From: Lytechinus pictus
Lineage: Eukaryota
Reading direction: 5' to 3'
Assembly (NCBI RefSeq): GCF_037042905.1
Contig: NC_087245.1
Location: 9,486,001 to 9,550,000, forward strand
DNA length: 64,000 nucleotides
Shown: positions 1-64,000 of the stretch, piece after piece
Position numbering within the stretch: position 1 is the first letter of the stretch
How the letters are laid out: every line of letters starts with the position of its first letter
Made by a program: the position numbers and the translations under genes
Notes under the pieces: model-generated
The model's database searches: none
The model's input: only the letters and a program-made list of their open reading frames with translations
What the model was told of the DNA's origin: nothing

Positions 1-2588
1 TTCAGAATTTATTATCAAATTGACAGTCCGCTCTGCACTTAATGCGTACATGTAATAGCAATCAGTCTCAATCTCAACAGGAGGGGGGCGGACCTGTAGG
101 AGGGAGGCTAAACGTTCTGTTGACCCTTTTCCCATCAGCTTACTTCACCCACTGAAGTCGTTTCTTACCCCTATTCTCCTGACTCCAATGAACACACTGC
201 TGAGACCCACATTGTAAAGTTAAAAATGCTGCACTAAAGAGTGCAATTCACGCTCACTCATGCATGGAATTTCAAAATGATAATTCATGAAATTTGCTCT
301 TACAATTTAAATTGATAATGAATGACCATTAATTCATCACAACACCCTCAGGTTTGCAAGTTCCAAGGGACTCGCCTCTCAAAAACTGAAAGAAACCGAA
401 AGGCTAATCCCTGCCCACCCTAATTTTCGTACCCTTTGTTTAAGTGGGTAGTGCTCACTCAAGCATGAATAGTTTTCCAACTTTTTGGTGTCATTTGAAA
501 GATGACTTTATTGGCTTTCCATATATATAAGTTTTTCCTTCCAAATAGATATACTTTTTATTTGGCAGCCATTTCAAAAGTGTATAGTTTTTGGGTGACG
601 CACTGTATATATAATGAGCTCGCGCTTCCAGCTGACTTACACTATTAAGCTTTATTAGATACTCCATCATGTTCGTATAAGAATAAAGTTAAGATGTACT
701 TAAAACTTTTAAGTCGATTTTTAGTTAGGACTACCCCCTCAACCCCCCCCCCCCCAAAAAAAAAAATCAGCTTTTAGCGGGCAATAGGCAATAGGAGAAA
801 ATTGAGAACCCCCCCCCCCCCCCCCATGGGCAAAAGCTGGATCCGCCCCTATGTAATTGTGCTCCAGGTATATGCTGTCCGGAGGCGATATTAAGAGACA
901 AATGAGTCGAATCTCGATCGCTAACATGGTGCCCCCCCCCCCTCCCATCTATTGACAATCCTGGCTATACGCCAGTGCTATTACCCACATTGGCTCCTCA
1001 TATGAATAACACTGTTCATTTTCATAAGTTTGCCAATAATATTGTAAAAGAGGCTTAAAGGCAACTATGTAGACGGAGTTGGGAAATAGACCAAGAGGAA
1101 CGTATAGAGACCAAACGGCAATTTTCCGTTTATCATGTTTGATATAAAACCGTGTTTGATATCGTGACATAATACGGTGTAATTAACTTTGTTAATTATT
1201 ACTAATAAAGATAACAAAAATGAATATTATTCTAGTATAATCATGTGTATTCCCCCTCTGTCATTAGACCTATCTCTTCTTGTGTCCTTGTCTTCAATCT
1301 CTTTTACTTTCTTTGTTGACTCTTTGGAGATAATCCTTTGTTTTACTTATTGAACCAATTTATCCTTTACGATAATTCTCAGCCTTATTTTGCAGAAATT
1401 TGTGTTATTAAACTTCCCTTTTCACAACAATAAGAAGGGGAACTCAATTATAATCGTTAGAGACTAAAAACTGCTGATAATTTTCTTCAGGGAAACTGCT
1501 ACAAGGAGAGCTACGGTGGCCACCACTATAAATGTTGAAGTGATGAGAAAAGGAAAACGGAAGGAGGGGGGAAACGAAAGAAGAAAGGATGTGGGAAAGA
1601 GATGACTTGATAAAAACAGTTTAATGGAGATAATAAGGGAAATAGAAAAAGAAGAAGAAGGACGTGAGAAAAGGAGAAAAAGTGAATAAGATATGGTGCG
1701 GGAAGAATTAGAAAATAGCCGATCTTTTAGGTCATAGATCACGTATACATTTATTTTATTTCTTATTTATTTTTTGGCTCACGCCTCGCAGGCGCTTTGT
1801 GCTCGCATTTCATGTTTAATTAGATACATATATTATTCAAGAGGACTAAATAACGCATACAAATATCCAGTTTTGACGTTAATATACCAACAAATATTTC
1901 AGTTCGCAAATCGAACTTTTCTTATTTTTTTTGAAATCCTGTTAATGATTTAAAAAAAAGATATATCAAGTAATTTTTCGTTTTCAGGTCGGAATTTACA
2001 CAAAAAACAGCTCTTTTTAGTCAGATATACGTCCTATTCGTGATTTTTTTTTTACAGTGTTTAAAATGTCGCGCTTTTGGGTCTGGATATCAAATATATT
2101 TTCATCTCGCGTGGGTGGGAATTTAAAAAAAATGTCCAGTGGCCTCGTCCTTAAGTTGCTGTCAAACTCCTCAAAGTAGTTAAGAGATAAAGATATAGCA
2201 CAGAGGAAAGTAGAATAAAACAAATGAAAGGGAAAGCACATACATATAAACAATGAATAAGGAATGAAAATGAAGAGAGAAAGAACAAAATGTCAGTTGT
2301 TTAATTTTCCCACCCTTGCTCTCCTACCAAATTAGGAAAGAAAATCGTGAGATATCCAATGGGGGAGGGGGGGCAGCAACCAGAGTCCAAAACAGGAGAA
2401 AATGGTAAGAGAAAATAAAAAGTATGAAAGGAAGGAAATAATTTTTAAAAAGAGGGCAAAACGGATGAAGAAAAGTAAAGAAAATAAGAGGAAAGATTGG
2501 TAGATGGCAAAGCTTTCAGCTCACTTTATCAAACAAATGTAATGCTCGCGCTTTGCGATGGCATTGATCGTTTTGTGAGAGTTATTTA

Positions 2589-5500
2589 TTAGAGAATAAA
2601 AAGACAGAATTAAAGGCATGTTATGATTATGTAAGCGAATGTCTTAAAATCAGATCGAGAGCTTTTTATGAAAGTGGGAAAGGGATACCAGGTACTTCAC
2701 TCAGTTAATGGAATCCAACAAAAAGAAAACAAATAAACGTAAATTATCAATAAGAGATAGAATGACTTTTGATCAAAATGAAATAAGGAACTTTTATAGC
2801 ATGTTATATGCAAAGAGAGACGATAAGATCCTTGATGATGACTTTTTCTCCGATGTAACAAAATTATCGAACGAATCGATGAAATCATGTGAAGGGAAAA
2901 TTACGGAAAGTGAATGTTTAGCTGCCTTAAAACGGATGAAGTTGAATAAATCACCGGGTAATGACGGGCTTATATAGCGTAGAATTTTATATAGTGTTCT
3001 GGCCGCTGATTGGGGATGTTTTAGTTGATGCTTTACATAATGCTTTTATAAGAGGAGAACTTTCGCCATCACAAAGACAAGCAACTATTACTTTAATTCA
3101 TAAAGAAGGAAAGGATCCATTACATATTAAAAATTATCGGCCCATCTCACTGTTAAATGTAGACTACAAGATTTTGGCAAAGGTACTATCAACAAGAATA
3201 AAGGAGGTGTTGCATGAAATAATCAATGTCGACCAAGTAGGATATTTAAAAGGAAGGAATATCGGGGAAGCTTAGCTATTAGACTTATAGATGACATGAT
3301 CTTTCACTCTGTAAAAAATAATATATCGGCATATCTATTGGCCATTGATTTTGAAAAGGCATTTGATTCGGTTTCACATTGTTTTTTTATTTAAAGTATT
3401 GCAAACTTTTGGTTTTGGACCCTCATTTTGTAAATGGATAAGTACTTTGTATAAAAAAGCTGAAAGTTGTGTTTTTAATGGCAGTATTTCAACAGGTTAC
3501 TTTGATATAGGGAGAGGGGTAAGACAAGGAGATCCGTTATCCCCCTATCTTTTTATTTTATGTATTGAAATTTTGGCTAACAGAATAAGACTTGATCCAG
3601 AAATTCACGGAATTAAGTTTGGGAATACAGAAGTTAAGCAAATTCTATACGCAGATGATATGACAATTTTTGTAAAAGACACTCAGTCGATTGAAAAGTT
3701 TGATATGCTGTTTGAATGTTTTGCCGAAACGTCAGGGTTGAGGATGAATAAAGATAAAACCTTTATTATGTTACTGGGACACCATGGAAAAATAGATCCA
3801 ATCTTACCTTTTGGTAAAGTGGAGCAGATGGTTAGGATCTTAGGTATATATATTTTTTTTCATTAGATAAAGAAAGTAAAGTAAGAATAAATTACAAAGA
3901 AATACTTAGTAGAATAAAGAAAATTTTGATGTGGTGGAAGCAAAGGGATTTGACATTAATGGGCAAAATTCAGTTAATTAAAACATTTGTACTATCTAAA
4001 TTGATATACATTTCTTCTCTTACCCTTGTCCCGACATGGGTAATAGAGGATCTTAATACAAAGATCTTTGGATTTTTATGGGGTGGTAAAGATAAAATTA
4101 AAAGAGACATTGTTTATTTAGATTATAAGAATGCTGGTCTAAAAATGACAGATTTTCAGTTATTCATTAAGACACAAAGAATTATGTGGATTAAAAGACT
4201 TATGGGAGAGCCAAAAATGAAATGGAAACAATATTTCAGATACTTAGCAAACGGTATGGGAGGATTGCTAATTTTTATTAGTAACCTCACAATGAATTTG
4301 ATAGGATTTGAACTGCCTGAATTTTATACAGATAGTTAGATGTATGGTTTAATAAGAAATAGTTTTTACTTAAAGAAGAGAAGAATAAAAGAAATGAGAT
4401 CATTTTCAATAATAGGTTCATTACCGTTTGAAAGGACAAACATATTATAATGAAAAGCTGTTTTTGAAGAATATTTATAAATTCCATCATATTGTAGATA
4501 AAGATGGGAAGATGAAGTCTATCGCGACCTTTCAAAAAATGGGTTTGGATCGTTTTGAAATAGAAAAGATACTCGAAATTTTTAATAACATTCCATACTT
4601 TTGGAAGGACTCGCTGAAAAAAAGAGGATCAAAGTTCCATAAATAGTGAGTTAATTTTGGATTTTCAATTAAAGGGCACGATTTTTGACTTGCAAGACAT
4701 CACATCAAAAAGAATATATGATACTCTTGTAAGTATGAAAACGGATATACATAAACCCCAAGCATTTAAAAAGCTTGAAGAAAAATATAATATAATATAA
4801 TAACAAAAACAGCTATTTCTGATATTTTTCTAAGACCACGAAAATCCACTCTGAACAGTAGACTCAGAGAATTTCAATATAAAATATTACACAATATACT
4901 GTACACAAAAATATTTATATTTATTTAAAATGACAACAGATGATTTATGTTCATTCTGCAGTAAAGAAGAAGAAACATAATTTATGATCATATATTTTTT
5001 TCATGTGATAAGATAAAAACTATATGGAAAGAATGTGGGAACATGCTTCAACTCCCTATTATTACAAATGTAGATCAAAAAGGTGTACACGTAGGCGTGG
5101 AAGGTTCAACTAAAGGAGAGGCTCAATTATTAAATCACATAATAATCCTAATAAAGTATATGATTTAAAAAAATAGTAGAAACACAAATGATCCACCGAC
5201 CCTTAACCATATTAAGAAAAATACAAGAAGATAGACTATAGAAGAAAGAAAACTAGCTGAACAGAGAGGTCTTTTAACAAAACCATTTCAGAAAATGGGA
5301 CAAGTTTATTTTCTAGGGATGCTGGGGCAAAGAAAGTTTCAAGCATAGTTATTAAACACTCTAAATGCGAGGGAGATGGTCTGGTCTCTATCGTCGCACC
5401 CCTCCTGGAGTGGGTCGGGGCGGTCATTTTGGGGTGGGCTTTGTGTCTTTGGGGTGCATTGTGGTTCCTTCTGGAGTGAAAATAGAAAAAATAATAATAT

Positions 5501-6037
5501 ATATAAAAAATAAAAATACGCTGTTCGCTCCAGAGGGAGCTAGGGCGCGCTCCAGGGACACTATATGGATCCCGCTTCTCTTATCTCTCTCGGGGGGGGG
5601 GGGGTGATTGGGGGCCGGAGTGGCTCTTTTGCATTTGGAGTGAAGATTCAGGTGCGCAAGTTTGATCTTGGTTGCGGCACAGAATGCAGATTGAAATGGT
5701 GGGTAGTTGGGGTTTAGGGGAGGGAAGCAGGCCGCGCTTCCTGGGCTTGGATGGGATGTGGGGGGGGGGGGGGCAGTTGGGATGGGAGGGTGTTCTACTT
5801 CTGTTACTTATTCAGTTCAATTGCGTCGCTATAAATTCTTTTTTTGTCATATTTGTATTTTTTTTTCTACGGACTAAGTATCTACTTTGTTCTAGATGAT
5901 TTGAATGTTATATTCTCTCTTTTTTTTGTACAATTTTTTTTTTTGTATTATGAATAATTATTTATTTGACTTTGTGAACAGTGTTACTTGTATGATTTTG
6001 AACTAAATGATTTTAATAAATACTATAACAAAAAAAA
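2589..6037 (+). mobile_element. 5'-truncated, frameshifted non-LTR retrotransposon (Tx1/L1 clade), ORF2 remnant plus 3' UTR and A-tail
   Basis: Consecutive ORF fragments 2708-4646 give KSPGNDG, NYRPISLLNVDYKILAK, GVRQGDPLSPYLF and LYADD (RT), then W..RDLTLMGKI.LIK. A CSFC..EET zinc-finger remnant lies near 4948. IRSRA linker near 2650, no endonuclease. Stops and frameshifts throughout; ends AATAAA...AAAAAAAA at about 6015-6037. Confidence 0.93.
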
Positions 6038-6068
6038 TGATACGGCGCTTAAAATATCTCGTTTTTAA

Positions 6069-6660
6069 AGGGATACTCCGGGCTGAAGATATTTATATTT
6101 AAATATCTATAGTAAAATTCACATTACAACATGCTGAAAATTTCGTTTAAAATCGGTTAAAAATAACGAAGTTATTGACATTTTTAATATTTGTATTATT
6201 CCGGTGAAACAGTTCTAGGCGTGTCTTCATGAATATTCATTAGGTGGGTTGATGATGTCACATCCCAACTTTTCTTTGTCTTATACGTTATTACATGAAA
6301 TCTTAATTGTTTAATTTTGTCATAAATGTGTAAGTGAAGTGTCTCCTTTGATGATGAAATAAGTTGCATCAATAAATAACTAATGCACTCAATCAGTTCT
6401 CAATCCAATTGTTTTAGTTCTAGGTAGAATTTTTTTTAATAAACCTAATTTCATATTATAACATACAAAAGAACAAGTGGGCATATGACATCATCAGCCC
6501 AATTAATGAATATTTATTCAGACATGCCTAGAACTTTTCCAACGGAATAATGCAAATATTTGATATTCAATAAATCTGTTATCCAATTTAGATCAAATTT
6601 CCAGCATTTTGCTTTGTGAAGTTTACTCAATCTATTGACATACAAATATATTCACCCTTC
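6069..6660. mobile_element. Kolobok-like non-autonomous element (MITE), degraded right end
   Basis: Starts TTAA|AGGGATA; internal inverted arms (ATGAATATTCATTAGGTGGG.TGATGATGTCA and its reverse complement). Same family as 34968-35565. Confidence 0.7.
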
Positions 6661-7142
6661 AAGTTAATATACAAAAATTAAATGAAAAAATTAAATTTCT
6701 CGTTTTAAGTTCAAATGTAGGAAAATATAAGTTTGCACTGCGCGCTCGTATTAATTTGTTTCGTGAGATATGGGAGAGGTGAGAAATGATTCCTGAAAAA
6801 GTGGTTGCTATTCTTAATATTTTGAAAAAGGAGATAGCTGGAAAAAAGAGATCGAGAAATCAGAAGTGAGGATGAGATGATTTGAACATATCAAATTACC
6901 TGACAGACTGGAAGAAGATGAATGTAAATTTGTGTGCATTAATCATAATTTTGCTACTGCACCTCCTCCTATCTCAGTTTTCCCTCTTTTTCCCCCTCTC
7001 ACACAATGTCCAATCCTAACCTATTACTCCCTCCCTTTCTCTCTCTCTCTCCTCTACCCCTCCCTCACTCTCTCACTTTTTTACATAAATCATCACTTTC
7101 AACCACAAACTTCAGTCTCAAGAGCTAAAACTGATTGCTTGG

Positions 7143-9140
7143 CAAGGTTGGCACGTTTTAAACGGTGTGTTTTAAAACATGTTTTAAAACGCGTTTTAAA
7201 ACACCCGTTTTTTATTTTAAAAAACGTGTTTTAAAACACCACATAGGCTTGTGTGTTGTAAATTTGCATGGATGTGATTTTAAATGATTTTTTTTAATAC
7301 TTTTATTTCTGAAGTGGTGTATTATTTTCTTCTGACTAATTAAAACTCTTCCTCAACACCACTCTTTTTCTTCTTTCTCTTTCCCCCTTTATTCTCCCTT
7401 TCTCCATCGCTCTATCATGTTCCTTTCCTCCTGCTCAATTGTGCACATCAATCCATATTAAGAATATTCACATTTTAACAAATTGTGTAGTGCTCACTTT
7501 TTTGATAGGGAAAGAAACACTATTTAAAAAAAGCTCAAATACATATACAAGTAATAGTAGTACTTGAATGAAATGGAAGTGTTGCACAAGCATCGTTATA
7601 TTAAATAAAAACTGACATTGTACTCATGATTGAGGTACACACGAAAGCAGGTGAAACTTTGCACTTCGTAATGATGAACAAAAGTTCTTTAAACAGAATA
7701 AGATAATCAGCTTGCAAACCTTAACCCTAACAATCCCAGGTGACCCTAATGATCCCCTCAAAAATTTCTATGATAAATCCATAAACACGACAGGGCCACA
7801 CCATATCGTTCAAGACTATTTTGGGATACATGCATGGGATTGTGAATTCTCGCCAAAATTTGTATCTATTTCATAATTAAAAAAAAAAATTAATGATTTG
7901 AAAATTATTGCCAATAATTTCCATTCAAAAAATGTACAGAAGAAATATTTAAAAAAACTTCAAAAAACATTTAATACTGTTTTTTTTCCTAATATGCATT
8001 TGATCAAAATTCTTCAATTAAAAAATAAGCAGTTCAACACTATCCAGGCCCCCCCCCCCTCAACAATTCGCGCAATATTTTCACCGAGCGAATTTTTTTG
8101 ACTGGCCACTCGCTGGCTTTTTTCACTTTCAAGTTTTGCACAACTTTTGAGACCAGTTTTGCATCTTCACGGTACACGGTTCAGAAAGTACTCAACATTA
8201 TGTAAGTGCATGTCAGACCAAAAATTGCTAAAAGACGTGATTTCGTGTACAAAGTCAATGAAAATTGTGTTTTCAACCAAAAATCATAAATGTATGATTA
8301 TTTTTAGTTTTGCTGGTCTAAATGTATCTATTTTATCCTGTTTATGATCTCAGAAGAGTACCCAACATATTTCATTGAAAAAACAATGAAAAACAAAAGG
8401 TTAAAAAAACATAGAAATACATAAGAAATTGCAAAGAACAATATAAATACACAAGAAATTGATCTGATATGGCAATTTTTTTCATGTATACTTTTGCTAA
8501 GAACACCACAAAGAGTTTTTATACCAAAAATTAAAACATTTAGAGCTTTATTTAGGGAGTTGAAGGAAAAAGTATGATTTTGCATACTAATTATGCATGA
8601 ATTAGCATAATCTTTTAATAGCAATTTGCATGAAATAAATTACTATACAGTTTAGTAGATTATGTCCCAGACAACCTGCATGCCAATTTTCCATTAAGTG
8701 CAAATTATTCTTGCACCCCCCCCCCCCCAGACTGACAAGACTCAAAATACCCCGGGACTAAATGTATATGTACATGTATGAGGAATAAACAACCTATAAA
8801 ATGTCAACTTACCGGTACTTTAAATAGTGGTGTTTTTTTTAGGCATTCAATTTACATGATTTAGTAATTAGGGGGGATAGGGGAAATATGAACTTTTCTG
8901 TTGGAAATTCAGCAACAAATATTGTAGTCATCTCTTACTTACTCCAAAAATGTATATAAAACAAAGAACATATTAGAATAAGACTGTATAGTTTAATTGA
9001 TTCATGGAAAATTGCAAATTCGTTGGAAAAAAAAGCGTTTTAAATCTATTTATTTTTTATTTATTTATTTATTTTTTTTTTTCATTTTTTAATAAAAAAC
9101 GTCTTTTTATTAGAAAAAAAGTTTTTTTATTACAACCCTG
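7143..9140. mobile_element. Non-autonomous hAT-type DNA transposon (about 2 kb) with nested insertion
   Basis: 8-bp TSD TTGCTTGG at 7135-7142 and 9141-9148; termini CAAGGTTG / CAACCCTG; subterminal GTTTTAAAAC repeats. Confidence 0.8.
8035..8765. mobile_element. piggyBac-like non-autonomous element nested in the hAT element
   Basis: Strong similarity to 43185-43883 (ACTTTCAAGT...CAACTTTTGAGACCA; GTAAGTGCATG; C-tract followed by CAG near the end). That copy ends GGG|TTAA. Confidence 0.6.
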
Positions 9141-10607
9141 TTGCTTGGTGATTCTATGTTATTCCAATTTAAGCCTGTACTAAATTTTAGTGGATCTAAA
9201 TGTTAATTCAAAAGTTTAACTTCGTTTTCATAAAATGAAAAAAGAAAGTATCATAAAACACATTGTGCAAAATATGTGATATATATCTGATATCTATGGG
9301 TAAAATCTACAACTGAATTGAATAAATTGAGAAAGCAAAGTCCCTGAGATTTTTTTTATTTGAAAAATCTGAATGGATACTTCTTTGTGTGTAAGCAATC
9401 ACTCAACTTTTTTATAAATGTCCATAAGAACTCCTATTAAAAAAGGAAAACATTGAATGTGTTAGATCTGATTATAAACAAATACAAATTCTAATAAAGA
9501 ATCATTCAATGAAAATTGAATACAAAAATGTAACAACAAAAGTTCAAAACTGCATTGCAGACACATTTGAAATTTAACCAAAGCTTTACCTTAGATGATA
9601 GATCTATAAATAATTTTTTAATTGTATTTGTATGCAAATATTAATCTGATTTTAAAAATTGAGGGAATTGTGCACCATATTAAAGCAGCCAAATTTTCAT
9701 GGACTAAACTGCAGATTTCACATAATTGCATATTCTAGTTAGTTGTACATACTGTGTTACCACCTCACATGTATGGCATTGCATTTAATCCCAAAAAGGA
9801 ACATACATGTATTACTTGTATCAAATTAATTTCTCATACAAGTCAATAATTAAGTCAGGAAATGATTTTGATCATTTTGGGTCATAAGAAAAGCTCTCAA
9901 CTATGTTCTGTAAAGTCCTGTGTAAAAAAACCAAATCTGCTACAAAAAACACTTTTTGTTTAGCAGTCTTTAAACAAATTTAGAGCTAATTGCGATGTGA
10001 CACAAGAAAAATCATTCCCTGGAAGTGCCAAGATGCAATTGCAATTAGAATTCTATTTAACTGGATTAAATTGAATATAAGGCAACTGAATTTAATTTAA
10101 TTTGAACAAAGAATATGATGGCAAAATGATACCAAACTCTATAATACCCCTATTTAAGAAAACTGCTGCCACCCGTGTGCTAGCTTGTATGCCAAATGAG
10201 TAGGCTGAACTAATGATGTCACAAATTGTTCCTAATGCACACATGCAAATGTGCATTGAAGACATCTTTTCTTTGTATCAAAATGACTTATACTACAACT
10301 AGAAGTGACTTTGCCTGAGTCAAATCATTTGAAATCTGTTCTACTAAGGAGAAATTTGACTTAGAAGAGGTATATATATATAACAAGTTTTGCACAATCT
10401 GGTCTATTTGACTTATGGAAGGTTAACTTATGCAACTTCACCTGTAAACAGTTCGAAAACCCATGTTTTATATTCTTGGGGCAAAATCATATATTAGTAA
10501 TTAAAAAAATACTGCTCTGCTGTGCATGGGAATACAGCCTTATTCAATATTTTTGAGAACATTATAAAATGATTTACATATGTTATACCCATCTGATTTG
10601 GATACAA

Positions 10608-10695
10608 TTATAATTATGATTATTATGATTCTTATCACTATTATTATTATCATCATCATCATCATCATCACCATAATAATCATTATGATGATGTA
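10608..10695. repeat. (ATT)n/(CAT)n microsatellite
   Basis: Visible trinucleotide runs; they produce the spurious Ile-rich ORF 10580-10786. Confidence 0.9.
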
Positions 10696-10871
10696 CTGCG
10701 CTTTTCCCAAAATTGCCATGGGTGGCAGGAAGGTAACTTGGCCTGAGTCAAGTCATATTTCATTGAAACAAATAAAGAATCATTGAACAATTTAATTTAA
10801 AGCAAAATTGCATGCATCACTTGCTATAAATATACTTGGAATGTCTTACTTCATGAGAATTACATCATTTT

Positions 10872-13800
10872 TCAGAGAGTTTGTAATAAATTGTAAAGAT
10901 GTTTTAACTTCTCAACATCCTCTGCTGATATCATTATTTGCTCACAATTCTCTTGGAAAGATCCTTCTTCTGTCTCTTCTTTTCCATCATCTGTTAAACT
11001 CTCCTTTTCCAAATCCTCTGTTTTTGATCCTCCATCATGCACCTCAGGTGTCTCTCCAATATCACAATTCTGTGGAGTCCTATCACTGTTTTTTCGAGTC
11101 TTACCACCAGCTTGTCCCCATTGCTCCAGCTTATTTATTAACTTTGATAGAGCTTCCTTTTCAGATTTATTGAGAAAATCCAATGAAAGGCTGAACCTTC
11201 CTGCTCGTGTAAGACACATCAAAATGTTTGCTACCTTCCCACAATGCCCTTCTTCTGCATCGTTATCGAGTGCTGTGATGATTTCACCAAGAAGACCAAA
11301 ACTTATCTCAGATCGGAAAATTCTGGAAAGTGTTTCCCCGCCTAGATCCAGTAGGTAGGAATAGCAGCTACCTGGAGACTTTTTTCGGTTCCTCCATTCC
11401 TTCGTAAATTCATGCCCATTTTTGGGGATCTTAACCTGTTAATCAAAGAATGAAATTGCATACAAAATTAATTCCAGGTCTGGTAATGATCATAGAACAA
11501 ATTATACAGGATCACACAAAGTAAACGATATGTTCATATGTATGATAAAGAATGTACCAAATAATTCCACTAGAAACTGAGTAATCAGTCATTAGCAAAT
11601 GCCAACAGTGTAGTGTCTAAACAACAATCTTCTAGGACTATACAGTAGCATGTATCCCCTAAGCACAATATAATCATAGTGGATATAGGTTATGATCCAC
11701 ATGCAAGTGGGACTTAAAGAAGTTCATGAGCATCTTCAAGTAAACTTAAGGACGTTCCACAGTTAAAGTGAAATCCATGTCATTTTCACCAAACTTTGCA
11801 CATAGATACTTTAGAACCTTAATATTCGAAATATGCAAAAATTAACATAGGTCCATGTGCTTGATTTTTTGCTATAGAACTTCAAAGTTCACCCAAATTG
11901 ATGTTCTTAAGAATTGCGCATTCAAAATAATTTGGCATTTTTAGACCGCCCAAGATTACTACAATGAGTTTAAACCTGTATTACTCAGTCAAAATACATG
12001 AAAAAGTCATCAACTTTCGCAAGAGAGTTAATAATTGTATCGTTAGAATGGAGAATATATTTATAGTGCTATTTGTTTGCAATTTTAAGTTTAACAGCAC
12101 TGTCAGTTCTTAAAAATGGCGTAAAAGATAACAAAGTCCCAATCTAAAAAATGTGAAATTTCAGTAACAAACTACAAAAGTACAATAAATGCTGCACTTT
12201 ATTCAAAATCCATGTCATTTTCACCAAAATTTGTAGAGTTGTAGAGGAAGGTATACCTAAGAGGAACAAACATTAAAAAATAGGGGTTCATGTGCTTGTT
12301 TTTAAACTATCAGTATTTTTATTAGAGCAAATGTGCTTTTTAAAACACCAAAAATGCGCCGAATGCTTTGTATCTATGTGAAGAAAAAATCAAAACCACT
12401 CTACCATTTATTCAAACTCGGGGTAATATTCGTAATTCTTGGCAGCACTGCAGAGTAAAGTATTTTGAAATTGTAGAGAATCTTTTTTTGAATGGTCCAT
12501 GGAATAATTCAATTTTTTAGCTTCATGAAATAACGTATCGGATCTGCAGTTAAAGTGCAGAAGATGAGAAAATCAGCACATACCCGCAGCTAATTAATCA
12601 CCTGTTCATCCATTGTGACGTCAGCGCGCAGAGTGTAAACTATGTGCAGATCATAATGCGCACAAACATAACTGTGGAACGTCCTTAATTCGTTGCTGAA
12701 ATGACCTGTTTATTGCCATGTATACAAGTGTATTTGTTAGTGAGGATGTCCTCTATGATTAAGCATTTATTTAAGTAGCTATCTTTAAGTAGCTATTTAA
12801 GTAGCTATCTACGATTCAAGTAGCTATCCTTATGTTCAAATATTTTAATAATCAACTTCCTCCGTCCTTTAATAATATGTTTAGGTTTAACAGTTCTGTT
12901 CATTCCTACCCACCCCGCACATCAGGAAACCTCCATCTCACCAACCCTAAGTTATTAATAACTCATAAATCAATTCGACATTATTGTCCTGATATTTGGA
13001 ACAACTTTTCAGACAATAATAAGTCATGTTCAACAATATACTCATTTAAAGCTACTATTAAAAGAAAAACCATCGAATCATATGCATCCTCCTCTTCAAG
13101 TTAATTATTCAACTGCCCTTTACTTCACCCGCACCTCCACCTGCATTGCACCCACTTGATCAATGAAGAAAAAAATTTATGTACTATTTTTACGAGGCCG
13201 CCATCATTTTCAAGCTTAACCGCTCACGATGGCGGTCTCCTGCATTCGTTAACTTTAATTTTCTTTTAATTGAATATTGCTTCTTGTTGAAATTTATTTT
13301 TCATTGCTTTATTGTTTTGTAAAACTTGAAATGTATCACCTAGATGTTATGTTGCATATTTATCTTGAATGCAGAAATAAAATAAAACCAATCAATCAAT
13401 TTAAGGTCTAGGTCTATTGATCCATGCATTTGTCCTACCTTGGTGATAATTGATTGAACCTGACTTCCCGTATCTTGAGCAGCTGTTGGTGCTGTACTGG
13501 ATGATGAAAACGGATTCCAAGGCTGCTGGCGCTTGCTCTGACCAATCTTATCTTTTTTATCAAGAGGCTTGATGTGAGCAGCTGCTACCATGTCCCTACA
13601 CAACAAAGTATCAAGGTTTGTACTTGGTACTAAAGATCTTAAAAACATATCAGTCACTCTACAACTTTATAAAAGAAAGTTGCAATAGGTGGATTCTTGA
13701 TTGTGTGACTACTGGACAATTCAGCAGCAGGTTACATTAGTTTCAATAGTAGTAGGAAGTAGATCAAGTGTAGAATCAAAAGTTGAGAAGATTTGGAGGG

Positions 13801-14353
13801 AGGTGAATTATTGTACCACCCCCCCCCCCCCCCAATTTAGTATGTACTAGTATCATGTACTTACAGTGTATACCCATGGATGCATGTGGGAATAGATGCT
13901 GGTTACAAAAACTCTGAAGAAATTAACCTTCAACTCTAATGGTGAAATACTGCATTCATCCCTGACCAGTTGAAATTATTTCAAACTTCATATCATTCAG
14001 GTAATAATAAGAAATCAGAATTACATTGAACATGTACAAATATACCTCAATACTACCCGTATCTAAAAAAAACAATTCTTATAATTTCCATTATAATTGA
14101 TGCACTAATCTCCCAAATTAAATAATGTGAGAGTATCACCAATAAAAACAGAAAATGTTGGCTCCTGTAAGTGAGATGCAACTTGTCAGTTCAACATGAT
14201 GTACCTGAATTGGTCGTATGTCTCTACACGTTGTTCCATTGCCCTCAGCTTAGCATCATTCTCTCTCCAGTAAGACGCATCTGCCTCCACGGCTGCATTC
14301 AATTCCTTTTCAAGCTTGTTGAAATCAATCCTGTCTTCCTTGAGATCAGCCAT
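10872..14353 (-). CDS. CCDC103: Coiled-coil domain-containing protein 103 (dynein axonemal assembly factor DNAAF19), 289 aa, 3 coding exons
   Basis: Exons 14353-14205, 13595-13439 and 11435-10872, all GT-AG and phase-consistent (870 nt). N-terminus [10 protein letters not shown]...[34 protein letters not shown] is the dynein-attachment N domain. EFTKEWR...[14 protein letters not shown]...[13 protein letters not shown] is the RPAP3_C-like domain. An acceptor 3 nt before the ATG implies an upstream non-coding exon. Confidence 0.95.
11750..12684. mobile_element. Kolobok-like non-autonomous DNA transposon in a CCDC103 intron
   Basis: Perfect 16-bp TIR GGACGTTCCACAGTTA / TAACTGTGGAACGTCC flanked by TTAA (11746-11749, 12685-12688). 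Confidence 0.88.
12805..13400 (+). mobile_element. 3' fragment of a CR1/L2-group LINE
   Basis: ORF 12832-13104 ([11 protein letters not shown]...SVHSY..R...IWN......SFK) resembles a LINE ORF2 C-terminus. The 3' UTR has a GGCCGCCATC/GATGGCGGTC stem and ends AATAAA...(CAAT)n. Confidence 0.8.
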
Positions 14354-14620
14354 ACTCTGAAATGACAACAAATATTATTAATTTATTACTATTTTTTCTT
14401 AACATCATGTATGTTTCTCCTTATCACTTGGCCTTGTCAACCCTCTACATGCAAGACTAGATCTACTGTGCCTAGACCGAAAGATTTAGTTTCTGTCTCG
14501 TCAGTTGTTCCGCTGGACTATGCCTTGCTTCACTACATCTCATCCATAGGCCTCGAGCATAATCTGAAGTCATTCTTCCTTTCTGGTCTTGGCTCGGTAG
14601 CTGGTAGACAAAAAAAAATA

Positions 14621-14743
14621 TGTTTTGAGGATTTTTTAAAACATTTTTATATTTTTTCTCCCCATACATGGAGGTGTATAGCCTATACACCTCCATACAT
14701 GGGGAGAAGCAAAACAAAATATTTTTTTCAAATCCTCAAAACA
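14621..14743. repeat. Fold-back palindrome (MITE-like)
   Basis: TGTTTTGAGGATTT / AAATCCTCAAAACA arms around a central ATGGAGGTGTATAG-C-CTATACACCTCCAT hairpin. Confidence 0.75.
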
Positions 14744-15170
14744 GAATTTGGGGAACCTGTATTAATTATTCTCTATTATTTTTTAAAGACTTTATTCAAT
14801 ATTTTCATCAAAATATACATTGGAGTAGAGTAGGACTCTAGCTATCTATATATGAATGATTGAAGTTTTGAATATATATTAGCACTAGATCTACATATGT
14901 GATCGATCATACCGAAATGAGAGACAAGTCGCAAATCAAAATTCCTTGGAATTCGACACACAAATAAAAAAGTCAAAATTGTGAAGATTTTTTTTTTTTT
15001 CATTTTCTGATTCTTCCATGTTTCATAATTACTCTGTGAAAAAGATGAGTGAAATTGATGACGGGAATATGATAAAAAAGCAGTTTTTCTGCGAGTGTTT
15101 TTTTCGGTCAATTCGAAAATTTCTGATACTTGGCACGTTCGACTTGATCGAATTTCGCTTCATACTAAGC

Positions 15171-15204
15171 TCCGCCCCTAGCAACGTATGCCATTGTTGA
15201 TTGG
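15171..15204 (-). promoter_or_regulatory. Candidate CCDC103 promoter: GC box, RFX X-box half-site, CCAAT box
   Basis: TCCGCCC 15171-15177, CCTAGCAAC 15177-15185 and ATTGG 15200-15204, about 0.8 kb upstream of the first coding exon of a motile-cilia gene. Confidence 0.45.
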
Positions 15205-16348
15205 CTATTCATTTAAACTCGTGTACAGCTGGCGGCGGCCGCTAGCTCGATCGATCGATCGGTTCAATGATTCAGCTTCAAAAGAAAGATCAAAAGCATC
15301 GATTTCAATACGTATTCTGAAATTCAAAAGGGGGGCTTCTTGACAATAGTTAACAAACGGGATACAACTTCTAAAGGGTTATTTTTTGGTGATAATAGTA
15401 CCAGGCGTGGGTATTAGCGATAGATTGATACCGGATTTAGAGTATTAGCCTGGTTATAATCGCGAAATAAAAGTCATGCAGAGACGCAAAGTATTCGGAA
15501 CACGGTTTGTTTGCGAGGATTAATTTCATTAAACATAACATGGACATGTTGAAGATTCTCTCCATCATTTGCAAGTGATCGGGACGTTTTCAAGAGAGAA
15601 CATTTTCAAAAGAAAGGGTTTACAAACCTTAAAAGTATTGTTTGTTCGTGAATGTGAGTTAATTGATCTGCAGTATCTTTAACAAAAGAAACAACATTTA
15701 TAGAAAGCTTGGTGGGCTTCATTATTTCCAATTATTTATAATCAAGACATTGTTGCCCTCAATTTTTATCATGTTTGAATGAACGATAGAGAAAGCGAAA
15801 GAAATAACTGTACAAACAGAAAGTCTGAGACAGCTAACGTCGACCAATGAAAAATGGCCGAAACGACCATGCAGAAGGTTTAGTGCATTTTTTTGGATAA
15901 AGACATTGATTGAAAATATCAGTCATTTAAAATACACATATTGAAATAAACATTTCATAAAAGTCATTGTCATTTTGTTCCATTCGACTGTTTCCAGATC
16001 TATTCTCTCTTTCCTTCTCTCGTATTCTCTTACCTACTTCTTTCGTCTTTCTTGTGTTTTATTTCTTCCTTTCTTCCTCTCTCCCCCTTTTCGTTCGCTC
16101 TTTTTATTCAGGTCATTCGGTCTCCTCTCTCTAACCCCCTCCCCTATTCTATCTCATCTTATTTTTTTAAATCCTCTTTATATGTTTGAGAGTGAACACA
16201 TGCGAAAAAATATCGAACAGCTTTTATTGTTCTTTCTTTAATCATTCAATCTTACAAAGACATCATTGTTGCACAAAGCATTTGCAACAATCTTCTGATT
16301 CTTTATCTGTATTACTGCGTTAGAATATACATGTATATATATTTTTTA

Positions 16349-16524
16349 AACAAGTGCACACCAAGCTACCAATAATGCCTATATAATTTCCATTTATTTG
16401 AAAGCAGGATAAAATAGCATTGCACATTAAATGCCTTGCTCACAGGCATAGGTGCCGCGGCCGGGGATCGAACCCCGGACTTTTTATGTATAGCCAGGCG
16501 CCTTAGACCACTCGGCCACGGCAC
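16349..16524 (-). mobile_element. tRNA-derived SINE
   Basis: Minus strand reads GTGCCGTGGCCGAGTGGTCTAAGGCG (A box) ... GGTTCGATCCCCGG (B box), then a TGAGCAAGGCA core-like motif and a tail shared with other copies. Confidence 0.85.
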
Positions 16525-16576
16525 AACCAAAATATTGTTTGTGCTTGATATCGATCCGAAAATCAGCATTCGTGGA

Positions 16577-16706
16577 GGTGTCGTGGCCGAGTGGTCCAAG
16601 GTGCCTGACTATACATAGGAAGCCCGGGGTTTATCCTGCATTCAAATAAGTGGAATGTTGTATGCATTCTTGGTAACTAGGTGTGCACTTGTTAGTTTAA
16701 AAAAAA
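16577..16706 (+). mobile_element. tRNA-derived SINE, internally deleted copy of the same family
   Basis: GTGTCGTGGCCGAGTGGTCCAAGG head joined directly to the tail ATGCATTCTTGGTAACTAGGTGTGCACTTGTT plus A-run. Confidence 0.8.
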
Positions 16707-18471
16707 TCTTAACTCCACTTATATATCCTTTGTTGGAAATAATTGTGGCGGGATTTTACTCAGGGTACCTCCTCGCTCTTTTTGTTGTAGAGTTAAGACG
16801 TTTATGCCAGGGGTTTTTTCCGGAATCAGTTTTAGAATCACTATAACTTTTTTTTCATTAATATATCTTTGTATTTTTTTTCATACTAATTTTGAATCAT
16901 TCCAATGCTGTAAATAATTATACACCCCCCCCCAAAAAAAAAAAGATCGATAATAGACGATATTGAGCAAATTATTCACGTTTTTTTGTTCTCACTGCCT
17001 CAATCTAACATAAGCATTCATAAAACATGATCACACAAGCCTTTCGTATAAAGATAAGGTTCAAATTGAAATATTTTGACGGTTTATCTTACTATTTTAC
17101 AACGGATAGTTCATTTTATTAGAACATGCGGTTAAAGTTTAGGTCATAATGACTCGCTTGATAGATGTGAGAGTAAACGCGATCGACATTCAAACAACCG
17201 CATAGAGGCAATTTGCGGTATATGAAATTGTTATTATTATTTAATAAACAAGACGATGATACAATGAAAATCATTGGTATACTCCCTCCTCACTGGTTTT
17301 AGGTCCGACCTTTTCTCCCTGCCTTTTATTTCATTAAAAAGGGAGATCATGACAATTATTTCTTTCACGAATATAATTATAAAACCCCAGTATAACTATG
17401 GAGCTATTACACTGATCTGTATAGAAGATCAGTGGATTGACATATCGAACCAGAACATTAACTTTGTTTCGTCTTGCAGTCGCGCGTGACCTGCAAGTTC
17501 ACTATTGTTCCAAATGCAGCCTCCTCATTGGTCAATCGTTTCGCCTTCTTTGGCAAGCGGTTGCTAGGACATTTCGGTTAGCTCGGCGGTGGCAAAATAT
17601 ATTTTTTCATGGAGCGGATTCAAAACGGATGTCAAACTTCGAAGGCGTTTTTCTCTTGATTTTTATTTTCAAAAGCCCAATTCTTCTTGCATTCTAAGGC
17701 TAATATCTCCACTATTATTTACTCTTAAGGGTCGAGTGATATATCAAATTAAAGGTAAAGAAACAGAGAACAATAATCACTACAAAACTTGGATTTGAAA
17801 AATTCCGAGTTGTCTCTCATTTCGGTGTGACGAGTCACATATAGTAATCAACAAATGTCAACACCATGTCCATGTGACCATTTTTGTAATGAGCCTAGTC
17901 TACATGTAAGTCTCTTATACTCTCTAGACTACTAGTTCCTCAAACTGTGCGAGACGGCTAACGTGATAGCCGACTGTGGAGGCAGAGGAGAAACAAAACA
18001 AAAAAGTTGTACAAAAGTGGCCATAGCCTGGCAGGGTAAGACAGCTGAAATCTGGGCACTAATGCAGTTTCGAAAATATCGAAAATATACGTTACAAATG
18101 ATTTATTCCTTATTTTTTAACATTTATTGCCAGAGATGGAAAACTGGCAGCCGTGTGATGCTGTCCTCTACGTTCGTTGAGTTAGGATTTTTCTGATTAG
18201 AATTTTCCTGGCCAATCAATTCGAGCAACAAGTTCCAAACGCACACACTTATACAAGCGCAATGCAGCTGCACGAATCGCGATATACGGCGATTGTTACA
18301 GACATCTGCAAGGATGATGACGTCATCCAAGAATGGCAAGAGGGCAACTTACGTTGACCAAAGAAAAGATCGAGGATGACTATATTTTGATATCATTTGA
18401 AAGGAATTGGCGGTAACTGCGGTCTTCGGTACGATACTTTCTTGTCAAGTTTGATGTAATTTCTTTTTTAA

Positions 18472-18650
18472 GTGACATTTCATGCACAAAAAACAATCCG
18501 AAAATTGGGTTTCTGCCGCATTTTAGATCTAACATTACTGCTAATACGTTGTCTTTACATACGGGCCAACAACACTTCAGTCTATGTATTGGTGAGTGGA
18601 GCCAACGCAGTTCAGCGGAACAACCAATATACAGAGACTGCTTTTGGTCT
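18472..18650 (+). mobile_element. Older, partial copy of the TAGAC/9-bp-TSD element family
   Basis: Aligns by eye with 19203-19384 and ends TTTTGGTCTA; no matching other end or TSD found. Confidence 0.7.
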
Positions 18651-19131
18651 ACTCGATTTGTAACTGTGCTATCATGGCTATGGACTATTCTAGGTATAAC
18701 ATTGTCTCAGCCAGTCAGCCATGAAGCAGAGGCTTGACTGGGAACCGCTGCACCTGTGCCGGAAGGTTAGTCGGTAACAACCTTGTGCGAGGCGCTTAAT
18801 TGCGGGTAGCCTAGCCATTCCAGTACGATAAGTCCGGTTGGATAGCTGCATTCCCATCTCGACCAACTAAAACTGCTACAAAGTATTCGTTCATCCCAGA
18901 CTAGAATATATTCCCTCTAGTAGCTCTACCCCAAATCAAGAGCACAGACTTTCAAGCAGAACGTACTTCAAATCAGACTACACAAAGCAAAGCAACAGTT
19001 CTCGAATTCTCTCTAATCTAGTCTGAGTCAGCTCAGTCCTCTGTGGCTGTGCCATCAATCAACATCTGCGCACTTCCTGCATGGTTGAACGTTGGCTCCC
19101 ACTGACTGTGCATGTGGGGCATTGCATTGGG

Positions 19132-19384
19132 TAGACAGGAATAACCGTCGTTTCTGGGGATTTATTCAACAATTTCTGACATTTTACTATAATCCTCATA
19201 ATGTGACATTTTATGTACATAAAACCGATCGGAAAATCGGGTTTCCACTGTTAGATCTAACGTAACTGCTAAAATACGTTGTCTGTACGTACGGGCCTCC
19301 AAGCTCTTCAGTCTATGTATTGGTGAGTGAGCCAACGCAGTTCAGCAGAACAACCAAAATACAGAGACTGAAGCTTTTGGTCTA
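19132..19384 (+). mobile_element. Non-autonomous DNA transposon, TAGAC...GTCTA termini, 9-bp TSD (copy X1, 253 bp)
   Basis: TSD TGCATTGGG at 19123-19131 and 19385-19393. Confidence 0.88.
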
Positions 19385-19570
19385 TGCATTGGGCAGTATA
19401 CCCACTGCACAGAAGAAGAAGTCTTACCCAGCCAGGCAATGGCCATGCAACAGTCATGCAAGGAAGAGGGGAGAGGCAGTCAGTGCGCAGCGTCGTGGTC
19501 AGTGATGGTGGCAGCAGCAGAGTCAGGAGCCCACAGCCTCAGCCACTCACACGTATTGCGAGGTTAGTAT

Positions 19571-20241
19571 TAGACCAAAAGCTTCAGTCTCTGTATTTTG
19601 GTTGTTCCGCTGAACTACGTTGGCTCCACTCACCAATACATAGACTGAAGAGCTTGGAGGCCCGTACGTACAGCCAACGTATTAAGTGAACTAACGTTTT
19701 ATAGGTCGCGATTTAAAACTGTTTTTAAGCGAAATTTACAGTTTCATGGTTTCAATTATCAGGGAAATTTAAATAACTTATGTAATTGCGTACCTTGGAC
19801 AGAAGTTATTGAAAAAAATCCTCTGGATGATTGAGAAATCTTTCATCTAAGACATTTTCACCTGAGCTGAGGGTTTTTCTTGCAAGTTGGCATCTTGAAT
19901 GACGTCAATATTAACTTTTTAATGTCTCGATATATTGAATGTCGTCTGCTACCTGTGATGGTAGCGATGTTTCGGTACGCTCGCGTATGGAGCAGATCGT
20001 ATAATATCGAAAGCAATATCGATATCATATTCGTGATTGTTGACGCCCTCTCCGTTCTAGAGTCTAAATTCGATGTGTAAAATTACATCAAACTTTGGAC
20101 TGTGAATTGACAAAAGGGAGGGAGTGAAAACACATGCGAGCCCACACGAACACTCTACCGTCGGTAAATCTAAATGGGGATTACAGTAAAATGTCAGAAA
20201 TTGTTGAATAAATCCCCAGAAACGACGGTTATTCCTGTCTA
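19571..20241 (-). mobile_element. Same family, copy X2 (671 bp, opposite orientation, unique interior)
   Basis: TSD GGTTAGTAT at 19562-19570 and 20242-20250; both end modules are reverse complements of the X1 ends. Confidence 0.88.
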
Positions 20242-21252
20242 GGTTAGTATTAGTAATACTAGTAGTATACTAACCTCGCACCACGAACCGCGTTTGGCAG
20301 TGGATTTCTAACTAGTGGGTCACGCGTGCTGGGATCTCACTTCTTGGGCCCACAACACTCGACTTCTATTGCTTGAATTTTCTGTGCGCGGCGGCATGTA
20401 ATGAACCCTTGGGTGGCCTCAGCCAGCCTCAGGGCGGGGAGCTCCGTCGCGCCGCCGGCCGCGGCGCGCGGCGGCCTCTCTGCCTAGCCCTGGCCTAGGC
20501 AAGGTGACCAGTGCAGTGACTCGTGGCTGACGAAATTTAACCTTGCTTGTGTATCTACGGCCGTTTCTTTACAAGATCAGATCTAGATAAATCTTTGACT
20601 TGGCTCTACTTGTACTTACTTATTCATTCGTTTGATTTACCTCCGTCCGAGTCCGTATACACTGACTAACGTAACTAACGATTTGTTGAAAGAAATTCCT
20701 GTCGCGATTGGTGTTTGTTTATAGACAGCAACGGTTGCACAACGCATGCGCAATGACCTTCGGGACCTTATGGGGGAAATCCCTGTTCTCATCTCTGAAT
20801 CAGGAATGGAGGGTATTTCCAGCCAGGGATAGGCTGCTAGGCAGGAAGACTTACCAGACCCAAGCCAAGCCCAAGGCGAGCTGTGCTGTCGTATTGTTTG
20901 TGATATCACGTCTTTCACGATCCATGGTTTTTAATGACGTTCCTGCATAGATCTAGACATATTATTGGCAGCCAGACTGAATTCTGTTTTTTTTTCTTCA
21001 AAATTCAACTTTCAAGTAGGCCTACCGGCGGTATGGACATTTATTTTTATGATGGCGTCATGAGTGAGTGGTCAAATCTTCTTCTTTTAATTCTTAAAAT
21101 CTTATTTTGTTCTGACTTTTGACAGTGACAGTCTGTGTCACTCTCGTCTCAGTGTGTTAGTTAACTTAACCTGCCCATGGCTTTGGCCTTGCCTTGGCAG
21201 ATTTGTCTTACAAATTTACATTTGTGGAATATGGATGAGTTGATCTGAGACT

Positions 21253-21378
21253 TAGACCAAAAGCTTCAGTCTCTGACTGTATTTTGGTTGTTCCGCTGAA
21301 CTGCATTGGCTCACTCACCATAGTAAAATGTCAGAAATTGTTGAATAAATCCCCAGAAACGACGGTTATTCCTGTCTA
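21253..21378 (-). mobile_element. Same family, copy X3 (126 bp, ends only)
   Basis: TSD TCTGAGACT at 21244-21252 and 21379-21387. Confidence 0.88.
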
Positions 21379-21599
21379 TCTGAGACTTAGCGGGGATCGA
21401 CATCTTTTGATGTGTACTTTATACTCTATGTTTTTATGTCTTAATTGTCTATGAATGATCTCGACCAAAAGCTTCGGTCTCTGTTATGTTGGTTGTTCAG
21501 CTGAACTCCGTTGGCTTCACTCACCAAATACAGAGACCGAAGTTCTAGCGCGATCTGTACAGGGGACTCAATGGCCATATGTTTATGTAGGCCTACTTA

Positions 21600-21641
21600 T
21601 GATCGGATAAAACGGGGAAGTGAATTTGCGCGACAGCCGAG
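21600..21641 (+). other. Candidate non-coding first exon of the caspase gene (start uncertain)
   Basis: Consensus donor GAG|GTAAGT at 21641/21642 in a CpG-containing context with a GGAAGTG motif; plausible acceptors at about 24147-24155 precede the ATG exon. Confidence 0.5.
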
Positions 21642-21652
21642 GTAAGTCACTA

Positions 21653-22625
21653 TTTTTGTCTCACCTGCATAGCAGAGTGAGACTATAGGCGCCGCTTTTC
21701 CGACGGCGACGGCGGCGGCGGCGGCGGCGACGGCGGCGTCAACACCAAATCTTAACCTGAGGTTAAGTTTTTGAAATGACAGCATAACTTAGAAAGTATA
21801 TGGACCTAGTTCATGAAACTTGGCCATAAGGTTAATCAAGTATTACTGAACATCCTGCCTGAGTTTCATGTCACATGACCAAGGTCAAAGGTCATTTAGG
21901 GTCAATGAACTTAGACCATGTTGGGGGAATCAACATCAAAATCTTAACCTAAGGTTAAGTTTTTGAAATGTCATCATAACTTAGAAAATATATGGACCTA
22001 GTTCATGAAACTTATACATAAGGTTAATCAAGTATCACTGAACATCCTGCATGAGTTTCACATCACATGACCAAGGTCAAAGGTCATTTAGGGTCAATGA
22101 ACTTTGGCCGAATTGGGGGTATCTGTTGAATTACCATCATAACTTTGAAAGTTTATGGATCTGATTCATGAAACTTGGACATAATAGTAATCAAGTATTA
22201 CTGAACATCCTGTGCAAGTTTCAGGTCACATGATCAAGGTCAAAGGTCATTTAGGGTCAATGAACTTTGGCCAAATTGGGGTATTTGTTGAATTACAGCC
22301 ATAAATTTGAAAGTGTGTTGGTCTAGTTCATAAAACTTGGACATAATAGTAATCAAGTATCACTGAACATCCTGTGCGAGTTTCAGGTCACATGATCAAG
22401 GTCAAAGGTCATGTAAGGTCAAAGAACTTTGGCCACGTTGGGGGTATTTGTTGAATTGCCATCATATCTCTATAAGTGTATTGGTCTAGTTCATAAAACG
22501 TGGAAATAAGAGTAACCAAGTATCACTGAACATCTTGTGCGAGTTATAGTAGTTTTCAAAATCAGCACTGCTGCTATATTGAATCGCGTGATGCAGGTGA
22601 GACGGCCAGAGGCATTCCACTTGTT
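21653..22625 (+). mobile_element. Helentron-associated / DINE-1-like non-autonomous element with central tandem repeats (copy 1)
   Basis: Subterminal IR GTCTCACCTGCAT (21658) / ATGCAGGTGAGAC (22591); 5' partial IR GTCTCAC..GTGAGAC; (GGC/GAC)n microsatellite; five 160-190 bp central repeats; T-rich flanks and no TSD. Confidence 0.8.
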
Positions 22626-24225
22626 GTTCTTTTTAACTTGATTTTTCTCCGTTTTTTGGCAATTAATGCCAAGAGGGAATATTAATTTGCATTTTGGTCG
22701 GGTTAATTTTCAAAATTTTTATTCATTAAAGACAAAAATTGAAGAGCCCCGATGGGGGGATTTTGCATTGCAAGTCCCCTAATGGTGGCTGCACGCTAGC
22801 GAGCCGTCTGTGTATGAGGAGAAATTTAAAAAAAAAAAAAAAAAGTTAAAAAACTCCTCGAAACAGACGGCTGCCAGCTGTCTATGAATGATCATACTTA
22901 CAACAAACATCTCACTAGAAAAATGTTTATGATTATTTATGAATATGATCAACTATTTGAGCATGTTGAGCAAATTAAAAAAATTATCATTAAGTTCACT
23001 CACACACATGCGAGGTTAGTATGCTATAGTATAACTTATAAGTTGACATTTTCACAGTTTAGTCTATACAAAATCAACTATAATCATGAATACCCAACTG
23101 AAGGCAAGACTGACACAGTGTCACACATATTATACTTTTGGAAGAAGATTGAGCTTGGACAAAAGCTAGACCTGGAAACTTGGCTGCAGCTTTCTGCATT
23201 TTTCCAGTACATCCGGTATTTTAATTAAGGTAGGAAAGAGTTCCATATGCACCCCCCACCAAAAATAACACAAGATTGTTGAAACTTCCAGTTCATTCAC
23301 TTCAGATTTTTCTATCATTTTTTTTTTACTGTTGCTTACCTTAGACTTAGTTGGGACTCAAACTCACCTCGTTTTATTTGTAGTCAAGACCTCTTCCCGC
23401 TATGCTAGCGAGAAGCGCTGATACCGAAATGGGTATTTTAACGATTATCAGCCGATAGTTTTACTAATCTAGACTCACAGACCCTTTACTGACTAAATAA
23501 ACCGATGTCTATGGACAATTACACGCACTAGATCCTGCTCGAAATTTGATGGAATAAAGCCATATTTTGGTTACCTAGAGCGAAGTTCGTGCAGGCTCCA
23601 CTCCACTTCACTACCGCTACACTACACTCCACCTACCCGAACTTCGAGACGGTGAACTCGATGGGAAATCATGTTTATTGTAAAAATTAAAGAAAAATAA
23701 TAAAACGAGAAAGATAAACAACTTAATATCTTACTCTTCACCCGTATTTCACTCCGTATCCATCCTCCGGTTTTCCTCAAAATGTGTGATTTTGGGCCAG
23801 TATCTTTTTCCTCACACGTATTATTCACGGCTGATTTCAAAACATCGCATGCGATCGGTTTGACCTGCGACCGATCGCGATTGCCCTGAGCTTTGTACGT
23901 TGCTATTTTGACACCTGTGACATGATCACAAGAACGGTGTGACATAATGTGCACCACTCGTATTAAGGTCGAGCAGTACTGTACTTGTAATCATTCCGCA
24001 TACTGTGCCAAAATCAGTGCTATTTTGGTCATGATTAATGCAGATAATCATTTTCAGTTAAAAGATTTTTAAGTGGATAATTGTCATCTTTAATAAGGAA
24101 ATAGATGATGTATGTCATGTTCTCTTTTCCATTTCTACCTATTTAGCCCTTTTAGAACGCTGAGAGGACACAAAAAAGACATTTATTTGAAAATTTCATC
24201 TAGTGACTGAATTCCAGATCCAGCC

Positions 24226-27200
24226 ATGGCCTTTCAAACCAGTTACAGTGACAGTGCACTTAGTTCTGATGTTGAAAAGGATGCAAACCCTGGTGCAAAC
24301 TCTATTAAATACCGGACTCTACTGAAGGAAATTGACAATGGATTAGGAGCAAGAGATATGGAGAAGCTGAAGTACTTATGCCAAGACTTGGGTGTTGCCC
24401 CACGGAAATTTGAGAATATGAATAGGGGTATCTACTTGTTTACAGAATTGGAAAAACTTGCATTGGTCACAGCAGATGACATTTCATTGCTGGTACTCCT
24501 GATGCAAGCAATCAGTCGCTATGACCTGGTGAAAAAACTGAAGTCATGGAGCAGCAAGGAAGGAAAGTTGGCCCACATGTTAAGTTCTTACAGGTGAATG
24601 AGTTTTTTGCAGTTTATGTTTACAGTGGGGATAGTATCAGATGAAAACTATCATTGAAATATTCTGAATTCTGAGCAAATTATTTTGAGAATGTTTGTTA
24701 CATTCAAAATTCTCTCTTTCTCATGAATATACAGACAAGGGGTAATGACAAGAATTCTCATGATTAATTTTATCATATTTCAGTCCACCTTCATTTTGCA
24801 ATCTCAATCTTTATTAAAGTACAATCCAAGCAAATATTACATTTTTTATTCTACTTTCATTCATATTTTACCTGCAAGGTTCTCCCATAGTGAATAAAAA
24901 CAGTTCGCTCTGGGTGCAAGGGGGGAGGGGGTTGCAGCAGTTGAATTGTGGACAGGTGCCCTGGCTGAGTGGTCTAAAAAGCTGGACTAGACAATTGAAA
25001 GTCCCGGTGTCTGTGCCCTTGAACAGTGCATTTAATCAATAAGTTCTCTTTTTATCTTGGATTATTATAATGCTGTATGCATTCTTGGTAACTATGTGTG
25101 TAGTTGTAAAAAAAATCACAACACCCTCTAGCAGATTTTTCGTGTAAAATCAGAAACAAAATGTAATTTGTAAAACACATTTTCATGTCATATCCTCCAC
25201 ATAATTACTGTTTTAAGGCATACCGGTACACATTCATATAATAATTTAGTAAATAAGTGAAATAGTGATAGCCACATTTTGGGTAGTTATCACAGCAAAA
25301 AAAAATTTGAAGTCATGAATTAAGCCCCTTGTTTGTTTTATGGTGTTTGCGTTTCTAGGAGATTGATGCTAAGGATATCTGACAGTCTGAGTCGAGACGA
25401 GAGAGACCAATTTAAATTTTATCTCAGTGGAGGTGAAATTCCAATTCCTGTAGCAGCCATTGAGGAATGCACGACACTCTTACAGGTGACAGTTAGAAAG
25501 AAAAATAAACTGAAGTATGTAATTGAATCAATTTTTAACAAATGGCTTGTAAAAGATTCCTCATTTTAGTCTACAGGTACAAATGATAAATAATGGCTAG
25601 AAAACGTACTATTTTACACAAAAATAAGAAATGCCTGATGATTATCTGTTTACTTATTGCTGATGTTCCATTGCTGTCACTCATTTGTTTATGTCATAGA
25701 TCAATATCATTTGACAACAGATGTTCACTGCTTCATACCTGATTTTTTTTTAAATAAAATTTGATGGATAATATTTACTCTAATTTGTTGGAAAACTTGA
25801 GTATTTGGTTTTAACAAATTAGATCATTTATATGGTTTCTCAGGGATGATTTTTAATTTTTTTTATTATTTAGATATTACATTGATTGAATGTAAACATA
25901 AAACTCAGATCCTGGTCATTTTCAAAATGTATGCTACTATGATTTCAAGTTTATTTGAGCCATAATAATGAATTCTTTTTATTCCCTTGGTAGCTCTTTG
26001 TACTAATGGAGAAATACACATTAATTGGCCCGAGAGATCTTGAATACTTCACATCAATCATGCAGTCTATTGGAAACATAGCCATTGTTAAAGAAATTGA
26101 ACAGTATTTTGGTAAGCTTTTGTTTCGCATGAATTATAAAAGAAATGAAAAAAAATTATTGAGGGACTCATTTTTTGTCTCACCTGCATAGCAGAGTGAG
26201 ACTATAGGCGCCGCTTTTCCGACGGCGACGGCGGCGGCGGCGACGGCGGCGACGGCGACGGCGGCGTCAACACCAAATCTTAACCTGAGGTTAAGTTTTT
26301 GAAATGACAGCATAACTTAGAAAGTATATGGACCTAGTTCATGAAACTTGGCCATAAGGTTAATCAAGTATTACTGAACATCCTGCCTGAGTTTCATGTC
26401 ACATGACCAAGGTCAAAGGTCATTTAGGGTCAATGAACTTAGACCATGTTCGGGGAATCAACATCAAAATCTTAACCTAAGGTTAAGTTTTTGAAATGTC
26501 ATCATAACTTAGAAAATATATGGACCTAGTTCATGAAACTTATACATAAGGTTAATCAAGTATCACTGAACATCCTTCATGAGTTTCACATCACATGACC
26601 AAGGTCAAAGGTCATTTAGGGTCAATGAACTTTGGCCGAATTGGGGGTATCTGTTGAATTACCATCATAACTTTGAAAGTTTATGGATCTGATTCATGAA
26701 ACTTGGACATAATAGTAATCAAGTATTACTGAACATCCTGTGCAAGTTTCAGGTCACATGATCAAGGTCAAAGGTCATTTAGGGTCAATGAACTTTGGCC
26801 AAATTGGGGTATTTGTTGAATTACAGCCATAAATTTGAAAGTGTGTTGGTCTAGTTCATAAAACTTGGACATAATAGTAATCAAGTATCACTGAACATCC
26901 TGTGCGAGTTTCAGGTCACATGATCAAGATCAAAGGTCATGTAAGGTCAAAGAACTTTGGCCACGTTGGGGGTATTTGTTGAATTGCCATCATATCTCTA
27001 TAAGTGTATTGGTCTAGTTCATAAAACGTGGAAATAAGAGTAACCAAGTATCACTGAACATCTTGTGCGAGTTATAGTAGTTTTCAAAATCAGCACTGCT
27101 GCTATATTGAATCGCGTGATGCAGGTGAGACGGCCAGAGGCATTCCACTTGTTTAATTTTGAAAGGAGCAATAAAATCTCTCCTAAAACTTGAAGGGGAG

Positions 27201-30200
27201 GTTACGGGAGCACTGCAAAAAGTTCTTCTTTGACAAACAAGGGGTGGTTTTTTTTTGTCCGATTACAAAATGGATGAATGCTTACTAGGTTACAAACCAC
27301 ATCTAAGGAGACAAACAATCACTTGTATATATGCAACATTTATCTCAATTTACTTTTTATTGTCATTTTTGCGAATTGTGTTATTGCTTACAATGTAATT
27401 GTGTGCTCTTATTTGACTGGGAATGGGGTTTTTAATGTTGACTCTAACAGTTCGATCATTGACTGACACTCTAGTTCTACATTTGATGTCAGAATAGAGA
27501 TTATACATGGAAATAAAAAGTTGTACAAACAATACAAATGTGTATGATGTTGCCTGTTTTCTAGTTTTTCTGCATTTCTGCATTTATCATTTCATGTCAC
27601 AAGAAATCAAATTCGCTGAGGCTAGTGATAAATTGCTCTACCTGAAATGGATTCAGGCGAGCAGTAGCGAGCGATCTCTCTCGCTCGCCTTAAAACTGAG
27701 TCCTTGTTTACTCTTTCTGTTTTTTTGCTTTCTTTGAAAGTTATGTAACTGATCTAAAACGCAAACTTAGTTGATTTCATAGGCCTTTATTTGCAACATA
27801 TGTTATTATGATTATCGTTTATTGGTGTTGAACAATGTAGAACAATAGGCAACACGGTGTAGATGTAACATCTCAATTTTTCCTGTGGATGTATGAATAA
27901 ACTTCTCTTTGATTTCTTGAATTGATTAGCTAATGAAAGATCATCAGCAATTAATGTAGAATCGTCTTCCAGTCAAAGTTTCCAATCCCACCAAGGTAGT
28001 GGAGCAACATACGACCCTGCCAATATGAGAAGCAAATCTGAACCAACGTTTGGGGTGCACACGCAAATCCCACCACCGGATGGACACGTCTACCAAGGGA
28101 TTCCACAGCAACATCAACAACCTTACTACAAGAATCCACCACAGCAATATCACAATCCACACCAACAGGCAACACCATCTTTCAGCCAGCAGTACCCACC
28201 ACAACAGTTAGTAGATGAACAACAAATGGCTATAAAGAGAGAGCCTGAGGATAGGACAGGTAGTGAAATGTCTGGTTTGACATTTGGCCCTGAGAGACCG
28301 AGGTGGTACTATGAAGCTGTGGAAAAAAATGGTGAGTTAATTATTTTTGAAAAATAGTATTTGATGAAAACAAACATGTTCTTTAAAAAGGCTTCTCCTA
28401 TAAAACTTGAAAAGTCTGAATGAAGTTGAGTGATGTCATTTCCTCAATGAACTTTGAAGATGTGATCAATTTAATATGATGTTTTGTGTGAGCTCTGCAT
28501 GCAAGTTAGGACTAATACAAGTAATATTCTGTAAAAAAATCTTTTCATCCATTATTGACCATGAAATGTATTTTTCAGAGTATGTATAGGAATCCAACTT
28601 TCAAAATGAATATAAAGCATGGTATTAAAGGGCAATTTGGCCTCAATAATTTTTTCTGATTTTGATACCATATGTTATCACATTCACATTTTGTTTATTT
28701 TCCCCAACCTAGTTATTTTCAGGGTAGATTTTTCAATGTGCCTCTGATTTTGTTGTTGAAAAAAGGGCATCTACATGTATATGAATCAAGCTATTTTCAT
28801 TATTATTATTGTTACTGTTGTTGTCTTATTTGTCGTTGTCGTTGTCATCATCATCATCATTGTTAGAAAATTTTCTCATCTCTTAAATAACCTGTCTTGA
28901 CTTCATTTCTAAGGTCCTGCCTATGCCGATGAATTGTGGGAAAAGGTTTTACAGAAGATGAGAGAAGGTGAGGTCCGGAAGAAAATGCAGGAGATGAAGA
29001 TTTCTGAACAGAGGAGAGTTGAGGAGAGGGCGCCTTCTGACAAGACGCAACCAGGTGATGATGAAAGGGAAGCATCCGTCACAAGGAACCTTGCCTTAGG
29101 ACCAATAAAGGATACCAAATTAACAGGTATGGTTATTCTATGCAATGTGATGATCTGTTGTCATGTTGAGTGATGCCTGTATTGTTTTTAGAAGTGAGTG
29201 TTTGGTGCAAATGTTTGAAGCAGGTCAAGCTCACCAATTATTGTGTACTTATGTGCACTGTACATTTGTAAGAGCATCCAATGTGTACATGAGAAGTAGA
29301 TAAAAAGGAATGTTAAAAAATTATTTTCAGTTTCATATTAGAAAAAATATACAGTCCTGGAAAAGACAGATAGAATGATGTACCTCTACAAAATTAAAGC
29401 CACATCAATGCCTTTGCTGCTAATGGAATGGTTTTGTCTCTGCAGCAATTTTAAAGTTTACAACAGTGTAAAAGATGGAAAGATGCTTGACAGGATTGCT
29501 ACTATGAACATTTCAATTGCAAAACCTTAAAGACTTACGTTTGTAGGTCTTGATTTTTGTTTGACTTGATTACTCTGTAAAATTGATTGCAGTTCTTGGA
29601 AGCCGACTTTGCCGTCTCCCCCTTATTCTTTTTATTTATATTTTCTTTTATGTTTATCATTGAATGTATTAATTATAAGTGAAGGAAATGAAATGAGGTG
29701 AATCAGTAGTTAAAATTGTCTAATCTGTATTGCCTTGAGATTTTGATTAATTTGTGGTCTTGTACTTCAATGGACTATTGCGGCAATTATCTTCCAATAG
29801 TTTTAATATATTTGAAAAATGATAAAATCTTGAAAGACAGGATAAATCAAACATTTAGTATGACATATTTTTCTTGTCTGAGGCTTCATAGAGGGAAATG
29901 TTGAATTAAAACTGGTGTATGTTGAACCTCGGATCAAAATACTAGACATTATGTATATTAAACATTGCTGTTATTGATGAGGAAGTTTTGTGTGAAGGAA
30001 AATTCAGATGGATATGAGTGAACTTAAGATAAAAAAATTACTTATTTTCTTTAGTCCTTGATTAATCTCTCTCTCTCAAACTGATTTGTTTCTCTTAGTT
30101 TGAAAACTTTGTAATTCCTGATATCATTCTGTTTACTATAGAATCGCTGCAAACCCAAACACCTAGTGAAGGGGGACATAGGATTGTACCTGCCCAAACT

Positions 30201-33200
30201 GCTACTATTTTGCAGCAACAAAATCCAGGTATTAAATTTATTTCATACAAACCTTGTCTTGGAAGGAAAAATAAAATATTGTATAGAAAGATCTGAAGCT
30301 CTAATCCCTGTTGAATGTATTGTTATTTTTTTTAATTAGTGATTACTTTATTTATTTGTCATGAAAATACCACAACATAAAATTGTATTTGCTTCTTTGA
30401 ATGAATACTTTTGGCATGATAACTTTCCGTTTGCCAGTTCACATCTATGAACTGAAAGTTGAATACACACATTTATGTATAGAATAACAATTTCCTGTAA
30501 ACCTTTTATGCTTTCATTAAACTCTTTTGATACCATTAGACCTTATATGAACACCTTTTCTTTGTACATGTCAAGTAAGATTATTTAAAATAAAAATAAC
30601 ACATTAATTTCCATTTTTGTAGGCTTTACTTTATAAAAATATTGATTTGTTTCATTTCATATTTGAATACAACAGGTCCCTTTCCACAATTGCCAAAGTA
30701 CAAAATGGACAGGCTCCCTAGAGGATTGTGTATCATTTTCAATGCAGAAAATTTCACAGGATCCAAACTTGACAAACGAGTTGGTACAGAAAAGGATGTT
30801 GGTGAGTGCACAGTTTTGTCCTATACATGCCTCTGCAATCCAGATATCTAATGATATTTAATTTGTCATTTAGAATATTGAGATAAATTGTTGTTTTGTA
30901 TTTTCTTATAATCTAGTATTTGATGATGGCATCATCAACATTGAAATTGTAATCAAGTTCAAGTTTTTGAAATGTCATCATAACTTTGAAAGTATAGATC
31001 TAGTTCATGAAACTTGGAAAGAGTAATCAAGTATCATTGAACAGGTCATTTAGGGTCAATGAACTTGGACCATGTTGGGAAAATCAATATTGTAATCTTA
31101 AACTGAGGTTTAGTTTTTAAAATATCCTAACTTTAAAAGTATATGAATCTAGCTCATATAACTCGGACATAAGAGTAATTAAGTATCACTGATCATCTTT
31201 CATGAGTTTTAGGTCACATGATTTATGTCAGGGGTCATTTAGTTTCAATGAACTTTGACCATGCTGGGGGGATTTGTTGAAACGCCATCATTACTTTAAA
31301 AGTCAATAGATCTAGCTCATGAAACGTGAACATAAGGGTAATCAAGTATCACTGATTGTCTTTCACGTGTCGCAGGATCAAGGTCAAAGGTCATTTAGGG
31401 TCAATGGACCTAGTGTTTTATTATCATTTGAAGTGTGTTTTGTGAATAATTATTAATCTTTAATAGTTTTCAAATTCAGCACCGCTGCTTTATTGAATCG
31501 CATAACACTGGCGAGACTGCCAGAGGTGTTCCACTTGTATAATGCTGTCATAGTCTTCCATCTTTGATATACAACTTCCCCATTCCACTGCACTATTGAG
31601 CTGCCCAGAAATTTATACAATGAACAAATAGGTAAATTGATTTTGTACCTTCATGCTGTACATACATTTTGCGTAAACAGGGACTTACGTTATGCCACAT
31701 ATATGCTGATTGTAGACAATACACTCCACTGATTGCACTAAACTGCATTCTAGCGAGTGCTGGTATGGTATATTTGGATGCTACTAAGCAACCCATAGAA
31801 TGTTATGGGATCCAATCCGAAGCAGTCAGATTACGGAACATTTTCAGAAAAGGTATTATAAAGATTGAACACTGGGGGCAGCATTCACCCTTAAAATCCT
31901 GTTGCTTGTTTTTATCACTGTAGTATCAGCTATATGTGATAAGGAGAATTAGTGCTGAATGCACATGCTAACATCTTTCTAATGTATTAAACACTATATT
32001 AATGTAAAATATTATTTACCTGAATGAGGCATATTGGAGACAAGATATAAACATGTATTTTGTCTGTCTAATTGATTAACTCAGCACAAAATCTGTCACA
32101 ATGACCAAGACAGGATGCAAGTGTATGACCAGGGACCATGATATTCATATACCCTCCTCCGTGAATTTTTCACTTTCCTATTGCGCCTACGTAGTAAATT
32201 ATCAATCCATAATATCCGTATCCCCATTCATCAAACCATGGAGGTAGAATGATCAAACCCAAGCGCAAGTCTTGTGTACGTGTTAAGTGAATGCCTGCAC
32301 TGTGCATGATGTGCACCTGCACTGTACACACTTTACATCACAATTACTTAGCCAGCCCAGGATTACTTCATCAAGTTCATGAATAATGTGAAATTGGACG
32401 TACCAACAGGCAAACAGACATAATTGCTACAAATGATAGCTTCAATGCTACATCACATAGCTGTAGACATTACATGTATATAATAATAAAAAAAATATTG
32501 ACTGGCTTTAATTTTCAGGAGATACCACAACATATTTCCCTCAGTAGTCTCATATTGCCCTCATTATCACTCGGGGAAAAATGAGACTACTTCGGGGAAG
32601 TATATGTATGGTATCTCCCTCAAAGCTAGTCAAATGAGTCAGTTTTATATATAAATGATACTGAGAAGAGAACACAAAAACATACCGAGGGAAAGTGTTC
32701 AAGTAATATGGGCATTCAAATACACTGTTGCTACATAACTAGTTCAATGTGTAGGGTAACAATTTTGAATTTTTTAAAATACTTTTTGTTTGTTTGTTTT
32801 TGTATTAGAAGACTATTACAATTTTGAAATTTTGATCCATGTCAAACTCTGACATCTATTCATCTTATCTCAATATTTTGACAGAGGCATTGCGGAACAC
32901 TTTTCAAAATAATCTGAGATTAAAAACCCTTGTGAAGAATGACCCGACTCGGCAAACATACGTTGATTGCCTGCAAGAGATTGCAAGAATGGATCATTCT
33001 GAGTATGATTGTTTTGTCTGCGTCATCTTATCTCATGGATCTAAAGGCTGTGTGTATGGTACTGATGGAAGACAGATCCAGATTGATGCATTGACAGGTG
33101 TGTATAATGCTATACTTTCATCATAAAGCAGTGTTGTATGCAGGACGAAAGGCCAAGACTTGGTTCTGAGGAGAAGGAAAATTCCACGTAATTGTCTTTG

Positions 33201-34535
33201 AGGCCGGCTGGTGTGAGTGCATAACACTGCAAATCATTTTTTTTTTAACTGGATGAATGAATTTTTTCACTGTTAACCTAAAATATTTCCTGGCCTTGGC
33301 AAAGTACAGAGACAATACTTTTGTAAAGGATGAAGTGTGAGGCACAGAAAATGATAGGTAAATACTACAGAATAAGATGGAAAGGAAGAACAAACCATTA
33401 TATTGGGGAAGAGGCAAAATTGATGAAAATTGACTGTTTGGCTACTGTTCTCGTAAATTGTTTTCGCAAATCTAGTCTTTTATTCAGTATTGTGTATATA
33501 CTAAAAAGAGATTTTCTCTTTAAAGGAGAATGAAACACTTGGAGCAAGTTAGCTTTTGTGAAAGCAGAAAAATCAAAGAATAAGATCCACAAAAGTTTGA
33601 GTAAAATTGGACTAGCAATAGAAGAGTTATGAGCATTTGAATGTCGAGATCACTAATGCTATGGAGATCCTCCTATTGGCAATGCGACCAAGATCTATGA
33701 TGTCACAGATGAACAACTCTCCCCTTTTGGACACTGAAAAGATACCCCAAAACATCTCTTTTTGCTCATTCTAATCATATGACAAACGATTCATCAATGA
33801 TATAATGTTGTGAAACCTCTGTACTTGTCCTCTCATAAAGAGAACACCTCATCTTGTGATAGACTCTATAAAAGTGAGAATATAAGTGAAATAAGTACTA
33901 AAGTAATGAGGGAGTTGTACGTGTGTGACATCACAGATCTTGGTTGCATTGCCAATGGGAGGAAATACATGGCATTAGTGATCTCAATATTCAAATGCTC
34001 ATAACTTTCTTATTATTCATTCAATCTTCCTCAAACTTTCAACAATATGTTTCTTTGATTTTTCTCTTTAATATGGATTCAGCTGGTTCAAGGGTTTCAT
34101 TCTCCTTTAATTTTGAATATAATCTTCTTCGTATTCCTTCCAGGACTATTTAGAGGTGAGTACGTACCATCTCTTTTGGACAAACCCAAACTGTTCTTCA
34201 TCCAGGCTTGCCAGGGAACAGATGCCCAAGCTGCTATCGACATCAGGCAGGATGCTGTTACTTCACTTCCTAATGAATCCGACACCCTCGTTAGTCTGTC
34301 CACAGTTCCAGGATATTCCTCTAACAGGAGTGTCTCTAAAGGCACATGGTTTATCTCTACGCTGTGTTCTGTTATCAATTCCCACTACAAGAAGCATGTA
34401 GATCTTCTTTCAATGCTGACCATGGTTAATTACTTGCTCAGCACTGCAGCAGATAAAGAAAAAAAGAAGCAAATTGGAAACCCCTCTCACACGCTACGCA
34501 AACAAATCTATTTCAATCAAGGACTTGGTGAATAG
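24226..34535 (+). CDS. CASP8: Caspase-8/10-like initiator caspase with two death effector domains, 681 aa, 9 coding exons
   Basis: Exons 24226-24593, 25359-25485, 25994-26111, 27930-28331, 28914-29126, 30142-30228, 30676-30801, 32885-33097 and 34144-34535; all GT-AG and in phase (2046 nt). DED1 YRTLL..I...L...D...LKYLC...RYDL; DED2 YRRLMLRISDSL; p20 RGLCIIFN...KRVGTEKD, ILSHG, KPKLFFIQACQG; p10 GTWFI..LC. CASP8 versus CASP10 orthology is not resolved. Confidence 0.93.
24954..25115 (+). mobile_element. Degenerate tRNA-derived SINE (family of 16349-16524)
   Basis: GGTGCCCTGGCTGAGTGGTCTAA head, GTGCCCTTGAACAGTGCATTTAAT core, ATGCATTCTTGGTAACTA tail. Confidence 0.7.
26171..27153 (+). mobile_element. 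DINE-1-like element copy 2
   Basis: Nearly identical to 21653-22625; I see a longer microsatellite and only a few substitutions. Confidence 0.85.
30925..31538 (+). mobile_element. DINE-1-like element copy 3 (older, 5'-degraded)
   Basis: Same central repeat (TCATGAAACTTGG..TAATCAAGTATCA..GGTCATTTAGGGTCAATG) and 3' end GCGAGACTGCCAGAGGTGTTCCACTTGT. Confidence 0.75.
32501..32630. repeat. Short inverted-repeat element (MITE-like)
   Basis: GGAGATACCA..AGTAGTCTCAT / ATGAGACTACT..TGGTATCTCC arms. Confidence 0.6.
33524..34106. mobile_element. Kolobok-like MITE in the last caspase intron
   Basis: TIR AGGAGAATGAAAC / GTTTCATTCTCCT; TTAA at 33520-33523 and 34107-34110; long internal inverted arms. 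Confidence 0.87.
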
Positions 34536-34967
34536 ATATCTGCTATGGATGCATCATTGACCAACTAAATCATTTCTGACTATGTCGTATTATGAGAGGA
34601 AATATCCACTATGTATCACAAAACATACACACTTGAGTTTTGTGATTGATTGCAGGTATAATTTTACCTCTCAAATTTAGGCTGTTCGGGAATTATCTTT
34701 TAAAACGTTGTGAAGTCTTTTCAATACCCGCAACGCAAAGCAAAAGACATTTGGAATTAAAATGCATTGCTCGTGTTTGTTCAACGATCAATCATTAGGC
34801 TTTAAGGTAGTAGATACTGATGTTAAGGCACCTTTTAAAATGTCAAAGTCATGTCTTTCCCACTGGAAACAGCTTTCAAATTACAAATTCTTACATTTCA
34901 TCATAAAAAAAAAATGCTATGAAAAGATGTGGCACAGACTTTTAACAAGTTGCCTTTTAGATGTTAA

Positions 34968-35565
34968 AGGGATGGTCTGGGATGAAAATATTTATATCTA
35001 AATAAATAGACCAAAATTCACAGAGCAAAATGCTTCAAATTTCAACAAAATCGGATAACTAATAACACAGTTATGGATTTTAAAGTTTATCAATATTTTG
35101 TGAAAACAGATATATGCATATCGTCATGAATATTCATTAGGTGGGCTGATGATGTCACATCCCCACTTTCCTTTTTCTTATGTTATTACGTGAAATCATA
35201 ATGTTTCATTTTTTCATACATGTGTAAATGATGTGTCTCCATTATGATGAAATGAGTTGCGGCAATAAATAACTAATGCACTTAATCAGTTGTCAATCCA
35301 ATTGTTTTAGTTCTTGGTAGAAATATTTTGAATAAACCTAATTTCATAAAATTAAATACAAAAGAACAAGTGGGGATATGGCATCATCAGCCTACCTAAT
35401 GAATATTCATAAAGACATGCCTAGAACTGTTTCACTGGAATAATGCAAATCTATAAAATTCAATAACTTTGTTATCTGATTTTGATCAAATTTTCAGCAT
35501 TTTGCTCTGTGAATTTTACTGTTTATTGAGATACAAATATTTCCAGCCTGCACAATAGTACCATT
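34968..35565. mobile_element. Kolobok-like MITE (family of 6069-6660), downstream of the caspase stop
   Basis: TTAA|AGGGATG start; collinear similarity with 6069-6660. Confidence 0.75.
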
Positions 35566-36477
35566 TGATTGACCACTAAACCATTTTATAGAGTCATTAC
35601 ATCTTTTTATAAGACAAACTGCTGGTATATTTGCCATCTTCATATTAATACAATATTCGGGAGCCTTGATTTAACATGGCCAATGTGGTTAAGATTAATA
35701 TAGCATGTTGCATATTTCTTTAGTTTTGCTTGCCAGATAAAGCAGCATCTGACATGCTGTAACCAAGGGAAAATTAGTATTTCCTGCATAGAGGTCTGTA
35801 TTATTTTTTTCTGTTCTGAGCTATTCAAGAGGGGGTAAAGGAGAGGGGTGGGGGCTTTGCAACTTAGGAGAATAATATATTTTGTATTTAGGGGATGGAT
35901 TGCCCTTAACCATATTACTAGGCTTGGGTATTTGGGGAGATCATATGCCGTATATATATATATTGCTACTGATACTGATTTCATTTTTTTTTTATGTCAC
36001 TGTTACACAAAGTCCTGAAAGCTTTGAAGGCTATCTTAAAGTTTTGCCAGATGCCTCTATAAGTGTTCAATGAGACAAAACAAAGTTCCTGGTGTTTCAA
36101 GAAAGTGAAAATAAAGTGCCTATAACCCTGAAGAAACTTTGCTATTATGCTTGTTATAAACGATTTAAATCTACTAAGATAACATGGCATTTCAACTTAA
36201 AGAGCCTCCAAGTCTAACATTCATGCATTTTATGATGTTTAGAAAGATAATCATAGGCCTACCAGGGACCTGGGAACAATTTTTGAGTAGGGGTGCTGGT
36301 TGGAAAAAAAATGACAAGCAAAAAGTTTTCACTTCAAAATTAAGTTGATTTTGGTCAAATAATGTCTACATTTTAGCATACCAACCTGATTTCTAGGGGG
36401 TGCTGCCTATGGTGTACAACATACACAGCACATCCAGAAAAAAAATCCCTGGCACCCTCACTTCCCAGAGCCATAAG

Positions 36478-36633
36478 GGGCCCGTTGCATAAAACTTTTA
36501 CCTGAGAAAACTCGGGTTGTTTTCACCGGAGTTTTTGCCGTGTTAAAAGTCAATGGCAGAAATCAGACTAACCTTGGTTTTCAGTTTTTACCAGAGTTTT
36601 CTCAGGTAACTAAAAGTTTTATGCAACAGGCAC
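36478..36633. mobile_element. MITE
   Basis: GTTGCATAAAACTTTTA..CCTGAGAAAACTC / GAGTTTTCTCAGG..TAAAAGTTTTATGCAAC inverted arms. Confidence 0.7.
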
Positions 36634-36989
36634 AAGGTCTACCTAGCATACACTAAACACAATATCATCCCACTCAGTGTTAGCATGGGGGTGCAGAGCC
36701 TAGTTTTGATTTATTTCATCATTAAAGATGAATAAGAACTTTTATGTCTTTGCCAACTATGCTCAAGATATCTGATTTGCTTATGTTAGTTTGACAAATA
36801 TGTATAAGTGATGTGCTTCTATGTGTAAATGATTTATACTTAAGGATATAATAGAATTTTCACTTTAACACTCAATACCTGTATATTGTTGTTAAAAATT
36901 ATTGTTGAAACTGAAAAGATATTTTATATAATAAAGTGGATAATATAATGAACTTAGATCTCTCGTCCTGACCCACATTTCACTCACTC

Positions 36990-37318
36990 TAAGGCTATTC
37001 TTGGTCATGTGTGTGACCGAAATTATGAAAAATATTGACTATAATTAGTTTTAAATCTAAAAAGTTTAGAGATTTAGTAATTCAAAGGTTATACAACATT
37101 AACATGTTTTGTCAGCTATCATTTGGAAATATTTTTTGCTGTCTCCAATATGCAGGTTCAAGGTCAGAGGTCAAAAGAACTGTGTCACGTGGGTGATTTC
37201 ACATAGCATTATTTGGAAAGTTTAATTCGTTATAAATCTCTAAAAGTTTAGAATTATTACAAATTAAAGTCAAGATTTGTCATAGTTTTGGTCACACACG
37301 TGACCAAGAATGGCCCTT
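36990..37318. mobile_element. MITE
   Basis: ATTCTTGGTCATGTGTGTGACC / GGTCACACACGTGACCAAGAAT inverted ends. Confidence 0.7.
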
Positions 37319-39208
37319 TAGATTCTTTAAATAGGAACTTTTAGCATAAAAAGATGACGTTAAAAAAGAAAAAAGGTTGATAATTTCATAGTTAATAGAC
37401 CTGTAGACTTAAAATAATTACATTTATTGCATATATTTCAAGGTTCTTGACATTTTGAAAACATGCAAACAACGCTGCAAAACTTTTATGGTGGGTGTTT
37501 TACAAAGGGTTAAGTCTGACTTAAAGTTATGCACAAATAAAGAACACATAATCTCTTTCATTATAGGCGGTAGAGCATGACATGACCATTATGGTGATAT
37601 GTTATATTCTGCATGCAATCAGGAATGTAAGTCCGATATTTAGTCAGGCTTAAGTCTGTTAACCACCATCCACTTAATAAATGCAGACTGGGATCCATAG
37701 AAAGTAATTAATTTCATAGTAAACAAGAGAAAAATAGTTTCCCTAGGTAAAAAAAAGAAATTTACATATTGTAGTCAGCAGTTCACCCTCTAAGGTTGCA
37801 GAGGTAGCTGACATTGTTTTGATTGGGTGAGGATCAGCCAGTATTTTTATTCTTTTTAGGTATGATATAGAGTACTGAAGTGATGACGTCACATAAAAAA
37901 ATTAATTTCAGCGTTTTTTATACCATATTTTGGTAGCGCATGATAAAACCCACAACTAAAATTTGATGGGAATCGGTCCATGGGTACCCAATATATGACC
38001 TCATGAATACATTGACTTCAGTGGGGCTTATTATGTATTCAGGTCATATCTTGGGTCCCCCATCGACTGATTCCCACCAAATTTGGGTTGTGGGGGTTTT
38101 TCATCATAGTATCTAAACGACGACATGCAGAAAGGGAAAATTGATGACGTCTCATTTCGGTACTCTACAAAAGAGCTCCTCATTCATTTTTTTTCTTATA
38201 TGGAGATCGGGGTTGTTTAAGTAAGTGTCCTGATTATGGTAGGAGGATGTTTGCCAATTTTTGTCCACTTTACTTGTTGAAATATGTACAAAAGTTTGAG
38301 GTTGGTCTGCATAATTTGGGTGGGATTTGCTAGCATCGGTCGGGTTACAGAGAAAGGTTTTTTCTTCTTTCACTAGCCACTACCCACTGGTAATTGTCAA
38401 TGGGGTACAACTTTCAAGAGAACATTCATGAAAAAGTTCTAAGGTCTATTTTCATGATCTTTAATTTCTAACAGAGTTTTTTTTTTCTCTGTAATGTACA
38501 GATGATTAAAAAAACAGAGTTCATTGTATTGCCACTTGACAAAAATTGCTGGTTAAATCTCTGTCAAAAATTAGAGAAAAAATGGTGATCATCTCTCAAG
38601 AGAGGACATAAAATTGAATATATCATTTGATCTGAATCTAGGATAAAATTGCTGTTTGATTCCTCCTTTTTTGACAGACTTCTTCATGGTTCTTTGTAAT
38701 GTGACATTCTCTTCTTGAATCCTCTGTATGTTATTACATGAAAACTCAATAAACTCATGCTTTGGAAGAATAATTTCTCCATTTAAAATATAATAAAACT
38801 GTTAAAGAATGGGAAAAGAAATTACATTTCTAGAGATCTGCAATGTAACACTAACAGACATGTACTGTACAAACAAAATGTAAAATATCATTTCAAGAGC
38901 ATAATTATTTATTTTTTAATTCATACTTTAAGTATGTCAGCTCTCAGCCTTGACAATGCATAATGAATACACAAACCTTTAAATTACAATTATAGATTTA
39001 TTCTCCTCCAAGGAATTGCATCTCCAGATAACTTTTTAATGAGTTTCTTTGGTTTTACCAAGTTATAAACATAAATTGCTGATGACACAACACATGACAG
39101 AGGTAGGTCAAGCAAATTCAAATATCAGCATGTGAATTTACAAATATGAATGATAATTATGACTTTTGTGCTTATAAAGGCACTTAACGCTTCAAACATA
39201 CATCCAGC

Positions 39209-39484
39209 GGGCCGTTTCATGAAGCTGTTCGTAAGTTAAGAGTGACTTTAAGAATGATTTGTGAACTTTTCGTACGCGCTAAACCATCGCCAATGGTGTA
39301 TACCATTAACCAAAAGAAAGGATCATAGTCATTCTTATAGTCGCTCTTATCTTAATAATAATAATATACAAAATTTATATAGCGCTTTATACGAAAGTTT
39401 CAAAGTGCTAAGAAAGAAAGAAAAAAGAATATAAGTACAAGATATCTCAGTACGATATCTTACGAACAGCTTTATGAAACACCC
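39209..39484. mobile_element. MITE
   Basis: GTTTCATGAAGCTGTTCGTAAG / CTTACGAACAGCTTTATGAAAC inverted ends; a related fragment lies near 56900-56970. Confidence 0.65.
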
Positions 39485-40365
39485 ACCAGGAGTATCCTAT
39501 AGCTCTATGGTTATATTGAAAATAAAAAGTGAGGGTATAGCACACCAGCTGTCTTGTGCGGATTGTGCTCCTTTTCTTTGAGGAACAGTTGCCAAGAGAT
39601 AGGTTCTTATTTCTTAACATCAAATGTTCTAACATTTAATCTGGGTGCCCAGACGAGATTGAAAAGAGTGTAGCAATTTCCTTTTGGGGGGTGTTTCATA
39701 GGTCTTTTTTTTAATATCAATTATCAAAACAAATGATAAAAGAAACCTGTAAAAACAGTTTATCAAACAAACTATAAAATGTAAATAATAATATAGCAAT
39801 ATATGAAAGTGAAAATATTTTTCTAGCGATAATTAACACTATAGTACCAGGGGGCAGGGTTATCAATTTGATCCCCTGCACATAATTTAATTTTGATCAA
39901 TTTCATATGAGAGAATAGGATTCAAATGGCCTAAGGTATGAAATAAGCAGCATTTTTGTAGCAATTTATGAACTTCGTATTTGCCATTTCTTGGAACTCA
40001 ATATTTTTTTTAACTTACAGGTAATTATAAATTGTGCCATAATTATGCCATGTCTTATTTTCACAAACTTGGTACCAAAAGATGTGCAATACTTGCAAGA
40101 AACTTGTCTAATTATGCGTCATGATATTGCCAAGTTCTGCAAAACTCACAACCTTTGTGGGGGGACAGGTCAATACCCCCCCCCCCCCCCACTTGGCTTG
40201 GTTTTTGATTTAGAAATGGAACTTCAAATAACAAAGTGGCACCTTTTCGACTGGGCTACCTCATGAAAAGATAACAAAATATATATGATAGAATCACATA
40301 ACTCCATGATCACACAGAAGAAGAATTTCATTTAGTGACACTGCTGGATCCAGTGAGCGGGGTCA

Positions 40366-43300
40366 TCAAAATGGGTAATACTTAGCATTCTTGGATCTGT
40401 TCAAGAAGATACAAAAGAAAAATCCAACAATATTTGATAACATTTGCTACATAAATCTAACTTAGTTTGTTTTTTATTGAAATTTGAACAATCACAGCAA
40501 TGTCACATATCAGTTAGCCTCTTAATAAACAAATAATTTTTACATCCAAAACATTGACATGTAATAATAAATGATATCTTGATTGACAATTATCTACATC
40601 ATTTGATAGAATTCAATTGTACTTACGCTGGGAAAGTAATATAATGGAAGTTCCTGTCAAGTGTCTGTATGCGTTGAACCTCATCACTTGTCAATTCAAA
40701 GTCAAGAACCTAAATATTAAAAGAAAAATGTTGAGGTGTCGGAAGATCATGAAACCAATTCCTGAAAAAATATGCTTCCATGGAGGTGTTACATCATTTT
40801 CTGTTTAATATATGCAAGAAGTGATGGTTGAATTATAATTAATAGTAGTAGTAGTAGTTGAAGAAGTAGTAGCAGTAGTTGTTATAGAAGTAGTAAAAGT
40901 ATTTGTAGTATTAGTAGTAGTATTAGNNNNNNNNNNNNNNNNNNNNNNNNNNNNNNNNNNNNNNNNNNNNNNNNNNNNNNNNNNNNNNNNNNNNNNNNNN
41001 NNNNNNNNNNNNNNNNNNNNNNNNNNNNNNNNNNNNNNNNNNNNNNNNNNNNNNNNNNNATTATCATCATCATTATTATAATTACTATCATAATTAATAT
41101 TGTTTCATAGCTACTATTATTATTATAACTATTAATCTTATTTTCATCAATATCATTGATATTGTTTTAATCATTGTTATTTCATAACAATTATTCAATT
41201 AAAGGCGTGACAAGTTTCTTTCAAAAATATAACCAGAAAATATGAGAAACATACATCGATAGAGTTGACAAGAAAATCCATCAAGGGATGATAGAGTTAT
41301 GAATATTTGATAGAATTAACCACACTGAGGTGTGGGTCAACTTCCACTGTAATACCTGGAAGTTTTCTCTGATCCTGGATGGAGTAACACTTTTAGGAAT
41401 GACCACAATGCCCCTGTCTATTTGATATCTGATAGCTATCTGGGCAGGAGATCGACCTTTGGCCTTTGCAATCTCGTTGATGACTGGGTCTTCAAGGAGA
41501 ACTGGGTCAGTGCCAGCTTGCCTGTAACAGTCAAACCGGAATGAAAATGAATTTGATATCATCTCCATTCATCAGCAAATCATTTTATTCATAAACATAT
41601 ACATATATGTTATAGCAACTTTTGCAATATAACTCGCTCATACCTTACATGGAGATGGGACCATTAATGAATGCTTGATTCCTTTGAGTGAGACTGGTTC
41701 AACCAAATCATTTTCAATAAACTGTGGATGAATTTGAAGCACTTTGTCCTAAACGAGCCATAGTAACACATATTCCACTTAACTGAAGCATGCCTACATT
41801 TGATCAGTTCTTCATTTGCTTATAAATACTAAGTTAAGCACATTTTTCATGAAATCTGCATAAACCATGTGATGGATTAGCTTGCCTTCATGAAATCCTT
41901 GCTAATAATATGAAAGGTTTTTTTTTTGTTCTTTGATTAAATATCATCTTATTTTTATTATCTAGTTAACAGCAATACAGAGTGTGTATCAGGTAAACTA
42001 ACATAGTTGACATTTTGTCTAGCTATTTCAAAGAAACATTTAACCTTTGACTGCTTTCAAAAAAATGATAGTCTCATACTTTTAAGCATGGATAGTACTT
42101 CTAATAGTTCAACCTACATGAGCTTTAATACTCATCTAAACTAGAATTTTAAACCACACTTCTATGGGCTGCTGGCTTCATAATATGTCTTCCATATTCA
42201 TGGGAATTATAGTGTACAGATTAATTCAATAATATTCATTACCTGGTATATTCTTATTCTTCCCATTTCATGACTTATCTATTTTTTACAACTGAATACT
42301 TAGTAATTTTCAATTGATGTGCCAATTGACTCTTGGTACTCTATAAGGGTGTGATATACATCAAGCCATGTTTAACTATGCGATGACTATCATAATACCA
42401 CCCATTGAACTGTTCAAGAAAACAATAAATTGGTAAATTGATAACTTACAGTGGACGATCAGGCGAACCCAGAGGACTGTAGGCCGTTAAAGATATACCA
42501 TTAGCTTTACAGAACTCTTTGATGTCATTCCCTGGGAGGTATGGTGTTATTTCAATCTAGTCATGGGCAATCATAGAGAAAAATGAATAATTTAAGTACT
42601 TTACAACTGATATACCACAGTAGCTTTAAACCGCAGCAGCTCAAGACCTAAACTACTTAAAGGTCCTATGACACAAAAACCATCTTATTTTGGATATATA
42701 TTCTTGGGTAGTTTTACTTGAAAAATACGAATTTGCCATCAGTTTCTGTGTACGACGAACCGGTGTTGAGTTATTCCATGGAAATGAACTTCAACGGGAA
42801 CGCCCACTGAAATTTTCGAAAAAGTCGGCCGATCGACCTGTCAATCATCGTGACGTCATCGGAAGAAAGCTTTCTCAGCTGTGCAGCCGGACCCCTAGTT
42901 ATTGCACATGTTTCTCGTGTAGTTGCTGTTTCGACCGAGCTCATCCTTAACAGATTTTTTAGATTTTTATGAGGTTTTGATCATGGCTGCAGCATCGTCA
43001 TCAGCTGCGTCTGATTCTTCAGACTTTGAAGATTCAGGTCCTGAATATTATTTCAGCAATTCAATTTATTTACTTTGAATCCACACGTGCAACCACAATA
43101 GGCACTTCACGCTCCGAACGTCAGCAACACTCAGCAGATTCTTCCCCTGACGTCATAATTGTCACGTGATATACGAAACCAAATCGGACATTTTTTGCGA
43201 TAAATCCGCCGCTCGAAATTTTTTGACTGCGTCGCTCGCTGACTTTTTACTTTCAAGTCTCGCGCAACTTTTGAGACCAAAATTGTGACCCCTGGGTACG

Positions 43301-46300
43301 CGGTTCTGAAATTACGCAACATTTCGTAAGTGCATGCAGACCCAGAAATACTCAAAAACGTCAATTTGTGTACAAATCCAATGCAAATAGTGTTTTTAGC
43401 CCAAATTTAATAATGTATCATTATTTTCCCTTTTACTGCTTAAAATCAATTAATTTTATCCTGTTAATGGTCAAAATAAAGTCCCCGACAATTTCCATTG
43501 AAAAAACATTAAAAAACAAAAAGTCGAAAACAACAAAATACATAAGAAATTTAGAAAACAATAGAATACATAAGAAAATTTAAAAATGTGATGTTCAAAT
43601 TTTTGAAAAATAAATTTGATCAGATGCCTATCTAGAGTATGTGAAACAAAATTTAGCATTTTAGGGGCATTAATTTATTAATTAGAGCAAACTTATGATT
43701 TTACGTATAAATTAGCATAATTAATGAGCAATGAGATTTTTCGCAGAACTTGATATTATAGTTTTGTAGATAATGCCATGGGTAACGCGCGTGCCAATTT
43801 TCGTCGCGATCGCGCGATCAACAGCCGAAATCAGCCCCCCCCCCAGTCTTCTTAGGCATCGAAATAGCCCAGTCTATTTAGGGTTAAGACTATTCTAAAA
43901 CCTTTGGAAATACAGGTGTGTTAGAGTTCCTTGGATTTTGGTTCCAAGTTGCACCACATGGCAAAGAAAAAAAAATATGTATATACCTAGATATATATTT
44001 CTGTAAACTGATTAATTGTAGCAATGAAAAGTAATTGATTGTATCAATGAATACAACCAATCCTTACCTGTAGATTGCATATCTTTTGCTTTGGTGGTAG
44101 ATCTAGGATTCTTTGAAGCTGGCTTTTGTTGAAATTGGACACACCAATAGCTCTTGTCAATCCCTTTTCTACCAAATCCTCCATGGCCTGTAAAATAAAA
44201 TAAAAAGAGTGATATACCACTGTGCTGTAGCTAATACAATCCATCACTTAACTTTTCATGGAGTATTTTCATATAGTAAACCAATTATAAATCATTATCT
44301 AATCACTTATGACAAATCAATGTTAAGTCAACACTACTGTACAATCTCATGGTTATTATGGCAGCAGTGGGCAATGGCATTTAAAGGACATTGAAATAGA
44401 TGGAACCAAATAATGTAGCCATTAGCTCTTCATTGTGAAGCACCACTTAGGCGAAACCCTTTGGACATTACAATTCTAAACAAAGAACTATTCTTTATGA
44501 ACCTACCTTCCAGGTGTCAACAAAGTCTATATCATCATCAGCAAGTATCATACCATCAGGACCTTTAGGCGCCATCCCTTTCCCAGTCTAGGTCAATTAA
44601 AGAAAAGAGTTACATGAGAAGAAATATATATATATATATATTTTTGGTACAGGGGATGTAGAATATATTGAATGGGATGAGGAGACTGGGGGCTGACTGA
44701 AGCAAAATATGAATCCAAATAGTTGGCAATTTTTCATGTTTTTGCGGAAGAAAATGGGAGAGGACTGGATAAAGCAACAAAGACCAAATTCTAACATGCA
44801 AAACAGATGATAATTCTCTTTTTACACTAAGTAGATTTACTCTACAAAATACAAGTGGGTTAATTATTCTTTAAATTGATCAAATGGGTAGTTTCTCACC
44901 CCCCCTCCCTTTAAGAAAAAATAAAGACACCAGTTTACTGATCTATCTAAAATTTATGCACACAATGCATGACATATACATTTTGAATCTCGAAGGCCTT
45001 TATCCAGGGGTGGTATTCTAAAAATTGTCTCAACTTTTCTTGCAACTCAGCAAGATAACAGCTTGCTAAAATTATCTTAAATCAGTCTTATCTCTGTAAG
45101 GACATCCCCTATTTTATCTCTGGCACGCCAAATATTCAATATCATCAACGAATGATTTAAATTGTTACATGTTTAGGTCAACCAATAGAACATTCAGAAC
45201 ATTATTGACATGAAGCGTAATTTCCCCTGCGCCTCTGATGCTTATGCTTGTCCGCTACTGTTCTCTAAAAATACATGTGGCTGTTCTCCCAGGAAATATT
45301 TTCTTTGACAAGATTCATCTCGAAAAGTCTGCAAATCCGTCTGTAATATCTCTGGAATGTCTCCTTTGGTAAAACAAGATGTTCTTGTGGGATGCAGCAA
45401 GAAATTTTTCTCTCAATGCGGAGTGTTCAGACTTTGAGTTCTCCCACTTACCGGGACATCTGAGGGACTCGGATGTCCAGGAAGCAGAAAATAATCCGAA
45501 CATGTTGTATGAGTGCTAAATCTATATCCAAATCTAAATTCTTTGACAAAACCTGAATATTTGTGGTATGAATAGATATCCCATGCAATGCAATAAATAT
45601 GTAGAAGTCTGCATACAGTTGTTGCTGAATCCTCTGGTTAATATTCATGTTGTCAAGAGCAGCTTTTGTTTTATACAAAGTACACAGGATGTTTTATACC
45701 CTATTCACACTGGCCACAAACACCGCTACAGTACAGGGAGTGTCCCCGGACTGTAGCGGTGTTGCCTTCAGAGTGAATTCTCGGACCTGCAATAAACTAC
45801 CCCAGGATAACCTTGCCTCGCTATAACTCCATAACAAACTATCGCTACGCAAACCAGAGTAATTTCAGCGAGACAGCCGTCGCGGTGTTCCTTCAGTGTA
45901 AACGCACAATGCTACAACACCGGAATAAACCACTTGTAAATTATAATCACTATAATGTCAGGGTGTTGTGGTCTAGTGGTTATGACTCATCTTTCAATCA
46001 GCAGGACGTGGGTTCGATTCCCCGCCTCCAATATTTACAGTGTATCGGAGTCGGGTCAGTCACAGGCCTCCACATGTTTTGTTACGGAGGTCATAAAAAT
46101 CACTTGCTGCAGTGTGAATGGATAATCCTGAAACTGTGGTGGGATAACTTTTCTACTGTGAATGCATTTAGAGCAGGTTTATAGCGGTGCCGCCATCCCG
46201 GGACAGCACCAGGATAGATTTGAAAACAAGTGTGAAGACGGTATTAGAATATTAACATTATCTTTGAGACTTTAAATCCAGGCAAAATTCAGGAAGTATT

Positions 46301-49300
46301 AGAATATTAACATTATCTTTGAGACTTTAAATCCAGGCAAAATTAAGGAAGGAATTTCAAATTGCAAGAATACCTTAAAATGCTGACCAATAACAATTAC
46401 TTATATACAAACTGACCATTCAAAAGAATACTAATCCTCCCCGGAATGCTATCAAAACGCCTAGTTGGCTGCCCACTTGCTTGTGTCTATAGAAAATGAG
46501 TATTATATAGCATAATCAGGCAGTATCCAACAGGTTAAGGATATTATTTCTCCACTTAGCATGCACTGTGAAAGTTTCAATCAAAAGCATTGTGCTATAA
46601 CTAACCTGGAATGCAAAAGGCCAATGCATAAGGTAGAGATCAACATAGCTTAAACCAAGCTTCTCTAATGACTTTCTGCATGCTGCTTCCACATCTTCAG
46701 GGCGGTGATCGACATTCCACAACTGGATTTAAAAAATATAATGTCATATACAGTTCAGTCTCGATAAGTCAATTTGTAAGTAAAATTATACAGATTATGC
46801 AAAAACATGTTCCTTTTTTGCGATGTCTTTTTATTCTGATCTTTTTTTTTTTTTTCTTTTTTTTAAACAGATTTCTATGTTCCCCAAAATACTAGGGGCC
46901 TTTTCATAAGTAAATCTTGAATCATCATTGTAATGATGATTGCTATTGTAATCGTGACTGTGATTAGCGTTCGTGATTCTAATCATGTTCTAGTTTGGTC
47001 TCACACATGCTGAATATTCATCATTAGCCTTATTTTTCACTGGAATCATCATTAAAATTACAATTTTTTACCATGTGAAAGGGAGGTTAGTTTAATAAGT
47101 TACATGTAAATCTAATCACAAAGTGTTGCAGGCACAAAGTTCTGATTAAATGCAGTTTTAAAAAACAGGATCTAGGTTTAAATACATGAAAATAATGTAA
47201 ACAAAATTTGAAGTACTACCATATATGATGCTGAGTACTGATTTTATATTCAAAGTTATAAACATGAAAGAATGCATTGTGTCTTCTTTTTCTTGGTCAG
47301 GAAAAATAATTGTAAAGAATTACAAAGTGAAAATATCTATTTCAACCTTTTGTACATGTTTCTAATTAAATATCTGGTGTATCTCTCAGTAAAGAGATTC
47401 ATCTGATTGGTAGAACTCAAATAAAACAATTTTCTATCTTTTCACAAGAGAAAAATGAAATTGATTGTGAAAAGATGAAAATTTGAATTTGGCGTATCTC
47501 TATTTGATTTCTTTAATTTCTTTACTACTGACATAAGCCTCATCCCATGACTTCCCTTCCCCTCTCTTCCTCCCATACCCCACCCCCTTTCTCAATCTAG
47601 TCAAACAGTATTTTTTTTAATCTGACCTTTGTTGTGACAAACACATCCTCCCTCTTGACAGTTCCATCACTAAATTTCTCCTTCAGACCAGCACCAACTT
47701 CTTCTTCATTTCCATATGCTGCAGCACCATCTATGTGACGATAGCCTGCCTCCAAGGCTTCTATAACAGCTTTGCGAACTTCATCTGGTTTAGACTAAAT
47801 GGAAGAATCATTATCAACATCATAATCATAATCAGAAATAGCTGGTGTAGTGATAATAGAAGTGATAATAAGAATAATGAAATTCTATTGATATTGATGA
47901 TACAGATGACGATAAAAATGACAATAATAATGATAAAAAATAATTATGAAGAATAAGGAGAGAGGGGAGAGAGGAGAGGATGGAATAAAGAAGGAGGAGG
48001 ATCAAGCAGAAGGATGAAAACTCAAGAGGTGAAGGAGAAGAAGAAAATCTTCATTATCATCATCACCACCAGGAGAAGGGTAGATGAGTAACATTTTTCA
48101 TAGAACAGTTTTAATAATGAAAATCAAGGATTGGTGAATGATTTTAGTGAATTTTGATGACATTTTTAGCCCAAAAAAATTATTGGTCCCCACCCAAAAA
48201 GAAAAAAATAATAATGTCAGGAAACAAAGTCCCGACCCTATATGCATAGTTGTTTTCAGTATTTGTTCATAATTGGCTGGTCTACACTATCCACCAAGTA
48301 ACAAACTGTATTGACTGTCAAAAATTGTAATCAACATTCACATGAAATATAGCTAAATTTTAGTCCCGAAGAAGTCAAAGTGACCTACATGTATGCTACC
48401 GTCATTGTCACTGCCATTGTCATGTATATAGTGTTATATATCTTCCTACATAGAATAATTGTACTTTGGGCTTAAATGACATGATAATTATAATGAGAGG
48501 CATACTGTTTGCTCAGAACAGTTAACCAACAATAAGGTCTATACAGGGGAATATATAAGACACTATCTTTACAAACAAACTTTGGTAACCTGTAAATTGT
48601 AAATTTTATGGATATTATTAAGATATTAATTTCAGTTGAAGTGCAAATGTGCAAGTCACATCATCTTGGTAGTTCAAATATTTGAGCTATATATTACGTA
48701 CTGCTTGGCAAACAAATGATAAGATTGCAGAGAAATCTTCACTCACTGGTTGTATAGATGGCACACAGGATTAATACACTATCATATACCTGAATTATAA
48801 GGTAAAAACTATAAACTTTTGAAAAAAAAATAGGGAATGAAATTCTTTTTAAAATGCCCAAAGAGAAAAGCAGCAAAATTTAGGAAAAACTTCTAAATAA
48901 AAAGTGTCAGCCATAGCTGATAGCATTCCCCTATATAGTGTCTCCCCATTAACATTTCTGCTAAAGTCTGGCTGCATAAACTTTGGGAGAATTAATTCTC
49001 TTAGTCAAATTAAGCACCCAGTGGTCCACCCCATTTAGAAGTTTATGATTTGAGAGACAGGCAATCACCAGTACGTATTACTGTAAATATGCACAATAAA
49101 TATATTCTAAAAGGAAACTTTTACCACTTTTCAAGTAAAATCAGGAAAAGTTCATAATAAATTTACTAAATGCCAAATAAAAAAGGGTGTTCTCCAGTTT
49201 ATCCCATTTATCCATATGATGTTATGTTACCAACCAAGATACGTCTGGATCTGGATAGATTTTTGTGTGAGCTTCAATGCCCAGTTACGGTAGGATACAT

Positions 49301-49921
49301 GCAGTTAACTGATACATCATTCATTTTTAAGGAAGAGTATATCATTTAGCTTCTGTGATGCGATCATAAGCCCTATCTGCCTATTACATATTAAGACATT
49401 GAGTAATATATTGTCTAGATAATTGTAATAATGGTCCATTAAAAGGCATTTATCATGATAGAGATCGATCCCTTGGCTAAAAACTATCATGTCTATATCT
49501 ATACCTTTAATAGATACAAATGAAGTAGGCCATATACTACAATAGATGTGATAGATATAGAATCATTATATTTATCTTTTTACCCAACCATATCCAGTGA
49601 GACTGTACGACGTGTGGTATTGATACTCTGTAAAAACTATATACATATTATATGTGCCTATATTATATAGCTATACCACTACTATAGTACTACCAATGAG
49701 GTCAATACATTGGCATGGCGATGATGGCCGTTAAATATATAACTGTATTTAGACGGGATTTTAATATACGTTGTAGTAGTCTATGCATGACATTAGGGGA
49801 CATAATAAGACATACGTTTCTGTAAAACAAGATTTCAACACCTTACCTTCCACGTTCCCAGTCCCAAAATTGGTATGGAATGACCATTCGCAAGCTGCAC
49901 TGCAACGTTCTTCTCAGCCAT
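40366..49921 (-). CDS. Aldo-keto reductase family 1 (aldose/aldehyde reductase-like), 315 aa, 9 exons
   Basis: Exons 49921-49847, 47794-47627, 46722-46606, 44587-44507, 44187-44068, 42556-42450, 41521-41356, 40709-40627 and 40396-40366 (948 nt, in phase). Motifs [35 protein letters not shown] (Asp/Tyr/Lys/His tetrad intact), [23 protein letters not shown]-terminal YYPF. Confidence 0.96.
40927..41059. other. Assembly gap (N run) within a (TAG)n/(ATT)n microsatellite, AKR intron 7
   Basis: N characters flanked by trinucleotide repeats; the exon phases on either side join without a missing exon. Confidence 0.98.
43185..43883. mobile_element. piggyBac-like non-autonomous element, adjoining a Kolobok-like start at about 42660
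   Basis: Ends CCCAGTCTATTTAGGG|TTAA; homologous to 8035-8765; left end not resolved. Confidence 0.65.
45697..46243. mobile_element. PIF/Harbinger-like MITE containing a tRNA-like SINE head
   Basis: TTA TSD (45694-45696, 46244-46246); imperfect TIR TACCCTATTCACACT / AGTGTGAAGACGGTA; internal TGGTCTAGTGG..GGTTCGATTCC (A and B boxes) at about 45961-46030. Confidence 0.7.
46241..46350. repeat. 55-bp tandem duplication
   Basis: GTATTAGAATATTAACATTATCTTTGAGACTTTAAATCCAGGCAAAATT(C/A)AGGAA twice, one mismatch. Confidence 0.95.
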
Positions 49922-50133
49922 TTTTTCGGATGGCCCTCGCGTATTGTGCTAACCCCTGGCCTTGGAGGCGAGAGATTTGACTGTCATAGGCGATGCAGTC
50001 CGTGGACCGTGTAACTCAGCTCCCTCCCCGTGCAAGATTGTTGTGTCTGTTTTCTCTCTCTCAAACCCCGCCCCTTTTCTCTCTCTCCTCTCTCTTTCTG
50101 CCCCTTGTCTTGTCTTAGCTTAGCTTAACTTAA

Positions 50134-50725
50134 AGGTCAAGTCCACCCCAGAAAAATGTTGATTTGAATAAATAGAGAAAAATCAAACTAACATAATGCT
50201 GAAAATTTCATCAAAATCGGATGTAAAATAAGAAAGTTATGACATTTTAAAGTTTCGTTTATTTTGCACAAAACAGTTATGTGCACAACTCAGTGACATG
50301 CAAATGAGACAGTCAATGATGTCTATCACTCATTATTTATTTTGTTCTTTATTGTTTGAATTCATAAAATATTTCATTTTTTACAGATTTGAAAATAAGG
50401 ACAGACTTGACTAAACCATATAATTAAACGATGCTAATTCCACATGTTCAGACAGGAATTAATGGTTGTTTCACTTGACAATGAGTAGAAAATTAGAATA
50501 TTTCATATAATAAAATACAAAAGAAACAGTGAGTGGATGACGTCATCAGTCTCATCCTTTGCATACCGACCAGGATGTGCATATAACTGTTTTGTGAAAT
50601 TAAGCGAAATTTAAAATGCCATAACTTTCTTATTTTACAGCAGATTTATATGAAATTTTCAGTGTTATGCTTGGTGTACTTTTCTCTTGTTTCAAATCTA
50701 CTTTTTGTTGGGGTGGACTTGTCCT
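50134..50725. mobile_element. Kolobok-like MITE between the divergent AKR and FKBP genes
   Basis: TIR AGGTCAAGTCCACCCCA / TGGGGTGGACTTGTCCT (16/17); TTAA at 50130-50133 and 50726-50729. Confidence 0.87.
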
Positions 50726-51747
50726 TTAAGCCTTAAGTCGGCATGTATGCAGGTATTTGCTGCACTCCGCCAACTAGCTGTACCCTCTTCTCCCTCTCCC
50801 TCCCCCTCCCCCTCCCCCTCTCTATTCTATAAGGTAATCTCTTCCGCACACACACACACTCATGTGGGTGTTTTAATGTAATGTTTTAAGATATAACCCG
50901 GCATATATATAACAAGTATACACACTAAATAATCATGATAATAATGATAACATTTTTTTTGTCATTAATTACAATTTTGATGATAACAATAATAGAAATA
51001 AACGATGATGATATCATGATGATATATATAGTCCCTGCATGACCAAATTGTCTTTTCTCATTATTTTCTTGTTATTGATATTGAATTAAACGTTCAGAAA
51101 CTATTGCAAACAGACCAGTGGAGAAACAAAAAATCCAGGATAAAACAGACTGACATAATTATGTTTATGTTTTTAGACACAACAATCTTTTGTTTTTAAT
51201 TTAGGCCCTATACCCCTCCCCGCAACCAAGCGAACTGGTATAGCTCTTTTAGTTTAACTTATTCATAACTTATTAGCACCCTTTTGAATATCAATTTATT
51301 CAGGTTCATGGAACTACAGAGAAAGGGAGGTAAGCATGGAAGCCTGATAAGAATCCTCAAAATGCTAATTTTCAGGTCATTTTTTTCTTCAAAACTTTTA
51401 GCTCGCGCTTTGGCTAACATTATTGGTGTAGTCCATATGACATGTGTGAAAAGGTGTATTTACCACCCCCCCCCCCCCCTTTCTCCTATGTTATTTCTAC
51501 AGCCCTTTCTTTCCGACCCTTTTGTAAATTCTTAGAGGCCTTTTCATTGGCGCCGCAGCCGTCCTACCACTTGCACCCATTTCTACCACCAGAATGCCCA
51601 GCCACGCCCCTTCCACGGCGCCAGACCATTGAACCTTACAATGTACACGTGTACTATGAACAGTGAGTCGCCCAGCAGATACCGGTAATCTCCCCAACGA
51701 CAGCGACAAAGACAAAGCCTACTTGCGAAAAACAAAACTGTGTAAAA

Positions 51748-54700
51748 ATGGCTTTTACAGCTTGCTGTATATTAATGGTGGCTTTGATAGCTGCAGTTTC
51801 TGGAGAAGTGAATATAAATGTTCTTTTTAAGCCTGAAGATTGCACGAGATCTGTGCAGTCAGGGGATTACTTGACAGTAACCTATGTGGCATTCCTCCCC
51901 GAAGAATCGGGCAACGAACGCTTCGACACATCGTGAGTAGCCGTATTTATGTTAACCTTCCCATGTTAGGTCTATTTGTTGTTTTTCCCCTTCCGTCCAC
52001 AGCATATAGGCAAGACTAATCTAGTTCCAATGATATGTATCCTCCACTTGCGAAATTGATATAAAAATGTATTCAACTTCAAGGTAGAGAAAGTTGGATT
52101 GGACTTTTGGAGTCAGTGGCGTAACTACGGGGGGCATGGGGGGGCACGTGCCCCCCCAATCGGCTGACAAAAAAAAAAAAAAAAAAAAAAACGGGGAAAA
52201 GGAGAAAAAGAGGGAGAAAGGAAGAGAAACGTAGTGGGAAAAAAGACATTATTGTTCATTATAATGTTATATTATTTCATAATAATATGTTATGTTATAT
52301 TACATAAGAAACATTTTTCATAACTTAATGAAACATAATTTGCTCAGGGCCTATGTTTTCATTGCTCCTGATGCTCGCATTGTCTGTTTACCAAGATATA
52401 TAACCCTGATAAAAACTAAAACCTCCCGTTTTCAAGTCAATATATACCAAACTGCCAAATATATTTCCTCGCACTTCGAGTTATTGTTTTATGTACAATA
52501 GTATGCTTCTTTTTCATGACTAAAGTGATTGCCCCATTTTAAGGTCTTAATATAAAACATTTCCTGTCCGTGCTTACGTTAGCAGTAGCGGATTGGTGAA
52601 ATATGTCTGCTCTCAATGAATTCCTAGAATCAGTCCTTAAAATGTTCCTTTTTCTGATCTGAATATCAAAAATTTTCACCTCGCGCTTCGCGCTCGCACC
52701 GTTTGGTTAGTGAACTACGTATGGTCTTCGTGAATTCCTACAAACAAGCCTTAAAATGCCCCTCTTCAGGTCTGAATTTCCTAAATTTTCAGCTCGTGCT
52801 TCGCGCTCGCAAGATTTGATTAGTGAGATGGGTATGTTAATCATGATTACAAGTGCTTTATGTGCATATGTTTAGATGTAATTCTAACAAAATCAGCAAG
52901 CGCTTATTGGCACTCGCATTAGATGACTATGGTGAGATGTGTATACTCTTAACGGATTCCTAAAATATAGTCCTTAAAATCTTCCTGTTTGGGGTCAATA
53001 TTTACAAAAATTTCAGCTCGCGCTTCGCGCTTGCATTATTTAGCGAGACAGGTACGTATCATGATTACAAAAGAATTTTATAATGTCCTTTTTTAGGTCT
53101 GAATATCAAAAATTTTAAGCTCGCGCTTCGCGCTCGCATTATTTGACCAGTGAGATACATATCCGTTTAATGGCACTGTCCTTAAAATGTCTCTATTAGG
53201 TCAGTATACCTGGCAACTGGGCGCGCTGCGCTCACTAAGTGACTCAAAATTTTTGCTCGTGCCCCCCCAATGCCGTGACCCACGGTACGCCACTGTTTGG
53301 AGTACTAGTATTACTATTATTATCAACACTCTCTACTAGCTGGGCTCAATAGTAACACACAACGCTAAACTCGCACAGAGCTCTTGCAAATCAATTACTG
53401 TGTCACAGAATTGTGATATAAGAAATGCATTCAAAATTGTGGGTTTACTGAAAAAAAATTATCGGCGCAGTATGTACGTTGCCTAACAGCTGTCGGACAA
53501 CACTCAAATTGTAAAAGGAACATCTGGCCAGTGACGAAACTTCTATGAGGTGCTCTTCAATTTTCTTCTAGACCTAGAATGACCTTACTCAGCAGTCAAC
53601 AACCATGATCCCTTTTTATCACTGTATTATCATTGTCAATTTTGTCATTATTTTATAAGATCTCTTTTGGTTTCTTTACTTTCAGGGACAACACGGGACC
53701 TGTTCACTTTCGCCTAAATGATCCTGAAAGTACTGCCATGCAAGGATGGCACCAGGGCTTAGAGGGAGCTTGCGTGAGGGAGAAGAGAGAAGTTTTGATT
53801 CCTGCCGGAGAGCTTACCATGAACCATCGATTACCAAGTGAGTATGACCTGTAAATTTTTTTTATTTCTGCTCAACTCAGGTGATGGATTTACACTCCAC
53901 TACACTTCACTACCGCAACGCTACGTAGTTCAGTGGTAGTGTAGAGTAGTTGAGCATACACGAACCATCACTTGAGGTAATTTCAGCTGGGACTTGAACA
54001 TCTGACAACTGAACATTAAAAGAGTGATTCTGTGGATCTATGCATTCATTCAAAATAAAGATAAGTATGTCATAATCAATAATAAACCAGTTGTCAAATC
54101 AGATACTGGGAATAAGGATTATACATGTAACTGATGGCTGTCAATTATAGATATTTATGCCAGCTGGATTCATTGTTTTCTCTTATGATTTTGTTTTTGT
54201 AGTAACTTAAGAGCTGTTTGACACATCAACTTCAGACGCAGTCCAATTATACATATATATGTGAGTGTCTGATCTGATTAGTTTTAGGGATATCAACATC
54301 CAAGGGCAAATACCACAAAGGTCATTATGTAGCCTACATTAGAATAACTGAAGAATCATTTTAGAGATCAGCTTCAAACGTTGCCCAGGTATACATACAG
54401 GATTGAAGATCTATTTGGATTTAGGGGTCACTTATTAGCCAAATATACTTGATTTGCTTATTCAATTAAGATGTAGGCTTATATGCTGATATGATGTATT
54501 TTTGTCTTTAATCTAGACACCAAACCTCCACCAGAAGGAAAAGATGTTGGTTATCGTTTTGAAGTGCGAAACATCAAAGATACACCTCCAGCAGAGAACC
54601 TGTTTAAGAAGATGGATTTTGATGAAAACAAACAGATCTCAAAAGATGAGGTTTGTACTTCATATATCATGCGGTTTCTATTCCATGTTATGTGTGCTGC

Positions 54701-55683
54701 TATCAGTTGTTGGTATGCTATAGAATCTATGTAGTGTTCCTTAGCTCTGAATTTCCATTCACTATTTCCTTAGATAAAAATTTTGACTAACATCAGCTTC
54801 AAGTCATTAAGTTTTAACGATAGTTTGTTTGAACATATGTTCATGATAGTGTTTATTGTAGACATTCAAAGGCTGTAAGAGTCAGGGTTTGTTGAAGATC
54901 ATAAGTATGGTCACCTATAAGATGTATGATCTCCCTTATAGTTGTGGACCAGCGTGATTGAATGCAATTGCCCTTCAACAGTGCTATGTTATGACTTACA
55001 ATGACTGGTATTCTGCACTTGTTGCTCAAGCTTGCTATTTAGTTCATTTGCTATTCAAGTACATGTATCTTGGAAGTTTGATGTCATTTCATAATCACTT
55101 GCATGCAAAATTGCCCACTCTGGTAATGGTAATGACTATTTTGGTGGAATCTATTGAGGTTTAGGTTATGGCTGTATATAGTTCAATTCCATAGTGACAT
55201 CATGGCAGCAGTGGGATGCAAATTTCATATATACCTTGTGATGGTGGAGGACCAGTATCTTTCAATCGTGTACATAGTTGAACAATGCTGTCTGCCACAA
55301 GATGGCATTATGCCATTAACAGAAATGCATATTTATCACCACCCCCCCCCCCCCCATTAAATTCATTTGAAGCTAATATTTAAGATTATAAATAAAAACT
55401 TGCACTATCATTGGTGATTCTACTCATATTTTTATGATTGAATCAGTACAAGTCACAAAACGTCCCTTTTATTGGAATTATAGCTGTTTCAAGTAAGCTT
55501 CTCTCTGCTTTTTGGTCCTTTCAGATGAAGGCTTATCTAAGCATGCAGGGCCTTGGGGGAATGAGGGAAGACGAAACTCTGGATGAAGCCATTAATAATA
55601 TTTTTGATAACAAAGACCATGACCGAAGCAATTCTTTGTCATCTAAAGAGTTCTTTGGAAACAATGCCCATGATGAGTTATAG
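51748..55683 (+). CDS. ER-luminal FKBP7/FKBP14-like peptidyl-prolyl isomerase with 2 EF-hands, isoform A (209 aa, ends HDEL)
   Basis: Exons 51748-51932, 53686-53837, 54517-54650 and 55525-55683. Signal peptide MAFTACCILMVALIAAVSG; KPEDC...GD...V.Y...RFDTS; GWHQGLEGACVREKR; EF1 DFDENKQISKDE; EF2 DHDRSNSLSSKE; HDEL-stop. Confidence 0.85.
52114..53295. mobile_element. Non-autonomous hAT element with internal tandem repeats, FKBP intron 1
   Basis: TIR CAGTGGCGTA / TACGCCACTG; 8-bp TSD TTTGGAGT (52106-52113, 53296-53303); repeated AATTTTCAGCTCGCGCTTCGCGCTCGCA units. Confidence 0.92.
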
Positions 55684-56206
55684 GGTATGTGTTTGTTAAA
55701 TGGTTTATATTTAAATGCTTGCTCAATTATATCTGGTGCAGTTTGATGTTCTTAATCTGCTGGGAAAAGTTGGTACTTGGTAGAAACTTACACATACTTA
55801 ATCACTAACTCTGTCATTCTTCTGTCTATGGGAAGTTATGTTCTAGTGGAATTGTATACAGTCATCACGTGACATTTACCTGAAATTTTTAAAGGTCTTT
55901 TTTTTTTACTTCTCTTTTCCAATATCTCTGATAAACCATTCTAGATAGCTGACTAGATATGCAAATTATCCACCTTACATTGTCATATATCATGTGACGT
56001 GGTTCAAGATCATTTAAAAATAGCAGTCATAGGCTTTGAGTGCAAACCTGCCAATATTATTTGGTTTAAACAGGGAAGTGGGAGGTTATTTAGAATAACA
56101 TTTTAACAGGTGTTTTTCACATTTTAGCCAAGACTTGATAAACTAGATTCTTTTTGAGAGTGTTTATTTCTATGTACTGTGATTGAATTTAAATTTCAGT
56201 TGCTTA

Positions 56207-56369
56207 TGGCGCAGTCACATTTCCCCTACGGAGGCTGTATGGTGAATCGACAACAGCCGTTTTAACATATTTGTACTCACTACATCTATGTGGTTTGATT
56301 AAAAAATAAAATAAAACAGCTGTTTTTTACTTACCGTGCGGGCACCGCAGGGGAAATGTGACTGTATCA
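56207..56369. mobile_element. PIF/Harbinger-like MITE (163 bp)
   Basis: CAGTCACATTTCCCCT.CGG / CCG.AGGGGAAATGTGACTG arms; TTA at 56204-56206 and 56370-56372. Confidence 0.8.
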
Positions 56370-56632
56370 TTAGTTATCTGAATTTCAAATATTAAGAAAT
56401 TACAATGGAAGTGGTTTCCTATTCTTTTAATTTGAATTAAACAGAATACAATAACCAAGGTATTGTATGAAGGTATATTTGATACAGTCAGATATAAATT
56501 ATTGTAAAGTGCAATGAAATGTTAATGTAATGTGCTAGTGCTATATAAAAGTAAGTTTGATTATTATCAGTATAATGAAGCAATATTACCAAGATTCTTT
56601 CTGCATTTTGTATGTATTTCCATATGATACAG

Positions 56633-56788
56633 ATTAAAAGATATATGGAGGAGTCTGGAATCGGAGGGGTAGAGAAGTTTGAGACTCACAAGGAAGCTAT
56701 CGATCACATGTTCAATAAGATGGATAAAGACAAAAATGGAGCTATTAGCCATGATGAGTTTCCAGGACCAAAGCATGATGAGTTCTAG
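56633..56788 (+). CDS. Alternative terminal exon of the FKBP7/14-like gene, isoform B (208 aa, ends HDEF)
   Basis: Pyrimidine tract plus CAG acceptor at 56630-56632, phase 0 like the 54650 donor. Translates IKRYMEESGIGGVEKFETHKEAIDHMFNKMDKDKNGAISHDEFPGPKHDEF-stop. This frame is missing from the ORF track. Confidence 0.9.
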   Translation: MKRYMEESGIGGVEKFETHKEAIDHMFNKMDKDKNGAISHDEFPGPKHDEF

Positions 56789-59700
56789 GATCTGGTCCTT
56801 GTTGTTCCATACAGCGTTTATTAATGTTACTCATGACTTGATACATTCCTGGAGCATGTTTTCAGGTGCTAAGCCAGCTACATAGAGATATTCCAGTTAC
56901 CATAAGAAAGGATCACCAGTCGTTCATAACTTCATTTGTAACTTACAAATAGCTTTATGAAACATCCACCAGGAGCTAGGTCAGATGTCTGTTTTATGTT
57001 AGCTTTTAAAGGGATGATGGATAGAACTTATCAAGTCGTTGCTCTGTGTATGAAATATCTCATATCGCTTCTCTAGCTTTTGAATTTTGCTCCTGCGACA
57101 ATTCCTTCCATAAAAAATCTGTTAAAAGACAAAGATTAAACCTATCTTTCAAATATTGAGTAATCCATGTAGTCAAACCAAAACTCCTATTACAACCATC
57201 ACCATAACCTTTATTCCATGAGAGATTAAAAATGGACCATTTATTTTCTTCTCGTTCTCTTTTTCCAATTTGTTGATTTTTTCTTCACCTTCTTTGTCAT
57301 CTTCTCGTCCTTCTTTTAGCCTTTTCACAGTTGTAATTTGTAAGTACCAGTAAAAGGTCATTTGAGATGAGCTTTTCAAAGACACTGACATATAAAGCAT
57401 TCAATATTTGATGATTATTCATGTGTTCCTTTTAAAACATTCTTTTCATCACATCCACTGAGAAGTAATTGTTCACAATTGGCATTATACAGTACCGTAG
57501 CCCACATGATAGTCAAAAAGCAGACAATACCACAAAGTCCAAACTTGATCATTGACATACTTTGATAGTCACCTGGTATTTCTTTCATAGAATTTGATTT
57601 TGAATTCAACAGGATGCTATGTCTGGAAAGCTTAGGCAAGATCTTCATTTGAAAGTGTTAGTGCTCATCATAACGAAAAAAAGGAAATGTCATTTGATAA
57701 TACGATTGGCTTATACCTTTTTTATATAATGATGTCAAATATTCGAAATTCACTGTAGTTGGTCTTCTTTTATGTCTGTGTACATTCAAGTCATATCCTG
57801 CTTAATTACCATGTTCCAATAATATTTATATAGGATTGATTCAATCCTTTCATTACCTTAAATAATAAGGTATCATCAGAGCCTAAAGCAACATGGTATT
57901 AAGATTAAATTTTCTTAATTTATTATATTGGACAGACACTGCTTATGAACGATACCAATCTCTTTGTATATCATAAAGTTATTGTTATTTTGAATTCTTT
58001 TGACTTTTTAACCTTATTTTATTAAACAAATGCTGCAAGTGATTCAACAGGTGATCACAACCTAGCAATATTCTTTTTAATCAAATAAGTTTACAATCAT
58101 ATGTTATTATAAAAGGTCACAAGGTTTTGATCGGCAATGTGTAAGGTTGCAAGAGTTGAGATCAGTCTTGTATCATTTTTAATTGTAATCAGTTATAAGT
58201 TTTCATATAGTGGGATCCACTTTGTATTATTTTGTTGCACTATGGGGATATCTAACAAAAAACATACTATTATTGTATTTTTCTTAAATTACTTATTAGC
58301 AATATACCTTGAATTTCAATTAGTATTAATGAAAGTAGGCTGAACATGATGGTTTTTTTTTAGAACACTCATGAATTCATATGAAAAGGAGGGGAAAAGC
58401 CTGTGTGAGATGTACAGTAGTTTGGTGTTTCTAGTATTGTAAAGTGCATGTAGAGAGAGATTGGTTCAATGTTTCCTGAAATTAAATGATAAATTTTTTT
58501 TACACAATGATATACTTTATATATTTAAAACTGCAAAGCCAAGAAAAAAATATTCAAGTACACCACCCCCCCCCCCTCCCCCATCATGAAAAAAAAATAG
58601 AAATGATTTTGGATACTGCTTAGAGGGTACTTGCTTATATTAAAATTCATTGTGAAATCACCATATTTTCAAGAGAAGTTGTGTAAAAATAATGAGTGAT
58701 GAAAATCTTAATGCATTACTGGATGTCATGTTTCATGTGCCTTTGAGTTGTAAAATGGTAAGTGAAGAAATGTTTGAAAATAGATTAAGTTATTGAGTGT
58801 TTCAGTTGTTTAACTAAATTTTTGTTCATGTTAATGATATACATTTGCACGATATATACTGTTTATCAAAATCAGTGGTACTTCTTTTCTCTCAATTTGA
58901 TTTATGACTCCAAGTCTTTCATTGCTATAAATCATGAAAATGCAAAATTGGTGTAGCATTTCTGATTGTGAAATTATTGCTATCACCTTGAGTTGTTGAA
59001 TGACCTTTGTAGGGTTGTTTATATTGTTTGTATAAAGTCTTTGAACATTGTAGTATGCATACATGTATTATGCAAATTTTTACATATTAAGTACTGATGC
59101 TAGTATTTATTTTAGTTCCCAAATATTTGTTACATATAGCTAGAAGTTCAGAATAAAGAAGTATAACTTTGAATACTTGTTTGAATGCAATAATTCTTGG
59201 CTTTTTGTTAAATGTTGATGATATTTATACATTAGTGATATGAATTTCACAATAATGCAGTTATATACCCAAGGATAGTGCCAGAGTTGGGGAGATGGCA
59301 ATTATGCCCCAAATAATTTTTCAACTTATTAAAGAAATTAAAGGAAGGAAATGGTATGGAGAAAAGTACAGAAAAGAAATGGTTTGGTCTTGGAACTACA
59401 ATATAGTAACTCTTAGGTTTGCTTGAAGGTCACTTTCACCCCCCCCCCTCTTCTCTCTTCCTCTCTCTCTCTCTCTCTTTCTCTATGTTTCTGTATTTTC
59501 TTTGCTCGCCTCTCGTGAGAAAGAGCAAGATTTGCTGCAGATCAATTTATCGATTAATAATTAAAATACATGAAAATTATACATTACAGGTTTGAACGTA
59601 ACAATAAATACATAAATGGTTGGTTGACCCAATTATTGAAAACATTGTCCTGGGTCCTGTGTCATAAAACTTGTTACGATACCAATTTGCAATAACAGTT

Positions 59701-61302
59701 AAAAGCTACTGAAATCCTTCAATATGATTGGTTGATAGTTAATTTGTTAAAGAAATCGTGCATTTGTTATCAACTGGAAGGTGCATTTCATGAAACGAAA
59801 AGTTCACTGATTTTCAACGAAGGATGTTATAATCTACTGAAATCCTTGCATCTGATTGGCTGGCAACAAAATTATTGGCGAGAATCATAAATGAAATGTT
59901 TCCTGGTTTCCAGTGGATATTACGCCCAACTGTAGTGATGACAAAATGTTTTCATTGATAATAAGAGTTTTGAATTTGCCAATTTAATTATACCTTTCTT
60001 TTTTTTTGTAAAATACATTATCGCCACATATGAACAAAATCAGGCATTTCAAAAGAGCAATATTGATTTGAAACGTTTTGCTATTCCTCAAATGACCTCC
60101 ACCTAAATATGTTCATTTTGCAATCATAATTCTTGGTGCAGAACAACATGGATCAGCTTATCATTGGATCAAAGAAAACAAAATAAGAATTGCAAATCAT
60201 TGAAAATCATAAGAATAACTTGCATTTATTTGTGCTGGACACGAAACGATGAATTCACCTTCATAAATGTGAGAGGTAGAGTAACCGATTCCTTTTATTG
60301 TTCATGTTAGAAATATTTTTGAATTCTAACTCCCTAAGTATCCGTCCACTTCATATTACTTTGTTAACTACATGAATTAGGAAGAAAAATGTAACAACTT
60401 TCAATCTTGCTAATATATTCAAATTATAATGAAGCCTAAACCATGGAATTCTGAAATTTAGACATCATTCAAATCCCCAAGGTATAAAAAAATATTTAAA
60501 TGCTGAAAAACTATGTATATAGTCTATGAAAATAAATCTATCAATATTCACTTTCGAAAGAAAATGAAAGGGTCTTCTATTCTAATATGACATCATCGTC
60601 GATTAGACCAACAGCAAGGAATAAATTGCTACTTTTCTCCAACTTGATCTTTTTAATGGTTTTGATTAACTAATATAATTACAGTTTCAAACTAATATCC
60701 AAAGGACATGATTACCTCAGTCTAATCTAGTTTTCAATGGAAATTAATTATTTGAACAGATTTGTTTGGACATAATTATATTTCATTCCTATCCTCAAAT
60801 TAGAAGTCATTTGATAAAGATAACATAACATAAATCTGTACACTTAAAGTAATTTATATATATACATATTGCAAATCAATTAAATTCAGTTATTATGTTT
60901 AAATCATATATTTTTTGTATGCGCGAGCAGCGATTTAAGAACAAAGCATTTTTTCACTCATGAATAAAATTTGATCTTATTATGATGAATAATTACATTT
61001 ATATCATTATTATTCAGACAAATATATAAACTGTGTGGCCAGTGAAAACAAATCGAAACAGATGATGTAACATACAATTATAATTCTATTTGGGAATTTA
61101 GTTTTAATGATGTAAGATAGGCTATTTGAGAAAAAATAGCTACATGTACATGTACAATCCTTTTTGTGCGAACTAGCTTACGACCAGATAATATCAACTT
61201 TTGACCAAATGGTTGTTCAGATGGTTCGTTAATCTGCAAGGGGCGTCACTTCGACTCTTCCTGATGTTCTTATATGCGCTAAAAATAATTAATATCTCTG
61301 GT

Positions 61303-63769
61303 CTATGTTGAGAAGAAGACATACATGAAAGTAGAGACTCCAATAATGAGAACCAGATTTACATTGAGAACGATTTTGGCTCGAGGATCCTGCTTAAGTG
61401 ATGTGATCTTATGGAGATGCTCTTCTTGTTCTTTGAGCGAAATCTTCCCTTTCGTGGTATCGTCGTAACCGCAGAACCAGTCGTAAGCACGACGCCATTG
61501 ACTCCGTTCATCATTTTCGTCTGATCAAAACAAGGAAGATAAGAAGGGAGTTATTGCTCCAACAAGGGGAAAAAGATAAGATGATGATGATGATTGATGA
61601 GGATGATGATGGTGAAGAAGATTGATGACGATAATGATAATCATCACAATGTACTCTCTATCTCTGATATAGCGATCATCATCATCGTTAAAATGCATCG
61701 TTGTCGCCATCCTGACATCTTTAATTTATTTGTTTGTCATTTTGCCTCCGACGAAGATTCTGCTAGGATCGAAAGCTTAGGCCCCTTTTGACTCTCTAAT
61801 CTTTGATAAGTAGTAGCCAATGAAAAAAAGAAGTATAGAGAGAAATGGATTAACAGAGGAAAGTTCTTCATATTTCGCACTGTACACACAACTTTGAAGA
61901 ATATTGATATCTAATCTAAATATTGCTTACCATCTAATTCAATTTTTTTCTTATATCCTTTGTCTTCTTCAATCACCTCATCTTCGCGCTTTACCCGACT
62001 AAGACGAGTCCACCATGTTGTTCTAATAAGCTGTATAAAATACAATCAAAGCAAAATACAAATTAGCTAAACATCACATTTCAAATGATATTTTTTATTT
62101 AAACCTGTTCAGTATATTGTTTTTTTATTCAAGTGACAAACGGGACGTCCGGTATGTCAGACGTTACAAAATTGATATTCTGATGCCAAAAACTGCATGT
62201 ATTCCTTGTCAATATATTCGCACATAAGATGCATGTTCTTAATTTTATTTAATCTTAATCTGGCGAAAATGTCGTATCTTTTCCGACTAAATTAAATGTC
62301 ACGAATTGTTTTGTTTAGATGGTAGTATGTGCAGAGAGCTTTCATGAAACGAACCCTTGATGTCGGCACGTATCCATGCATCATAGGGTTGATAATCTGT
62401 GGTTTCTTACTGACGATCATGCTGTCTTTCATGAGTTGCTCATAGTGATTACCACTTACTTGAAAAGGGATGCAATACATATATGTATTCTAATTAAATC
62501 ATCTTGGAAATCTGAGCTCCGCTTTGCAGAACTCGTGCTACAGATTCAGTATAGATTGGAGAGAGGGGTAACCCAGAGGCGGCACGCCATCAGAAGCGGC
62601 GGAACATCAGGCTCGGACAAAGAAAGTAGAGGCCGGGGCACCTTTTGTCTGTCAAACAATAGGTGCCCCTCCACTTTCATTGTATGAGCCTGACGTTCCG
62701 CCGCCTCTGGGGTAACCTGAGGATGATTACCGTGAGATGAATCCAGACCAAGCCCGTAGTTCAACATGAACAAAACCAGATTTAAACTTTGGACTACTGA
62801 CAGTCCTATTTTTTAAGTTTCAGATTTTGTTACGATTACCTTCTTCGGGTCCTGTGGGTCAGTGAGAAGACTGACCACAACGTTGACCAGGATGGTGAAC
62901 CAGAAGAGAAAGAGAGCGAAATACATGTAATGCATGTTTGCTACGATGGATGGTCTGTAGATAGGATCACCCCAACATGGCGGTGCTCGGTAGACAAAGT
63001 CAAGGATCATACGGATACCACCAACCAAGAATCCAGCACACAAAGCCCAGAAGCATCCCTAATCATAATACGTAGGAAATCAAATATAGTTAAAGTTTGC
63101 CAAAGATGCGTCAATAACGTAAAGAGCCAGGGTGGTATACGATTCACCATTATGGTTAGTCCTGATACAGCCATTAATCATCACTTCAATAGGATAGATC
63201 GCATGGTAAACCGTGTACCCCTTCATATTAAACAAAGTTTTGTCAGAACAGTTGTCAAAAATAAGGGATGAAAACGCTTCTTTGAAGTACATGCTGTAAT
63301 CAATCATAATGTCTTTGATTTTATTGTAAAAATTATTTTAATTAAATCGAGAGTAAACGGTTTGATTTTTGCAAACAAGAAGGATTCCACGAAAGACATT
63401 CTTATAAGTATGAATAATAATGTCCTATCAATGATCTGCCCTCAATGCAATAATTGACCGACTTTTTAATTTGATTGGTTGAACAACTGCATTTGTGAAC
63501 ATAATAATGGTATCAAACTGCTGGTTGACTGATCGTTTTATTTACATTTATTAAAGTATAATTCGTTACTAAAATATTTTAAGTCAAGTTAAAATCGAAC
63601 CTCTTCGTTCCCACGGGTCCACAGGATAGCAAGAAGATATGTAGCAGCAATAGGTGGGGCCAAGTAAGCTGATATTTCTTGGATATAAATGAAGAGTTGT
63701 CCTCCTTGGATCTCTTGGATAATGGGAACCCAAAGAATGGCGATACCAACCAGAATCAACACAACCAAT
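61303..63769 (-). CDS. Sodium/myo-inositol (SLC5A3/SMIT1-like) cotransporter, last four exons; the 5' part lies beyond the window
   Basis: Exons 63769-63601, 63058-62840, 62030-61931 and 61520-61303, in phase. [63 protein letters not shown] and a terminal TM helix are SLC5/SGLT hallmarks; YIQE and HYMY point to SMIT1. Confidence 0.9.
62567..62717. repeat. GC-rich intronic fold-back (about 150 nt)
   Basis: Nested arms CCCAGAGGCGG/CCGCCTCTGGG, CGGAACATCAGGCTC/GAGCCTGACGTTCCG, GAAAGT/ACTTTC and GGGGCACCT/AGGTGCCCC. Confidence 0.8.
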
Positions 63770-64000
63770 CTGATGCAGGTATCAAGGCAGATAAGAAATA
63801 AAAGAGGAATGTTCATAAATCATATTGGGCTTTTCACCTAATATATGATTACGAATATTCTTATAAAATATAATCAAGATTATTCCCTGTAGGTGAGACA
63901 GACTCATTGATGTCATTAAAATCATCGGTTTTGATCGGACTCAAAAGCACCTGTCTCTGCTCTAACCACTATTGTGACAACTTGTCAGTGCAGACAACTG

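What the first reader, a model, noticed from the sequence alone, without database searches (positions are those of the whole stretch)
18472..21545. Hotspot of a DNA-transposon family with asymmetric ends, 5-bp TIR (TAGAC...GTCTA), exact 9-bp TSDs and variable interiors
Seen: three complete insertions within 2.3 kb (19132-19384, 19571-20241, 21253-21378), each with a different perfect 9-bp TSD, plus two older partial copies (18472-18650, about 21462-21545). All complete copies share an essentially invariant 55-bp end (TAGACAGGAATAACCGTCGTTTCTGGGGATTTATTCAACAATTTCTGACATTTTACT) and an unrelated other end (TAGACCAAAAGCTTCAGTCTCTG...). Their interiors differ: about 80 bp, about 500 bp and none. I saw no copy elsewhere in the 64 kb. 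Known, from memory: 9-bp TSDs typify Mutator/MULE and the AcademH lineage, and TAG..CTA termini fit Academ better. Inference: independent recent insertions with strong regional targeting or local hopping into the regulatory interval between two divergent genes. The 126-bp copy defines the minimal cis-requirements.
Basis: partly seen in the sequence, partly recalled or inferred. Interest (0 to 1): 0.72.

Follow-up and report, generated by a model that had tools for sequence, protein, structure and literature searches.

The report
Sea-urchin transposon insertion hotspot
Five separate insertions of small, gene-less cut-and-paste jumping genes have piled up in the 5-kb control region between two sea-urchin genes. 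The elements and the pile-up are real, but they belong to an abundant, ordinary kind of transposon whose enzyme I could not identify.

Summary
Three complete TAGAC...GTCTA elements (19132-19384, 19571-20241, 21253-21378) each carry a different exact 9-bp target duplication; 0.003 such pairs are expected by chance.

They are internal-deletion derivatives of two abundant ~850-bp non-coding subfamilies, A and C. About 1,340 copies of the left end and 3,900 of the right end occur in this 811-Mb sea-urchin genome.

Both "partial copies" were mis-delimited:
- One is a truncated old A copy, 18073-18651.
- The other is the end of a complete element of a third family, D (21461-22884, TSD TGAATGATC), with a nested insertion.

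So five independent insertions from at least four source lineages lie within 4.8 kb, in a CpG-rich interval between divergently oriented CCDC103-like and caspase-8-like genes.

Clustering is a property of the whole group: 18 neighbour gaps of 6 kb or less on contig 1, against 2 expected. Insertion sites share a palindromic motif, KCWN-N9-NWGM, which the element termini themselves mimic.

The 126-bp form's deletion junction recurs on three other contigs, so that form is mobile.

No autonomous copy was found. The superfamily (AcademH, Mutator or P-like) is unresolved.

Two other first-reader notes in this scan describe TAGAC..GTCTA elements elsewhere in this genome.

The parts
18073..18651 (+). 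Old copy of subfamily A, truncated on the left (matches A positions 250-853 at about 75%). The right terminus ...GGTCTA is at 18651. No left end.
19132..19384 (+). Copy 1: subfamily A with a 596-bp internal deletion (A 1-68 joined to A 665-853, up to 4 bp of microhomology). TSD TGCATTGGG at 19123-19131 and 19385-19393. The deletion junction is unique in the genome.
19571..20241 (-). Copy 2: subfamily C (~835 bp canonical) with an internal deletion of about 170 bp. 1.8% from the C consensus. TSD GGTTAGTAT at 19562-19570 and 20242-20250.
21253..21378 (-). Copy 3: 126-bp mini-element (A 1-59 joined to about the last 67 bp; the inner hairpin arm is missing). TSD TCTGAGACT at 21244-21252 and 21379-21387. 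The same junction is present on three other contigs.
21461..22884 (-). Complete element of sister family D (canonical ~446 bp). Right-end hairpin at 21461-21547 (TAGAC mutated to TCGAC). Left end TAGACAGCTGGCAGCC... at 22884. TSD TGAATGATC at 21452-21460 and 22885-22893.
   Evidence: place 21462 reads A in other copies
21656..22623 (.). Unrelated 968-bp repeat with 163-192-bp internal tandem repeats, nested inside the D element. Not part of the TAGAC group.
   Evidence: D1; joint 21655>22624
20251..20750 (.). CpG-rich, GC-rich patch (GC up to 0.60, CpG o/e 1.0-1.4, against 0.57 for the window). Candidate shared promoter region between the two genes.
   Evidence: low plus-strand-type RNA coverage starts near 20758
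13340..13657 (-). Exon of the left-hand gene (Dynein_attach_N, CCDC103-like), minus strand.
24226..24597 (+). ATG/DED exon of the right-hand caspase-8-like gene, plus strand. Its caspase domain exon is at 32839-33126.

Best explanation
The stretch is an insertion hotspot for a group of non-autonomous, DDE-type cut-and-paste DNA transposons (the 'TAGAC group': subfamilies A and C, ~850 bp, and family D, ~446 bp) of a sea urchin. Earlier scan notes name the species as Lytechinus pictus.

How it works, as inferred:
- A transposase supplied in trans, not identified here, recognises two different ends. The left end reads TAGACAG..CCGTC.GTTTC. The right end reads TAGACCAAAAGCTTC(A/G)GTCTCTG.
- It cuts the target with a 9-bp stagger.
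- It prefers a 17-bp palindromic site, KCWN-N9-NWGM.

Five independent insertions from at least four source lineages landed within 4.8 kb of the CpG-rich interval between a divergently oriented CCDC103-like gene and a caspase-8-like gene.

The short forms are internal-deletion products of the kind left by interrupted gap repair. The 126-bp form has itself been mobilised.

Shown: the elements, TSDs, copy numbers, deletion relationships, target motif, family-wide clustering and the mobility of the 126-bp form. Inferred: a DDE mechanism, open-chromatin or regional targeting, and gap-repair origin of the deletions.

Open: which superfamily. My odds are AcademH about 0.35, Mutator about 0.30, P-like about 0.15, other about 0.20.
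For: - TSDs: there are three exact 9-bp TSDs plus the D element's. Of 27 informative bounded copies (29 found), 22 have an exact 9-bp TSD, one has a single mismatch and two have 8 bp.
- Abundance: 1,340 left ends and 3,902 right ends.
- Canonical sizes: 853-bp A and 835-bp C, which share only about 81-106 bp on the left and about 113 bp on the right.
- Age: copies lie 0.2-4% from their consensus.
- Window copies: they are deletion derivatives of A and C.
- 126-bp form: its junction is found on C11, C14 and C20.
- Target motif: C at -3 in 21 of 24 sites and G at +3 in 14 of 24.
- Clustering: 7 gaps of 6 kb or less against 0.66 expected for left ends on C1+C2. For right ends on C1 the figures are 18 against 2.0, and clusters mix A-type and D-type ends.
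- Gene context: divergent gene orientation and a CpG-rich patch.
- Independent contigs from run X1 cross the junctions at 21253 and 22884 without a difference.
- No tRNA or Rfam match.
- No ORF in the long copies; these are A copies with nested foreign insertions.
Against: - No autonomous partner was found, so the enzyme and the DDE mechanism are inferred from the fixed TSD length alone.
- Targeting cannot be separated from preferential retention without polymorphism data. No DNA run of the same species was available, and no empty-site joint was seen.
- Transcription start sites of the two genes were not mapped.
- The sampled copies were chosen by similarity to the window copies, so family age is biased towards young.
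Confidence: 0.75

Rival explanations
1. Local hopping. One donor element near the locus transposed repeatedly to linked sites, and the cluster is its progeny.
For: Cut-and-paste elements such as P and Ac favour linked sites (established knowledge). Copy 3's retained parts are a subset of copy 1's. Neighbour pairs within a few kb are common family-wide.
Against: - The five insertions belong to A (two different deletion forms), C, D and an old A.
- Copy 3 belongs to a 126-bp sublineage also present on three other contigs.
- Copy 1 carries a private substitution that copy 3 lacks.
- Clusters elsewhere mix A-type and D-type ends.
Confidence: 0.15
2. Retention bias. Insertion is near-random, but copies survive preferentially in tolerant intergenic or promoter-distal DNA, which produces apparent hotspots.
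For: The cluster includes an old copy (75% identity) beside young ones, so the interval has tolerated insertions for a long time.
Against: - The young copies (about 1-3% divergence) are too closely spaced: three within 2.3 kb, where about 0.01 such triples are expected genome-wide.
- There is a strong sequence motif at insertion sites.
- Two tail-to-tail pairs lie exactly 9 bp apart. This argues for choice at insertion.
Confidence: 0.15
3. The group is the non-autonomous progeny of AcademH (helicase-carrying Academ) elements.
For: AcademH makes 9- or 10-bp TSDs (PMC10045372). Earlier scan notes, which are unchecked, report an intact AcademH and a TAGAC-ended element with a RecQ-like remnant in this genome.
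Against: - No 10-bp TSD was seen, but two 8-bp TSDs were.
- The one young RecQ-bearing element whose end I could see stops at TTATTCAAATC..., not TAGAC.
- None of the 32 RecQ-family loci held (L048-L079) has a TAGAC-type end.
- No RecQ-like hit falls inside the three long end-pairs on contig 1.
Confidence: 0.35
4. The group is mobilised by a Mutator-like (MULE) or a P-like transposase.
For: - A 9-bp TSD is typical of Mutator.
- MULE domains in open frames of 723-894 aa exist in the genome.
- The P-superfamily MITE BuT5 is a close structural analogue. It is ~1 kb, has a 3-bp TIR plus sub-TIR and a mix of 8- and 9-bp TSDs, and shares only its ends with its master (PMC3698922).
- From established knowledge, P elements need unlike 5' and 3' ends, favour promoters and leave deletion derivatives.
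Against: - Only 17 MULE-domain matches genome-wide, none on contigs 1-2 where ends were listed.
- Mutator TIRs are usually long.
- No P-like element is among the scan notes I saw.
Confidence: 0.45
5. Assembly artefact, or a local duplication, created the repeated ends.
For: Repeat-rich interval. No read set spans it whole.
Against: - Different TSDs, orientations, subfamilies and deletion breakpoints.
- Contigs from another run match junctions 21034-21307 and 22858-23168 with no difference.
Confidence: 0.02

Closest known systems
BuT5, the MITE of the divergent P element of the Drosophila repleta group (PMC3698922)
   Same: About 1 kb and non-coding. Only a 3-5-bp terminal inverted repeat, followed by a short sub-terminal box. 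TSDs mostly 9 bp with some 8 bp. Shares only its two ends (about 100 bp and about 260 bp) with its master. Short deletion derivatives are common.
   Different: Terminal sequences are unrelated. The master element here is unknown. Here one end carries an ~80-bp hairpin. P-type transposase genes were not searched in this genome.
AcademH transposons (Kojima 2020, as cited in PMC10045372)
   Same: 9-bp TSD. Earlier scan notes report that AcademH elements are present and apparently active in this genome.
   Different: No 10-bp TSDs. No helicase or Academ DDE remnant in any copy examined. The RecQ-bearing element end seen here is not TAGAC.
Mutator/MULE elements and their deletion derivatives
   Same: 9-bp TSD. 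Non-random bases flanking the TSD. Preference for gene 5' regions. Non-TIR MULEs exist. All of this is established knowledge and was not tested here.
   Different: Usually have long TIRs. Mu moves mostly to unlinked sites. MULE domains are rare in this genome (17 matches).
P-element and Ac/Ds insertion hotspots and local transposition
   Same: Repeated independent insertions within a few kb of promoters. Deletion derivatives from interrupted gap repair. Palindromic target pattern extending about 3 bp beyond the TSD, as for P.
   Different: Here several distinct non-autonomous families share the hotspot. The element termini themselves reproduce the flanking target motif.

Membership tests
Non-autonomous cut-and-paste (DDE-type) DNA transposon / MITE-like | TSD of fixed length at every copy | tested here: met
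   22 exact 9-bp, one with 1 mismatch and two 8-bp among 27 informative copies. Four in the window.
Non-autonomous cut-and-paste (DDE-type) DNA transposon / MITE-like | Conserved termini, no coding capacity, many dispersed copies | tested here: met
   1,340 and 3,902 end matches. No ORF of note in A or C.
Non-autonomous cut-and-paste (DDE-type) DNA transposon / MITE-like | An autonomous master sharing the ends | tested here: inconclusive
   Not found. Long copies L034 and L035 are A copies with nested foreign insertions.
AcademH | TSD of 9 or 10 bp | tested here: inconclusive
   9 bp dominant, none of 10 bp, two of 8 bp. Criterion from PMC10045372.
AcademH | Master encodes an Academ DDE transposase plus an SF2/RecQ-like helicase | tested here: inconclusive
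   RecQ-like loci exist. None of those I hold has TAGAC-type ends. There is no Pfam model for the Academ DDE (PMC5751038).
Mutator / MULE | TSD of 9 bp (range 8-11) | tested here: met
Mutator / MULE | Master encodes a MULE-domain transposase; usually long TIRs | tested here: inconclusive
   17 PF10551 matches, some in open frames of 723-894 aa. None could be linked to TAGAC ends. The TIR here is 5 bp plus a short box.
P superfamily | TSD of 7-9 bp; unlike 5' and 3' ends; THAP-type transposase | not tested
   TSD length and end asymmetry fit.
SINE / tRNA-derived retroposon | Pol III promoter or tRNA/7SL/5S head, 3' tail, variable TSD | tested here: not met
   No tRNA or Rfam match. Fixed 9-bp TSD, no tail.

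The most novel reading that the evidence does not exclude
The element termini (...TCTA and TAGA...) reproduce the bases the transposase prefers just outside its 9-bp target (KCWN-N9-NWGM). Every insertion would then rebuild a full target at both of its TSD copies and seed further insertions. This would explain stacked elements exactly 9 bp apart, and part of the clustering. Together with the unlike ends, it could mark a transposase lineage that has not been characterised.
Probability: 0.2. Interest if true: 0.55.

Novelty: new member of a known kind. Interest (0 to 1): 0.3.

Why it matters
This is a well-bounded, young and abundant non-autonomous transposon group in a sea-urchin model species. 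It offers:
- a defined mini-element of 126 bp that has moved;
- a clear 17-bp target motif;
- strong clustering in CpG-rich intergenic DNA.

That makes it usable for finding the responsible transposase and for asking whether such elements reshape promoters, here that of a caspase-8-like gene. It is not a new kind of system.

Tried and rejected
**Search for an autonomous master**
- Copies of 3.4 and 4.25 kb (L034, L035) are A copies with nested foreign elements.
- The 'no-pair' copies are truncated A copies. Two of them sit inside a LINE reverse-transcriptase ORF.
- A 'not-A, not-C' junction pattern at the right end gave 0 hits.
- RecQ family loci, zf-AD (no match) and MULE gave nothing that could be linked to TAGAC ends.
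- Long end-pairs on contig 1 were found only from coordinates.

**Literature**
- The AcademH paper itself is not held.

**Reads and other collections**
- Empty sites and polymorphism were sought with reads. No DNA run of the same species label was offered, and repeats swamped the tables.
- The metagenome scan for the left end found nothing.
- Look-up of earlier findings by sequence was blank.

**Rejected readings**
- SINE.
- Tandem or segmental duplication: the TSDs and orientations differ.
- The hairpin as an essential cis element: the mobile 126-bp form lacks its inner arm.

Full report
**1. Observation**

Direct reading of 18300-21800 and the repeat finder show three elements bounded by TAGAC...GTCTA:
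- 19132-19384 (253 bp), TSD TGCATTGGG
- 19571-20241 (671 bp, inverted), TSD GGTTAGTAT
- 21253-21378 (126 bp, inverted), TSD TCTGAGACT

A scan of all 833 TAGAC/GTCTA pairs in the window found exactly these three with a perfect 9-bp duplication. By chance 0.003 are expected. The left end is 59/59 identical between copies 1 and 3, and 97% identical over 68 nt with copy 2. Neither end occurs elsewhere in the 64 kb.

**2. What the elements are**

The window is C1:9486001-9550000 of an 811-Mb assembly. Earlier scan notes call it the sea urchin Lytechinus pictus.

- The left-end 28-mer occurs 1,340 times in the genome with up to 2 mismatches. The right-end 23-mer occurs 3,902 times.
- Typical copies are not short. 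Among loci returned for copy 1, the two ends lie about 850 bp apart with 9-bp TSDs. This is subfamily A; L007 at 853 bp is an example.
- Copy 2's interior defines a second subfamily, C, of about 835 bp.
- A and C share only about 81-106 bp on the left and about 113 bp on the right.
- Copy 1 is A 1-68 joined to A 665-853.
- Copy 3 is A 1-59 joined to about the last 67 bp.
- Copy 2 is C with an internal deletion of about 170 bp.
- Sampled copies lie 0.2-4% from their consensus. That sample is biased towards young copies.
- Neither subfamily has coding capacity.
- There is no tRNA or Rfam match.

**3. The two 'partial copies'**

The left one extends to 18073. It is an old (75% identity) A copy truncated on the left.

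The right one is the hairpin end of a complete element of a third family, D.
- The canonical D copy is L020:868-1313 (446 bp), with TSD GGCAGAGCC.
- The window copy runs from 21461 to 22884 and has a perfect TSD, TGAATGATC.
- Its terminal TAGAC is mutated to TCGAC.
- A 968-bp unrelated repeat is nested at 21656-22623. Reads from other D copies skip exactly that insert, and they read A at 21462.
- D's left end (TAGACAGCTGGCAGCCGTCTGTTTC) resembles that of A/C (TAGACAGGAATAACCGTCGTTTC).
- Its right end is the same ~80-bp hairpin with one two-sided change in the arms (CAG/CTG against CGG/CCG).

Five independent insertions therefore lie between 18073 and 22884.

**4. Anatomy of the ends**

- The ends are unlike beyond TAGAC. 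However, each has a GTC(T) box 11-12 nt inside the terminus, which forms a small terminal palindrome.
- The right end folds as a hairpin. As single-stranded DNA it gives z = -3.6 (A-type) and z = -4.4 (D-type).
- The 126-bp form lacks the inner arm of that hairpin.

**5. Mobility of the mini-element**

A 30-mer across copy 3's deletion junction occurs exactly on C11, and with two mismatches on C14 and C20. The deletion therefore came before transposition, and at most 59 bp of left end plus at most 67 bp of right end suffice in cis. It also follows that the hairpin is dispensable.

Copy 1's junction is unique in the genome. It may have arisen in place by interrupted gap repair; that is an inference.

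I compared the coordinate lists by hand for C1:0-29.2 Mb. The 32 left ends there pair as follows:

| Class | Count |
|---|---|
| Canonical, 828-840 bp | 7 |
| Tiny, 113-150 bp (includes window copy 3) | 6 |
| Window copies 1 and 2 (253 and 671 bp) | 2 |
| 1.2-1.6 kb | 5 |
| Long candidates (5.45, 8.05, 17.6 kb) | 3 |
| Unpaired | 9 |

**6. Target site**

- Of 27 informative bounded copies (29 found), 22 have an exact 9-bp TSD, one has a single mismatch and two have 8 bp.
- Twenty-four reconstructed empty sites give the motif K-C-W-N [9 bp] N-W-G-M.
- C at -3 occurs in 21/24 sites and G at +3 in 14/24. Within the TSD, A occurs at position 4 in 17/24.
- The last four bases of the element (TCTA) and the first four (TAGA) fit this flank motif. 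An inserted element therefore rebuilds a full target at both TSD copies. That is an inference.
- In keeping with it, two tail-to-tail pairs on C1 have exactly 9 bp between their ends: 9671041/9671073 and 20753822/20753854.

**7. Hotspot**

- Left ends listed on C1 and C2 show 7 neighbour gaps of 6 kb or less, against 0.66 expected. Without this locus there are 5 (P = 0.0005).
- A triple within 2.3 kb is expected about 0.01 times genome-wide.
- Right ends on C1 show 18 such gaps against 2.0 expected, and clusters often mix A-type and D-type ends.
- The window's five insertions come from A (two different deletion forms, one belonging to a dispersed 126-bp lineage), C, D and an old A. Regional targeting therefore fits better than repeated hopping from one donor.
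- Gene context: a Dynein_attach_N exon on the minus strand at 13340-13657; the DED and caspase exons of a caspase-8-like gene on the plus strand from 24226; and a CpG-rich patch at about 20250-20750.
- Transcription start sites were not mapped.

**8. Reads**

- No DNA run of the same species label was offered.
- Contigs from run X1 match 21034-21307 and 22858-23168 without a difference. This supports two junctions.
- The families are also at very high depth in DNA runs of a second species label.
- No empty-site joint was seen, but repeats swamp the tables. Polymorphism is therefore untested.

**9. Which transposase**

- Long copies with both ends are A copies carrying nested foreign elements.
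- Two young RecQ-bearing copies (L062, L063; 98-99% alike) end at ...TTGAATAA, not GTCTA.
- None of the 32 RecQ-family loci held (L048-L079) has a TAGAC-type end.
- No RecQ-like or MULE hit lies in the long end-pairs on C1.
- AcademH gives 9-10-bp TSDs (PMC10045372).
- The P-superfamily MITE BuT5 gives 8-9-bp TSDs with a 3-bp TIR plus sub-TIR (PMC3698922).
- P-type families could not be searched.
- The superfamily stays open.

**10. Verdict**

This is a real, well-bounded and ordinary kind of element in a real insertion hotspot. Its classification is untested.

Noticed in passing
window 21656-22623 (and L062:2506-3438, L044:3029-3377): A 968-bp repeat with 163-192-bp internal tandem units is nested in the D element. 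Its family has very high one-sided RNA depth (about 4,000 reads per bin in X21). It is probably the '1-kb direct repeat' another reader noted around the caspase DED exons.
   Followed up: partly
A and C interiors, e.g. window 18318-18330 and 19890-19905; L007, L040: Both unrelated interiors carry the CRE palindrome TGACGTCA (13 of 14 A copies, 7 of 8 C copies). A also has CCAAT-like and TATA-like boxes next to it. The elements may spread promoter-like modules.
   Followed up: partly
G000 C1:9671041/9671073 and C1:20753822/20753854: Two pairs of right ends on opposite strands with exactly 9 bp between them. That is, two elements share one target duplication.
   Followed up: partly
L062 and L063 (C5:55955493-55958930, C2:8454675-8458115): Two 98-99% identical copies of a RecQ-helicase-bearing element. 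Their shared sequence ends about 400 bp upstream of the helicase start at ...TATAAAGATTTGAATAA. This is a young helicase-carrying transposon with non-TAGAC ends.
   Followed up: partly
L009:753-1484 and L010:1747-2310: A truncated A right end sits directly after a LINE reverse-transcriptase ORF (YADD motif). Both loci have the same flanks, so a LINE copy carrying the fragment was duplicated.
   Followed up: partly
L003:2370-2765: An A copy is inserted inside the left end of a D element (TSD AACAGACGG lies in D's terminal box).
   Followed up: no
window 2961-3866: Broken LINE reverse-transcriptase ORFs (RVT_1).
   Followed up: no
whole genome: Only 17 MULE-domain matches in 811 Mb, several of them in open frames of 723-894 aa (C18:17463424, C4:3098337, C5:27312124).
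   Followed up: no

What the first reader, a model, noticed from the sequence alone, without database searches (positions are those of the whole stretch)
55525..56788. FKBP7/14-like gene with two duplicated, mutually exclusive terminal exons: swappable EF-hand 2 plus ER-retention signal (HDEL vs HDEF)
Seen: after the phase-0 donor at 54650 there are two intact phase-0 last exons of near-equal size, 55525-55683 (52 aa, EF loop DHDRSNSLSSKE, HDEL) and 56633-56788 (51 aa, EF loop DKDKNGAISHDE, HDEF). They align residue for residue (M/I-K-x-Y...G-L/I-GG...EAI..(I/M)F...D.D....S..EF.G..HDE) yet are highly diverged, with no stops. Known: FKBP7/14 proteins normally have one such C-terminus, EF-hands mediate Ca binding and dimerisation, and KDEL variants differ in retrieval strength. 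Inference: the distal exon has the canonical loop (Gly at position 6) and looks ancestral, the proximal exon is a retained duplicate, and last-exon choice could tune Ca sensing and ER retention versus secretion.
Basis: partly seen in the sequence, partly recalled or inferred. Interest (0 to 1): 0.82.

Follow-up and report, generated by a model that had tools for sequence, protein, structure and literature searches.

The report
Stop-carrying cassette exon swaps FKBP14 tail
A sea urchin ER-resident FKBP14-like gene makes two proteins with different last 50 residues (second calcium-binding EF-hand plus ER-retrieval tag HDEL or HDEF) by including or skipping a duplicated exon that ends in its own stop codon; both forms are real, conserved and already in RefSeq, but the exon is a cassette, not a terminal exon.

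Summary

RNA reads show both 54650>55525 and 54650>56633. The proximal exon (55525-55684) is therefore a 160-nt cassette exon. Its TAG lies 1 nt before its own GT donor.
- Included: the protein ends in HDEL and exon 4b becomes 3'UTR.
- Skipped: the protein ends in HDEF.

There is almost no coverage downstream of 4a, so I see no sign of a separate polyA site.

The window is Lytechinus pictus. The two spliced products equal RefSeq XP_063951723.1 (X1) and XP_054751214.1 (X2). The same pair is annotated in L. variegatus and Strongylocentrotus purpuratus, and all three keep the 'TAG G|GTATGT' donor.

Both exons are under purifying selection between Lytechinus and Strongylocentrotus: dN/dS 0.13 for 4a and 0.10 for 4b. 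The dead-duplicate reading is refuted.

Differences in Ca binding or ER retention remain inference. Published vertebrate KDEL-receptor work shows HDEF retains less well than HDEL.

This is a solid, modestly interesting new member of a known kind. The scan had not noted it before.

The parts
51707..51932 (+). Exon 1: 5'UTR, ATG at 51748, signal-peptide-like hydrophobic N-terminus and start of the FKBP domain. The donor is after 51932.
   Evidence: An RNA contig of X1 starts at 51707. The joint 51932>53686 is GT..AG, with 21 reads in X24. Translation matches RefSeq P0151/P0155.
53686..53837 (+). Exon 2: core of the FKBP_C domain.
   Evidence: Joints 51932>53686 and 53837>54517. Pfam PF00254 E 4.2e-4 on this exon alone.
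54517..54650 (+). Exon 3: end of the FKBP domain and EF-hand 1 (loop DFDENKQISKDE). Its phase-0 donor is shared by both isoforms.
   Evidence: Joints 54650>55525 and 54650>56633, listed as 54648 with cut +2. Weak EF-hand Pfam hits.
55525..55684 (+). Exon 4a: a 160-nt cassette exon coding 52 aa (non-canonical EF loop DHDRSNSLSSKE, tail HDEL). TAG is at 55681-55683, followed by one more exon base.
   Evidence: Joints 54650>55525 (X24 10 reads; X1 depth 33) and 55684>56633 (X24 13 reads; X1 depth 33). Conserved in L. variegatus and S. purpuratus with dN/dS 0.13. No Pfam EF-hand hit. Held in RNA contigs of several studies.
55685..55690 (+). 5' splice site GTATGT of exon 4a, starting 2 nt after the stop codon ends.
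   Evidence: GT..AG joint 55684>56633. 'TAGG|GTATGTG' is identical in L. pictus, L. variegatus and S. purpuratus.
56633..56788 (+). Coding part of exon 4b: 51 aa (canonical EF loop DKDKNGAISHDE, tail HDEF) and TAG at 56786-56788. It is translated only when 4a is skipped and is 3'UTR when 4a is included.
   Evidence: Joint 54650>56633 (X24 17 reads; X1 depth 124). Pfam EF-hand_1 E 1.5e-6. dN/dS 0.10 against S. purpuratus.
56789..57450 (+). Shared 3'UTR, which continues beyond the stretch laid. It contains a short dispersed repeat at about 56897-56975.
   Evidence: X1 contigs cover 56632-56895 and 56897-57450 and beyond with 0 mismatches. Many partly fitting reads lie at 56897-56975.

Best explanation
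The gene is the Lytechinus pictus FKBP14-like ER-lumenal prolyl isomerase: signal peptide, FKBP domain, two EF-hands and a C-terminal retrieval tetrapeptide. Its last coding exon was duplicated in tandem. The upstream copy (4a) kept its stop codon and has a 5' splice site directly behind it (TAG G|GTATGT). It therefore behaves as a cassette exon.

When 4a is included, translation stops at its TAG and the protein is isoform X1: 209 aa, EF loop DHDRSNSLSSKE, tail HDEL. Exon 4b is then untranslated. Because the stop lies 1 nt before the last exon junction, the mRNA should escape EJC-dependent nonsense-mediated decay. When 4a is skipped, exon 3 joins 4b and the protein is isoform X2: 208 aa, canonical EF loop DKDKNGAISHDE, tail HDEF. 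Both mRNAs share one 3'UTR and polyA site.

Shown here: the gene architecture, use of all three junctions in two species, conservation of both exons and of the donor in three sea urchins, and purifying selection on both exons.

Inferred: the swap changes the properties of EF-hand 2 (Ca affinity or dimer interface) and the efficiency of KDEL-receptor retrieval. HDEL would give tighter ER residence. HDEF would be leakier, allowing more post-ER or secreted protein.
For: - Junctions 54650>55525, 55684>56633 and 54650>56633 are all GT..AG. Raw reads in X24 (L. variegatus) number 10, 13 and 17. Contigs of X1 (L. pictus, 0 mismatches) have depths 33, 33 and 124. Depth at 55679-56076 is about 0.
- The spliced products are identical to RefSeq XP_063951723.1 (X1) and XP_054751214.1 (X2). 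The same X1/X2 pair exists in L. variegatus and S. purpuratus.
- Both exons, in the same order, and the post-stop donor are conserved in loci L001 and L002.
- dN/dS between L. pictus and S. purpuratus is 0.13 for 4a (Fisher p 1.3e-4), 0.10 for 4b (p 7.6e-7) and 0.17 for exons 1-3.
- A more diverged 4a-type ORF ending in HDEL (P0005) exists in another, unidentified sample.
- Exon 4a is held in RNA contigs of several studies in both species and is absent from others.
- AlphaFold2 models of both isoforms keep a helix-loop-helix in the swapped module, with pLDDT 79-89 for 4a and 70-88 for 4b. The best fold and sequence match is human FKBP14, 4MSP.
- HDEF binds the KDEL receptor (PDB 7OXE), but with lower affinity and less efficient retention than HDEL (PMC7617889).
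Against: - Isoform proportions come from one raw-read run and one contig set. Stage or tissue regulation was not tested.
- Two rRNA-depleted L. pictus runs (X21, X22) gave almost no reads on the gene.
- No protein-level evidence exists for either isoform.
- Exon 4a has no Pfam EF-hand hit, so it may not bind Ca at all.
- The measured HDEL/HDEF affinity difference is small (18 against 23 uM) and comes from vertebrate receptors.
- The NMD argument rests on the vertebrate 50-55-nt rule.
Confidence: 0.85

Rival explanations
1. One reading: two true alternative last exons, each with its own cleavage/polyadenylation site and mutually exclusive at the mRNA level.
For: Both 54650>55525 and 54650>56633 junctions exist. 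ATTAAA/AATAAA hexamers lie at 56298-56305, downstream of 4a.
Against: The junction 55684>56633 has as many reads (13) as 54650>55525 (10). Depth directly after 4a is 0.08-0.34 in X24. The donor GTATGT after the stop is conserved in three species.
Confidence: 0.05
2. Exon 4a inclusion is non-productive: splicing noise or a regulatory 'poison' exon that lowers output of the HDEF protein. On this view the 4a peptide has no function of its own.
For: The exon carries an in-frame stop. The 4a EF loop is non-canonical and is not recognised by Pfam. Inclusion is the minor form, about 21-40%.
Against: The 52-codon ORF is kept open with dN/dS 0.13 across Lytechinus and Strongylocentrotus, as tight as the rest of the gene. 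The retrieval motif is kept as HDEL or HEEL. The stop is 1 nt from the junction, the position least likely to trigger NMD. The loop DHD[RK]SNSLS is conserved even in the diverged P0005.
Confidence: 0.08
3. One of the two exons is a decaying duplicate, a pseudo-exon.
For: The copies are highly diverged, only 39% identical.
Against: Both are intact, spliced and under purifying selection in three species.
Confidence: 0.02

Closest known systems
Human FKBP14 (FKBP22; PDB 4MSP) and FKBP7 (FKBP23): ER-lumenal FKBPs with two EF-hands and a C-terminal HDEL
   Same: Same domain order: signal peptide, FKBP_C, EF-hand 1, EF-hand 2, H-D-E-x tail. phmmer E 1.5e-25 to 4MSP over residues 19-207. 4MSP is also the top Foldseek hit.
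   Different: The human structure carries one C-terminal module. The sea urchin gene has two alternative ones. The urchin FKBP domain lacks the usual 'LGYG' 80s-loop motif (A3 consensus). The default (skipping) isoform ends in HDEF, not HDEL.
Alternative splicing of tandemly duplicated exons (mutually exclusive homologous exons; general phenomenon, from my own knowledge: Kondrashov and Koonin 2001; Letunic, Copley and Bork 2002)
   Same: Adjacent paralogous exons of near-equal length and the same acceptor phase, giving proteins that differ by one homologous module.
   Different: Exclusivity is not enforced at the splicing level, since both exons can sit in one mRNA. It is enforced by the stop codon at the end of the upstream copy.
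Splice isoforms that add, remove or replace a KDEL-type signal, for example C. elegans crld-1a/b (alternative last exons, TM domains against KDEL; PMC6245729) and human P3H1 a/b/c (KDEL only in isoform a; PMC9956579)
   Same: The C-terminal ER-retrieval signal is decided by alternative splicing at the 3' end of the gene.
   Different: In those cases the signal is present or absent. Here a strong signal (HDEL) is exchanged for a weaker one (HDEF) together with a paralogous EF-hand.
CREC-family EF-hand proteins with HDEF/HEEF tails (calumenin HDEF, Cab45 HEEF; from my own knowledge), and KDEL-receptor work on HDEF (PMC7617889)
   Same: A lumenal EF-hand protein ending in HDEF. HDEF is a bona fide but less efficient KDEL-receptor ligand.
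   Different: A different protein family. No homology beyond the EF-hand is claimed.
Glandiceps talaboti (hemichordate) FKBP2-like isoforms X1/X2
   Same: The isoforms diverge at the same exon boundary. A proximal non-canonical exon (tail HSEL) and a distal canonical exon (tail HDEL) each carry EF-hand 2 and the tail.
   Different: There is no GT directly after the proximal stop. The proximal exon is shorter (43 aa) and not evidently orthologous to urchin 4a. Ptychodera flava lacks it, so it is probably an independent duplication.

Membership tests
FKBP7/FKBP14-type ER-lumenal FKBP | FKBP_C peptidyl-prolyl isomerase domain | tested here: met
   PF00254 is on record for the full proteins. It scores E 4.2e-4 on exon 2 alone. 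4MSP E 1.5e-25 and 4DIP E 1e-11. Foldseek TMt 0.80 to 4DIP.
FKBP7/FKBP14-type ER-lumenal FKBP | N-terminal signal peptide | tested here: inconclusive
   The hydrophobic N-terminus MAFTACCILMVALIAAVSG is modelled as a helix at residues 2-16. No signal-peptide predictor was available.
FKBP7/FKBP14-type ER-lumenal FKBP | Two C-terminal EF-hand motifs | tested here: met
   This holds for isoform X2: EF1 in exon 3 (weak Pfam hit) and EF2 in 4b (EF-hand_1 E 1.5e-6). In isoform X1, EF2 gets no Pfam hit. It does keep D1, D3, S5, S9 and E12 of the loop, and the model shows a helix-loop-helix.
FKBP7/FKBP14-type ER-lumenal FKBP | C-terminal H/K-D-E-L retrieval tetrapeptide | tested here: met
   X1 ends in HDEL (HEEL in S. 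purpuratus). X2 ends in HDEF, which lies outside the classical motif but is a KDEL-receptor ligand.
FKBP7/FKBP14-type ER-lumenal FKBP | PPIase activity, Ca binding and ER localisation | not testable with these tools
   These need biochemistry and imaging.
Alternative (mutually exclusive) terminal exons | Each exon ends a transcript at its own polyA site, and the two never occur in one mRNA | tested here: not met
   Junction 55684>56633 has 13 reads in X24 and appears in an X1 contig. Depth after 4a is about 0.
Alternatively spliced tandem exon duplicates | Adjacent exons that are homologous, of similar length and in the same phase | tested here: met
   52 against 51 codons, both acceptors phase 0, 39% identity, E 8e-9.
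Alternatively spliced tandem exon duplicates | Both copies used alternatively and kept by selection | tested here: met
   Junction reads. dN/dS 0.13 and 0.10.
NMD-targeting poison cassette exon | Premature stop more than 50-55 nt upstream of the last exon junction | tested here: not met
   The TAG ends at 55683 and the exon ends at 55684, so the stop is 1 nt from the junction.

The most novel reading that the evidence does not exclude
Sea urchins use regulated inclusion of exon 4a as a switch. It would couple a change of Ca-sensing EF-hand 2 to a change from a leaky (HDEF) to a tight (HDEL) retrieval signal, setting how much of this FKBP stays in the ER and how much travels on or is secreted, for example during skeletogenic matrix secretion. 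The same solution may have arisen more than once in Ambulacraria: in echinoids, in Glandiceps, and possibly in the unidentified species of L004.
Probability: 0.25. Interest if true: 0.55.

Novelty: new member of a known kind. Interest (0 to 1): 0.35.

Why it matters
This is a clean natural example in which exon duplication plus a stop codon placed 1 nt before a splice donor makes two protein tails from one transcript end. The difference falls on a Ca-binding module and on the strength of the ER-retrieval signal.

It gives a testable system, with sea urchin embryos and morpholino splice blocking, for how KDEL-variant strength is used physiologically.

It also corrects the automatic reading of 'alternative last exons'. 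The two mRNAs share their 3'UTR and differ only by a cassette.

It is not a new principle, and the isoforms already sit in RefSeq as predicted models.

Tried and rejected
1. Dead duplicate: rejected by dN/dS and junction reads.
2. Separate polyA after 4a: rejected by the 55684>56633 junction and the lack of depth.
3. Dating the duplication with a tree of 15 C-terminal exon peptides: unresolved, with no starred branch.
5. Loci for Apostichopus P0159 and Saccoglossus P0158: not on record.
6. A 4a-specific protein search found only the S. purpuratus and Lytechinus X1 models.
7. Runs X21 and X22 gave almost no coverage of the gene, so they say nothing about isoform use.
8. The inverted-repeat scan of the 3'UTR repeat found only a weak 14-nt pair.
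9. No paper links FKBP14 with sea urchin.
10. The scan's own notes hold nothing on this feature.

Full report
OBSERVATION

Each is open and ends in a stop: HDEL* and HDEF*. They align end to end with one single-residue gap and 39% identity. tblastn of one against the other gives E 8e-9. The upstream exon 54519-54650 reads ...NLFKKMDFDENKQISKDE and ends in phase 0 before GTTTGT.

GENE AND SPECIES

The window's exons are:
- exon 1: 51707-51932, with the ATG at 51748
- exon 2: 53686-53837
- exon 3: 54517-54650
- exon 4a: 55525-55684
- exon 4b: 56633 onward

A profile search with the two peptides found full-length sea urchin proteins. The product that includes 4a is identical to RefSeq XP_063951723.1, 'FKBP14-like isoform X1 [Lytechinus pictus]' (209 aa). 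The product that skips 4a is identical to XP_054751214.1, 'isoform X2' (208 aa). The window is therefore L. pictus.

The same X1/X2 pair is annotated in L. variegatus and in Strongylocentrotus purpuratus, where X1 ends in HEEL. The nearest solved structure is human FKBP14/FKBP22, 4MSP. It matches by sequence (E 1.5e-25) and by fold.

WHAT THE RNA SHOWS

I laid two raw-read L. pictus runs, one raw-read L. variegatus run (X24) and one set of L. pictus RNA contigs (X1, zero mismatches) on 51500-57450. The constitutive introns are confirmed: 51932>53686 and 53837>54517.

Three joints leave or enter the duplicated exons, all GT..AG after the stated cut shifts:

| Joint | X24 reads | X1 contig depth |
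|---|---|---|
| 54650>55525 | 10 | 33 |
| 54650>56633 | 17 | 124 |
| 55684>56633 | 13 | 33 |

The third joint changes the picture. Exon 4a has its own donor: TAG ends at 55683, 55684 is G, and GTATGT starts at 55685. It is spliced to exon 4b about as often as it is entered. Depth just downstream of 4a (55679-56076) is essentially zero.

So 4a is a 160-nt cassette exon, not a terminal exon. Inclusion is roughly 40% in X24 and roughly 21% by contig depth in X1. Exon 4a is present in RNA contigs from several independent studies of both species and absent from others. The two rRNA-depleted L. pictus runs hardly covered the gene and are uninformative.

MECHANISM

- With 4a included, the ribosome stops at the TAG of 4a, the protein ends in HDEL, and the 4b coding sequence becomes 3'UTR.
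- With 4a skipped, exon 3 joins 4b in frame and the protein ends in HDEF.

The two tails are thus mutually exclusive in the protein, although both exons can share one mRNA. The stop lies 1 nt before the last exon junction. By the established 50-55-nt rule for EJC-dependent NMD (vertebrate-derived; an inference here), the inclusion mRNA should be stable.

Both copies end in TAG followed by G: TAGGGTATG in 4a and TAGGATCTG in 4b. This fits a duplication that included the stop codon.

CONSERVATION

The loci of S. purpuratus (L001) and L. variegatus (L002) hold both exons in the same order, with the string TAGGGTATGTG after 4a in all three species.

Nei-Gojobori dN/dS, L. pictus against S. purpuratus:

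| Exons | dN | dS | dN/dS | Fisher p |
|---|---|---|---|---|
| 4a | 0.058 | 0.44 | 0.13 | 1.3e-4 |
| 4b | 0.105 | 1.04 | 0.10 | 7.6e-7 |
| 1-3 | 0.111 | 0.657 | 0.17 | 9.8e-13 |

Both exons are as constrained as the rest of the gene. This refutes a dead duplicate and argues against a purely regulatory poison exon.

A more diverged 4a-type ORF (P0005...DHDKSNSLSASEFFGDRRHDEL) from an unidentified sample suggests the exon is older than the Lytechinus-Strongylocentrotus split. I take that split to be about 50 My from my own knowledge.

WHICH COPY IS ANCESTRAL

I compared each copy with the single exons of a sea cucumber, three hemichordates and three unidentified HDEF-type exons.
- The first half of 4a (MKAYLSMQGLGG..ETLD.AI.NIF) is as close or closer to them: 11-17 identities of 27, against 7-11 for 4b. 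Only Glandiceps X1 ties, at 11 each.
- The loop and tail of 4b (D.D..G.ISH.EF.GPKHDE.) are closer: 13-16 identities of 24, against 8-11 for 4a.

Each copy keeps a different ancestral half. A tree of these roughly 50-residue pieces is unresolved.

WHAT DIFFERS FUNCTIONALLY (INFERENCE)

- Exon 4b carries a canonical EF loop, DKDKNGAISHDE (Pfam EF-hand_1 E 1.5e-6).
- Exon 4a gets no Pfam EF-hand hit at E of 1 or below.
- The 4a loop, DHDRSNSLSSKE, still has the usual ligand positions (D1, D3, S5, S9, E12) and a hydrophobic position 8. Asn replaces Gly at position 6.
- The core of that loop is conserved in S. purpuratus and P0005.
- AlphaFold2 models of both isoforms keep the helix-loop-helix, with similar confidence: blocks of 79-89 for 4a and 70-88 for 4b.

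For the tails, published work on the vertebrate KDEL receptor shows that HDEF is bound (PDB 7OXE). Its affinity is lower (23 against 18 uM), and HDEF reporters are retained less efficiently than HDEL ones (PMC7617889). A difference in ER residence between X1 and X2 is therefore plausible, but it is untested in urchins.

RELATED CASES SEEN

- The hemichordate Glandiceps talaboti has X1/X2 models that diverge at the same boundary. The proximal exon ends in HSEL and the distal one in HDEL.
- Ptychodera flava has one last exon and a short intron, so the Glandiceps copy is probably independent.
- A short contig of an unidentified species (L004) has an HDEF exon followed 320 nt later by a second copy with the 4a-like LDxAxxNxxxNxDHD signature.
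- Lepidopteran FKBP14 X1 models carry a duplicated EF-hand-1 segment.

Exon duplication in the EF-hand part of this family therefore seems recurrent.

COMPARISON WITH WHAT IS KNOWN, AND NOVELTY

Alternative use of tandemly duplicated exons is a well-known class. Splice isoforms that gain or lose KDEL are also known: crld-1 (PMC6245729) and P3H1 (PMC9956579).

Both isoforms here are already predicted RefSeq models in three species. I found no paper on them: there were 0 hits for FKBP14 with sea urchin.

This work adds the following:
- The proximal exon is a stop-carrying cassette exon with a conserved donor right behind the stop.
- Both tails are under purifying selection.
- A strong retrieval motif is exchanged for a weak one together with a paralogous EF-hand.

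I file this as a new member of a known kind, of moderate interest.

LIMITS

- Only one read-laying run was allowed, so stage and tissue regulation are untested.
- The isoform proportions rest on one raw-read run and one contig set.
- There are no protein-level data.
- The age of the duplication is unresolved.

Noticed in passing
window 52100-53300 (intron 1) and 56897-56975 (3'UTR): Very many RNA reads fit here only in part, with loose ends and 'opposite strands' joints. Contig depth reaches about 6600. These look like dispersed repeat or transposon families transcribed elsewhere, not signal from this gene.
   Followed up: partly
L005 12941-13069 and 15202-15354 (Glandiceps talaboti): A hemichordate FKBP2-like gene has annotated isoforms X1/X2 that diverge at the same exon boundary. 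The proximal alternative exon ends in HSEL and the distal canonical exon in HDEL. Ptychodera flava (L006) has a single last exon.
   Followed up: partly
L004 638-790 and 1112-1198 (GCA_013332995.1, species not identified): An HDEF-ending last-exon homologue is followed 320 nt later by a second copy with the 4a-like 'LDxAxxNxxxNxDHD' signature, cut off by the contig end. The order is opposite to that in sea urchins.
   Followed up: partly
proteins P0253/P0233 (Danaus plexippus) and P0202/P0186 (Achroia grisella): Lepidopteran FKBP14 'X1' models carry an extra 22-residue duplicate of the EF-hand-1 segment (…IEIVFRAMDTDGDSELSREEVS…). This suggests another tandem exon duplication in the same family.
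   Followed up: no
window 53686-54580 (FKBP domain, exons 2-3): The sea urchin FKBP domain lacks the near-universal 'LGYG..G' 80s-loop motif of FKBP14 relatives. It reads AGELTMNHRLPNTKPPPEGKDVG instead (A3 consensus). Isomerase activity or ligand binding may be altered.
   Followed up: no
window 55343-55357 and 52186-52215: A 15-nt poly-C run lies in the intron before exon 4a, and an A/G-rich low-complexity run lies in intron 1.
   Followed up: no
window 18472-27153: The scan's notes for this window record a DNA-transposon hotspot and 1-kb direct repeats around a caspase's DED exons. I did not examine them.
   Followed up: no
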